From NCBI GenBank assembly GCA_964016885.1, contig OZ024760.1, forward strand, positions 34,038,001 to 34,102,000: DNA of 64,000 nt. The letters are read 5' to 3'. A program made the translations under genes and the position numbers. The notes below the pieces were generated by a model, which saw nothing but the letters and a program-made list of their open reading frames with translations, was not told the origin of the DNA and made no database searches. Positions within the stretch are counted from its first letter, which is position 1, and each line of letters opens with the position of its first letter. Source of the DNA: Eledone cirrhosa. Lineage: Eukaryota. Positions 1-64,000 of the stretch are shown here, piece after piece.

Positions 1-2425
1 AATGTGGACATGGGCAAACCGCATCGGGTCATCCTGATCGTATTTAGATAGGGCGTTCTGTAGGGAAACAGTTAAGGCTAGTGTAGGTTGTCCACAATTT
101 AAAGTAGTCGACTACACGGACCACAAATTTGTGATCTGTCAAGTTGACTTAGATAGACTTAGATAGACTTAGATAGACAAGGGCCCGGCTACTGGATGCT
201 GAACGCGTCGTTCCCGGCGCGCAAAGCTTACAGAGACCGGATTAGCGAATTAGTTAAGCGTGCGTTGACGGGTGCGATCGTCAACAACAGGTGGTACCCT
301 GAAAAGGGCTATTAGAGTAGAATCGATAAGGTTTAGCAAAGTAGTAGTGATAGAGGAAAATGGAGTAGAGGGAGAGTTAGTTAGAAAGCTGGAAGAGGCG
401 TTTAGGACAGGCATCGCAACCGACGTGCTTACGGCGAGATTGGCACTCGACCAATTCTTCAACGCAAAGCAAGAAGGCTGCGTTGTCAGAGCTAGAGCGC
501 ATGCTCTAAGACACGAGGGGACGAAAGCCGTTCAATGGGCCCGGGTGGTGGAGGCGCGACGTGGAAACAAGTCCACAATTCGGTCTTTTCCTGATCAAAA
601 TGGGCGCATGCTGCTCGAACCCGAGCAGATGTGTGCGGCTTTTCAACAGCACTTGTTCGGGAGCGGCGGCGGACCGGATCGGAGTAGGGCTTCGGTGCAT
701 ACCTCGACGGACTGCTACGGCTCTCGACGACCACAGCGCAGTGCTGCGAAAAGCCGATAACAGCAGGTGAAATACGGGAAGCGATGTCTGACTGCACGAG
801 GGGTAAATCGCCAGGTTTGGATGGTCTGCCCTACGAGCTTATGCGTATATGCCAGACTTCGGCGACCTCTTGGCAGATGTCTACTGCAACTGGCAGCTGA
901 ACGGGAGCATTCCCAGTTTTGTGAGCCGGGGAGCGGTGGCGCTGCTGAGAAAAGACCCGAACAAGGGGGACATTATAGACAACTTCAGTCCCATAACTCT
1001 ACTAAACGTAGAGTTTAAGATTTTGGCCAAGGTGTTAGCAAAGAGATTGGCGCTTGTCATCGGTGATATGGTGGGAGAGGCGCAGACATGCGCCATTCCG
1101 GACAGATCCATCCACGACAACCTCCATCTCATGCGATACATCATAGAGAGGGTTGTTAAGGAACCTGGCACGGGTGGGGCCCTGATCAATTTGGATCAAT
1201 CTAAAGCATTTGATAGGGTCGACCATCGGTACCTGGCTGCGGTCCTCGAGGCGGCCGGCTTCGGGCCCATTTTTAGGGGCTGGATCGCTGCGATGCACAG
1301 CAACATCTGCTCGATTGTGAGGGTGAATGGTCACCTGTCGCAGCCTTTCAGCATCATGCGCTCGGTCCGCCAGGGTTGCCCCCTCTCGTCCCTCTTGTAC
1401 GTACTGGCCCTCGAGCCGTTACTGCACAAATTGGAGACGATGAGAAGGTCCCACGCGAACTGGGATGCGGAAGATCCGTGTCAGCTTACGCCAACGACGT
1501 CACCGTGGTGGTGCCGCGCACCAAACACGTCCAGATGCTCAGCACTACACCAAGAGAATACGAAGCGGTGACAGGTGCAAAGATAAACCAGGAAAAGTCG
1601 GTGGGCTTGCAACTCAACACCTGGAGAGACAAGTCCATGCTGTCCGACAGCGTCGTGGGGCACTGGACGGAAGGACAGGTTAAATTGCTCGGGTTCTGGT
1701 TCGGTCCGGACCTTCACATGGAGAAAAACTGGAACGAGGTGACGAACAGCGTGGCCTCCCTCACCCATAAATGGGCCGAGAGGAGGCTGTCTCTGAAAGG
1801 TCGGGCGGAGGTGGCGGATGCGTACATAGCGTCCGTCATCTGTTACCGCCTGGCCGTCGTCCCTTGCCCCCGCCCAACTCTGACCAAAAAATGGAGATAC
1901 GCGCAGGGCGACGAAACCGTCCTGCACGCATTCGTTCAGTGCCCGAGTATTGCTGACTTATTGAGCTATGTCGAACAGCTGCTGTCGCGTGTAGGACGGA
2001 TCCGGTTATCGACTGAGTCCATTGTGCAGATGGTCTCGCCGTCTTCCTTCGAGAAGGATAGCCCCGCCATCCTCCTTTAAAGAGGAGGAAGGGCAGGCAG
2101 TTTTCATCTGCCTGGTGGCCATGGCGAGAGAGATTGTGTGGTGGACAAGGTTGAAAGGGTTGAAGACGAATACTTTCCTCTTCGGCCAATCCCTGATTAA
2201 CTTTTTCAAGTTTCACTTAAATAGGAAAAAGAGGTTTCCCCCTTTTGGGGGAATTTTTGTTGTTTGAATTTTTTTAATTTCTAGCCCGATTTTGTTATAA
2301 CCTGTTTACACGACCAAAACCCACTTTGTATCGTCCTGTACTGTTCTGTGCCGTCTCTAATGTTTTTCTTCGTGTTAGCCTCTGTGGCCAATAAAGAAAT
2401 CATCATCATTATTATTATTATTAAA
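1..2425 (+). mobile_element. Tx1/L1-clade non-LTR retrotransposon, degenerate ORF2 (endonuclease end, RT), runs off the window at its 5' end
   Basis: Frameshifted ORFs with RT motifs (KSPGLDG, LDQSKAFDRVDH, SVRQGCPLS, AYANDVT). Colinear with the longer copy at 47700-52600 but internally deleted near 1890. Ends in GCCAATAAAGAAATC(ATC/ATT)n. Confidence 0.9.
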
Positions 2426-2780
2426 GTACCAGTGATGTACTGGGTAATTGGTGGCCTTGTGCCAAAAGTAGAAACGATTATTATTATTATTATTATTATT
2501 GCATTATTATTATTATTATTATGGATAATTGCTGGCCTTGTGCCAAACGTAGAAACAATTATTTTATTATTTTACTTTGCTTTTCCTCCTTTTTTTCTGT
2601 TTGCTATAATCTTAATCTCTCTATTTTCAGTTTCACGGATTAATCATCAGATTTCAAAGAGACCCCCCCCCCCCCCCCTCCATCATTGCAAGAAATACTT
2701 TGAAGAATTATGCCAGGAAAAGGGAAGGCTATTAATTGTGACATTTCCAGTCGATCCTCCATGGAAACATAGCTGACAAA

Positions 2781-3884
2781 ATGAGAATATTAACGATGTA
2801 TTTACTTAAAATAATGTCATCTCTCCGCTTTGGAATCCAGAAGATAGCCACACTTCTCTGTCTCTTTATTGTGGTTGCATTCATGTTTATGAATACACAT
2901 TTTCCTGAAAATTCCAACACAGCCAGACGTGTAAGCCAGCGTCTGGTGATAAAGGCAAAATCTCGTCACCACTGGAACAGAACTATTTCATGGAATCTTG
3001 AAGAGTTGTTTGTCAAGAAAGTTATACAACCTCCTTGTTGCCCTCATTGCTTGTTTGTCATTTTAATCATTTCTGCTCCCAGCAATGTTGAAAAGCGGAT
3101 GGCGATTCGCCAGACCTGGTGCCAGCCCCCAAATTCCTCCAGACATACTGGAGAAGGAAATGGTGTTGGTATTAATGCTGCAGTTGGTCTAAAGACATGG
3201 CAATGTGTGTTTCTTATTGGCCAGACAAGTGATGTGAAAACAAAGTTAGCAATCAACCAAGAAATGGAAGTTCATCGTGATATCCTGATCGGGAGTTATA
3301 TTGATACATACCGTAATTTAACGTTGAAAGTTTTCCATGGTTTCTATTGGGTCCACAGCAGTTGCAAACCTAAGTTTGTTTTAAAGACAGATGATGACTG
3401 TTTCGTAAACACTCACCTTCTCTATCGCTTGCTCACCAATTCCAACAGCAGCATAGAAAAACAGAGGATTTATGTGGGCGATATAAACTTGAGTCTCAAG
3501 AAAAGGATTGTATTGAGAAATACTGACAGTAAATGGAAAGTAAAAAAAGCTGAATATGGTAAACGGTACTACCCTCCTTATGCCCGTGGATTGGGTTATA
3601 TATTGTCATCAGATGTCATCACCAAAATGTTGGACATTAGTAAATACTTTAAACCTTTTCCCAATGAGGATGCTTTCGTTGGTATGATTTTGAATTTCTT
3701 GGGTATAGCTCCAATTAAAAGCCAGAGGTTTACAAGCCTTCCCACTGGTTGGACGATATGTAACTTTCTCTACCTTCTCGTCATACATAACATTTCTCCA
3801 GCTTCACAGAAAACTCTTGAGAATAAAACGAACCACGCTCCTTTGATTTGCAAAGGGCAGCATTTCATAACCACATGGAACTGA
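2781..3884 (+). CDS. Beta-1,3-galactosyltransferase / GT31 family type II membrane glycosyltransferase, 367 aa, single coding exon
   Basis: N-terminal TM (IATLLCLFIVVAFMFM) and GT31 motifs LIISAP..R.AIRQTW, VFLIG, DTYRNLTLK, FVLKTDDDCFVN (DxD), YPPY..GLGYILS, EDAFVG. A polypyrimidine/CAG acceptor ends at 2630 upstream. Confidence 0.93.
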   Translation: MRILTMYLLKIMSSLRFGIQKIATLLCLFIVVAFMFMNTHFPENSNTARRVSQRLVIKAKSRHHWNRTISWNLEELFVKKVIQPPCCPHCLFVILIISAPSNVEKRMAIRQTWCQPPNSSRHTGEGNGVGINAAVGLKTWQCVFLIGQTSDVKTKLAINQEMEVHRDILIGSYIDTYRNLTLKVFHGFYWVHSSCKPKFVLKTDDDCFVNTHLLYRLLTNSNSSIEKQRIYVGDINLSLKKRIVLRNTDSKWKVKKAEYGKRYYPPYARGLGYILSSDVITKMLDISKYFKPFPNEDAFVGMILNFLGIAPIKSQRFTSLPTGWTICNFLYLLVIHNISPASQKTLENKTNHAPLICKGQHFITTWN

Positions 3885-3918
3885 GCAGACTTCCATAAAC
3901 TTGAAACAGAAATTTTGA

Positions 3919-3919
3919 T

Positions 3920-3966
<47 letters not shown>

Positions 3967-4012
3967 ATCATCATCATCATCATCATCATCATCATTATCA
4001 TCATCATCACCA
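3919..4012. repeat. (ATC)n microsatellite just downstream of the GT31 stop
   Basis: Direct reading. Confidence 0.95.
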
Positions 4013-4572
4013 TATGTCTGCTTTTCCATGTTTGCAGGGGTCCTCTCCAACACAGTGTTCCCCCATTCATCGTTTTCCTTCATCATCTCCTCTGTGAGTT
4101 TCAGAGGTTTGAGAATTAGTTCTCACCCCCTCATCCCAAGTCTTCCCTGGTCTTCTACTGTCTCTCCCTTCCACTAGGAACATCTTAATCCCAAATATTT
4201 GTTAGCCCAAATTCTATAATCAATCTTGTTTGCCCCTATTCCAAAATATATTGCGTTAAGTCAATCTGAAGTACATGTTTGCCCCCTAATAGACTTGGTC
4301 TACCCATTCCTAAACCTACCTTACCCATTTGTTACACAATATATATTTGCCCACATTCTGTAATAAATCTTATTCCCTCATTCCACCCCAACCCACGCCC
4401 TTATTGACCCACAACAATTGTTTGCCCTCATCTTATCATATAACTTGTTCAGCCATTCAAAAAACTCATTTTGTCGACCCAATCGCAATTATTTGTTTGG
4501 TCTTCATTCTATATAATATATTGTATTCACCCATTCCAAATGACTGAATACATTATTTATATCCTAATAAGG

Positions 4573-4830
4573 AGCGGTGGATTGGCCGGAATCGGTAGAG
4601 CGCTGGACAAAATGCTTGGAAGTATTTAGTTACGACTTTCTACGTTCTGAGTTCAAATCTCGCCGAGGTCGACTTTGCGTTTCATCCTTCTGGGTTGATA
4701 AAATATAATACCAGTAATTTACTGGGGACATTAAAATAAAATACCAGTAATTAACTGAGGTTGTTAACCCCCCCCCCCCAATCCCCCACATCCTTCCCTC
4801 TGAATTGCTGACTTTGTGCCAATAAATAAC
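4573..4830 (+). mobile_element. tRNA-derived SINE
   Basis: A-box-like TGGCCGGAATCGG, B-box GAGTTCAAATC and the shared core CTTTGCSTTTCATCCTT..GGT(C/T)GATAAAAT..TACCAG, seen again at 23272, 35160 and 44140. Confidence 0.75.
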
Positions 4831-4981
4831 TATTTATATTCTTATATTCTTATAATTAAATTACCAAAGTCATGTGACCAGTCATGTGACCAGTCATGTG
4901 ATTTGTTGTGAAAAAATATTTTGTTTCTATTTGTATTTTTATTTCTTTGTATTTTTGTTATTTAATTTTGCAGCACAGATT

Positions 4982-5432
4982 TGTGTTGCTGTTGTTGTTG
5001 TTGTTGCTGCTTTTGTTGTTGTTGTTGTTGTGGTGGTGGTGGTGATAGTAGTGGTGGTGGTGGTGTTGGTGGTGATAGCGGTGGTGGTGATAGTGGTGGT
5101 GGTGGTGGTGGTGGTGGTGGTGTTGGTGGCGGTGGTGTTGGTGGCGATGGTGGTGTTGGTGGTGGTGATAGTGGTGGTGGTGTTGGTGTTGGTAGTGTTG
5201 GTGGTGGTGGTGGTGGTGGTGGTGTGGTGGTGGTGGTGGGGGGGTGATAGTGGTGGTGGTGGTGTTGGTGATGGTTGTGTTGGTGGTGGTGGTGATGATG
5301 GTGTTGGTGGTGTTGGTGTTAGTGGTGGTGGTGGTGGTGGTGATAGTGGTGATGGTGTGGTGGTGGTGGTGGTGTTGGTAGTGGTGGTGGTAATAGTGGT
5401 GGTGGCGGTGGTGGTGGTGGTGTTGGTGTTGG
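4982..5432. repeat. (TGT)n/(GGT)n trinucleotide low-complexity tract
   Basis: Direct reading; the poly-V/T/H/G ORFs here are artefacts. Confidence 0.9.
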
Positions 5433-5690
5433 CCGTGACACACTTCATGCTGTTGCTGTTGTTTCAGTATTAAAGATCACCTGTAAACAGAACCAGTTTG
5501 AGAAGGTGGTGAGCTGCCAGACATTGCATGAGAGACCCTAATGATAAGAATTCTCAACCCAGTTATCAACACCTCATGAGAATATCTTCACCTTAATAAG
5601 CTGTTCATTTTAAACTGTTTATATTTATCTAAATATATACATATATGTATATACATATATACATATATCTATATACATACACACATTTAC

Positions 5691-5725
<35 letters not shown>

Positions 5726-5763
5726 TACATAAATATACATATATGTATATACGTACACGCATT

Positions 5764-5835
<72 letters not shown>

Positions 5836-5838
<3 letters not shown>

Positions 5839-6185
5839 AGGCACATGTCTTAGTGGTTAGAATATTGGCCTTGCAATCGAAGGGTTGTGAGTTCAATTCT
5901 CAGACCGGGTGATGTGTTGTTTCCTTGAGCAAGACACTTTATTTCACATTGCTCCAGTTTACTCAGCTGTAGAAATGAGATGATAGGGACTGGGGTCCAT
6001 ATCATTCCACTGCAAAGTGGTCGTGGAGGTGCCACGGCAAAAAAGCACCCAACACTCACTGTAAATGAGGTTGGTGTTAGGAAGGGCATCCAGCTGTAGA
6101 AATCAAGCCAACTTCAGTTCCCGTCCCACCCTTGCAAGCAGGGAAAAAGCGGACGTAAAATGAAATGAAATGATGATGATAATGA
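5836..6185 (+). mobile_element. tRNA-derived SINE (second family)
   Basis: GGAGGCACATG..TTAGTGGTTAG...GTGAGTTCAATTC...CTTGAGCAAGACACTTTATTTCAC core, with a (TGA)n tail. Relatives lie on the minus strand at 8240-8570, 27340-27545, 28335-28655 and 29840-30070. Confidence 0.75.
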
Positions 6186-6407
6186 TGTATATATACAGAT
6201 AAATCTACCACTCAACGGTAGGGTCTAAACCGTATAAAGAACTCAATGTAATCCGTATGTAGATGTCGTGAAGCAAAGTTTAAAATACAAACATTTTTTT
6301 ATCAACGATATAATTTCATTGTTTTAATATTTCTATATATATATACATATATATATGTATATACATACATACATAAATATACATATATGTATATACATAC
6401 ACGCATT

Positions 6408-6487
<80 letters not shown>

Positions 6488-6524
6488 CATGAATATATGT
6501 ACATACATACACACACAAACATTT

Positions 6525-6568
<44 letters not shown>

Positions 6569-6621
6569 TTCCATCGTAATTTTCAATGAGAAATGTTGAT
6601 ATATTCCAAACAGCAGCTTAA

Positions 6622-6811
6622 CCCTTTAACTTTTAAACTGGTCCTATCTCACCAGAATTCTCTCACCTCTTTCTGTTCAAATCGGCCATAACCGGCCTCT
6701 AATACTGATGTTAAGGTATTGTTCTCAAAATATATAATATCAAAATCTCATACATTCAATATTATGTGAGAAAAATACAATAATATATAGAGTAGTGTAA
6801 ATGGTAAAGGG
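6622..6811. mobile_element. piggyBac-like MITE
   Basis: TTAA-CCCTTTA...TAAAGGG-TTAA termini. Confidence 0.5.
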
Positions 6812-7672
6812 TTAATGATGAGGAAGTTTGTTATAAAATCTTTGTTAAGTTATGTTCCAAATAGCAGCTAAATAACGAAAAAGTTAGTTATAAAATCTTC
6901 CATCATAATTTCATGTAAGAACCTTTGTTAAGTTACATTCCAAATTGCAGCTAAATCCTTCTAAATGTTTTTATTCTTATCAGTTAACTAAAATTACACA
7001 CACATGCGGATACACACATATAGATATGTACACACACATACATATACAGTGACAAGCACACAAACCCACACACACATACACACACATACACACACACACA
7101 TACAGACACATATAAATACACAGACACATTCAGACACACATAAATACGCATACACACACACACATAAACACACACACACACACACACATAAACACATACA
7201 CACACATGCACTCACACATAGACACATACACACATACACACACACAGACATATACACGCATATAGACACATACACGCACACATATACACACACAGAGACA
7301 CATAGACGCACACATGCACACACACATGCACGCATATACACACTCATATACACACACATGCACAGGCACACATCGACACACCACTCTCATGTCTCTTTCT
7401 AACGCTGTAAGCGACATCAAAACCATGTCGTGATGTGGTTGAAGATTTGCAATTACTGCAGGTTGGTAAAAAAAACTAAAACAATAGACGAACAGACACG
7501 CGCACACACAACACACACATGCACACACACACAGCACACACACATACACAACATACATACACACACATACACAACACACACACAACACACACACATATAC
7601 AACACACATACACAACACACACACAACACACACACAACACACATACACAACACACACACACACACATACACA

Positions 7673-7705
<33 letters not shown>

Positions 7706-8107
7706 CACACACACACACATACACAACACACACAGACACACACACACATGCTAATGGTAGTCTTCATACATAGAACAAGCGGCGGTGAAGCAGAATTAAA
7801 AAAAAGTGTCGAATGCGTGATATGAGAATGTTAGCTGCATGAACAGAGAAGTATCTCAATATTATGTATCTGCAGTAACAGCATGTCAAAATCAGACCTG
7901 ACATCGTCATCTAAACATATTTGGGTGCTAAAGGAATTGGAATGTACTCTACCAATGCAATGCAGTAATGAACTTTAGTATTAGTACTCACGAACTTTGA
8001 TATAAACATTATACAACAGGCTAGAGACACACACTTGTGTGTATGTACACGTGAAACTAATAAGCCTTTGTTTGTACTGCCTCTCTGTTTTGTTCCCGTT
8101 CCACTTT

Positions 8108-8151
<44 letters not shown>

Positions 8152-8239
8152 TATATATATACATATATTTGTACATATATATATATATACACACATATAT
8201 ATATATGTATGTAAATATATATATATACATAAAAAATAC

Positions 8240-8570
8240 CCCCTTCGGTCACGAATGGCCATGGGATTTGCACCTAGAAAGTTTTCCTCCGAGGCACAAG
8301 TCCAGGCAAGGTTGTTTGTGGAAGACCAATAGTCGCCCATGCATACCAGTCTCCTCTCTCCACGCCACCGATGAGGTCCAAGGGAAAGGCAATGGCCGAT
8401 ACAGCTTGGCACCAGTGACGTCGCAACTCATTTCTACAGCTGAGTAAACTGGAGTAGCGTGAAATAAAGTGTCTTGCTCAAGGAAACAACACATCACCCG
8501 GTCCGAGAATTGAACTCACAACCTTTCGATTGCAAGCCCAATGCTTTAACCACTAATCCATGCGCCTTCA
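8240..8570 (-). mobile_element. tRNA-derived SINE
   Basis: Reverse-complement head GAAGGCGCATGGATTAGTGGTTAAAGC...GTGAGTTCAATTC and the same core as 5836. Confidence 0.75.
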
Positions 8571-8658
8571 CTATGTATACATACACACATATATATATAT
8601 ATGTATATATATATGTATATATATATGTATGTATATATATGTATATATATATATATAA

Positions 8659-8762
<104 letters not shown>

Positions 8763-8794
8763 ATATATGTATATATATATATATATATATATAA

Positions 8795-8876
<82 letters not shown>

Positions 8877-8878
<2 letters not shown>

Positions 8879-9774
8879 TTGCGAGGAAATGTATGATATG
8901 TAAGGTAAACCCCCGGATAAACTGTAAAACTAGAAACGTAGTCTATAGCATAAGATGTACAGAGGGTACTTGCAGAAACATGACAACAACATACATAGGT
9001 GAGACAGCTCGTAGCATAGGTGAAAGGATAGACCAACACTAAAAGGACGAAAAAACGGTTCAGTACTATACGAACAGGCTAGTTCAGTACTATACGAACA
9101 TGACGGTAACATAGACAACATAGAAATTAGAATAATATCTAAACATAGAAATGACCCAGCAGATAGGCAAATCAGAGAGGCCAGTGAAATAGAAATTAGA
9201 AGACCAAGACTAAACAGAAAGAATGAATGGAATAACAACAACACCCAAACAAACAACACTGACCTAAGAGAAGTATAAATAAGTAAATAAAATAAAATAA
9301 AAAATAAATAAATAAATAAATAAATACACATGCACAATAACAACAAGCACATAAACACACACTAGTCACCCATCACACAGCAAACAAAACACTATACACA
9401 CACGCAAACGCATGCGCAAAGAAGACAAAATAAAATAAACAAACAAGCAAATAAATAAATAAATATATAGACAGACTGAATAAAAATGGCGTAGACATAC
9501 AATACAACAGGAGGAAACGATAACACCACTGACGATGTTGCAGATGTGCAATGAAAGATTTATGATAAACTATATATATGTGTTTGTGTCTATATTGTAT
9601 CTGTATTATTTTTGACCGTCGGTCAGTCAATGGCAACATTGAGGACCGATTAAGTTAGATTACCGATATAAAAGACACAGAAGCGAGAAACGAAAACCAA
9701 CCAAACAGTGAGTGTGTTCTGTTATTAATTCTGGCAATATTACACAAATATGACCCTCCCCAAGTATAACAATA

Positions 9775-9775
<1 letters not shown>
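8877..9775 (+). mobile_element. Penelope-like element, 5'-truncated (GIY-YIG endonuclease plus 3' pseudo-LTR), inserted in (TA)n
   Basis: [28 protein letters not shown]...[16 protein letters not shown]. Degenerate hammerhead near 9526-9566 (CTGACGA-TGTTGCA/TGCAAT-GAAA). 3' end ATGACCCTCCCCAAGTATAACAAT(AT)n. Confidence 0.8.
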
Positions 9776-9832
<57 letters not shown>

Positions 9833-9892
9833 TATACATACATATATATATACATATATATATTCATATATATATATATATATATATATGTG

Positions 9893-10169
9893 GGCGGGTA
9901 AAATTCCCGAGATCCATGGACGAGTTCCCTCATTATCGCTGCCATGTCCTGCGTCTCCAACAGACCAGTGTCTGTCCTTAGGGCATCAAAATACGTTAAC
10001 CTTGGTCTTCCTCTTCCAGTGTGTCCATGTAGGGGATCCCACAGGAGCACTGAGTGCAATGTCAATTCTGGATGTCAGTGAGCATGTCCAGCTAACCTCA
10101 GTGTCGTCTATGTCACTTTTGAGCTGACTTTTGGGAGGCTCCCATACAGCTCTGAGTTTTTCATCCTCA

Positions 10170-10172
<3 letters not shown>
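9893..10172 (-). mobile_element. RTE-clade LINE 3' fragment
   Basis: Near-identical to the 3' part of 17917-18365 ([11 protein letters not shown]...GSREFYPP). Confidence 0.75.
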
Positions 10173-10223
<51 letters not shown>

Positions 10224-10997
10224 CTTAATATGTGTGTGTGTGTGTGTATGTATGTGTAAATAAATAAATATATATATGTGTGTGTGTGTGTGCGTGTGTG
10301 TGTATGTACATATATATAGATAAGCAAAACTTTCCACAGTAATCGAAAATTAAGTGGAAATATACAGAAATATTAAAAGAATGTTTAATCCAACAAAAGA
10401 AATATTTCTATATTTGTTAGATCAGAAATATTTATTACAAATATTTATACAAGTTTCGATATATTGGTTCATTATGAAAGGATGGGAGGCAAAGTTGTCC
10501 TCTACGGGATTTGATCTGACAGGACAGAGAACCAATACTGCAAAGTATTCTATTCACTGTTCTAACGGTTCTGCCAATTCTCCGACTACCATAAACGAAA
10601 TCGATCGAACGATTGAATCGAATCGATCGACAAGATCCCAAATCCCATTCACTTACCAATTGGGGTGGAACTCATCAAATTGAACCAAGGAAACAATGTT
10701 TATATAAAAACAAATAACGAAACGAAATTAAATTACGTTTCGTTTGTAACTCACTTTTGTATGACTGACGCTTAAACAATTAAGTTAAGAATGTACATCC
10801 ACATATGTATACTGAAATACTAGTATGCATATGAATACACACACGTGTACATATGTAGATGTACCGAGTTTTTCACTGGACACTTTACTGTGAGTGTCCA
10901 GCTATTCTGTATGTAAACACACAGACAAACCGGTTTTTAGAGTCATACTGGTTATCGAGGAAACACCTTTCCTCTATTCTCCAGAAAACCAGACAGG

Positions 10998-11042
10998 AAT
11001 ATTGGACTAGTTTCGATGTTGTTACATCTCATCAGCAATATT
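10998..11042 (-). ncRNA. Minimal type I hammerhead ribozyme
   Basis: AAUAUUG-CUGAUGA-GAUG uaacaa CAUC-GAAA-CUAG-UC^-CAAUAUU on the minus strand. Confidence 0.85.
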
Positions 11043-12001
11043 TACCTATCTTCCGGCCTTTCTAGAGAATCGTAAAAGCACATATCGTTATATGCTTTTT
11101 CTATGAAAATTAGTAGTGGGCAGACTAATTTGCATAGAGCGTGAGTACGTACCGGTTCAGCGGAGACGATAAAAACAAATAACGAAACGAAATTAAATTT
11201 CGTTTCGTTTGTAACTCACTTTTGTATGACTGACGCTTAAACAATTAAGTTAAGAATGTACATCCACATATGTATACTGAAATACTAGTATGCATATGAA
11301 TACACACACGTGTACATATGTAGATGTACCGAGTTTTTCACTGGACACTTTACTGTGAGTGTCCAGCTATTCTGTATGTAAACACACAGACAAACCGGTT
11401 TTTAGAGTCATACTGGTTTTCGAGGAAACACCTTTCCTCTATTCTCCAGAAAGTCAGACAGGAATAGTGGACTAGTTTCGATGTTGTTACATCTCAACAG
11501 CAATATTTACCTATCTTCCGGCCTTTCTAGAAAATCGTAAAAGCACATATCGTTATATGCTTTTTCTATGAAAATTAGTAGTGGGCAGACTAATTTGGAG
11601 AATAGAGGAAAGGTGTTTCCTCGAAAACCAGTATGACTCTAAAAACCGGTTTGTCTGTGTGTTTACATACAGAATAGCTGGACACTCACAGTAAAGTGTC
11701 CAGTGAAAAACTCGGTACATCTACATATGTACACGTGTGTGTATTCATATGCATACTAGTATTTCAGTATACATATGTGGATGTACATTCTTAACTTAAT
11801 TGTTTAAGCGTCAGTCATACAAAAGTGAGTTACAAACGAAACGAAATTTAATTTCGTTTCGTTATTTGTTTTTATCGTCTCCGCTGAACCGGTACGTACT
11901 CACGCTCTATGCAAATTAGTCTGCCCACTACTAATTTTCATAGAAAAAGCATATAACGATATGTGCTTTTACGATTCTCTAGAAAGGCCGGAAGATAGGT
12001 A

Positions 12002-12046
12002 AATATTGCTGATGAGATGTAACAACATCGAAACTAGTCCAATATT
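12002..12046 (+). ncRNA. Minimal type I hammerhead ribozyme
   Basis: AAUAUUG-CUGAUGA-GAUG uaacaa CAUC-GAAA-CUAG-UC^-CAAUAUU; 7-bp stem I; predicted cleavage after 12039. Confidence 0.87.
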
Positions 12047-12311
12047 CCTGTCTGGCTTTCTGGAGAATAGAGGAAAGGTGTTTCCTCGATAACCAGTATG
12101 ACTCTAAAAACCGGTTTGTCTGTGTGTTTACATACAGAATAGCTGGACACTCACAGTAAAGTGTCCAGTGAAAAACTCGGTACATCTACATATGTACACG
12201 TGTGTGTATTCATATGCATACTAGTATTTCAGTATACATATGTGGATGTACATTCTTAACTTAATTGTTTAAATGTTTATATATATATATATATAAATAT
12301 ATATGTATATA

Positions 12312-12356
<45 letters not shown>

Positions 12357-12401
12357 GTATGTATATATATATATATATATATGTATGTGTATATATGTAT
12401 G

Positions 12402-12441
<40 letters not shown>

Positions 12442-12538
12442 TACATATATGTATATATATATGTATATATATATATACGTGTGTGTGTATGTATGTATAT
12501 GTATATATTTATATATATATGTATGTGTATACATATGT

Positions 12539-12570
<32 letters not shown>

Positions 12571-12991
12571 TTGTTTGTGTGCGTATCAAATCGATCTACA
12601 AGTTCCCAGAGTGAGGTGGAACTCGTAAAATCGGACCAAGGAAACAATGTTCCCATTGTTAGTATTACTACCCACCGCAACTCCTGGCAGAAGGAAAGAA
12701 ATAACAATCAACAATTCCATCATTTTTACATTTTATTTAAAAAATAGAAAATTTTACGCAGCAAACAAATTTTGCATCACTTAAAAATAATAAAACTGTT
12801 TACTGAATTATCAGTGCAGATGGACGGAGTCATTTTACACTGAGGTGTGATTGTCATTAAAATGGTATCGCCCGAATAGTTCTCTCTTCAGCGTCCAACA
12901 CAAAGTTAACCCTTGGTTCTCCTTAAAAAAAATATATTGTTTATAATTTAACCGGTTCGCGCGTATCATACAAACCGGAGTCCATGAAACC

Positions 12992-13055
<64 letters not shown>

Positions 13056-13765
13056 AAAGTTTTATTTAAAATTGTTGGGATACAACAAGTAAATATTTTA
13101 TAACTGATATAAAGCACTCGACAAGTTTTTGGAGTAGATATACGTTATTAATAAATGGAAACTATATTTATAAAACCATATTTATTTCATTATACATATT
13201 TCAGGAGATTAAACCCAAATTTTGGTATATTGATCTCAAGGTTTAAACTAAACATATAGTCATTATTAAACAATGTTTAATTTCTCATATTATATATCTA
13301 TGTCCCATTCATGAATATTAATATTTATATTTTTATTATTCATTTCATATGAATTGTTAACTCAACTTAACATGACATGACGTAAAGTTTTCATAATCTC
13401 CCTCTCTCTCTATATAACATTTCTCTCTCTTGAGTTTTTCTATCTGTCTGTTGACCTAATATCTCTCTGTTGCTTTCCTCTGTTTTTCTTATTTCTTCCT
13501 TTTTTCTTCTTTCTTCCTTTCCTCCTGTCTTTACTTATCTCTTTCTTTTTTTCTCCATGCATCTCTCTCTCCGATATTTCTCCACGTTTTTTCTTTCTCT
13601 CCGTCTTTTTTCTTTTTTTCTTTCTCTCCGTCTTTTTCTAATTGTCCTTAACACTATGACTTATTAAAGTTATATAAACAATTCACTATCCGGATGACTT
13701 CCAAAAACAATGGTTGCATTTTAATAGGGTACGTCAAAGCTTATTTGTAAAACTGTTATATCTTG

Positions 13766-13830
13766 TATTTTGTCTGATGAAGGCATACCATAATTTAATT
13801 TGGTATCCCTGAAATATGTATAATGAAATA
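13766..13830 (+). ncRNA. Minimal type I hammerhead ribozyme (same PLE-derived family as 19698 and 31326)
   Basis: UAUUUUGU-CUGAUGA-AGGcAUACCA...UGGUAUcCCU-GAAA-UAUGUA-UA^-AUGAAAUA. Confidence 0.7.
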
Positions 13831-13870
13831 AATATTGTTTTATAAATATAGTTTCCATTTATTAATATCG

Positions 13871-13916
<46 letters not shown>

Positions 13917-14299
13917 TGTATGTATGTATGTATGTATGTATGTATGTATGTATGTATGTATGTATGTATGTACGTATGTATGTATCTATGTATGTAAATA
14001 TACACACACATATATATATAGATTGCCAATTTCCGCTTGAATAAATATTAGTTTTTTCAATATACAAATTTAACACCCTCTTTTAATCATATGTATACTC
14101 TAAATTATATATTTATTCAACGGTCAAATATCCAGAAGAAAATTGACAGGAAGTGGCATGCCTTATATTTGGCAGTTATATGAAATTTGAAATGACAAGA
14201 TATACCCGGACGTAGTATTTGATTTACAGTACTCCCTGGATATAATTTAGATTATCATCGTTTTCATTATTATCTGCACACTTTATCGAACTCGCACTG

Positions 14300-14332
<33 letters not shown>

Positions 14333-14384
14333 ATTAAGAAGCGATTGTCTAATGTCATGAAGTATCTATTCTCAAAAATTAAAC

Positions 14385-15855
14385 TCTCTCATTACCATAT
14401 TTCTAATGAAAGACACTGTCTATGTCATTAATCCTTTCATTACCATATTTATAATGACATAGACAGTGTCTTTCATTGGAAATATGGTAATGAAAGGATT
14501 AATGACATAGTCAGTGTCTTTCATAGAAATATGGCAATGAAAGGATTAATGACATAGACACTGTCTATGTCATTAACCCTTTCATTGCCATATTACTAAT
14601 GAAAGACACTGTCTATGTCATTAACCCTTTCATTACCATATTTCTGATGAAAGACACTGTCTATGTCATTAACCCTTTCATTACCATATTTCTAATGAAA
14701 GACACTGTCTATGTCATTAACCCTTTCATTACCATATTACTAATGAAAGACACTGTCTATGTCATTAACCCTTTCATTACCATATTTCTGATGAAAGACA
14801 CTGTCTATGTCATTAACCCTTTCATTACCATATTTCTAATGAAAGACACTGTCTATGTCATTAACCCTTTCATTACCATATTTCTAATGAAAGACACTGT
14901 CTATGTCATTAACCCTTTCATTACCATATTTCTAATGAAAGACACTGTCTATGTCATTAACCCTTTCATTACCATATTTCTAATGAAAGACACTGTCTAT
15001 GTCATTAACCCTTTCATTACCATATTTCTAATGAAAGACACTGTCTATGTCATTAACCCTTTCATTACCATATTTCTAATGAAAGACACTGTCTATGTCA
15101 TTAACCCTTTCATTACCATATTTCTGATGAAAGACACTGTGTATGTCATTAACCCTTTCATTACCATATTTCTAATGAAAGACACTGTCTATGTCATTAA
15201 CCCTTTCATTACCATATTCCTAATGAAAGACACTGTCTATGTCATTAACCCTTTCATTACCATATTTCTAATGAAAGACACTGTCTATGTCATTAACCCT
15301 TTCATTACCATATTCCTAATGAAAGACACTGTCTATGTCATTAACCCTTTCATTACCATATTTCTAATGAAAGACACTGTCTATGTCATTAACCCTTTCA
15401 TTACCATATTTCTAATGAAAGACACTATCTATATCATTAACCCTTTCATTACCATATTCCTAATGAAAGACACTGTCTATGTCATTAACCCTTTCATTAC
15501 CATATTTCTAATGAAAGACACTGTCTATGTCATTAACCCTTTCATTACCATATTCCTAATGAAAGACACTGTCTATGTCATTAACCCTTTCATTACCATA
15601 TTTCTAATGAAAGACACTGTCTATGTCATTAACCCTTTCATTACCATATTTCTAATGAAAGACACTATCTATATCATTAACCCTTTCATTACCATATTCC
15701 TAATGAAAGACACTGTCTATGTCATTAACCCTTTCATTACCATATTTCTAATGAAAGACACTGTCTATGTCATTAACCCTTTCATTACCATATTCCTAAT
15801 GAAAGACACTGTCTATGTCATTAACCCTTTCATTACCATATTTCTAATGAAAGAC
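14385..15855. repeat. 48-bp minisatellite (about 30 units, with about two inverted units near 14455-14560)
   Basis: Unit TTAACCCTTTCATTACCATATTTCTAATGAAAGACACTGTCTATGTCA. Confidence 0.95.
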
Positions 15856-16064
15856 ATTACATGTGATTTTGAAATAAGTTTGGAAAAATTATGAGGTTTA
15901 CAACAAACTTTTTTCATAATTTATCTGGTGTTTGGTACATATCTTAAATATTCTTACATAAAATTATGATGAAAGATTTAAAAATAATTATAAGCACTTT
16001 AGAATAAACGGTTTGGCACCGTATGACTTGAGGGTGGGAGTAGTGTAAGTTGGTAACGAAAGGG
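15825..16064. mobile_element. TTAA-type MITE whose left end equals the 48-bp satellite unit
   Basis: TIR CCCTTTCATTACCA at 15825 and TGGTAACGAAAGGG ending at 16064, flanked by TTAA and TTAG. Confidence 0.6.
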
Positions 16065-16160
16065 TTAGAAACAGCTGAGACAATCATCAGGATTGTTTGC
16101 GTTTGGTCATATGATGTGTTTTAAAAACATAATACATACAAGAGCCCCCCTTCATTGTGT

Positions 16161-16258
<98 letters not shown>

Positions 16259-16389
16259 GTGTGTGTGAAATTTCTAGGCTTGCGCTTGTGGCAAAAGAGG
16301 GTAATTGGCAATGTGATGTGATGTGACATGAAGCGAGTCCGTTAATGAATAAAGGATCTGGCAAATGCTCGGTGGTGACATTTAAACAG

Positions 16390-16547
16390 CTACTCTCTAA
16401 CGACAAGTATAAACTCTTTGGATTGTTTATAGGAATAAAGCAACTGAGTGACCCGAAGAGCGACCATGCCGCCCCCAAGGGCACACGTTAACCAACCAAA
16501 GATCTTAAAAGCTGGACTGTAACTTCCCATGATCTCTGTTAGTGTTC
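16390..16547 (-). CDS. SLC16/MCT-like transporter, last coding exon (TM12, stop TAG)
   Basis: GTLTEIMGSYSPAFKIFGWLTCALGGGMVALRVTQLLYSYKQSKEFILVVRE*, resembling the MCT G.L.D..GSY..AF motif; ttgcag acceptor; phase 1 joins exon D. Confidence 0.85.
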
Positions 16548-16912
16548 CTGCAAGTAAAGAAAAGATAATCAAACGATAAAACATATTTCAAAATCTTGAA
16601 CCACACACACTGACATGTACACACACACACATACACTGACATGTACACACATACACATACACACACACATACACTGACATGTACACACATACACATACAC
16701 ACACACATACACACACACACACACACAGACACACAGACACACAGACACATACACACACACAGACATACACACACACACAGGCATGTACCCACATATACAC
16801 ACACTTTGAAACTGTTGTATGTTTTATTCAAACGTACAAAAGACTGACAAAAAGGGTGTTTATGTTCAATTATCGTTGCGCATGCGTAGCCAGAGACTTC
16901 AGATGGAAAGTA

Positions 16913-16948
<36 letters not shown>

Positions 16949-17021
16949 ATATATAAGTATATGTGTGTGAGTGTGTTTCTATTGGCAACATGGCCATCCC
17001 CAAATATAACAATTTATATAT

Positions 17022-17100
<79 letters not shown>

Positions 17101-17430
17101 CATACATATACGTGTTTTGCAACGGGTCAGTTTGTGGCTCTATGAAAAGTTAATAAATTAAATAATCAGGGCTATATATCATAAAACATGTCTATAGAAT
17201 CACCAGATAAAATATATACCATTTCCTCTCCCAATTAGCATAATTAACTATATAAAAAATCGAATAGACCAGGCTATAAGAATAAGGCTTCTATGAAGAA
17301 ATCTCCAACAAATAACCGAAACTAGCCCTTCGCGTCGGCCGCGACGGAATATTTATCGAATATTTCGACAGCGTAATCGCGCAGATACGGTCAATTAAAC
17401 AGAATTAGGTGATTCTATAGACATGTTTTA

Positions 17431-17460
<30 letters not shown>

Positions 17461-17461
<1 letters not shown>

Positions 17462-17897
17462 ACGAAGGAAATGTGGTAAGAAACCAGGTGGACCATAACG
17501 CACCAAAGTACTCAATACTCAATACTGATTTTAGTCCAGAATTAGCCGTCGAAACGGCTTGAGCTCAGCCGTCGGGGTAAGAATATTTTCGAAACAGCGA
17601 GTGGGTTTGAAATGATTAGAGATGTAAGCTGTCGCCTTATTTTGACTAAAGAAATTAAAGAAATTATTTAGCCTGATAGTGGGGTGAAGAACCCTCGGAG
17701 AAATGGAAAAAGATGAGTATTGACGTACATGGGAGTCGAACCCACATCTTTGGTTATCCGGACCATTTACACCAACCCATCATGTTGGTTCGACTCCCAT
17801 GTACGTCAATACTCATCTTTTTCCATTTCTCCGAGGGTTCTTAATCCCACTATCAGGCTAAATAATTTCTTTAATTTCTTTAGACAAAATACGGCGA
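17461..17897 (-). mobile_element. tRNA-headed element inserted in (TA)n with an inverted partial duplication at its 5' end
   Basis: Minus strand has A box TGGTGTAAATGG, B box GGTTCGACTCC and T-stem GTGGG/CCCAT. 17788-17897 is an inverted copy of about 17630-17742. Relatives at 18609-18843, 39941-40060 and 58007-58155. Confidence 0.7.
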
Positions 17898-17916
17898 TAT
17901 ATATATATATATCTAT

Positions 17917-18365
17917 CTAAGGCGGGTAAAATTCCCGAGATCCATGGACGAGTTCTCTCCAGCGGTCTCTGTCCCTCATTATCGCTGCCATGTCCTGCGT
18001 CTCCAACAGACCAGTGTCTGTCCTTAGGGCATCAACATACGTTAACCTTGGTCTTCCTCTTCTAATGTGTCTATGTAGGGGCTCCCAAAGGAGCACTGAG
18101 TGCAATGTCAACTCTGGATGTCGGTGAGCATGTCCAGCTAACCTCAGTCTCCTCTGTGTCACTTTTGAGCTGACTTTTGGGATGCTCCCATACAGCTCTG
18201 AGTTTTTCATCCTCAGTGTATACTGATTAATGTTCAGAGCCATCCTCAACATTCTCGTGTAGCACCCATCCACCATCTGAGTGAGTTTCTTGGTCAGTGT
18301 CCAAGTCTCAGACCCATACAGCAGCACAGACTCCATTACAGCAATGAAGAGGCGGACTTTCAGGT
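17917..18365 (-). mobile_element. RTE-clade LINE 3' portion
   Basis: LLYGSETWTLTK...[11 protein letters not shown]...GRPRLTYVD, a typical RTE ORF C-terminus. Confidence 0.8.
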
Positions 18366-18572
18366 CTGGGTATGACATTAAACTACATCCAGTGGCAAGG
18401 CTCCAGCTCGGGAGTTCAGGAGTTGTGGGGAATGTGGAGTTACCCCTTAGTTGTCATGACTCACAGGTCTGCCCTGGCCCGGGGTGGTAGTACCTGTTAG
18501 GGCTCCATTTATGGGTTAAATAACTACCTTATTCGAGTGGCGCCGGTAAGGTATTGTCAACCATTTGAAAAG

Positions 18573-18612
<40 letters not shown>

Positions 18613-19529
18613 AAGTATGACCCCGACGGCAGAGCTCAAGCCGTTTCGACGGCTATTTCTAGACTAAATTAGAATTTTTAGCCTGGTTAAAAATTCTAAT
18701 TTAGTCTAGAAATAGCCATCGAAACGGCTTGAGCTCTGCCGTCGGGGTCATACTTTTTCCTATTACCCACTCTACTACTCTAAGTATTGAGTATTCTGGT
18801 GCGTTATGGTCCATCTGGTTCCTTACCACAATTCCTTCGTTATATATATATAAACTTTAATCTGTTATTTTAATAAATATATATATATATATATTGTATT
18901 TATATATATATATATATATATATATGAAAACAGGGAGAATAAGACGATTATTAGGAAGAAAAATATATTTTTGTTTCCCTTTTTATTTATTTCTATCTTT
19001 TTTCTGGGTTAGAAAATGATTAAAACGAAATATTTTACTTTGTGTGAAGTGTTAAGGTATTAGTTGATTTATTTATTAATTAACAATGGCATTTATATAT
19101 ATATATATATATATATAAATTTTAGTACAGCATAGACGAAGCTCTAGTATACGGCCAAGCTAGCGTGTATGCTTATTCGGTTTGTAGCTTTAGCACTCAT
19201 ATGAGGTAAGACCCCAGAGTATAACATTATGTTCAGACAGCTTAGCAAATTAGATATAGCAGTCGGCAGTCCGACCGCATCACTAGAGCAACGAAAATAC
19301 AGGACCCAGGTAAAGATTTTTTACTGACCTGGACATAACGCTGAGGCTGGGTGTAAAATATACAATCCACATGGTGTTTCCACAATATTGATCGCAAAAT
19401 CGCACGCAGCGACAGCGTTAAGTTTCTGCAAATCCATGATCGACAAATTCCTATTGCAAGAACAATGATATATATATATATATATCATTGTTCTGTGTCG
19501 TTTGTTTTGTTATTTTTTACTTTTTACTC

Positions 19530-19563
<34 letters not shown>

Positions 19564-19697
19564 GCAGAGGTTATATTTAATTTGTTGGGATTCAACAAGC
19601 TTAAAAAATGTTATAACTGATATAAAGCACTCATCAGTTTAGTGGAGTAAATACACAATATATTAATAAATGGAAACTATATTTATAAAACCATATT

Positions 19698-19761
19698 TAT
19701 TTTACTATACATATTTCAAGGGCCACCAAGGCAAATTATTGTGCTCTCATCAGATAAAATA
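19698..19761 (-). ncRNA. Minimal hammerhead ribozyme
   Basis: UAUUUUAU-CUGAUGA-GAGCAC...GUGGCCCUU-GAAA-UAUGUA-UA^-GUAAAAUA; stem II is imperfect. Confidence 0.6.
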
Positions 19762-19904
19762 CAGATATGTTTTATAAATAAATATTGACATACCCGGAAA
19801 AAAAGACAACCTTAATGGTTGGAGCTTCCTGGATTGGTGGCCCTTGAAATATGTATAATAAAATAAATATGGTTTTATAAATATAGTTTCCATTTATTAA
19901 TATA

Positions 19905-19994
<90 letters not shown>

Positions 19995-20210
19995 TTTGTT
20001 TGTTTGTTTGTTTACACCTTGTTTATCTCTCGTAACCCAGTGGTTCAACAAATAGAGATCGATAAAATAAGTACCAGACTTGAAAACATAAGCACTGATT
20101 GACTGAATCTCTTGAAGGCGGTGCCCCAGCTTGACCACACTCAAATGACTGAAACAAGTAAAAGAAGGAAAGAAAATGTATGTACATAAACACACATACT
20201 CACATACACA

Positions 20211-20350
<140 letters not shown>

Positions 20351-20587
20351 TATACATACACTTATATAAATGTAAGTATGTATGAATGTATACCTACATA
20401 CATATATGTATACAGACGTACAGTAATATGTATATATATACATACATGCACACATATATATATATGCACGTATCGGTTTACCGAATATTTATTTTAATGC
20501 TCGGTTTGTTTGTAAACAAACAGCCCGAACTACGCCGTACAGTGTTTAGGCAACCACGTCACCTTTTTGTTCAACACTGACACAGGA

Positions 20588-20630
20588 ACGATGTACTAGT
20601 TTCAAGCTTATTAGCTATCGTCAGCATCGT
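20588..20630 (-). ncRNA. Minimal type I hammerhead ribozyme
   Basis: ACGAUG-CUGACGA-uAGCU aaua AGCUu-GAAA-CUAG-UA^-CAUCGU, inside a roughly 320-bp (TA)-flanked element (20466-20790). Confidence 0.78.
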
Positions 20631-22479
20631 ATACCTTCCTGCCAGATGGTTGAACGTCTGAAAGTATATACTTTCCTTATTCATATTAACGGTTGAGCAG
20701 CCTAATTCGCATATCGAGTGAGTTTAGTTGGCCGGGCGCACCGAAAACGATAAATGGAATAGAATGAAACGAAATTTCATTTCTCACTCTTAGTACTTAC
20801 ATATATACTTATATATATATACTTATATACACATCGATCGTGCCTCGAGCTGGTCGCCATAGAAACGATTGTAATATGTCGAATAAATTCTATTCGTCGC
20901 AACACTGATTCTCTTTATTTTCTGTGATATCATACTCTGGTCTATGAGACCATCGAGTGCTCATACGGCCTACCGCATACGGATGCTTTAAGCATCCAAC
21001 ACCAATTACTTATATATATATATATATTTATTTATTTAAAAATATGCTCAGCGTTTACGAATTCAAATTACAACATCATTAATAAAGAAAGAGGGAGAAA
21101 AAAGAAAGAGAGAGAAAAAAAAGAGAAAAATGAACCAACATCATAACCTTTTATATTTTATATTTTCTCTCTTTCATTTTCTATCTTTCTATTTCTTTCC
21201 CTAAATTTATTTCATCTCTTACATTATATCTTATCGTATTATTTTCACTCCTAATATAACTTACAATTAATTAATTGATTAATTATTTATTTAATTAATT
21301 TATTAATTTAACTAATACATATATGAATATATTTAACATTTTTCATGTTTATACCATCATATCTCTATATTTTAACCACCAACACCACAACTACTCTCAA
21401 TAATCATAGTATGTTTACTTTTCACATATCAAATTTTTTTATTTATTTTTTATCATATTTTGTATTATTTTTATCATCCTCCTTTTAACTTATTTATTAA
21501 CATTTATTCATTTATTATTATTACCTTTATTATTTTTTTTTTCTATTTTTCTTTTTTTTCTTTTTCCTTATCTTTTATCTTTTTTCTCTCTGTCTTTTTT
21601 CTCTATATCTTTCTCTTTTTTTCTTCTTTCTCTCTTTTTTCTCTTTTTTTCTCTCTCTTTCTTTTTTTTCTATCTCTCTTTCTTTATTAACGATGTTGTA
21701 ATTTGAATTCGTAAACGCTGAGTATATTTTTAACAGTCCCTTCTGATGATCTGGTTAAGCTAACAGCGTATTTAAAATTGAGTGGCACAGCTTCAAGTGT
21801 TCAGCAATTTTTAGACAACTTAATCAGTGAAACAATCGTTAATACTGTAAATAAAACCCCTTTTTTGTACTGTTGAGCATGTTATTCTTCACTCTTTCAA
21901 TATTATTACTCCAAGATAAACTTACATAGGAATTCCCGAGAAATCACAAACTCGCCACCTACGGAAACCCCTTGTTGAGTCAAACAACGCCGTACGCTAA
22001 AACTATCCACAATACGGAGAGTATTCACAACCTCTAATTGGATTACCTATAACGATATTATGTTATCCCTTATATTTATTTATTTATATATATACTTATA
22101 TATAATAAAATATAAAAGAAAAATGAACACAGACATATACATATATGTGTTCAAATCGTAAGGGACCGGATTCGCTCAGGTGAATAGTTGTCTATAGTTA
22201 GTATTCTTTTCACCTTAGCGAATCTGGTTCCTTACGATTTGAACACATATATGTATATGTCTGTGTTCGTTTTTCTTTTATATTCTATTATAATATACGG
22301 CTCGGAAATATCTCTTTCTTAGAGCTATTTTATTGTAAGAGACTATTTTGAGTTCCTAACTCAATATATACCTTTGATTAAGAGAAGTGGGGGCGGGGCG
22401 GATAAAAAGAAGGAAATCGTGTGAATTAGTAATTCTGATATCTCGTCTATTGTCTTTGATAACCTTACACAATATAGCT

Positions 22480-22935
22480 GCCTCGTGTCACACAAGCTCC
22501 ATATACTAACCACGTCCTCGTTGCACAACCCACATCATATACAAGCCACGTCGTCATTACACAGTCAGGATCATATGCAAGCCACGTGGTAATTACACAG
22601 TCAGGATCATATACAAACCACGTGGTCATTACACAGTCAGGATCATATACAAACCACGTGGTCATTACACAGTCAGGATCATATACAAACCACGTGGTCA
22701 TTACACAGACAGGGTCATATACAAACCACGTGGTCATTACACATTCAGCGTCATATACAAGCCACGTGGTCATTACACAGTCAGGATCATATGCAAGCCA
22801 CGTGGTCATTACACAGTCAGGATCATATGCAAGCCACGTGGTCATTACACAGTCAGCGTCATATACAAGCCACGTGGTCATTACACACACAAGCTCCTTA
22901 TACAAGCCAGGTCATTACAGTCAGGGTCATATAGA
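22480..22935. repeat. 36-bp minisatellite (about 12 units)
   Basis: Unit CACGTGGTCATTACACAGTCAGGATCATATACAAAC. Confidence 0.92.
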
Positions 22936-23271
22936 AGTCACAGTGAGCGTCAGACAGAAATCGAATGAGATGGTTGGGTCATGTGAAGAGGAAGGGTGCA
23001 AGTGAGTGAAGGGGGAGGAATGATGGAAATGAATGTGGAGGGAGATAGAAATATGGGGAGATGGTGGAGGAAATGAAAGCCAGAATATTGAAGGCGAATG
23101 CATTCAATATGGTAGGGAAAATAACCTTAAAGTACTTGTTGTTGTTGTTAGGGGCCGACCAAACCTGAACTGCCCCGGGCCCCACATTGTCTAAACCTAC
23201 CCAAGCCACCCACCCCCCGATATTTAACCCTACCCAGAGCCCCACATTGTCTAACCCTGCCTCGTGGTCCC

Positions 23272-23462
23272 GGTGGATTGGTAGTATCGGTAGAGGGTCG
23301 GACGCCATGCTTTGACGCATAGAGTTACGGCCCTTGCCATTTTGAGTTCAAATCCCGCCGAGGTTAGCTTTGCCTTTCATCCTTACGAGGTCGATAAAAT
23401 AAAGTACCAGTAATACACTGGGATAATTGCTGGCCTTGTGCCAAAAGTAGAAACAATTATAT
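23272..23462 (+). mobile_element. tRNA-derived SINE
   Basis: GGTGGATTGGTAGTATCGGTAGAG...GAGTTCAAATCCCG...CTTTGCCTTTCATCC core. A closely related minus-strand copy is at 44140-44322 and another plus-strand copy at 35160-35375. Confidence 0.75.
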
Positions 23463-23617
23463 TGAGTTCACCAACGAAAGACACACATTTCTTGAAAAGA
23501 GCTTCATAACTTATGTTTCTCCTTCAAAGTCCCCCCTCTCTCTCTCCATCCTATCTCACCCTTTCTCTCTCACTTTGCATGTTATTGCATGTACAAGGGA
23601 TGTTCTGTATGTGTGTA

Positions 23618-23665
<48 letters not shown>

Positions 23666-23903
23666 GGTGTGATTGTTTCTCTGCATTGTCTGTTTTTATG
23701 TCTTGGTCATATGCATGTGTGTGTATGTATGTATGTATGTATGTATGTATGTATGTATGTATGTATGTATGTATGTATGTATGTGTGTGTGTATGTATGT
23801 ATATATGCATAAGTTTCTTAGTGTCATCTCTTCTAGCACTGTCATTTGTCTCCCTAACACACACACACATACACACACACATAAACATTCACACACACAC
23901 ACG

Positions 23904-24025
<122 letters not shown>

Positions 24026-24292
24026 CATACACACATGGGTGTATGTGTACACATATATATGCAAAACACATATCACACACACACACTCAAACATACACAC
24101 CACATCCTACTCTGCTTCAGCTACATTAAGTTCTGTAATCTGTTCCCATTTTTACAGCAGCAGCTCTCTCAGAACATGTCCTCAAACACACGGATTTCGT
24201 TTTGAATTACAATACATCTCTCTCTGAATAATACCGAATACAAATTTGACCGAACGTATACACACACACACTTACACACATATATATATATA

Positions 24293-24387
<95 letters not shown>

Positions 24388-24464
24388 TACATACAAACAT
24401 AGTCATAATATACATAATTGTACATACATATACACTTACAAACATCGGAGTTTTACATCTCTCC

Positions 24465-24563
<99 letters not shown>

Positions 24564-24647
24564 TAAGTTTGTCCCGGGTTCAATCGGGGGTAACCACAGT
24601 AAGTAGGGTACTCAATACATACATACATACATACATACATACATACA

Positions 24648-24702
<55 letters not shown>

Positions 24703-24948
24703 TTCGTTTCTGAATTTGTTTAGCAAGATTCTTTATCTGAAATCGTGTGTTGAAACCGATATTGTTATACTTTGGGAGGGTCATGTTGCCAATAAGAAAC
24801 ACACGCACCAGTTGCTTTCACTTCAATTTATTATATATTTATAAGTTTGTAGATTTGTAAATTTATAAATTTATAAATATATAATAAATTGAAGTGAAAG
24901 CAACTGGTGCGTGTGTTTCTTATTGGCAACATGACCCTCCCAAAGTAT

Positions 24949-25005
<57 letters not shown>

Positions 25006-25421
25006 AAATGAAAACACACACACACATAGAACAAACAACCAACCAGAAACATGTAAATAAACAAATAAAAACACACACAGACACACGGATGTAACACATG
25101 CGCAAACTAAGCACACAGCACACACAAAAACAAGATGGCATAGGACAGAACAAAGGAGAGGCACAAAACAAAGAAAAGAATCCCCAGTCACTGAAGAGGT
25201 CACAGAAAGAACTTTGACAATATATGAACAACCGTCCGGTTTTGGAACCAACCAATCAACCGAAAATTTATAAATTTTTTGAAAAAAAAAAGTAACTGGT
25301 GCGTGTGTTTCTTATTGGCAACATGACCCTCCCAGAGTCTAACAATATATATAGAAGACCAATTAGAAGACCAACGGAAACATTGTTCCCTCGGTCCGAT
25401 TTGACGAAAGTCGATCGTTCC

Positions 25422-27310
<1,889 letters not shown>

Positions 27311-27668
27311 TATATATATATATATATATACACTATGTATGATGAGATCCAAGGGAAAAGCAATGGCCGATACAGTTTGACGTCACATTTGAAACCCGGG
27401 TAGCAACAACTCTGTGGAGAATTTGTTTATGAGTGATTTGGAGTAACATGAAATAAAGTGTCTTGTTCAAGGATACAAGGGATCACCCCGGTCCAGGATT
27501 CGAACTCACAACCCTCACGATTGTGGACCCAATGTTTTGACCCCTTCACAACAATATATATAGTATACCATAAACAAGAAAGAAAGAAAGAAAGAAAGAA
27601 AAAGAGAAGGAAAGAAAGAAAAGAAGGGCAAAATATGCTGTGTGTGTGTGAGAGAGTGTTTGTGTATG

Positions 27669-27700
<32 letters not shown>

Positions 27701-27717
27701 AGTGTGTGGTTATTTAC

Positions 27718-28228
27718 CTGATGTGTATGAGACTATAAACATAACAACACCCATCGCAGTTCCAGTGAAACCCAAACCAGACGAATACTTTTCCGGTCCC
27801 AGCGTTTCCATGGCGACCGTCGTGTAGACCGCTGTTACCATGCCAATGGCGACGCCGAGGAATGCCGATATACCGAACAGACTTTCCAAGGTGGAGAAGA
27901 GCGGGAACATGGCCAACGCCAACCCGGCCACTACGACACTCACTGATTGGACGTCCCAAGCGGTCACCGTTTGGTATGCCATGATTGCCATAGCAACAAC
28001 ACCTCCAGGTATTGACCCTATGCCGTACATGAAAAGCATATTAGCACCGTCGTCTTCATCGATGCCCTTCTCGCGGGCATAGTCCACCATGAAGGTGACG
28101 AAAATCAAGAGACTGCTGTAGACAAAACAGGTGACCAACACGTAATACAAGAAAGTGAGGTTCTTCAAGATGGAGACATCAAACAGTTGGTCCGGAAGCA
28201 GTTTTTTACTCTTCAGAATCGGTTTCTC
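27718..28228 (-). CDS. SLC16/MCT-like transporter, exon D (short loop, TM7-TM11)
   Basis: EKPILKSKKLLPDQLFDVSILKNLTF...DYAREKGI...LGPEKYSSGLG...SYTSG; ccatcag acceptor and G|GTAAAT donor; phase 0-1. Confidence 0.92.
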
Positions 28229-28334
28229 CTGATGGAAAAAACACAGAAAGAAAACATTTTAAAAAATCAAAAACAAACGAAAAAATAGAGAGCGAGTGAA
28301 TAAAGTGAGAGAGAGAGAGCGTATGTGTACTGAT

Positions 28335-28655
28335 AGGAAGGCACTCCGTCGGTGACAACGACGAGTGTTGATCTGATCAACGGAACTGCCTGCACGAGAA
28401 ATTAACATATAAGTGGCTGAGCATTCCACAGACACGTGTATCCTTAACGTAGTTCTCAGGGAGATTCAGCGTGACACATAATGTGACAAGGCTGGTCCTT
28501 CGAATTACAGGTACAACTCATTTTTGCCAATTGAGTTGACACTGGAGTAACGTGAAATAAAGTGTCTTGCTGAAGGACACAATGTGCCGCTGGAATTGAA
28601 TTCACGACTTTACGATTGTGAGCCGAATGACCTAACCACAAAATCATGTGCCTTC
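28335..28655 (-). mobile_element. tRNA-derived SINE
   Basis: Reverse-complement head GAAGGCACATGATTTTGTGGTTAGG...GTGAATTCAATTCC with the CAAGACACTTTATTTCAC core. Confidence 0.7.
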
Positions 28656-28680
28656 ACGTATGTATATTACATAACAGACA

Positions 28681-28774
<94 letters not shown>

Positions 28775-28900
28775 CATATATATATGTATATAAATAAAAT
28801 GGCGGGCTGTGTGGTTGCATATATATATATATAAAGAGAGAGACACAAAAAAAAGGAAAAAAAAAATTTTTCTTCCTCATAATCGTCTCTTTCTCCCTGT

Positions 28901-28976
<76 letters not shown>

Positions 28977-29044
28977 GTGAGGTTTTTTTTACAAAATGAA
29001 AAATAACCGAGGTGTCCTACACGAGTGAAAGTATAAAGAAAAAA

Positions 29045-29335
29045 AGATGAAATCGAAAATGCAACTGGAGTCTTATTTTTTTTTAAATATATATATTTAT
29101 TTGGTTCCTTTACCGGTTTCGCAGTTCTTCTACTTTTCAAAAGTAGAGTTGAGATGGAGGGTCTGTGGTTTTTCTCACATCTGGGTGATTCTCACAGATG
29201 TGAGAAAAACCACAGACCCTCCACCTCAACTCTACTTTTGAAAAGTAGAAGAACTGCGAAACCGGTAAAGGAACCAAATAAATATATATATTTTTTTAAA
29301 AATAAGACTCCAGTTGCATTTTCGATTTCATCTTG
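29045..29335. mobile_element. Palindromic PLE-derived insertion with a U3:A8-variant hammerhead in each arm (29108-29143 minus, 29235-29270 plus)
   Basis: Arms of about 140 bp are inverted around an 11-bp spacer; motif CUU-UUGAAAA-GUAG aagaa CUGC-GAAA-CCGG-UA^-AAG. Confidence 0.7.
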
Positions 29336-30328
29336 TTTCTCGCTCTCTATCTCTTTCTCTCTCTATATATATATACTCAATGACCTCACCCAAACACTAT
29401 AGTCTGTCGTCAGGTAACCACCTTTACAGCCTGTCATACAGGCTAAAACATATATTCTGCTGTCAGGTAAATACCTATACAGTCTGGCGTCAAGTAACCA
29501 CCTATACAATTTGCCGTACAGGTAAAAACCCATACAACCTGCAATACAGGTAAGCACTAATATAGATATTTCTGTGGTTATTCCTTTTTATTTTCATAAT
29601 TCTTAGCATCCTGTAATTAATTTAGCAGAAAATATCTTAAAACTAGTTTGTTAATTTAAATATTTTTAGTATCTTTACTAATTAACAGATCCCTTGTTAA
29701 ATGTATATTTCTTATTCCACAATGCTTCAAGCAAACTACAACCCTTTGAAATTAATATGTTTATTACTTTAGACAGAGACCAATATGAAATAAGTCCTCA
29801 AAAGTCTTTAAGTCTAAATCTGTCTCAAGCCCAGAGCTTCATCAGGTTGGTGTTTATCTCAGTCTCTGTGGTGTTAAGCGACTGGGAGTACAAGACGCTT
29901 CCCTGGACAAGACACCAGTCCATAGCAGAGTTAAACCCCCAGCTATTACTGGTACTCATTTTCAGCTGAGTATGCTGGAGCTAGGTGAAATGAAGTGTTT
30001 TGTTGAAAAACACAACACAGAACCCAGTCCAGGATTCAAACCCACGACATTATGATCGTAAATCCAACACACCTCCAAAAAGTTTGCTGGTATTACAGTA
30101 AAAATATTGACTATTTAATGTGATGTAGTCTAAATGTTATGTAAAGGATTTAGCAGAAAATATGTAAACATTAGTTTGTTACTTCAAACGTTTTAGTACC
30201 ATTGCTAATCTCAAACGATTATATATATATATATATAATTATCCCAGTACTTTATTTTACTGGGTCGATCAAATAAAGTACCAGTATTACACTGGGATAA
30301 TTGCTGGCCTTGTGCCAAAAGTAGAAAC

Positions 30329-30388
<60 letters not shown>

Positions 30389-30810
30389 TAAATAGAAATT
30401 AAATAAAAATGGCGTAGACATTACAGTACAATGCAATACAACAGGAGGAAACATAATAGTACCACTGATGATGTTGCAGATGTGCAACGAACTGGCTTGT
30501 TAATTTATTAACTTGCCATTGAACAACACTAGCATACGGTCGGACTATATTTATGTCCCTATGTGTATTAATTACATGTAGGAACATTACTTTTAATATT
30601 ATTCTCCCCAACGGTAGAGAAACATTTGGTCGTTTTAACGGCTGCTATTTTTAGCAGCACGGGATTGACCTGTCCATCCTGCTTTCTGTCTTTGCACACG
30701 GTACTAGACAAAATTGTTTCATCATTCATTTATTCTCATTCTGAGGCAATTTTGTATGGCGCCAGTTTGTAATTTGAACTCGGGAATTTTATATTCTCCG
30801 ACAGAGAAAA

Positions 30811-30891
30811 GCCTTCTGACGAGGATCTCTTTCTCAATGAAAATCCGCTTGAATTATCTATTTGTTTGGGATCTGAAACCGCGGTAAGGGC
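30811..30891 (+). ncRNA. Type I hammerhead ribozyme with a long loop II
   Basis: GCCUU-CUGACGA-GGAUCUC...GGGAUCU-GAAA-CCGCGG-UA^-AGGGC. Confidence 0.78.
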
Positions 30892-30980
30892 ACATATAGT
30901 AAGTACAGTAAATCTTTTGGAATCTATATCTATATTTTTTTATATATTTTTTAGGATATTTTCTGTGTTTACACTCCCTG

Positions 30981-31049
<69 letters not shown>

Positions 31050-31192
31050 CTGTATTTTTAACCGTTGGTCAATCAATGACAAACATTGATTGCCAAATAA
31101 ATTAATATGGAGATATAAAAGATACAGAAGTGTGTTCTGTTATTATTTCTGGCAATATTATTACAACAATATGACCCTCCCCAAGTATAACA

Positions 31193-31247
<55 letters not shown>

Positions 31248-31325
31248 CAACATATACTCAAAATTTATATATATATATATATATACGATATTAACAAATG
31301 GAAACTATATTTATAAAACCATATT

Positions 31326-31390
31326 TATTTCATTATAAATATTTCAAGGACACCAAGTTAAATTATGGTGTGCTTTCATCAGATAAAATA
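31326..31390 (-). ncRNA. Minimal hammerhead ribozyme
   Basis: UAUUUUAU-CUGAUGA-AAGcACACCA...UGGUGUcCUU-GAAA-UAUUUA-UA^-AUGAAAUA. Confidence 0.68.
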
Positions 31391-31462
31391 TAATATAGAG
31401 CAGTTTTATAAATAAATATTGACATACCCTTAAAGAATGCAACCATTACTGTTGGAAGCTCC

Positions 31463-31507
<45 letters not shown>

Positions 31508-31541
31508 CACAATAATCAAAACTATGTTCAAAACATTTTAT

Positions 31542-31588
31542 TGCTGACAATCGTTTCTTCCAAACTTTCGTTTGGAATCATCGGAGCA
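31542..31588 (-). ncRNA. Hammerhead ribozyme, U4C core variant, in the PLE 3' pseudo-LTR
   Basis: UGCU-CCGAUGA-UUCCAAAC gaaa GUUUGGAA-GAAA-CGAUUG-UC^-AGCA. Confidence 0.72.
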
Positions 31589-34534
31589 CTAGCAAAGTTT
31601 AGACATATAATTAACCTCCTATTCCACAGAACAATCGTAAAGATACATAGATGTTAGTGTTGTCTTAACAGTGTCATATTTAAAGAGTGAAGATGGTGTG
31701 GTCAGTATCAGTGGATGCGACAAAGGTTATAAAAGAATAATACAACAATTATAGAGGAATTAAAGAAGAGAGTTACTCGCAAAACGAGGACATTAGCGGT
31801 ACATATGCAAACGTATAGAAAGAGTGCAGAGGTGTTAGGCATGTACAGAACAACCAGGTAAGAAACAAGCAATGGTACTAAGCATATATATCACAGTATG
31901 GTAAAGGTATCACATAATACAATACAGAGATGCTTGGGTCTGAAAAGCAGTTTCTATGAAGTTTATGGTGGATGTAATGTGATAATTGTTCCGGTAATGT
32001 TCAAATGTGCATGTGTTGTGAGTATTAATATCATGGTTTTCCTTTCCATTACATTGGTTATATTTTAGTAAATGTTTATTAGTAGCTACAACTATGGATT
32101 GTATATTGGTCTTACTACAATCTTATCAAGGGTTCGAGTTGTTCTGGAGTGATCTGTCTAACGGTTTAATTTCAGGAAGTGAATTAGAGATCTATATTAA
32201 GGGGAGCTAATGTGAAAGGGGAGGTAATTGGCGATTAATATGTATATAAGAGAAAAAACTGTATAGTTGTTTACAACTCCAATTAGTTAAATTCTATGTG
32301 TTAATATACAATATATTATGTTATAAGTGAATCCTTTTATATAATGCTATTTATTTTTAAATTTATATATTTAATTTTAAATACAATCTTTTTTCTATAA
32401 TACCTTAAAGGTCTCATTTTATCACTACCTACCCATATACTAATTAAATGAATAAAATATTAGTAAGTTATAGTAGTTATATTAAATGGTGGTGACTTTA
32501 TGTTTATTCCTAATAGTTATTGTAGAGTAAAAGGTTAGAGATAAATAGGAGGTAAGTAGAGGAATGAGCTGATCATAGAATGTTATGCTGTGGGGGGGGG
32601 GGGGGGGGTAATTATATGCTGACAAAACCTAGAGGTAAAGTGTTAATGGTAGTGAGGAATCCAGATCTGACATTGTTATATACTAGCAGCTAGGTTTGAA
32701 GTTGTGCAAAGAGTGTCGGTGGTAGTGTTGGCACATGGAAAACATTTCTGATTTTCTATTTAAGAGGTTTAGCTTAGAATAGGTTACATAATTTATTCGG
32801 TGGTTTATACGATGCGGCCTTATCTATTACTTCCCATTGAAGTGTATATGGTCTATTCTTAGTTTTTAGATAGTGTATGTAGTTAGATAAAGAAGTGGAG
32901 TTGGCTAGATGGCGATTTTTGAAAGTGTGGAGATGCGAGTTATATCTCGTCTTGAAGCAGTTCGAAGTTGAACCGATATATGGTTTTGAAGTGTTGTTTG
33001 TATTGACTGTGCATTAGTAAATGATGTCTTTGATTAAGCAATGTTTACCTAAGGGGCAAGTTCTATTTGTTCTACAGTTACAGTTATTCTGGTTGTTTGC
33101 TTGCCGGTTACTATGTTGTGTAGATGCATGGTTGTTAGGGATAGCATTAGGGTAATGATGATTATCATTCCCATTGTTATTAATTTCATTAGTGCTATTA
33201 TTATTATTATTATTATTATTATTGCTACTAGAAATCTCTGGTACTATGTTGCTCTGTAAGTTTACCCCCTGTTGTGATTTAATTAGTTGGAAATAATTAT
33301 TAATCTTCCTTTTATTACTACTAGCTATATGGTATGCGATGTTAGGTGTGGTAGAGTAAGAGATTTTAATGGTATTTTTATTGATAAGATTATGATATTT
33401 GTGGCCGAATGGGAAGTTTTTGTCTAAGATTGAGAAGAAAGCCTTAGGCAAGTTGGTAGAGACATTTAGATTGAAAAGGGGATGGAAAATGTATTAATTC
33501 TTCTATTTTTGTTTTTTGTAATGTTATTTGAGGTATTGTTTATATTTCTGTTTATATTATTATTATTGGGGTGTTTATTCTGATGCGAGTTAAGTTTGAT
33601 ACTACCCTTCGTACTAGAGTTAGAGTGGCTAGTACTTTTATTATTTTTCCTCGTGGCCATATTGTGAGAAATAATGTTGTAACTAGGTGATTTTATAGGT
33701 AAAAATTTAATTTCATTTTTATGGCCTGATCAAGCTAAGGTCCCATTATAGTATTGGGAATTACTGTTAAATATAGTTTCATTATATGATAGAGTAGAAA
33801 TTCTATTTGATATTCCTTTAGTAATTGAGTTTAATATAGATTTGGGGTGGTTAGAGTTGATATCTACATAAAGTAGTTTTTCGTTTGGTTTATGAAAGGG
33901 TGTATATATTTTAGAGTCCAGGCAAAGGGTAGCATCAAGGAAGTTAACGTTTTTAGTGTTTTTATCTAAGGTAATACTTAAGTTGAAGTTTTTAAAAAAA
34001 TTATGTAATTGTTTCCTAATTCTTTCTATATTAAATTTTTATAGTCAATAAGTAGTAGTGCATCATCGCGGTATAAACTATCATTGAGGTAGGGCAGATT
34101 CTTATGAATTTCATTTAAGAGATATAGACCCACCAAATCAGTGACCTGCGCCGAGTCACTAGATCCCATAGTTATGTCAAAGTTGTTAGGTGTATCATCG
34201 CGGGTCCATAATGGATCTTCAAATGCAATTATGGTTTTACGCGCCGCAAGGATGACATCAATTTGGGATCACTATTGTTCATAGTCATAATCAATGCCTT
34301 GTTTAATAGGATAGGAGAAATAGAGGTGTAGTACGAATTAATATCAAATTGTATCAATTTTTTATTTTTATTCCATTAATATCATTGAACCATTCAATAA
34401 CTTCACCAGTATTTCCCCACAGGTTAAGATATATTTTATGCTTAAATTGGGGGATGATTCTGTCTAATAATTTTTGCTGATAATTCGATTGTTCTGTGGA
34501 ATAGGAGGTTAAGTATATGTCTAAACTTTGCTAG

Positions 34535-34581
34535 TGCTCCGATGATTCCAAACGAAAGTTTGGAAGAAACGATTGTCAGCA
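34535..34581 (+). ncRNA. Hammerhead ribozyme, U4C core variant (inverted copy)
   Basis: Same motif as 31542-31588, read on the plus strand. Confidence 0.72.
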
Positions 34582-34745
34582 ATAAAATGTTTTGAACATA
34601 GTTTTGATTATTCTATAATTTATATTCCGGCTCTGTAAAACATCTGATGTATTTACATTGAGCTATTTTTCTTACTGGTAATAAGGTAGTAATGAGTTAC
34701 TGACCTTTCCTGTTCATAGTTGTATATAGTGTATATATAAGTATA

Positions 34746-34814
<69 letters not shown>

Positions 34815-34896
34815 GTTCAAGATAAAACCTAAAGAGAAGCCAAACACGAGGAGACAATAACAGAACTGTAGATATTGAATTCTACTTTATACTGAC

Positions 34897-35135
34897 CTTT
34901 TCCCTGTTGTTGGTCAGCAGAAGTCCAGCGACGCAGTTATTGAAGAGCACACCTGATATAATCATAAGTCCACCACGCCAGGTGAAATATTCACTCAAGA
35001 TCTGCATTATCTTAGACAAACTAAATATTCCACAGGTGAATCCGACACTAATTAGGGCATTAGGGATTCGGACACTGTCGAAGTGTTGACCAATAGCGAT
35101 GAAAAGGGAGACATACGCTAGACAGGAACCCGTAC
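34897..35135 (-). CDS. SLC16/MCT-like transporter, exon C (TM4-TM6); not shown in the ORF track
   Basis: Manual translation gives GTGSCLAYVSLFIAIGQHFDSVRIPNALISVGFTCGIFSLSKIMQILSEYFTWRGGLMIISGVLFNNCVAGLLLTNNREK, containing the MCT WRG...G...N.CVAG motif; tttctag acceptor, AAG|GTCAGT donor; phase 1-0. Confidence 0.9.
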
Positions 35136-35507
35136 CTAGAAAAAGAGAAATAAATAAATCAGGAAATTGGCAGAATGGGTAGAGCGCCAGACAAAATATT
35201 TAGCATTTATTTGTTCCGACATCTTACGTTCTGAGTTCAAATCCCGTCGAGGGATTTGCCTTTCACCCTTACGGGGTTGATAAAATAAAGTACCAGCAAT
35301 GCACTGGGGTCGATTTAATTGACTCCCCGTCCCCCAAAATTGCTGGCCTTGTGCCTATACTAGAAATTATTACTATTATTATTATTGTCATTTTTATTTT
35401 CTTTCATTATTGTTTCTGAGATATATTCCGAGTGTCTTCTTGACACCTAGGACAAATAAATTCACAGTGTGCATTGGTAAGCCAGTTAATACAGCACATT
35501 GATTATA

Positions 35508-35538
<31 letters not shown>

Positions 35539-35544
35539 GTTGTT

Positions 35545-35889
35545 GTTATTCCTTGAATCTCAGTCATTGATGTTGGTTAACTGGAAAGTCCGTTGGATTG
35601 AATATCAAGCCACTACCTGCAGCCTCAGATATTCAGGACGTACCGGAGGGTTTTTGCTGTTCCAAGCAAGCATGCCTTTTGAAGCGTTCCAAAAAGCGTG
35701 AAGGGGCCGATTTTCTTTAACCATCCCTGGAAACTTTTGGAGATAGTCCCCAGTGCGCCTATGACAATCGGGATCACTTTGACTTCATGGCAGTTCCAAA
35801 TCCTTTTCACCTCCCACTTTAGGTCCTGGTATCGGTTAATTTTCTCCCTCTCCTTCTCTTGCACTCTCGTGTCGAACGGGCAGGCCACA

Positions 35890-35890
<1 letters not shown>
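35545..35890 (-). mobile_element. R4/Dong-like LINE, short 5'-truncated copy in (TAA)n
   Basis: ACPFDTRVQEKEREKINRYQDL...IPIVIGALG...LQKACLLGTAK (REL endonuclease end), flanked by (TTA)n. Confidence 0.85.
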
Positions 35891-35937
<47 letters not shown>

Positions 35938-35944
35938 CATTATT

Positions 35945-38075
35945 GTTCTTTGAGTCTCAGTCATTGATGTTAGTTAACTGGAAAGTTTGTTGAAATGAAT
36001 ATCAAGCCACTACCTGCAGCCTCAGATATTCAGGACGTATCGGAGGGTTCTTGCTGTTCCCAGCAAGCATTCCTTTTGAAGCGTTCCAAAAAGCGTGGCG
36101 GGGTCAATTTTCTTTAACCATCCCTGGAAACTTTTTGAGATAGTACCTAGTGCGCCTATGACAATCGGGACCACTTTGACTTCATGGCAGTTCCAAATCC
36201 TTTTTACCTCCCACTTTAAGTCCTGGTATCGGTTAATTTTCTCCCTCTCCTTCTCTTGCACTCTCGTGTCGAATGGGCAGGCCACATCCACAATCAGGCA
36301 CGATCTTTTTTCCTTGTCCAAAACCACCAGGTCAGGTCTATTGTGTTCCAGTTTCTTGTCCGTCTGTATCCTAAAATACCACAGCACCTTCACCTGATCG
36401 TTTTCTATCACCGACTCTGACCACTTCTCAGAATGTGGTAAATTGTTTACTTTGCATAGGTGCCAGTGGATCACCCTGCCCATCACATCATGTCTCCAGC
36501 CCTTATAGTGAGTCTGGGCTAGGTGTTTACACTCGGATACAATGTGAGCCACAGTCTCCTCTCTCTCTCCACAGATCCTGCACAGTGGGCTAGCCTCCTC
36601 CTTGTAAATATAGTGTTTCAACCACTTCGTTTTGAGGGCCTGCTCTTGCGCAGCCATTAGCATTCCTTCTGTAGCCTTTTTAAGGTCTCCTCTTTTCAAC
36701 CAGTTCCATGTCTGTGGATCTCTGAATTCAGTTTTCTCAAAGAAGGTACTATGAAGGGATTTTTCATGAAGGCTGCTCTTTCTCCTTGTTGTTATTTCCT
36801 CCTTGGACATCCCCTGGTCTATTGTCCTCTCATTCAGTACAATTATGAACATTGGCTCCTTACTATCAGTCACGTATTTGTGTAGGTTGTTTTTATCCAT
36901 CTGAACACAGTCCTCTATGCTGATAAAACCTCTTCCACCTTCAGATCTCCTTAAGTAGAGTCTATCGACATCACTCCTCTTGTGGAACATGTTGTAGATA
37001 GTCAATAGCTTCCTCGTCTTCCTATCCATTTCTTTTTGTTCAGCAACATTCCATCTCAGAATTCCCTGCACTCTACCTAATAATAGGCACAGCTCGGGAA
37101 TTTACTGCACTTATGGCATTCCTACTGTTCAGATGTGACTTTAATACGCTCCTTACTCTCCGAATGTATTCAGATCTTATCAATTCCTTCATTTTTTTGT
37201 TCTTGATGTCATCAGCCTCCAGAACACGCAAATACTTGAATCCTTCTTCAGTGTCAATTTCCTTTATCATCTCACCTGTTGGTACCTGGATTCCGTTGCT
37301 TCTGCTCAATTTACCCCTCTTCATGACAAGGACTCCACACTTACTAATACCAAATTGCATACATATATCATTGCTGAAAATACGGACAGTGTCAACAAGC
37401 ACATCCAACTCCTTCTCACTCTTCCCGAAGAGCTTAAGATCGTCCATGAAGAGGAGGTGATTGATGGTAAGCCCTCCCTTTCCCAACTTGTATCCTGCTC
37501 TCACTTTTCGCAGGTCAGGGGCATCAGGGCAAGGACAAACAACAGAGGGGACAGACTATCTCCCTGGAAGATACCTCTCTTGATCTTCACGCCTCCCAAG
37601 GATTCTCCAGCTGATGTTAATTCTGTTTTCCAGGACTTCATACTTTTGCCCAACAACTGTCTGATGTTATCTGCCACCTTGAAGATCTCTAGGCTTTTGG
37701 TGATCCAAGAATGAGGCACCATGTCAAATGCCTTTTTGTAGTCTATCCATCCCATGGCAAGACCAGTGTGTCTCCTCTTGCAATTCCTCATTACCATCTT
37801 ATCAATAAGTAACTGGTCCTTTGTACCACGGGACTTCTTTCGGCATCCTTTCTGTTCGTCCGGTAGCAAGTTGTTTGTGTGGAGGTGATGGTAGATTTCC
37901 TCAGACATAATGCTTGTCAACAGTTTCCACATTACGGACAGACATGTGATAGGTCTATAGTTGGTAACATCATTACCCTTGATTCGGTCTTTCATTACCA
38001 GAACTGTGGTACCTTTTGTCAACCACTCTGGTACCTCACCTGACATCAAGCAGTCATTGAACATGGTTGTCAGTT
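35945..38075 (-). mobile_element. R4/Dong-like LINE (RT plus restriction-like endonuclease), frameshifted and 5'-truncated
   Basis: [65 protein letters not shown]; (TTA)n on both sides. Confidence 0.92.
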
Positions 38076-38345
38076 TATTATTATCATTATTATTATTATT
38101 ATTATTAGGTGATGGAAAAGATGAAGACAACAACAGCAACAACAACAATAACAACAGTAACAACAGAGGACAATATAAGGATGGGAACATATCTAGGTGG
38201 AGGTCACACACACAGATTCTCTCAACACACACATGCAGACACACATATATATATATATGTATATATATTATATATGTAGATATATATATGAACGCACACA
38301 CATATATATATATAGACACATATATATACATATAAATATATATAT

Positions 38346-38401
<56 letters not shown>

Positions 38402-38553
38402 TGTTATCTATATTTGTGTGTGTTTACGTTCACTGTTTGTTTATAACATAGCGGTTCGACAAACAGTGGTCGATAAAGAAGCCGATCGTGGAGTAAATGA
38501 CTTAACCAGTGAACAAGAAGAGTAAAAAGAGGCCACATTTGGGCGAAACTTAC

Positions 38554-38697
38554 CAGCCAGCACACCTAGAGGTGCAATAAGGAAATAGGGGCTGTTGGCA
38601 AAAGCACAAATAAAGACACCAACCATCTGGCATAGGGCCCCAATCAATATGGTGAACCGTGTCCCTATTTTGTTGATTAAAGCCGTACACAAGATTC
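38554..38697 (-). CDS. SLC16/MCT-like transporter, exon B (144 bp, TM3 to start of TM4)
   Basis: GILCTALINKIGTRFTILIGALCQMVGVFICAFANSPYFLIAPLGVLAG, matching the MCT loop 2-3 motif; ttctag acceptor and G|GTAAGT donor; phase 1-1. Confidence 0.9.
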
Positions 38698-38823
38698 CTA
38701 GAAGAAAAAACCCGGAAATGGAAGAATATTTGTAATAATAATAATAATAATGGTGGTGGCGGTGATGTTCAGTAATTTATGGGTGGGGAAATTAGTTTAC
38801 ATCGAACCCATTATTTTCTTTCT

Positions 38824-38925
<102 letters not shown>

Positions 38926-38944
38926 ATATATATATATATATATA

Positions 38945-39350
38945 TTAAAATATAAATATCAATAAAATAATGTTCTTTTGATCAATTACATTTTATTATA
39001 CATATTTCGGATGTACAACAGTACGTCCTCATCAGACAAAATATAATGATACATGACATACCCTGAGATGTTAAATCGTTAAGATTTAATCAAGGTAGTA
39101 CCTTGCTTAAATTTTAACCATTTAACATCTCAGGGTATGTCATGTATCATTATATTTTGTCTGATGAGGACGTACTGTTGTACATCCGAAATATGTATAA
39201 TAAAATGTAATTGATCAAAAGAACATCTATTTTATAAATATTTATATTCTAATATTAATAACTCCGGAAAATTATTTTTCCGTAGAGTGCTTCTAATCTA
39301 CTGTAAAACTCATTCTTTGACATAATCATTGAATATCGTTTAACACTTTA
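38945..39350. mobile_element. Palindromic PLE-derived insertion with hammerheads at 38985-39047 (-) and 39149-39211 (+)
   Basis: Inverted arms of about 155 bp; AUUAUAUUUUGU-CUGAUGA-GGAcGUAC uguu GUACaUCC-GAAA-UAUGUA-UA^-AUAAAAUGUAAU (12-bp stem I). A related copy at 39690-39930 has a hammerhead at 39721-39784. Confidence 0.8.
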
Positions 39351-39363
39351 ATATATATATATT

Positions 39364-39398
<35 letters not shown>

Positions 39399-39425
39399 AT
39401 ATATTTATATATGTATATATATATA

Positions 39426-39670
39426 TAGAAGTGATTACACAACAGTTACTTCACCATACCGCGAACAATTGTTTCACCTTAGCGGATCCTCAGCTCGTAA
39501 TGGACATGGTTCCGTATAACCATGTCCATTACGAGCTGAGGATCCGCTAAGGTGAAACAATTGTTCTCGGTATGGTGAACTAACTGTTGTGTAACCACTT
39601 CTACCTAACTCGTCCCATGGACTGAGTGCTCTACCACTACGGATATTACCTTCCAGTGTTCTACCACTAT
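39426..39670. mobile_element. Palindromic PLE-derived insertion with hammerheads at 39460-39497 (-) and 39532-39569 (+)
   Basis: CGAG-CUGAGGA-uCC gcuaa GGu-GAAA-CAAUUG-UU^-CUCG; inverted arms of about 85 bp; (TA)n flanks. Confidence 0.72.
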
Positions 39671-40060
39671 ATATATATTGAACCATCAAGAGAGTTGAGG
39701 TATGTCATGCACCAATTCATATATTTTATCTGATGAGTGCGTACTGAAAAACACAGTACCTCCGAAATATATATAATAAAACATATATTTTGATTATGTG
39801 AACGTATTCATTTATTAATATTTTGAATAATATTATTAACTCCAGAAAACGTCGCGGTAGAGTGCTTTTAATCTGTTGTAAAACTATATTCATTGAGTAA
39901 TCAATGAATCATATTAATCTTTGGTTATATATATATATAGGAAAAAGTATGACCCCGACGGCAGAGCTCAAGCCGTTTTGACGGCTATTTCTGGACTAAA
40001 TTGGAATTTAATACTACCCTAAGTATTGAGTACTCTGGTGCGTTATGGTCCATCTGGTCC

Positions 40061-41882
40061 ATTAAGTTTGCTAAGGATAACTCTGACCTTACAAACGATG
40101 AAATTAAGATTATATTAGAAGCTAGGAAAACTATAGTCAAATTTGAGAACAGTTATTGGGTACGTAAAGATAGACCCTCTAACTTTGACATAACAATGGG
40201 CTCTAACGATTCGGCGGAAATAACTGATATTGTGGGGTTATTTATCGCCTTTAGACTCCAGGAAAAATTCAGCAATCTCCACGGCGGAATATACCGCGAC
40301 GATGTTCTCCTCCTAGCTAAAAACCTTAATAACCAAAAACTAGAAAAACTACGCAAAGATATAAGAAAACTACTACTCGAAATAGGACTAACTATAACAT
40401 ATGAATACAACCTTAAAGTAGTTAACTTCCTGGATGTCACACTCAATTTAAACTCTGGTTTGATTAAACCGTTTCATAAATTGAATGAAAATCTCAAATA
40501 CGTAAATGTTGGGTCTAACCACCCCATCTCTATAATTAAATCTATCCCTAAAAATATTTCCCTTAGAATCTCGGGTCTATCTTCTAACATACAAGTATTT
40601 AAGGAACACGCCGAGTACTACGATAACGCCCTTAGTAAAGCAGGCTACCTCAACAAAATAGAGTACATAGATGGGAACAATCAAAACACCCAAAATAAAT
40701 CCCACATAGGTAGATATAATAACACAACACCAAACCACACTTACTACCATAGTATGCACACCAGTAAACCAACAAACAAAACTAATAGAAAGCGATGCAA
40801 AGAGTACTTATGGTATAACCCCGAATACAATAGCTCCATTAGTACAAATTTACCAGTACTCTTCTTTAAAATAATTAAAAGACATTTTCCCACATCACAC
40901 AAATACCACAAAATCCTAAACCCTACCACTATAAGACTGTCATACTCTACAGCGTTAAACCTTGAACAACACATAAAAAAGATCAATACTAGAAGGTTAA
41001 ACGAAAACACTAAGAACTTAAGTACAAAGAACACAAAAAAAACAGTAGACAATACACTACAGAACATAAATAAACCACACCTAAGTTCGTCCGCAATACT
41101 ACTCCAGAGAAAACCCAACGTACACAACTGTAACTGCACCTATCCTGACAACTGCCCCCTCGGCAATAACTGCCTGGAAAAAAATATTATTTATAAGTGT
41201 ACCATTAAATCCGGAGGCAACGAGTGGTATTACGTGGGATCAACGGCAACATCGTTTAAATCTCGATTGTATAGGCATTCTTACTCAATAAAACACCAGA
41301 GCCAAAGAAATGTAACAACTCTAGCAGAAAAAGCTTGGACGCTCAGGGATAGCGATCAAAAGTTTACCCTAAAATGGGAAAAATTAGCTAAAACCCAAAG
41401 CTTTTCCAGGAGCCAAAATTTCTGCAAATTGTGTAATCTTGAGATTTATTACATAATCACACACAAGAAGAAACTGCTGAATAACAGAATTGAACGAACA
41501 TTATTCTGCCGTCACAGAACTAAAACCCTTTTTTCCCACTACAAGCCGAATATTACATAAAAGAGGGACATCCCCCAACTATATAAACCTTAATCTAGTT
41601 AGAAAAATATAAAAACAATCTCTTCTCAACATATATTAATAACCTTAAATTACCATACTAATAATGAAAAGATATGCTGATGAGAATAGGTACAAATATG
41701 CGATAATGAATGTGTCTAAAAACGTCCATAAGTATGTATATATATGTGAAAATGTATATAAATAAGTAAATATATATATATGTTTGATGTGTATAGTTAG
41801 ATGTAAGTGTATTCATGTATTAAAGTGCTTATATATATATATATATGTATATGTGTGTATATGTATGTTTGTGTATGTATGC

Positions 41883-41924
<42 letters not shown>

Positions 41925-42670
41925 GTATATATGTATGTATATATGTGTATGTATATATGTGTATATGGATGTGTATGTATGTGTATGTGTGTACACATGG
42001 ACTAGAGTATGTATGTATATATGTGTGTGTCTATACGTGTGTATATAAAGATAAGTTGAGTATGAAAATGTATACACATGAGCGCGTATGTATGTACATG
42101 AATACATGTGTGTATATATATGTGTATGCATGTGTATATATATGTAAGTATGAATATGTGAATTGTGTGTATATGTATTTTGTAGAGGTGTGCAAATATA
42201 TTTGTGTGTGAATGCGTGGGTGAAAGGATACGTACACTTGAAAGAAAAATTTAAGCCTGAATGTTAATTAAGTGCAAACACAAAACCAACCACGCATATC
42301 TTCACTATCTCTAATCCTTCTATAGATTTAGAAAAATAACCAATAATATATTCTATAAAAAATGTCAAAACAACAGATGGGAATCTAATTACTCACTGCC
42401 ACCAAGAATTCTCACTGCTATCGAAAAACCACTCCTTCAACTATTCTTCTAACAACTTCACCCCTCCCTCCTAATATTCTCTATAAAAACTAAATAGGTC
42501 CTCAGTAATATTATTCTGATGAAATGACAGTAAATAATAACATTGAAATATTGAATGTCTGCATAACTAAAAGTTTGTAGATAGCTGTTTTAGGTTATGT
42601 AACTGTTATAGAAACACGTGTCAATAAATTCCTTTCAACTAAACTGTATCCATTCAAATCTTTCTATTTA
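40061..42670 (+). mobile_element. Penelope-like element, 5'-truncated, with an intact RT C-half and GIY-YIG ORF ending at 41560
   Basis: FDITMGSNDSAEITDIVG, IYRDDVLL, VNFLDVTL, SNHP, CNCTYPDNCPLGNNC, NIIYKC...YYVGST..FKSR...H, CKLC..E, CRH. The 3' region carries a hammerhead and ends at (TA)n. Confidence 0.92.
42511..42627 (+). ncRNA. Type I hammerhead ribozyme in the PLE 3' pseudo-LTR, with a long stem II insertion
   Basis: UUAUU-CUGAUGA-aAUGACAGU...ACUGUUAUa-GAAA-CACGUG-UC^-AAUAA. Confidence 0.75.
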
Positions 42671-42694
42671 TATATATATATATATATATATAGT

Positions 42695-43212
42695 TAAAAG
42701 AATAGAGGTGTAACACACAAGTTATTATATATTGGTAAACGGAATAGAAAATGCTGACAAATTGTTCACAGTTGAAAAATGGTTTAATTAGGAATAAAAG
42801 AGTATTAGTGATTGTATTCAGTTGTGGTTTTAAGTTTTTAAGTTTTTACCGGTTGCGCATTTCTAAATGCTTTTCAAAAATAATTTTGAGATAGAGTGTC
42901 CGTGCTGTTTGCTCTGATCTGATTAGTTTTGGGAATTCTACCTGTTTTTATGTTAAAAAAGTGGCTCCAGCGTTATTTTTGTGTTACAAAAATGCTTGTG
43001 GTCAAAACAATTTTGATTGGTCGGTAGAGGTCATGTGAATGTAAAAAGTTAATTTTGCGCCAAGACTGTTTTTATGTTAAAAAAGTGGCTCCAGCAAAAA
43101 TTCTTGGTCAAAACAATTTTGATTGGTCGGTAGAGGTCATGTGGATAAAAAATTGGTTTTGCGCCAAGATTGAGAAATGACTCTTTCACAACAAATATGT
43201 GTGTGTATGTGT

Positions 43213-43296
<84 letters not shown>

Positions 43297-43365
43297 TAGT
43301 AGTAGTAAGGTGTTCGATGCTGCGACAATGGCCAGCAGCGATGTGTGTCAAATGGCTATTAAGAT

Positions 43366-43402
<37 letters not shown>

Positions 43403-43570
43403 GCAGAGTAATTCGATGGTCAGTAAGAATGTGTCTGAAAGCAATGGGGGGTATTTTAGCATGTCAAAAGATATTTTTCAGCTTTTGTCTTATACGGAGA
43501 AGTGCGTGTGTGTGTGTGTGTGTGTATAAGTCTCTTTGTATGTTGATGTACGCGTGTGTATGTGTTTGTG

Positions 43571-43615
<45 letters not shown>

Positions 43616-44120
43616 ACCAGTATTTTTTTCCCCCTGGTAAAATGGTGTACATTATTCGATTTTTTCAGTAACATTTTTTATCCAATTTTTTATCCACATG
43701 TCCTCTACCGACCAATCAAAATTGTTTTGACCAAGAATTTTTGCTGGAGCCACTTTTTTAACATAAAAAACAGTCTTGGCGCAAAATCAACTTTTTACAT
43801 TCACATGACCTCTACCGACCAATCAAAATTGTTTTGACCACAAGCATTTTTGCAACACAAAAATAACGCTGGAGCCACTTTTTAAACATAAAAACAGGTA
43901 GAATTCCCAAAACTAATCAGATCAGAGCAAACAGCACGGACACTCTATCTCAAAATTATTTTTGAAAAGCATTTAGAAATGCGCAACCGGTAAAAACTTA
44001 AAAACTTAAAACCACAACTGAATACTAACCCATACAATTACTAATACTCTTTTATTCCTAATTAAACCATTTTTCAACTGTGAACAATTTGTCAGCATTT
44101 TCTATTCCGTTTACCAATAT
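42695..44120. mobile_element. Inverted pair of a roughly 440-bp PLE-type unit separated by a (GT)n-rich spacer; variant hammerhead-like motif in each arm
   Basis: 42730-43155 is the reverse complement of about 43680-44120; motif UUGAAAA-GCAUUU ag AAAUGC-GCAA-CCGG-UA at 43959-43995. The same family forms the palindrome at 56340-56740. Confidence 0.75.
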
Positions 44121-44586
44121 ATATATATATATATATAATTGTTTCTAATTTTGGCACAAGGCCAGCAATTATCCAGTCTATTACTGGTACTTTATTTTAT
44201 CGACCCCGTAAGGATGAAAGGCAAAGTTAACCTCGGCAGGATTTGAACTTAGATCATAAAGGGACGTAACTCTATGCTTCAAAGCATGGCGTCCGACTCT
44301 ACCGATACTGCCAATCCACCGCCTTTATATATATATATATATAATGCAAAGGAAAGGTAATGTCTAGACACATGTATCCACACCATGACTGTTTGTAAGA
44401 ATTTCACAGGTGTAATGGTATAAGAAGATCTGATTATATATATATATATGAGAGAGAGAGAGAGGGCGGGGACCAAACGCATGGCATAACTTGTGGACTG
44501 AGGACAGAATCACGTTAGATAAAATTTGCTGGAATTTTGAAACATTAAAATCCGAACATTTTGGGGGGATGAGATTTAATTCTTAC

Positions 44587-44774
44587 CTGCTCCTTCAGAG
44601 AATGCGGTGCATAAGCCCGGTGCGAGGGCAGACACTTCTTTGGCTGCCTTAAAATAAGTGTCAATCTCAGCGTATAAAACTGCAAATGAGTTTGTATAAC
44701 CGACACTGCAGGCTGCAATGTACATGGCACATAATACATATGCCACCTGAGAAAGTCTTTTGGACCATCGTTTT
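44587..44774 (-). CDS. SLC16/MCT-like transporter, exon A (TM1-TM2); start exon lies further upstream and was not identified
   Basis: KRWSKRLSQVAYVLCAMYIAACSVGYTNSFAVLYAEIDTYFKAAKEVSALAPGLCTAFSEGAG; ttttcag acceptor and G|GTAAGA donor (phase 1). Confidence 0.8.
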
Positions 44775-44951
44775 CTGAAAATATACACAAAAAGAAACAC
44801 AAAATTAATTGTAATTTTAAAGTGTTGAAATATTCCGTAACAATGGAGTTGTGACAATAGTGTTTGTTAAGAATGAGACAAGGTTATAGTCGAATTTGTG
44901 ACTGAGTGTACAGTAAAACTACTAAGACTAGTTAAAAAGAGTTGTCTAGTA

Positions 44952-45114
44952 CAGTGGTTCCCGAATGGAGTTTCGTAAAGGAGTGTCTGGGCTTCCGTTA
45001 AAAAAGGTAGAGGAGTATACGACCATATATATTACGAGTATATAACAGTATTAGACTTTGAAGTTCCCCCAAAAGTTTCTGAACTAAAAAGGATACCGCG
45101 TTTGGAAGACCCTG
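44952..45114. mobile_element. hAT-like MITE
   Basis: Imperfect TIRs CAGTGGTTCCCGAA...TTTGGAAGACCCTG. Confidence 0.45.
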
Positions 45115-47358
45115 GTCTTCTCCATGAAAATAAAAATAAAGCCTTCTAGCCTCCCCTCCCCCCTTGCTGTCCTGCAGGTAAAAATGTGTTGTTATTGACA
45201 GATTTCCAGCAAGGGGTCAAATATTTCCATTGTTCATATTTCTGAACCGGTCTTGCCACCGAATCTGGATGTGTGTGTGTATGTGTGTGTGTGTGTGCGC
45301 GCGCGCGTGCGCGTATGTGCAGTGCCGGATTTAGGAGAAATGAGGCCCTGTGCTAGTTAAGCTATGACGCCCCTTCTTCTTCTTCTTCTTCTTCTTCTTC
45401 TTCTTCTTCTTCTTCTTCTTCTTCTTCTTCTTCTTCTTCTTCTTCTTTAACAAGTAACATGTCGGCCCTAATTGAGTACATCTATCATGTCACCACCACG
45501 ATCTTTAGTTATTATTTCTAGCAGAGGTTTTCTCGTATCTTCTGTATAGCTCCAGATTCTGGCGCTGGTCACGACAAAATGCGGACCTGGTGAAACTGTC
45601 TAGAACATGCTATTCAACTTTTCTTATCATTGGGGCGTGTGTATCCATCTCAACACATAATTTTGGTGTTAATGATATTAATACTATAACTATTTTTATC
45701 ACTGTTCATCAATTTTACAGAAAGCAACACAACATTTTTCAGAATATTGTCGGAAAAAAACTTTATTGTCGGAAAAAAACTTTGCAGTATTTGATCCGGC
45801 ACTCTACATTCTGAGTTCAAATCCTGCAAAAGTTTATTCTAATTGTTATCATGTTACTATTTTAACCATGAATTATGATGTACTTGGAGTGGAGATGCCG
45901 TGGGGAGAGAAGTGTGGTTAGAAAAGTACCTCATTGTTTAAGGGTTATTTCACCCAGTGGTGGTCCCGGCGGGCAGAATGGAGAAGAGTTTGTCCCGGAG
46001 GATGGTGAGGGAGACGTGCTGAATCAGCCACTCCAAAATGGCGGGGTTTGCTCTTTTGCAGATAGTCAACTGTGCCCCGATAACAATAAGTATGGAAAGA
46101 GAGATAGAGGGGTGTCAAGGAGAACGTTTATACAGGTTTTGTTCATGAACATTGATACTTTTCAAACTCCTTATCTTTTCTGTCTGTTTTTTTTTTTTTT
46201 TTTTTCGTTTATCTAAGACCTTCTTCTTCTTCTGGAGTGTCATGGGAGCAGAGTCCTCAAACACTCCACCCATCGGATCCTGCCAGAAGCAAATGTCCCC
46301 AAGTGATCCGGTTGGATCCCCAAGCGTGACCAGCCAAGCTCAAGGATGTTATCCAGCCATCTTGCTCATAATATTATCTCAGGCCTACCATTTATTCTGC
46401 CTTTGTACATCAAGTTCTATCTTTTCACTTTCTGTGAAGGCCACGCTTGAATTGTCATAGATTCAAACTAGGTCATCACTTTGACCTACAAACACCAAAC
46501 TGTTTACACAATTACCATGATAATTGATAATAACATTTTTGTATATTGATTCCATCCCCATTTAAACGGTTCGCTTGGCAGAGCGTGTAGAATGTTTTTT
46601 TTTTGTTTTTTAAACATTGGTGTGTGCCGCTGAGTATGTATGTATGTGTACCTCTGTGTGTGCTGCATGTTGTGTGTGTGTGAGAGAGAGAGAAAGAGTG
46701 TGCCTTTGTACGTGTGTATAACGGAGATTCTACAGCAATAGTTAAACGTAAAACGCCTGCTAAGGGTCATAATACTATCAGAAGGCCAAAATTTGTACGA
46801 AAGGAGCAGAAAATTATCGATATGAACCCCCAGAAAGTCAATAAGGGCCATTGTCAATTAACTCAAATTTTCAAGGCAAACTATGTGAGACAAAAGCTAA
46901 CGGTCTGATACGCGCAAAGAACTTGTTGGGCAAGTTCAAACATCAAGAGCTTGGACATGGATCGAGACCAAAATGTCAACCGAAGGAATGACGGTTATGC
47001 TGAGACCCAAAACATTAGGGGGCGGGGTAAATAAGTGTAATCTTCGTCTGGGAGAAGCGTTTGAAATTATTATTTCTAAAGTTATTCTTCTCAACTCCAA
47101 AAATGAGAAAATCCCTTCTTGTCCACATAGAACTTTTCACTCTTTCTTTTACCAAGTCCTCGACCCTCATTAAATATACATTTGGACATCCTTGTTTAAG
47201 ATTTTATTAACACCTTCAATATTACTCCCATATATCTTTTATACCCTAACTCTAGATTAAACTAGCTTATGTTTTATCTGTTAACCCTCTTATATTTCTG
47301 TATCTAATGAACCGATATTTTAAATCATTGCCATGTATGTGTTGGTCGCACACATATG

Positions 47359-47458
<100 letters not shown>

Positions 47459-47476
47459 CGCGCGCGCGTGTTTATG

Positions 47477-47564
<88 letters not shown>

Positions 47565-47699
47565 GTCATTACAATAACAGAAGTCTGATGTTGAGCTTTT
47601 GATTACAGAGTCGGTCCCGATCGCCACAGATCGAAACTTGAGCTGATCAATCGAGAAACTCGCATCACACCTCAATAAATGTAATGATGATTTGATACC

Positions 47700-50600
47700 T
47701 CGTCCATATAATCGGCAAGGCAGCCGAAGAATTTTTCGAAATCCAACACCACTGTACGGTCACGTACGTACAGTAAGCACGAAATCACGTAGGGTTGAAA
47801 GAGCCACGGAGGCTCAAATACAAAAAGCCTTAGGGTCTGTGTGGCAGCGGAAAACGCATATCACCCGAGGCAAGAAAAATGCCACCGTGGGCGTGCTTTT
47901 TGCCACACACCAGGAGGCAAAAGCTCAATCCTTAGTGACCCTAAGGAGCGAGGAAATGGTGTTGGTGCCCTCCTACTGCGGGCAAAAATTGTAAGGGTCA
48001 ACTGACCCAAGTCCCCCCCTCCCCGGGATGGCCCCTTCTTGGCTGGCCGCGTCTGTCCTCGTCGGAATCGAGGACAAAACAACCATACTGCAAGTACAGA
48101 AAAAAGTACGAGAAGATTGGGTCGGCACCTCCATTGAGATTTTAATTCAAACCGACCAGGAGTGTATCGAAGCTATCCCGGATGTGATAGACTTCGATAA
48201 CGGCACTCAACTTCCCATAAATGTTGAGGGCAAACACCCGAAATGCTTTCACTGTGGGTCGAAGACTCACCTCAGGGCCTTCTGCAATGAGAAGACCCTG
48301 AGAAAGGAGACCCCCCCTCCTTCCGAAACCGGCTCCACTGCTACCAGCAACAGGACAGGCGGCAAGCAGGAAGTATAGGTCCGTGGCACCCATACCCACG
48401 CCACGGAAATCAAGAACAGCAGTAGCAGTGGAAGTATCAACAACAACAACAGTAATACCAACTGCAGCTGCAACAGAGACTCCACTGCAACCATCACCAA
48501 CAAGAACAAGTGAAAGAGTGGAGCTGGTACCCCTCCCCGACCTCACAGAATCGGACATGGAGTGTGAGGTGGGAGAGGGATGGTAAAAGGTCGCAAGAAG
48601 GCACAAGCGCAGAAGCAGTGCATCGTCGCCTTCGAAAAGGGAGGGAAGAGATGAAAAAAGGGTGAAGAAAACTGCAAAGAGACTTACAGCAGCAACACCA
48701 CCAACACCATCACCACCCACACTAGCACTACCATCACCACCGGCGACAACCCCGCCGCCAACAACAACACCTTCAACACCACCACCACAAGCACCAACAT
48801 CGCAAATACAACAACAAAACACACACACCCAGGAACAACGATAAGAAAACAGCAAGGACACTCAACCGGAGAGTATACTCGGATATACTCACAGAAGAGC
48901 CGACAACCAGCCGAAGGAACGGTTCAACGGTCCCTTCACCAGACGATCAAGGTAAGTGATTCTTTCTCACTTGTCCCGTTCCTCACCCAACATGGCCGTA
49001 TTCAAGATCGGAAGTGTAAACGTGCGTGGCTTGAGCTCGGTTTGGAAGCTGGGTCACTTGCTTAACAACCTCAGGTCACTAAACATAGATGTGGTGGCCT
49101 TCAGCGAGACGAGAATTTCCGAAACGCAAGCTTTCGCACCGATCTTCGACGGTTACGAGGTGTACGCATCTCCGCCCCATCCGGGAGCGGGGGCCGGAGT
49201 GGCTGTGTTGTTTCGGAAAGGCTTGGGTCTCGCCATACGCACCATCTTACCAGAAGGTAAGTCGGTGGTGCTAAACGTGAACGGCACCGAAGGCAACAGA
49301 GGCAGGACGGCCAGATTTCTTCAGACTTCTAGAGACCTTTCTGGGAACGTCCCGCTCTTTAGTGTTAGTGGGCGACTGGAACGGTATCTTGGATGCACGC
49401 TGGGATTGTGTGGGGCTAGTGGATAGGGGAGGAAGGTGCAAGAGCCTCACCAACCTGCTCAGACGTTTTGAACTGTCTGACAGGTATCGACTGGATCACC
49501 CGAATGTGCCAATGTGGACATGGACAAACCGTATCGGGTCATCCAGATCGTATCTAGATGGGGTATTCTGCAGGGAACTAGATAAGGCTAGTATAGGTTG
49601 TCCACAATTTAAAATAGTCGACTACACGGACCACGAATTTGTGATCTGTGAGATCGACATAGACAGACATCATAGACAAGGACCCGGTTACTGGAAGCTG
49701 AACGCGTCTTTCCCGACGCGCAAAGCCTACAGAGACCGGATTAGCGTATTAGTTAAGCAGGCGTTAAAAAGGGCTATTAAAGTAGAGTTGATTAGGTTTA
49801 GCAAAGGACTAGTGATAGAGGAAAATAGAGTAGAGGGAGAGCTAGTCAGAAAGCTAGAAGAGGCATTTAGAATAGGCATCGAAACCGACGTGCTTGCGGC
49901 GAGATTGGCACTCGACCAATTCTTCAACGCAAAACACGAAGGCTGCGTTGTCAGAGCTAGAGCGCGTGTTCTGAAACACGAGGGGACGAAAGCTGTCCAA
50001 TGGGCCCGGGTGGCAGAGGCGCGATGTGGCAACAAAGCTACAATTCGGTCTTTGCCTGACCAAAACGGGCGCGTGTTGCTCGAACCCGAGCAGATGTGTG
50101 AGGCTTTTCAGCAGCACTTTGCTGAACTGTTCGGGAGCAGCGGCGGGCCGGATCGGAGTATGGACTTCAGTGCATACCTAAACGGACTGCCTCAGCTCTC
50201 GACGACCGCAGCACAGTGTTGCGAAAAGACAATAACAGCCGGTGAAATACGAGAATCGATGGCTAACTGCACGAGGGGTAAATCGCCAGGTTTGGATGGT
50301 CTGCCCTTCGAGCTTTATGCATTTATGCCAGACTTGTTCGGTGACATCTTGGCAGACGTCTACTGCAACTGGCAGCAGAACGGGAGCATTCCCAGTTTTG
50401 TGAGCCGGGAATCGGTGGCGCTGCTGAGAAAAGACCCGAACAAGGGGGATGTTATCGATAACGCAGAGTTCAAGATTTTGGCCAAGGTGTTAGCAACGAG
50501 GTTGGCGCTTGTCGTCGAGGATCTGGTGGGACAGGCGCAGACATGCGCCATTCCGAACAGATCCATACACGACAACCTCCACCTCATGCGATACATCGTA

Positions 50601-52572
50601 GAGAGGGTGGTTAAGGAACTTGGCACGGGTGGGGCTCTGATGAACTTGGATCAATCCAAAGCATTCGTTAGGGTTGACCATCGGTACTTGGCGGCGGTCA
50701 TCGAGGCAGCCGGTTTCGGGCCCGTTTTCAGGGGTTGGATCGCTGCGATGTACAGCGACATCTGCTCGGTTGTGAGGGTGAACGGTCACCTGTCGCAGCC
50801 GTTCAGCATCATGCGCTCGGTCCGCCAGGGTTGTACCCTCTCGTCCCTCTTGTACGTATTGGCTCTCGAGCCGTTACAGCACAAACTAGGGGCGATGAGG
50901 GGCGTCCTACGCGAACTAGGATGCGGGAAATCTGAGTCGGCTTACGCCGACGACGTCACCGTGGTGGTGTCGAGCACCAGACACGTCCAGCACCGCTCTC
51001 AAGGAATACGAAGCGGTGACAGGAGCAAAGATAAACTAGGAAAAGTCGGTAGGCTTGCAGCTCGGCACCTGGAGAGGCAAGTCCATGCCGTCCGACAGTA
51101 ACGTGGAACATTGGACGGACGGACCGGTTAAATTGCTCGGGGTCTGGTTCGTACCGGACCTCCAGATGGAGAAAAACTGGAGCGAGGTGACGAGCAGGAT
51201 GGCCTCCTTCACCCAGAAATGGGCCGAGAGGAAGCTGTCCCTGAAAAGCCGGGCGGAGGTGGCGAATGCGTACATCGCATCCGTCATCTGCTACCGCCTC
51301 ACCGTCGTCCATTTCCCCGGCCCAACTCTCACCAAAATGGAGCGCCTCCTCTTCGGCTTTTTGTGGAAGGGACGCGCTCCCATGGTCAGACGATCCATCT
51401 GCTGTCAACACGCGTTGCGTGGAGGACTGGGTATGCCATGGCTGATGATGCGCAAACATGCGCTGAGGCTGCGACATCTCTGGTGCTTCCTTGACGGTGA
51501 ACAGGTGTGGTCGCCGTTCGCCAGGCACGTTATGCCACAGCTCGTCTCCTTGACGGAGCTGCAGTCCTGGGTCAGGAAAAGACCGAGGGATAGCGCTTGG
51601 AAACTGGAATGTCTCCAGGCGCTCACTGCCCTCTGCCAGCTGGGCACCAGTATCGGTGGAACATCCACTTCGGCGTTCTATAGAGGACTAGTGGAGGGGA
51701 AAAGCGACGATGTTCTCGGAGAGATCCTGGGTTCGAAGAAGATCAGCTGTTTGCTCTCTTCCGGAGAACTTTCAGCCCAGGGCCTATGGATAACTTCCAA
51801 AAATCCCTGGCCTGGCAGTGCTACCGGAGAGCGTTGCCGGTTCGAGATAAGCTCTACAGACACGGAAGTGCCGTCAGCCGAGCTTATCCGAGATGCGCGC
51901 AGCGCGACGAAACCGTCGTGCACGTACTCGTTCAGTGCCCGAGCATTGCTGACTTGTGGAGCTATGTCGAACAGTTGCTGTCGCGTGTAGGACTGATCCG
52001 GTTATCGACTGAGTCCATTGTGCAGATGGTCTCGCCGTCTTCCTTCGAGGAGGAAGGGCAGGCGGTTTTCATCTGCCTGGTGGCCAAGAGATTGTGTGGT
52101 GGACAAGGTTGAAAGGGTTAAAGAGGGACACTTTCCTCTTCGGCGAATCCCTAATTAACTTTTTCAAGTTTCTCTTGAAGAGGAAAATCAGAGTGGAGAG
52201 GCAAGTGCTGCCTTCTAGCAAGTTTGTTGAAAGGTGGGTGAATGTAGCGAGATGGTCCGAGTGAATATACGCCTGTAGTTTGAGAAATGGAAAAATTGAG
52301 AGAGGGCGCTTGCCCTGGTGGTCAGGGTGGCCGTGGTCTTTTGTGTGGTTTTCGCTACGAGTAACCCTCGGAGGTTTCCCCCCTATTGGGGAATTTTTCA
52401 TTGTTTCAATTTTCATTTTTATTGTTTATATATATATATGTTTCTATGTCTTTTTCTTTTTCTTTTCTTATATAAATAATAAAAATCTTTACACGAACAA
52501 AACCCACATCGTACCGTCCTGTGCCGTCTGTAATGTTTTTCTTGATGTCAGCCCTTGTGGCCAATAAAGAAA

Positions 52573-52600
<28 letters not shown>
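47700..52600 (+). mobile_element. Near-full-length Tx1/L1-clade LINE (ORF1 with CCHC knuckle; ORF2 APE endonuclease plus RT), frameshifted
   Basis: ORF1 piece CFHCGSKTHLRAFC; ORF2 MAVFKIGSVNVRGL, SET, GDWN, SYLD, TDH, WKLN, KSPGLDG, LDQSKAF, AYADDVT, GGLGMP; 3' GCCAATAAAGAAATC(ATT)n. Confidence 0.92.
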
Positions 52601-52607
<7 letters not shown>

Positions 52608-52611
52608 GTTA

Positions 52612-53765
52612 TTACTCCTTGAGTCTCAGTCATTGATGTTAGTTAACTGTAAAGTCCGTTGGAATGAATATCAAGCCACTACCTGCAGCCTCAGATATTC
52701 AGGACGTATCGGAGGGTTCTTGCTGTTCCCAGCAAGCATGCCTTTTTAAGCGTTCCAAAAAGCGTGAATAGACGATTTTCTTTAACCATCCATGGAAACT
52801 TTTGGAGATAGTCCCCAGTGCGCCTATGACAATCGGGATCACTTTGACTTCATGGCAGTTCCAAATCCTTTTTACCTCCCACTTTAAGTCCTGGTATCGG
52901 TTAATTTTCTCCCTCTCCTTCTCTTGCACTCTCGTGTCGAATGGGTAGGCCACATCCACAATCAGGCACGATCTTTTTTCTTTGTCCAAAACCACCAGGT
53001 CAGGTCTATTGTGTTCCAGTTTCTTGTCCGTCTGTATCCTAAAATCCCACAGCACCTTCACCTGATCGTTCTCTATCACCGCCTCTGGCTTATGCTCATA
53101 CCATTTCTCAGAATGTGGTAAATTGTTTACTTTGCACAGGTGCCAGTGGAGCACCCTGCCCATCACATCATGTCTCCAGCCCTTATAGTGGGTCTGGGCT
53201 AGGTGTTTACACTCGGATACAATGTGAGCCACAGTCTCCTCTCTCTCTCCACAGATCCTGCACAGTGGGCTAGCCTCCTCCTTGTAAATATGGTGTTTCA
53301 ACCACTTCGTTTTGAGGGCCTGCTCCTGCGCAGCCATTAACATTCCTTCTGTAGCCTTTTTAAGGTCTCCTCTTCTCAACCAGTTCCATGTCTGTGGATC
53401 TCTAAATTCAGTTTTCTCAAAGAAGGTACTATGAAGGGATTTTTCCTGAAGGCTGCTCTTTCTCCTTGATGTTATTTCCTCCTTGGACATCCCCTGGCCT
53501 ATTGTCCCCTCCTTCAGTACAGTTCTGAGCATTGGCTCCTTACTATCAGTCACGTATTTGTGTAGGTTGTTTTTCTCCATCTGAACACAGTCCTCTATGC
53601 TGATAAGACCTCTTCCACCCTCAGATCTCCTTAAGTAGAGTCTATCGACATCACTCCTCTTGTGGAATATGTTGTAGATAGTCAATAGCTTCCTAGTCTT
53701 CCTATCCACTTCTGATGGAATGTTGCTGAACAAAGTTCAGCAACATTCCATCTCAGAATTCCCGC
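52612..53765 (-). mobile_element. R4/Dong-like LINE, 5'-truncated, tail to tail with the Tx1 element
   Basis: Closely similar to 35945-37070 (REL domain); shares the (ATT)n tract at 52575-52612. Confidence 0.9.
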
Positions 53766-53769
53766 ATTA

Positions 53770-54590
53770 TAATAAATTTATAAATTTAGGAATTTATAAA
53801 TTTCCGGTTGGTTGGTTGGTTCCACAACCAGATGATTGTTTATATATTGTCAAAGTTCTTTCGTCACACATTCTGTGACCTCTTCAGTGACGGGAATCTT
53901 TTCTTTGTTTTTGTGCATTTCCTTAGTTCTGTCCTACGCCATCTTATTTTTGTGTGGTGTGCTTAGTTTGCGCATGTGTTACATCCGGGTGTCGGTGTGT
54001 GTTTATATTTGTTTATTTATTTGTTTATTTACATGTTACTGGTTGGTTGTTTGTTCTATGTGCGTGTGTGTTTTCATTTTGTCCTTAATTGTAAGTTGTC
54101 ATGTTGCTGTTCCATTCATGTTTTCTATTTAATTTTGGTTGGAGTTCATTTATGTTTATTGCCTCTGTGATTTGTCTAAACATTGCGTCTTTTCTGTGTG
54201 TAGATTCTATTTTTATTTCTATGTTCTCTAATTTACCCTTATGTTCTATTTTAGCATGTTGGTAGAGTACATATGATTCTTTACTATCTTGAAGGTCTCG
54301 CCAGTGTTCATTTATCCGTTCCCCTATACTACGAGCTGTCTCACCTATGTACACTATATTCTTGTCTCTACATTGTCCTTCAGTACATCTTATGCTATAT
54401 ACTACATTTATAGTTTTACAGTTAATATGGGGGCTTACTTTACAGATTATACATTTCTTATCTATACAGGGAGGTCTTTGAGAAGGGTATGTCTTGCTAA
54501 TAAGTGTTTTTATGGAGGTACCTGGTCTTTCTACTATCTTAATATTGAGTGTATGTTTATCTAGGGCCCTTCTAAATTTGTAAGCTAATT
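53770..54590 (-). mobile_element. Penelope-like element fragment (GIY-YIG plus 3' region with a hammerhead-like motif at 53849-53891)
   Basis: [18 protein letters not shown]...[16 protein letters not shown]...RQITEA...LNRKHEW; GUCA-CUGAAGA-gGUCAC..GUGAC-GAAA-GAAC-UU-UGAC. Same family as 8877 and 25005-25345. Confidence 0.82.
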
Positions 54591-54859
54591 CACCTCTAGG
54601 GGTTGTATCGATGACGTATGTATGTTTATTTCAAAAGGATAACCCCCTTCAAAAAGCAGGTAATACATACATCAAAAGGCAACCCTCTTAGAGAGACATA
54701 GAGTGAAAGAGACAGATTAGGAAAACATCTACGAAAATACAGACAAATATAATAATTGTTTCTACTTTTGGCACAAGGCCAGCAAATACCCAGTGTATTC
54801 CTGGTACTTTATTTTATCGACAGACAAATATAATAATGTATGTATCCCACACACTTTTT

Positions 54860-55653
54860 GGCAAAACCAGAAAAAGAAATTATACTACATCAGCACCACA
54901 GTCTGAGGACGATCATGAACGTCGCCTTCAGCAGATGAGGACTCATGCAACAGCCAGTCGCTGGGAACACCATGCTTCTCCCATCGTCAGTTGTGTGTAG
55001 GATGTTCTAGGGTGAGTTCCCCAAACAATCTCTTAATTTTTGCTCCCGAGGGCCGAACAAAAAACATTGTGTACTCTGAGGCTCTAACAATGTAAGTTTT
55101 GTATTTTTGTAATGTGGAATTTTCATTAAAGCTGTACATGGATTGACTGACCTTGCAACGGATTCACCATTTTATTAACCCTATGGGTCGCCATTGCATG
55201 GGCCAAAATCACACCGGAAGTCATTCGTAATACCTGGATAGGTATCGGATATCATGATATGTCCGGATAAATTCAACAGTGAACGAACAACGGCCCTTTT
55301 TAGGGCCACCTTCTTGCAATTGTTACCGCAATCTGTTGTTTAACGGCTTTCTGCAGACTTGAAATTTTTAACCAAGTCTACAGCCAGTACACAGTTGGGA
55401 GACCGAATTGTCGGTTTGTCTGGGCCTCTGCGCACGTACACCCACTGGGGAGTACATACACACGCTGCGTATACACGCACAGGCATGCTCCAAGCACACG
55501 TGATGGGAACTGTTGGCCGATTTATACGGTAGCTCGTCCCCTTTGCTACGAAGTCTGAAGGACAATGTGACATGGAAGGGTGTGTGGTATCTTTTCAGTG
55601 GAGTGGCGGGGGCAGGTATGTCTAACCGGACGCCAGCCGGACGGGCCAGTTAG
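54860..55653 (+). mobile_element. Internally deleted Helitron; 5' boundary uncertain
   Basis: 54961-55095 translates to LGTPCFSHRQLCVGCSRVSSPNNLLIFAPEGRTKNIVYSEAL, the Pif1-type helicase C-terminal motif FSHGQLYVACSRV...TKNIVY. GC-rich subterminal hairpin then (C>T)TAG|T at 55650-55654. Confidence 0.72.
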
Positions 55654-55669
55654 TATATATATATGTGTG

Positions 55670-55717
<48 letters not shown>

Positions 55718-55827
55718 CAGGATGTCCCCAAAAAATGTATACACGCTTCAACAGCCTTCAAAAAAATATTGCCTCTACAGGTAATCAAAGTATGTATACA
55801 TCTTTTTTTTTGGGGGGGGGCACTCTA
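55718..55827. mobile_element. Tc1/mariner-like MITE
   Basis: TA-CAGGATGTCCCCAAAAAATGTATAC...GTATACATCTTTTTTTTTGGGGGGGGGCACTCT-ATA, imperfect TIRs. Confidence 0.45.
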
Positions 55828-56284
55828 TATATATATATAGTTTTTCGAATATTAATAATAACATTCGATTCGTTTGCAATTATGCAAAGAGCAAGAATGA
55901 AGTGTTCATTCTACTGACATGGCTATAAAATTGAGGCTTGTTTGCATAATTGCAAACGAATAGAATGTTATTATTAATATTCGAAAAACTCAGATTACAT
56001 TTATTGTATTCTGCCATGTAGAGCGAAATTTTCTTTATATATATATATATTTCGGGGATTTGATTCTGACTTAGGGTTCTTTCTATTTAATTGCCAACCT
56101 GTAGGTGTTGTTTTCCATACAGTAACGGTTAAACCCACATGTAATAATTCTTTACACACATCTCACTGTGTAACACACTTCTCTCTGTGTGATATATTTG
56201 TATTTGAGCTCAGTTGAAAATTGTCTGTTCTTCTTTGAGCTAATATTATTACTGTGAACTGCGGAATACTCTAATTCCGATCCT

Positions 56285-56846
<562 letters not shown>

Positions 56847-57853
56847 TGTGTGTGTGTGTAGACATGCAGATATATATAGTAAGCGGTTATATAGCGTCAG
56901 TTTCTCTGTAGAAGCAACTGTTGCTATTAATACCCAGGTAACAATAGATGTGTTGTGTCAGCTTCCTTATAGCTCATTCAAATTAGAGAAGTTGCTCACC
57001 AACTTAAAACATTATTACATAACATACATGGCCGTGTATATATGTATGTATATGTATGTATGTATTTATGTATATATGTATGTATTGTAAGTTTATATGT
57101 ATTTATTTATGTATGTATGTATGTAAGTATGCATGCATGTATATATAAATGTATGTATGTCGGGGCGTCGGCAACTAAGCAGGCAACCCTACCTTGCTTG
57201 AGTGGGTTTGGCACCCTACGGGATGAAAAACAAAACCCTTCAAAGGGTGGAGGTACTCAGGAGAGTCAACGACCATCCAATTAAGTACTTTTTAAATTTT
57301 TTTTCAATTTTTTTGTGGAGTGAGAGACTCCTAGTCTTCATTAAGACATCTCTCTAGGAGAAGGTCTCTCTAGTCTTCATTAAGACATCTCTCTAGGAGA
57401 AGGTCTCTCTCATATAAAACCTCCGACTTCGTTTGCATCCAATGATGTAGAGCAGTTATGATATTAGGGTAAATACATTTAATGTAAATTCATTCGTGCA
57501 AAGTCTTTCCTCGCTTGATGTATGACATGCTAGCCGATGCATGGTATTGCTGGCCACGGGCAAGTCCCTAGCAGGACTACAAAGCCACATCTATGATGCT
57601 CATGCTTAAGTATCAATCAATAGCATTACTCGAAATTGAGTTGCTTCCATCATATATATGTATGTATATATGTATCTATGTATATATGTATCTATGTAAC
57701 TATGGGGATGGATATATAGATATATATAATTTTGTGAAGAAATAATTGGAAAGGTACTACTTATAGATTTAGGAATCAACTGGCGATTCGCTACCCGGAG
57801 TTTTACACATAACCACGAAATCAAACAAATGCATATATAGAAACATACACACG

Positions 57854-57889
<36 letters not shown>

Positions 57890-57969
57890 CAGGTAAAATT
57901 CCGTTATAACGGACTTTCGTTGTACATATAAATATACCTACATACATATATTTATGTATATACATACAT

Positions 57970-58006
<37 letters not shown>

Positions 58007-58194
58007 GTAAGAATATTTTCGAAATAGCGAGCGAGTTTGAAATTATAAATGTAAGATATCGCCGTATTTTGCTAAAGAAATTAAAGAAATTATTTAGCCT
58101 GATAGTGGGGTTAAGAACCCTCGGAGAAATGGAAAAAGCTGAGTATTGACGTACATATATATATATATATATGTACACACACAGATATTTATAT

Positions 58195-58230
<36 letters not shown>

Positions 58231-58235
58231 ACACG

Positions 58236-58297
<62 letters not shown>

Positions 58298-58573
58298 CAA
58301 TTTTTATGTGAAATAAAATACTTACTGCAATTTCGTCTCTGAGAACTGTATTGTTTCCATGATAAAAATACAAGTGTTCGTAAAACATATATGACAAATA
58401 TTTATACACATAAATTATATATATGTATATATATGTCTGTGTGTGCGTATATATGTATATATATCCATATAAATCTCTCTCTCTCTCTCTGTATGTCTGT
58501 GTGTGTGTGTGTATATATGTATATATATACATAAATTTATATTTATATATGTCTCTGTGTGTGTAAATATGTG

Positions 58574-58616
<43 letters not shown>

Positions 58617-58619
58617 ATT

Positions 58620-58675
<56 letters not shown>

Positions 58676-58952
58676 AATAAAAATATATTTATATATATAT
58701 ATATATGTGTGTGTATTTGTGTGTATATATATGTGTGTGTATATATATATATGTGTATGTGTGTATGTGTGTGTACTGATTTGTAATTGTTATTTTGGGG
58801 ATTCACGATTAAATGACCATGACAGAACGCTACATTACACACACACATACATATACACACTCGCCTGTCAACACACACACACACTACTAACAGTCTGGGT
58901 ATGTATATGTATATGTGTTTTATCAAAGTTATTATCATAAGTATGAGAAAGG

Positions 58953-59014
<62 letters not shown>

Positions 59015-59020
59015 ATATTT

Positions 59021-59089
<69 letters not shown>

Positions 59090-59179
59090 TATTTAGCTAT
59101 CTATATATATTATGTATATATATACATATATATATATATAATATTTATATATATATATACATATATACATCTATCTATC

Positions 59180-59217
<38 letters not shown>

Positions 59218-59868
59218 CAAACAGATAAGTATATATATATATATTCAGATAAGTGCCTGTGTGTTTATATATATATATATATATGCGACATGTAAACGGA
59301 AAACAACAGAGTAAACAATACGGTACAATGAAGATTACTTCAACAACTGATTGACACACACACATATATATATATACACATACATATACATACACACACA
59401 AACACATATATATACACAAACACATATATTATAGATATGTATGTGTCTGTATGTCTGTGTGTATTTATGTCTCTGTGTGTCTCTGTGTGTCTGTATGTGT
59501 GCATGTCTGTGTGTCTGTGTGTGTATGTGTGTCTGTGTCTGTGTGTGTGTGTGTGTGTGTGTCTGTGTGTCTGTGTGTCTCTGTCTGTCTCTGTATGTAT
59601 GTGTGTATGTGAGTGTGTCTATGTCTGTCTCTGTATGTGTGTATGTGTCTGTGTCTGTCTGTGTGTATGTGAGTGTGTCTGTGTCTGTATGTATATGTGT
59701 ATGTGAGTGTGTCTGTGTCTGTGTCTGTATGTATGGGAGTGTGGCTGTGTCTGTATGTGTCTGTGTCTGTCTGTATGTATGTGAGTGTGTTTCATATCAG
59801 TATTCCCAGCCAACTTCTTTACTTTCACTTTGTCTCGCAAAAAAACATCTCAATGTTGTTGTTGTTAC

Positions 59869-62800
59869 ATCAAACCAGCTGACAGACAGTGGTCCCTTCT
59901 TAGACACACCCGTACACAGGGACCCATCAGACCAGCTGACAGACAGTGGTCCCTTCTTAGACACACCCTTACACAGGGACCCATCAGACCAGCTGACAGA
60001 CAGTGGTCCCTTCTTAGACTCACCCTTACACAGGGACCCATCAGACCAGCTGACAGACAGTGGTCCCTTCTTAGACTCACCCTTACACAGGGACCCATCA
60101 GACCAGCTGACAGACAGTGGTCCCTTCTTAGACACACCCTTACACAGGGACCCATCAGACCAGCTGACAGACAGTGGTCCCTTCTTAGACTCACCCTTAC
60201 ACAGGGACCCATCAGACCAGCTGACAGACAGTGGTCCCTTCTTAGACACACCCTTACACAGGGACCCATCAGACCAGCTGACAGACAGTGGTCCCTTCTT
60301 AGACTCACCCTTACACAGGGACCCATCAGACCAGCTGACAGACAGTGGTCCCTTCTTAGACTCACCCTTACACAGGGACCCATCAGACCAGCTGACAGAC
60401 AGTGGTCCCTTCTTAGACTCACCCTTACACAGGGACCCATCAGACCAGCTGACAGACAGTGGTCCCTTCTTAGACACACCCTTACACAGGGACCCATCAG
60501 ACCAGCTGACAGACAGTGGTCCCTTCTTAGACACACCCGTACACAGGGACCCATCAGACCAGCTGACAGACAGTGGTCCCTTCTTAGACTCACCCTTACA
60601 CAGGGACCCATCAGACCAGCTGACAGACAGTGGTCCCTTCTTAGACACACCCTTACACAGGGACCCATCAGACCAGCTGACAGACAGTGGTCCCTTCTTA
60701 GACTCACCCTTACACAGGGACCCATCAGACCAGCTGACAGACAGTGGTCCCTTCTTAGACACACACTTACACAGGGACCCATCAGACCAGCTGACAGACA
60801 GTGGTCCCTTCTAAGACACACCCTTACACAGGGACCCATCAGTCCAGCTGACAGACAGTGGTCCCTTCTTAGACTCACCCTTACACAGGGACCCATCAGA
60901 CCAGCTGACAGACAGTGGTCCCTTCTTAGACTCACCCTTACACAGGGACCCATCAGACCAGCTGACAGACAGTGGTCCCTTCTTAGACACACCCTTACAC
61001 AGGGACCCATCAGACCAGCTGACAGACAGTGGTCCCTTCTTAGACACACCCGTACACAGGGACCCATCAGACCAGCTGACAGACAGTGGTCCCTTCTTAG
61101 ACTCACCCTTACACAGGGACCCATCAGACCAGCTGACAGACAGTGGTCCCTTCTTAGACACACCCTTACACAGGGACCCATCAGACCAGCTGACAGACAG
61201 TGGTCACTTCTTAGACACACCCTTACACAGGGACCCATCAGACCAGCTGACAGACAGTGGGCCCTTCTTAGACACACCCTTACATAGGGACCCATCAGAC
61301 CAGCTGAGAAGACAGTGGTTCCTTCTTAGAAACACCCTTACACAGGGACCCATCAGACCAGCTGACAGACAGTGGTCACTTCTTAGACACACCCTTACAC
61401 AGGGACCCATCAAACCAGCTGACAGACAGTGGTCCCTTCTTAGACACACCCTTACACAGGGACCCATCAGTCCAGCTGACAGACAGTGGACCCTTCTTAG
61501 ACACACCCGTACACAGGGACCCATCAGACCAGCTGACAGACAGTGGTCCCTTCTTAGACTCACCCTTACACAGGGACCCATCAGACCAGCTGACAGACAG
61601 TGGTCCCTTCTTAGACACACCCTTACACAGGGACCCATCAGACCATCTGACAGACAGTGGTCACTTCTTAGACACACCCTTACACAGGGTCCCATCAGAC
61701 CAGCTGACAGACAGTGGGCCCTTCTTAGACACACCCTTACATAGGGACCCATCAGACCAGCTGAGAAGACAGTGGTTCCTTCTTAGAAACACCCTTACAC
61801 AGGGACCCATCAGACCAGCTGACAGACAGTGGTCACTTCTTAGACACACCCTTACACAGGGACCCATCAAACCAGCTGACAGACAGTGGTCCCTTCTTAG
61901 ACACACCCTTACACAGGGACCCATCAGTCCAGCTGACAGACAGTGGTCACTTCTTAGACACACCCTTACACAGGGACCCATCAAACCAGCTGACAGACAG
62001 TGGTGCCTTCTTAGAAACACCCTTACACAGGGACCCATCAGTCCAGCTGACAGACAGTGGTCACTTCTTAGACACACCCTTACACAGGGACCCATCAAAC
62101 CAGCTGACAGACAGTGGTCCCTTCTTAGACACACCCTTACAGAGGGACCCATCAGACCAGCTGACAGACAGTGGTCCCTTCTTAGACACACCCTTACACA
62201 GGGACCCATCAGACCAGCTGACAAACAGTGGTCCCTTCTTAGACACACCCTTACACAGGGACCCATCAGACCAGCTGACAGACAGTGGTCCCTTCTTAGA
62301 CACACCCTTACACAGGGACCCATCAGACCAGCTGACAGACAGTGGTCCCTTCTTAGACACACCCTTACACAGGGACCCATCAAACCAGCTGACAGACAGT
62401 GGTCCCTTCTTAGACTCACCCTTACACAGGGACCCATCAGTCCAGCTGACAGACAGTGGTCCCTTCTTAGACTCACCCTGACACAGGGACCCATCAGACC
62501 AGCTGACAGACAGTGGACCCTTCTTAGACTCACCCTTACACAGGGACCCATCAGACCAGCTGACAGACAGTGGTCCCTTCTTAGACTCACACATACACAG
62601 GGACCCATCAGCCCAGCTGACAGACAGTGGTCCCTTCTTAGACTCACCCTTACACAGGGACCCATCAGACCAGCTGACAGATAGTGGACCCTTCTTAGAC
62701 ACACCCTTACATAGGGACCCATCAGACCAGCTGACAGACAGTGGTCCCTTCTTAGACACACCCTTACATAGGGACCCATCAGACCAGCTGACACACAGTG

Positions 62801-63875
62801 GTCCCTTCTTAGACCCACCCTTACATAGCGACCCATCAGACCAGCTGACAGACAGTGGTCCCTTCTTAGACACACCCTTACACAGGGACCCATCAGACCA
62901 GCTGACAGACAGTGGTCCCTTCTTAGACACATCCTTACACAGGGACCCATCAGACCAACTGACAGACAGTGGTCCCTTCATAGACACACCCTTACACAGG
63001 GACCATCAGACCAGCTGAGAGACAGTGGTCCCTTCTTAGACACACCATTTACAGAGGGACCCATCAGACCTACTGACAGACAGTGGTCCCTTCTGAGACA
63101 CACTCTTACACAGATACACATCAGACCAGCTGACACAGTGGTCCCTTCTTAGACACACACTTACACAGGGACCCATCAGACCAGCTGACAGACAGTGGTC
63201 CCTTCTAAGACACACCCTTACACAGGGACCCATCAGACCAGCTGACAGACAGTGGGCCCTTCTTAGACACACCCTTACATAGGGACCCATCAGACCAGCT
63301 GAGAAGACAGTGGTTCCTTCTTAGAAACACCCTTACACAGGGACACATCAGTCCATCTGACAGACAGTGGTCACTTCTTAGACACACCCTTACACAGGGA
63401 CCCATCAGACCAGCTGACAGACAGTGGGCCCTTCTTAGACACACCCTTACATAGGGACCCATCAGACCAGCTGAGAAGACAGTGGTTCCTTCTTAGAAAC
63501 ACCCTTACACAGGGACACATCAGTCCAGCTGACAGACAGTGGTCCCTTCTTAGACACACCCTTACAGAGGGACCCATCAGACCAGCTGACAGACAGTGGT
63601 CCCTTCTTAGACACACCCTTACACAGGGACCCATCAGACCAGCTGACAGACAGTGGTCCCTTCTTAGACACACCCTTACACAGGGACCCATCAGACCAGC
63701 TGACAGACAGTGGTCCCTTCTTAGACACACCCTTACACAGGGACCCATCAGACCAGCTGACAGACAGTGGTCCCTTCTTAGACACACCCTTACACAGGGA
63801 CCCATCAGACCAGCTGAAAGACAGTGGTCCCTTTTTAGACACACCCTTACATGGGGTCCCATCAGACTAGCTAAC
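59869..63875. repeat. 57-bp minisatellite (about 70 units)
   Basis: Unit CAGACCAGCTGACAGACAGTGGTCCCTTCTTAGACACACCCTTACACAGGGACCCAT. Confidence 0.97.
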
Positions 63876-63878
63876 ATA

Positions 63879-64000
63879 TCTTCTCACGTCTGTCATGTCT
63901 TACCATGTCTGTCATGTCTTCTCACGTCTGTCATGTCTTCTCACGTCTGTCAAGTCTTCTCACGTCTGTAACGTCTTCTCGTGTCTGTCATCTCTTCTCG
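63879..64000. repeat. Minisatellite of about 19 bp, runs off the window
   Basis: Unit TCTTCTCACGTCTGTCATG. Confidence 0.85.

What the first reader, a model, noticed from the sequence alone, without database searches (positions are those of the whole stretch)
10705..12272. 465-bp retrozyme-like array (direct-direct-inverted-inverted) with a textbook hammerhead
Seen: a non-coding 465-bp unit repeated in tandem, then inverted at about 11597. Hammerheads at 10998-11042 and 12002-12046 have perfect cores; the copy at 11463-11507 has CUGUUGA and a stem I mismatch. Copies are nearly identical, so the array is young. A related roughly 45-bp motif (GGTGGAACTC...ACCAAGGAAACAATGTT) lies on both sides (about 10663-10700 and 12615-12652). 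Established: transcripts of tandem hammerhead units can self-process into unit-length linear or circular RNAs (retrozymes), and tandem-plus-inverted geometry is typical of PLE integration. Inference: a recently active non-autonomous element that may produce a circular RNA of about 465 nt.
Basis: partly seen in the sequence, partly recalled or inferred. Interest (0 to 1): 0.7.

Follow-up and report, generated by a model that had tools for sequence, protein, structure and literature searches.

The report
Two-armed Penelope-inserted hammerhead retrozyme
This is one insertion of a young, non-coding jumping repeat with a predicted self-cutting RNA motif; it and most sister copies examined sit as back-to-back arms with one long and one short end, the footprint of Penelope-type jumping genes, whose enzyme likely copied the RNA from both sides of a DNA break.

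Summary
The repeat and its three hammerheads are real. The flanking 45-bp motif is unrelated target DNA. The genome holds 1,630 exact copies of the hammerhead core. Of 63 loci examined, 47 have two classifiable outer ends, and all 47 pair one long end (unit nt ~301) with one short end (~224-233). Most sit in (TA)n with 12-13-bp duplications. A young coding Penelope-like element (PLE) here shows the same pairing (5 of 5). No coding element sharing the unit was found. Best reading: a non-LTR retrozyme mobilised by a PLE enzyme that primes at two fixed RNA sites, one per DNA end. The 465-nt circle is unproven: neither arm here has two intact hammerheads, three loci point to uncut multimer templates and seven to a single-unit bottleneck. 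Cleavage and expression are untested. Retrozymes and this PLE geometry are each published; their combination was not in the papers I read. This scan has noted it for other retrozyme families of this genome.

The parts
10695..10706 (+). Left copy of the 12-bp target-site duplication; its last 3 nt also match the element's long end
10704..11597 (-). Left arm, 894 nt (1.9 units), RNA sense on the minus strand; outer 3' end at unit nt 301 (long end). Unit nt 1 = first base after the predicted cleavage site
10704..10771 (-). 68-nt 'tail', present on the left arm only (between the short and the long start site)
10998..11042 (-). Type I hammerhead, intact core; predicted cleavage between 11005 and 11004
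11463..11507 (-). Hammerhead with a core change (11497) and a stem I mismatch (11467); predicted impaired
11596..11597 (.). Junction of the two 5'-truncated arms, 2-nt microhomology
11596..12272 (+). Right arm, 677 nt (1.5 units); outer 3' end at unit nt 233 (short end)
11908..11942 (+). Hairpin 30-65 nt 3' of the long start site; its 5' strand holds ATGCAAAT (11909-11916), kept in sister family B and two more distant hammerhead units; candidate protein-binding or promoter element
   Evidence: role inferred
12002..12046 (+). Type I hammerhead, intact core; predicted cleavage after 12039; stem I extends past a UA bulge (11994-12052)
12272..12283 (+). Right copy of the target-site duplication, running into the (TA)n microsatellite (to about 12570) whose edge was the target
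10661..10700 (.). Not part of the element: end of an older dispersed repeat (second copy 12612-12651)

Best explanation
This is one insertion of a non-coding hammerhead repeat family (a non-LTR retrozyme) whose copies end at two fixed sites about 70 nt apart, and a Penelope-type enzyme borrowed from another element likely wrote it in by copying the RNA from both ends of a staggered DNA break. Shown: two arms joined 5' to 5'; one long and one short outer end; a 12-13-bp duplication; (TA)n targets; short microhomology at the joint; no reading frame. Inferred steps: (1) a GIY-YIG endonuclease/reverse transcriptase, probably a dimer, nicks both strands 12-13 bp apart in AT-rich DNA; (2) each 3' end primes reverse transcription inside the RNA, one at unit nt ~301 and one at ~224-233, in a coupled way, so that each insertion gets one of each; (3) both enzymes copy towards the 5' end through hammerhead sites and stop at unrelated points; (4) host end-joining links the two cDNAs; (5) some arrays later grow by unequal exchange. 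The template would be an RNA with continuous units: an uncut multimer at some loci, possibly a single-unit circle at others. This copy is probably a dead end for circle production.
For: 47 of 63 loci have two classifiable ends, all long+short, none long+long or short+short (41 from BLAST ends, one of them adjusted by eye, and 6 from tiny or jumped second arms read by eye). In the position-ordered sample from one chromosome 21 of 28 loci are of this form. 74 of 82 ends of the 41 loci abut TA-rich flanks. Duplications at the four non-microsatellite targets are 12, 12, 13 and 12 bp (window, L043, L064, L122). Joints: overlap of 3 nt or more in 13 of 32 without inserted bases, about 6% expected by hand calculation; 6 of 38 have inserted bases. 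The short-end arm reaches further 5' in 18 of 38, which a fold-back of one cDNA cannot give. Arms of one locus are closer (0.0049) than arms of different loci (0.0163; 0 of 5000 permutations; 36 loci). A young coding PLE of this genome (900-aa frame, median 99.3% identity) has two ends 41-43 nt apart, paired long+short in 5 of 5 two-armed pairs with both ends visible. Sister family B (58% identical; 10,651 exact cores) has its long end at the homologous base. Two internal start sites bounding the tail were shown in vitro for an anole PLE (PMC11167929).
Against: No coding partner that shares sequence with the unit was found, so the enzyme is not identified; only part of the genome's PLE families was seen. 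The tail (68-77 nt) is longer than the 30-40 nt in print, though coding families here reach 41-60 nt. 16 of 63 loci lack two classifiable ends (13 single-ended, 2 irregular, 1 larger than the stretch fetched). One two-armed pair of another PLE family (L076) had two short ends. In vitro the anole enzyme showed no strand preference for either start site, and coupling was not reported in the parts read. The first 35 loci were picked as best matches to a full unit. Cleavage, expression and transposition were not observed.
Confidence: 0.82

Rival explanations
1. Strict retrozyme cycle: the template is always a 465-nt monomer circle released by the hammerhead and copied round and round from two start sites.
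For: 9 variants private to one locus are fixed in all covering units of both arms, in 7 of 36 loci, as a single-unit bottleneck would give. A-to-G makes up 5 of 10 rare fixed changes against 26 of 311 single-unit changes (Fisher p 0.001), as editing of one template molecule would. 5' ends show no overall pile-up at the cleavage site (76 ends, KS p 0.24). The hammerhead stems covary between families A and B. Circles are shown for coral, mussel and axolotl retrozymes (PMC7229834).
Against: At three loci (window, L042, L108) 6 variants mark the same unit, counted from the 3' end, in both arms and are absent from other units; L108 excludes circles of 1-3 units and does not fit the shortest-loop hairpin register. 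At the window and L042 arm-to-arm conversion could give the same pattern, though private changes are not depleted in paired arms (2.0 per kb against 2.2-2.3). A-to-G against T-to-C is only 5 to 2 (p 0.28; all fixed changes 15 to 11). Fixed variants can also come from source arrays already homogenised. In vitro the anole enzyme used uncut RNA; 1 of 9 Xenopus retrozyme dimers cleaved.
Confidence: 0.3
2. The unit is the left-over terminal repeat (pLTR) of a coding PLE, and the arrays are truncated stumps of that element later amplified as a satellite.
For: Ends, tail, duplication and targets are those of PLEs. Li et al. 2026 find 24 of 57 Xenopus retrozyme families similar to known repeats, nearly all PLE ends. 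Period-4 blocks confined to one arm (L046, L047) and shuffled variants in L036 show growth after insertion.
Against: Arms run unit into unit with no coding sequence in all 63 loci. Most insertions carry more than one unit between a single pair of ends. The coding families seen here carry minimal hammerheads of other sequence; this one is the canonical type with loop 2 and a stem I bulge.
Confidence: 0.1
3. The inversion arises by fold-back (self-priming) of one cDNA, or by L1-type twin priming at a chance internal site.
For: Self-priming was proposed for PLE head-to-head repeats (PMC3846280). In this window the right arm is contained in the left.
Against: The short-end arm is the longer-reaching one in 18 of 38 loci; arm lengths are uncorrelated (rho 0.22, p 0.18). 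The second end is a fixed site, and the arms overlap by hundreds of bases.
Confidence: 0.05
4. Assembly artefact (fold-back chimera or collapsed repeat).
For: Long near-perfect inverted repeats are a known assembly hazard (own knowledge). Independent reads across this locus's own junctions were not obtained.
Against: A target duplication bounds the insert; arms carry private changes; 47 loci share the same two ends with different joints; contigs of run X1 show (TA)n joined behind the long-end base 11875 (12 records).
Confidence: 0.02

Closest known systems
Metazoan non-LTR retrozymes (Cervera and de la Pena 2020, PMC7229834: passages and Discussion read; Li, Clavereau and Pollet 2026, 10.64898/2026.07.22.740005: parts 1-3 of 5 read; review PMC7761336: passages)
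   Same: Non-coding tandem units of a few hundred bases, one canonical type I hammerhead each, GC under 50%, strongly self-paired, duplications longer than 4 bp, PLEs in the same genome.
   Different: 465 nt is above the 150-450 bp of the 2020 paper, inside the 51-972 bp of the 2026 preprint. Those texts propose PLE mobilisation from co-occurrence, shared ribozyme type and trees; the parts read do not describe two-armed insertions, fixed ends or tails. They assume a circular template; three loci here argue for uncut multimers. RNA and cleavage were shown there, not here.
Insertions of endonuclease-bearing Penelope-like elements (Craig 2021, PMC8557442, passages; Arkhipova 2013, PMC3846280, passages; Frangieh 2024, PMC11167929, parts 1-2 of 4)
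   Same: Head-to-head inverted 5'-truncated arm, tail on one end only, short duplication (8-10 bp in Adineta), AT-rich or microsatellite targets, two internal start sites, hammerhead upstream of the tail.
   Different: No reading frame; canonical instead of minimal hammerhead; tail 68-77 nt; arms are multi-unit arrays (up to about 17 units in one arm); the one-long-one-short pairing is counted here (47 of 47), where the papers say 'often' or 'optionally' at one end.
Non-autonomous PLE derivatives of Chlamydomonas (MRC1, Chlamys-N; passages of PMC8557442 and PMC9977147)
   Same: Non-coding passengers of PLEs, multicopy head-to-tail insertions, microsatellite targets.
   Different: They resemble their coding partner at the 3' end; no such partner was found here.
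Newt satellite 2 (known to me from passages of PMC7229834 and PMC2220036; the 1994 promoter paper was not held)
   Same: Tandem hammerhead repeat with a weak, palindromic helix III.
   Different: Its snRNA-type promoter could not be matched: host U1 and U2 upstream regions share nothing longer than chance with the unit.

Membership tests
non-LTR retrozyme | Canonical type I hammerhead in each unit | tested here: met
   Core, 7+6-bp stem I with bulge, 4-bp stem II, 2-bp stem III. 6 of 15 pairs change on both sides in 16 distinct hand-picked sequences of families A and B (few independent events; 28 of 500 shuffles reach that pair count; core letters were required by the search pattern). Rfam HH9 hits stay below the cut-off.
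non-LTR retrozyme | Tandem, dispersed, non-coding units, low GC, no LTR structure | tested here: met
   GC 170 of 465 positions.
non-LTR retrozyme | Target duplication longer than 4 bp | tested here: met
   Longest match 11-14 bp in 15 of 43 loci, none in 5, uninformative (long TA runs) in 23.
non-LTR retrozyme | Unit size 150-450 bp (2020) or 51-972 bp (2026) | tested here: inconclusive
   465-470 bp: outside the first range, inside the second; a description more than a definition.
non-LTR retrozyme | Absence of primer-binding site and polypurine tract | not tested
   Not searched for.
non-LTR retrozyme | Self-cleavage of the transcript; unit-length linear and circular RNA in cells | not testable with these tools
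   Needs bench work or stranded raw RNA reads.
'active' retrozyme (Li 2026 criterion), this locus | Two consecutive units with complete hammerheads | tested here: not met
   The left arm's second hammerhead is mutated, the right arm has one. Met at many sister loci.
autonomous Penelope-like element | Reading frame for reverse transcriptase plus GIY-YIG endonuclease | tested here: not met
   None in or joined to the unit in 63 loci.
pLTR of a coding PLE | Sequence shared with the end of a coding family; minimal hammerhead | tested here: not met
   No match to the coding families held; only part of the genome's families was seen.
PLE-type integration (works like) | Inverted 5'-truncated arm with a tail at one end only | tested here: met
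   47 of 47 two-ended loci; coding comparator 5 of 5.
PLE-type integration (works like) | AT-rich or microsatellite targets with a short duplication | tested here: met
L1-type twin priming (definition recalled) | Second priming at a variable internal site; arms copy adjoining, not the same, RNA; poly(A) end | tested here: not met
   Fixed second site, overlapping arms, no poly(A).
newt satellite 2-type snRNA promoter | Elements shared with the host's snRNA gene promoters | tested here: not met
   16 distinct U1/U2 upstream regions: no exact octamer (one near match in 1 of 16) and no shared block with the unit.

The most novel reading that the evidence does not exclude
Penelope enzymes integrate by obligate two-ended, two-site priming: the two ends of a 12-13-bp staggered break are each primed at a different fixed site of the same RNA unit, and hundreds of young retrozyme insertions record this, together with whether the template was an edited monomer circle or an uncut multimer. 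This would be genomic evidence that animal retrozymes are PLE passengers and a rule for the unexplained PLE tail and inversion.
Probability: 0.55. Interest if true: 0.68.

Novelty: new member of a known kind. Interest (0 to 1): 0.47.

Why it matters
How Penelope-like elements make their tandem and inverted insertions and one-sided tail is called unresolved in the papers read, and which enzyme moves animal retrozymes is proposed, not shown. This family gives hundreds of young, short, countable insertions. They turn both questions into tests: one long plus one short start per insertion, 12-13-bp stagger, and marker variants that tell circle from multimer. The element class and the geometry are each known, and the scan has met the same footprint in other families of this genome, so the single locus is ordinary.

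Tried and rejected
Expression: no RNA holder listed for the unit; this says nothing either way. Runs X1-X6 are contigs of unrecorded kind; one X5 contig goes once round the unit (464+31 nt), which tandem DNA gives as well as a circle. A second laying of reads over this locus's junctions gave no result, so independent support for the joint at 11596/7 is open. Coding partner: blastn and a profile of the conserved block over 0.83-1.06 Mb of held DNA, 3' regions of the PLE families held; three cases of a unit downstream of a PLE frame were separate insertions into the (TA)n beside that element's own end (L114 and L115 seen; L069 judged from coordinates only). A Pfam family search of the genome could not be run. 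snRNA-type promoter: rejected. Flanking 45-bp motif as element end or duplication: rejected. Excess mutation in the palindrome's spacer (3 of 137 sites in the window) is not family-wide (p 0.71 without the window). Purifying selection on the core within family A: 0 of 11 core positions against 57 of 406 elsewhere carry inherited variants, too few to count. In-register markers: one search listed 8 variants in 4 loci; one search showed one at L117 to be an alignment artefact and the other to conflict with a neighbouring marker, so L117 was dropped, as was the offset case L106. 5' ends near the cleavage site: 17 of 76 lie in unit nt 1-50, two of which in fact run on past the site; a post-hoc hint only. 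Literature searches for prior description: searches found no paper on two-armed retrozyme insertions or cephalopod retrozymes; the supplements of PMC7229834 and of the 2026 preprint were not readable and may bear on this, as may subscription papers not held.

Full report
What is at the locus. The insertion spans 10704-12272. Its left arm (10704-11597, 894 nt) reads on the minus strand and its right arm (11596-12272, 677 nt) on the plus strand, so the two RNA-sense directions diverge from a 2-nt overlap at 11596-11597. The period is 465 bp. The same 12 bases lie at 10695-10706 and 12272-12283, and the right copy runs into a (TA)n tract: a target duplication at the edge of a microsatellite. Numbering the unit from the base after the predicted cleavage site (12040), the left arm ends at nt 301 and the right at nt 233. 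No frame of 100 codons lies inside. The 45-bp motif on both sides is the end of another, older repeat found at 83-91% identity at 7 other places; from recall it looks like a SINE tail, which I did not test.

The ribozyme. Two copies have an intact core; the third has a core change and a stem I mismatch. Stem I has 7 pairs, a two-base bulge and 6 further pairs; stem II has 4 pairs and a 6-nt loop; stem III has 2 pairs and is palindromic. Rfam scores it as HH9-like but under the cut-off. Cervera and de la Pena 2014 (part 1 of 4 read) describe this as the canonical animal type, which is weak as a monomer and can act as a dimer; PLE ends carry a minimal type instead. A sister family B (466-540-nt unit, 259 of 448 aligned bases identical, 10,651 exact cores) keeps the bulge and loop 2 while stems I and II change on both sides (6 of 15 pairs, 16 distinct sequences chosen from 38). 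These are few independent events. Cleavage is predicted, not shown.

The family. The genome is 3.0 Gb; the best named relative of one of its PLE proteins is from an octopus (65% identity), so the host is probably an octopod. The 32-nt core occurs 1,630 times exactly, the reversed control 0 times. I examined 63 loci: the window, 35 best matches and 27 taken in chromosome order. Copies are 96-100% identical, with ~90% sub-families at L103 and L118.

The insertion rule. 47 loci have two classifiable outer ends. Every one has a long end at nt 299-302 and a short end at nt 224-233; in 6 the second arm is only 7-20 nt or follows a jump and was read by eye. Independent choice at even odds would give this with probability 0.5^47. 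Of the other 16, 13 show one end (9 long, 4 short), 2 are irregular and 1 exceeds the stretch fetched. In the unbiased sample 21 of 28 loci follow the rule. 74 of 82 ends abut TA-rich DNA. Duplications are 12-13 bp where the target is unique; over 43 loci the longest match is 11-14 bp in 15, absent in 5 and uninformative in 23. In 38 simple two-armed loci the joint has an overlap in 27, is blunt in 5 and has inserted bases in 6; 5' ends spread over the unit; the short-end arm reaches further in 18. Family B's long end falls on the homologous base.

Comparator. A young coding PLE of the same genome (900-aa frame, median 99.3% identity) has two ends 41-43 nt apart, paired long with short in 5 of 5 two-armed pairs among 30 loci fetched. 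Other families show it too (window 42680-44122; L042), with one short+short pair at L076. Craig 2021 and Arkhipova 2013 describe the inverted arm and one-sided tail; Frangieh 2024 showed two internal start sites bounding the tail, nicking of both strands, AT-rich targets, a need for RNA 3' of the start sites and a predicted dimer. The retrozyme therefore integrates like a PLE. Its conserved hairpin lies 30-65 nt 3' of the long site, where a binding element would be expected (inference). No coding family held shares its sequence.

Template. Both arms come from one template lineage (36 of 63 loci used). Two kinds of marker occur. Nine private variants in 7 loci are fixed in all units of both arms, and A-to-G is over-represented among rare fixed changes (5 of 10 against 26 of 311), but not significantly against T-to-C: compatible with a single, perhaps edited, circle. 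Against that, 6 variants in 3 loci mark the same unit of both arms only. At L108 two variants sit in the outermost unit of both arms and in none of the three inner units of the longer arm, which excludes circles of 1-3 units and does not match the shortest-loop hairpin; at the window and L042 conversion between arms is an alternative, though no family-wide sign of conversion was seen. Long arrays also show duplications confined to one arm, so they grew after insertion. I read this as mixed templates, with moderate confidence.

This copy. Neither arm has two intact hammerheads, so it is unlikely to release a unit-length RNA. Read-through would form a 677-bp double strand. It is best seen as a record of integration.

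What is known. Retrozymes, their circles and the proposal that PLEs move them are in print. Seven searches found no account of two-armed retrozyme insertions; unread supplements may hold one. Earlier notes of this scan report the same footprint for 310-, 422- and 467-470-nt families of this genome; they are unchecked, and I took from them only the editing test. Verdict: a new member of a known kind with useful mechanistic counts; interest 0.47.

Noticed in passing
window 20359-20834 (-); L101, L112, L031, L127 and others: Sister retrozyme family B, 58% identical to the unit, 10,651 exact hammerhead cores, same long end; one copy lies in this window.
   Followed up: partly
window 11909-11916; L161, L052, L100, L081: The 8-mer ATGCAAAT (octamer, name recalled) lies 62-100 nt upstream of the hammerhead core in families A and B and in two distant units (L161, L052); it also occurs in weak profile hits at L100 and L081. 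Its pairing strand is less conserved. Promoter element or protein-binding hairpin, unexplained.
   Followed up: partly
window 54088-54630 (-) and about 53850-53890: GIY-YIG end of an abundant PLE family (37,559 first-look candidates; frames up to 995 aa) followed by a minimal hammerhead.
   Followed up: partly
window about 9018-9770 (+): 3' end of another PLE family with a minimal hammerhead, ending in (TA)n about 1 kb left of the finding.
   Followed up: no
window 42680-44122, about 55840-56040 and 56320-56740: Three further two-armed insertions in (TA)n with a tail on one arm only, from other families.
   Followed up: partly
L155-L184 (for example G000:C1:64826226): Young coding PLE family with many uninterrupted frames of about 900 aa and two ends 41-43 nt apart.
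   Followed up: partly
L048:5138-8123: Two-orientation array of a 310-nt hammerhead unit about 0.5 kb from the large family A array.
   Followed up: no
L118 (G000:C1:95654000-95663999): Array of at least 21 units of a 469-470-bp sub-family, 90% identical, ends outside the stretch.
   Followed up: no
L125:1972-8274: A truncated unit and its flanking DNA are mirrored about 5.5 kb apart, as part of a larger inverted duplication.
   Followed up: no
window 12017, 12028, 12039 (run X6); L061:6096-6154: A natural variant has a compensatory change in stem II and U instead of C at the cleavage base.
   Followed up: no
L131-L154: Host U1 and U2 genes share short upstream blocks near -260, -90, -57 and -30 but no exact octamer.
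   Followed up: no
window 14386-15870: 48-bp minisatellite of about 29 copies, 93-98% identical.
   Followed up: no
window 2742-3881 (+); 27713-28258 (-): Galactosyltransferase-family frame and a major-facilitator transporter fragment; several LINE-type RT fragments elsewhere.
   Followed up: no

Follow-up and report, generated by a model that had tools for sequence, protein, structure and literature searches.

A tRNA-bearing, probably ribozyme-free tandem repeat with a Penelope-type insertion footprint in the genome of Eledone cirrhosa

SINEs are held to depend on LINEs, and the classical tRNA SINEs are short, non-coding, dispersed repeats with A and B boxes in a tRNA-like sequence. Copies of Penelope-like elements (PLEs) are laid out as partial tandems with a 5′ inverted copy and a tail of 30-40 bp, and the Hydra clade of PLEs, whose marks are RW(K/R), DKT, CxCX5C and (TA)n targets, inserts into that microsatellite (Craig et al., PMC8557442). 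The available portion of the first in vitro work on a PLE, which concerns another such element, indicates that the tail marks two internal starts of reverse transcription, that cDNA starting at two sites yields an inverted arm without the tail, and that a hammerhead is not needed (PMC11167929).

Several described systems come close to the repeat reported here, a non-coding family termed family A. The schistosome elements Sm-alpha and Sj-alpha share with it short tandem units and an internal Pol III-type promoter, an upstream unit driving the next (PMC6765202). Sm-alpha carries an active hammerhead, whereas in family A none was found whatever the order of the strands, and the accessible part of the Sm-alpha description draws no tie to PLE enzymes and gives no full cloverleaf with a T5 run (PMC6765202). 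Animal non-LTR retrozymes are likewise non-coding tandem units of 170-400 nt, a range that includes the 257-291 bp of family A, occur as monomers and multimers, and have been proposed to depend on PLEs (PMC7229834; 10.64898/2026.07.22.740005); as far as the available text of these reports goes, each retrozyme unit has a type I hammerhead and often homology to PLE terminal repeats, whereas family A has neither and carries a tRNA-like module. The non-autonomous Chlamys elements (MRC1) are also non-coding and head-to-tail, with pseudo-LTRs and no canonical hammerhead in the clade, but their 3′ sequence is in general common to an autonomous family as well, the part of the source at hand mentions no tRNA module in them, and they belong to green algae and to a clade with an N-terminal EN (PMC8557442). 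The (TA)n target and layout of Hydra-clade PLEs are common to family A, which encodes nothing (PMC8557442). Cassandra, Helenus and Ajax (TRIMp3) resemble family A in having a small-RNA gene, a presumed Pol III promoter, inside the repeat of a non-autonomous, non-LINE retroelement; these are LTR elements with PBS, PPT and TSDs, and family A would be their Penelope-class counterpart (PMC10886601). Unlike classical tRNA SINEs, family A has its tRNA inside a tandem unit with a T5 run right after it, no LINE-like tail that could be found, internal priming and inverted arms. By these features it is neither a classical SINE nor a retrozyme, and its layout is that of a non-autonomous PLE.

The locus lies in a stretch of 64,000 nucleotides (here the window; contig OZ024760.1, positions 34,038,001 to 34,102,000), in which the following features, the last three being outlying copies, were delimited.

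17433..17461, no strand: (TA)n target in which family B ends
17462..17519, minus strand: last 58 nt (3′ end) of the coding Hydra-clade PLE family B; 57/58 identical to the corresponding end of the L271 unit, which is 3531 bp long
17530..17578, plus strand: inverted arm of family B, corresponding to the 3′ half of its predicted hammerhead; 48/49 identical to the L271 unit
17577..17782, minus strand: main arm of family A, unit 55-271, joined to family B via a 2-nt overlap with no TA between
17721..17781, minus strand: tRNA-like module corresponding to unit 56-127; the window copy has lost 11 nt of it, and it is intact in other copies
17774-17763, minus strand: A box TGGTGTAAATGG, letters read on the minus strand
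17742-17732, minus strand: B box GGTTCGACTCC, within the T-arm, letters read on the minus strand
17707..17711, minus strand: T5 run, unit 137-141, 10 nt after the tRNA; potential Pol III terminator, in the 3′ strand of the long flanking helix
~17782..17899, plus strand: inverted arm of family A, unit ~100-218
17897..17912, no strand: (TA)n flanking the inverted family A arm on its outer side
58007..58156, minus strand: second family A copy, unit 118-271, bounded by (TA)n at either end; its sequence breaks off at the 3′ side of the tRNA
18609..18841, plus strand: fold-back copy of the family B end, without tRNA
39941..40060, plus strand: family B end pieces fused to a 5′-truncated copy of another Hydra-clade PLE (ORF 40061-41560)

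The locus is a fusion of two families, the 3′ end of family B (17462-17578) and a copy of family A (17577-17899), since genome matches split at 17577 and DNA contigs from one sample part from the window sequence at 17578. When the genome (3.0 Gb) was searched with 17462-17785, 28 of the 30 best loci matched positions 1-210 of the query alone, down to window 17577; the other two were the locus itself and L003, in which (TA)n separates the A and B parts. The sample contigs that diverge at 17578 continue as family B, their summed depth is several-fold greater over the B part of the locus, and no empty insertion site was seen among them. An earlier note had seen here a single SINE-like element, with a tRNA head at the 5′ end, a body of about 260 bp and an end in (TA)n. 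The parts it named are present, namely the A box and the B box within a T-arm on the minus strand, the AGCCGT-TTCG-ACGGCT hairpin (17559-17544, minus strand), the (TA)n end and the inverted partial copy, but head and body are not one element, and the tRNA is not at a 5′ end: 55 nt of the unit lie upstream of it and are joined to the 3′ end of the previous unit. That a single SINE begins with the tRNA head, includes the UUCG hairpin and ends in the (TA)n at 17461 is hardly credible; the parts are contiguous at this one locus, but no second copy with such a junction occurs among the sampled loci, the 3′ part belongs to coding family B, and the split of the genome loci together with the sample contigs rules the continuous element out. 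Among the further copies that the same note listed, 18609-18841 and 39941-40060 belong to family B and lack the tRNA, the latter entering a Penelope-like ORF on its right side rather than abutting (TA)n, whereas 58007-58156 does belong to family A and abuts (TA)n but retains almost none of the tRNA.

Family B is a coding family with a 3531-bp unit in intact tandem copies and a single 717-aa ORF (L271), in which an RT is followed by a C-terminal endonuclease and the motifs RWR, DKT and CxCX5C can be recognized. Copies of its end extend upstream through ~1 kb of non-coding sequence into the endonuclease ORF on the same strand. Read by eye against published marks (PMC8557442), these motifs place family B in the Hydra clade; a Pfam search gave no family for the three ORF fragments tried. 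A descriptor search predicts a type I hammerhead with a U3-A8 core at the B end (L271:4654-4745 and window 18690-18763), recovered in two subfamilies, with a variable N7 and a stem II of ~55 nt; the descriptor was matched by 0/100 shuffles, and Rfam missed this hammerhead. The core and the long stem II set family B apart from described Hydra-clade PLEs, and a U3-A8 core is known from schistosome PLEs, according to the available part of that report (PMC4209133). At 17530-17578 the order is stem II 3′ strand, GAAA (17551-17554), stem III, GTC (17571-17573) and stem I 3′ strand, and the 5′ half of the core is missing from this copy. The hairpin noted earlier (17544-17559) is the reverse complement of the family B stem II-GAAA-stem III junction, so that the remark that the element has no canonical hammerhead holds for family A, while the hairpin itself is half of a variant hammerhead of family B.

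A further family, PLE C, has RT matches that are 100% identical in 150/150 of the matches listed and carries RW(K/R), DKT and CxCX5C. The window itself contains, at 40061-41560 (+), a 5′-truncated but open and very young Hydra-clade PLE that forms a cross-family chimera with the B end pieces; 150/150 of the RT matches listed for it are 100% identical, many with 785-aa frames, and it has RW(K/R), DKT, CxCX5C, a C-terminal endonuclease and a (TA)n target. Two Hydra-clade families in the genome look active.

Family A is a non-coding head-to-tail repeat with a 271-bp unit and three subfamilies of 257-291 bp (A1, A2 and A3). Exact matches in the genome number 739 for its 3′ 27-mer and 136 for its tandem junction; 400 kb of random sequence held 0 young copies and 1 old copy, and for that reason copy number is estimated no further than these exact-match counts. 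Young copies have a median identity of 97.8% to their majority sequence. Unit position 271 precedes position 1 in 30/30 loci found with a junction query, a count biased by a 7-nt overlap, and pure arrays exist (L027 and L375) in which the 271-bp unit has no coding capacity. The array at L375 (G000:C4, ~61,010,100-61,012,600) comprises ~9 units of 272 bp each; variants are common to several of its units, and several of its B boxes are damaged.

The tRNA-like module occupies unit 56-127 as a full cloverleaf inside the unit. Rfam tRNA scores of 30.6-47.1 bits (cut-off 29) in 6/6 loci scanned, together with ARAGORN calls of tRNA-Ser(GGA), anticodon GGA, in 20/25 hand-chosen loci, make the tRNA likeness more than chance; the window copy gives no tRNA call because 11 nt of its D arm are missing. 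The module is framed by unit 39-55 and 130-146, between which a helix of up to 17 bp is predicted, and T4 or longer comes after it in 89/94 distinct full cassettes (T5 at unit 137-141). Between the three subfamilies the tRNA core is identical at 54-55 of 56-57 positions and the remainder at 66-77%; the acceptor stem is disturbed in subfamily A2. Base pairing in the cloverleaf and flanking helix amounts to 91.9% over 65 sequences, a figure equalled by a shuffled control, and 0/38 pairs changed on both sides, so the fold is predicted and not proven. In a genome search, 16 tRNA-like loci (Thr, Ile and other SINE-like heads) came up, of which none stood out as the parent tRNA; genes for tRNA-Thr and tRNA-Ile are clustered at L281 and L283 (G000:C1, ~243.65-243.68 Mb). 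From L008:1929 onward a family A copy has its 5′ part swapped, at the B box, for the head of another tRNA-type repeat.

A hammerhead was sought in family A in canonical form, with variant cores and in scrambled strand order, and was rejected: A1, A2 and A3 gave 0 sense-strand matches in any strand order with strict or loose cores, Rfam found none in family A loci, and one antisense loose match in A2 is at chance level (6/100 shuffles).

The insertion footprint was read from 79 loci chosen by the exact 3′ 27-mer alone from the first ~91 of its 739 matches, on contig C1; four loci of that stretch, all spanning the tRNA, were left out. (TA)n stands at the 3′ end in 75/79 loci and at the other end in 68/79. 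The main arm ends at unit 270-278 in 69/79 loci and runs into the previous unit, as a partial tandem, in 17/79; an inverted arm overlapping the 3′ region is present in 59/79, and ~40 of these 59 start at unit 225-238, which gives two fixed start points ~35-40 nt apart. No PLE ORF was found at the 5′ junction, nor direct abutment to PLE sequence, in any of the 79 loci, and a second set of 78 loci from biased queries showed the same pattern (76, 58 and 50), against a TA background of 937/10,720 positions. Target-site duplications, which (TA)n would hide, were not evident in 5 family A loci with unique flanks.

Comparable inverted arms accompany coding PLE ends among the sampled loci (48/87 for family B and 13/33 for PLE C) and are rare in the controls, with 1/16 ends of the TA-ending LINE adjoining the locus and 2/113 blocks of an ordinary, abundant tRNA SINE (L024:1190-1425 and 40 blocks in 400 kb of random sequence). 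Since the neighbouring LINE ends in (TA)n in 10/16 copies, (TA)n alone is not diagnostic of PLEs; the ordinary SINE has TA at its end in 7/113, which is an unfair test, as most alignments stop before the SINE 3′ end. The footprint of family A is of Penelope type and rare in a LINE and an ordinary SINE of the same genome. In the window, the LINE 3′ fragment at 17917-18453 (-), which we take to be RTE-like by its motifs, also ends in (TA)n, and another copy lies near 9655-10176.

With regard to 5′ ends, the whole tRNA is present in 28/79 main arms, or in 32/83 with the four left-out loci counted. The earlier note had regarded absence of the tRNA from most copies as a sign of chance nesting; it is absent from most, but the cause is 5′ truncation. 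Ends at unit 109-130, where copies break off sharply on the 3′ side of the tRNA, number 25 against 3.4 expected, and ends at unit 49-58 number 10 against 0.7 expected, in windows that were chosen from earlier loci and with stop positions blurred by microhomology. The former suggest stalling of the enzyme on a folded or modified tRNA. The latter pile up from G52 on, upstream of tRNA +1 and up to 4 nt before the tRNA 5′ end. G52 follows a pyrimidine, 11 nt ahead of the A box and 4 nt ahead of the cloverleaf, and its pile-up would fit a Pol III start better than an RNase P cut at G56. Among the 28 arms that reach the tRNA 5′ end, 10 stop there and 18 run past it, so that most long templates did not start at the nearest tRNA; and since the T5 run should end most Pol III transcripts, templates must include multimers.

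Family A is likely a non-autonomous, ribozyme-free, tRNA-bearing PLE and not a classical SINE. The explanation that we favour, with moderate confidence, is that a family A insertion has been fused to a family B end, and that family A is a tandem unit that Pol III probably transcribes and that a Hydra-clade RT/GIY-YIG protein probably copies in trans. Transcription would begin near unit G52, which lies 4 nt ahead of the cloverleaf and 11 nt ahead of the A box, and occasional read-through of T5 into the next tandem unit would produce RNAs longer than a single unit. Both strands of a (TA)n would be nicked by the PLE protein, and cDNA would start inside the RNA at two sites, ~271-275 and ~226-238, to form the main arm and an inverted arm that lacks the 35-45 nt tail. 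Frequent stalling of the enzyme on the folded tRNA would produce the ends at 109-130, and running out of template at the RNA 5′ end those at 52-59; only copies keeping a tRNA upstream of a further unit could become new sources. Several results weigh against this explanation: no helper was identified by sequence; the T5 run after the tRNA, which selection has failed to eliminate in three subfamilies, should stop Pol III; 18/28 of the arms that reach the tRNA 5′ end continue beyond it; no pair of the cloverleaf or flanking helix changed on both sides; and the acceptor stem of A2 is disturbed. The proposal in the earlier note of a tRNA-bearing non-coding element moved by Penelope machinery therefore survives in part: the family A footprint fits it, whereas a SINE with a 5′ head is wrong, the tRNA lying inside the tandem unit with T5 after it.

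Other explanations retain Penelope-type copying and assign the tRNA or the template another role. It is possible, but unlikely, that the tRNA is a processing or folding signal and not a promoter: RNAs from tandem copies or host transcripts would be long read-through products, RNase P would cut them in place of a hammerhead, and Pol III would yield a by-product of 90 nt ending at T5. Such processing would accommodate the T5 retained in 89/94 cassettes, the 18/28 arms passing the tRNA 5′ end, the conservation of the entire cloverleaf and not of the boxes alone, and the existence of the ~9-unit array (L375); but many truncations start at 52-54, upstream of the expected cut at 56, the acceptor stem can be extended by a 17-bp helix between leader and trailer, that stem is disturbed in A2, and cleavage by RNase Z at 127 would leave no usable template. 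Less probable again is a ribozyme-free RNA circle, in which pairing with 130-146 would hold the 5′ end (52-55) next to the 3′ part, positions 39-51 in the following unit, the nick would be ligated, and the enzyme would run around the circle. The helix would bring both ends together, multimers are frequent (136 exact matches to the junction, compared with 739 to the 3′ 27-mer), and retrozymes use circles, as stated in the available text (PMC7229834); yet no way of making a 3′ end at 51 is evident, the helix shows no covariation, the stops at 52-59 would be left without explanation, and genomic arrays account for the multimers without circles. Judged on sequence features, Pol III transcription with read-through would rank first, processing of long RNAs second and the circle third.

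A different possibility, which we regard as improbable, is that family A is just the terminal repeat of a coding PLE outside the sample, much as the earlier note had allowed that its element might be the pseudo-LTR of a coding PLE. This is true of the 3′ 117 bp with the hairpin, which belong to family B. The family A copies at L064 and L088 do abut old Hydra ORF fragments, and the genome sample is small; but the two loci join different, decayed ORFs at different places, independent loci have no upstream flank in common, an ORF occurs at the 5′ junction in 0/79 unbiased loci, position 271 stands before position 1 in 30/30 junction-query loci (with the 7-nt overlap bias), and L027 and L375 are pure arrays. 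Lower still is the chance that family A is a LINE-dependent SINE, for instance of the TA-ending LINE adjoining the locus. Its module is tRNA-derived and that LINE also ends in (TA)n (10/16), but the family A body matches no sampled sequence, LINE ends included, a T5 run follows the head, and internal fixed starts, tandem junctions and overlapping inverted arms were not observed in the LINE (1/16) or the ordinary SINE (2/113).

The search by sequence for a helper of family A, which under the favoured reading would be a Hydra-clade PLE, identified none. A profile of the family A body had no match in 1.27 Mb of masked sampled loci, a small sample that includes LINE ends, and no LINE-like 3′ tail or poly-A was found for family A in the same loci. 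Homology between family A and the family B end, suspected by eye from a shared hairpin motif, was rejected as not significant: the score of 34-39 was equalled by 17-78 of 300 shuffles, and a reverse-strand control did as well (21/300). Family A ends without a microsatellite join Hydra PLE sequence in 5/44 cases, the locus itself included, compared with 15/600 random points (p 0.008), an excess that is suggestive only, since a nested insertion with deletion looks the same. The fusion of two coding families at 39941-41560 is similar to a block at L016:1255-2070, which lies between two (TA)n runs and consists of the 3′ end of a B copy and, at the opposite side, that of an A copy, with a short overlap where they join.

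The partnership that the earlier note had called not well described is less new than claimed, as the accessible parts of the literature include the Pol III-type, tandem, hammerhead-bearing Sm-alpha (PMC6765202) and retrozymes as proposed PLE dependants (10.64898/2026.07.22.740005). No tRNA-bearing, ribozyme-free PLE dependant was found described in open-access full text (a scope that leaves aside Repbase, most subscription papers and supplements, among them that of Craig et al., which may list non-autonomous Hydra families), and the available portions of two cephalopod repeat papers make no mention of such an element (PMC13282606, PMC8967140). We tentatively suggest, at a little under an even chance, that Pol III-driven, ribozyme-free PLE parasites form a class in which a whole tRNA-like gene in a tandem unit provides both the promoter and the definition of the RNA end. 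In such a class the RNA start and the tRNA fold would be written in the truncation points, and its members would be the Penelope counterpart of SINEs for LINEs and of TRIMp3 for LTR elements. If family A is moved by Penelope machinery and expressed by Pol III, small-RNA-gene parasites would be known for all three retroelement classes, and some invertebrate 'tRNA SINEs' or tRNA pseudogenes may be misfiled, as ARAGORN calls intact units tRNA-Ser(GGA). Family A would also offer a small substrate for the study of PLE enzyme recognition, with a 271-nt template, two fixed starts, no ribozyme and no clear helper homology.

Elsewhere in the window, fold-back repeats at 19655-19908, 22097-22297, 24759-24956, 29040-29338 and 38942-39255, and further ones at 39426-39603, 55839-55990, 25465-27140 and 42726-44123, are probably ends of further Penelope-like families. 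An intron-less 380-aa frame at 2742-3884 (+) presumably resembles a beta-1,3-galactosyltransferase, and the frames at 27710-28258, 34882-35199 and 38441-38776 (-) are taken to resemble exons of a membrane transporter gene. Young tandem arrays occupy 14382-15859 and 59868-63876, with units of 48 bp and 57 bp.
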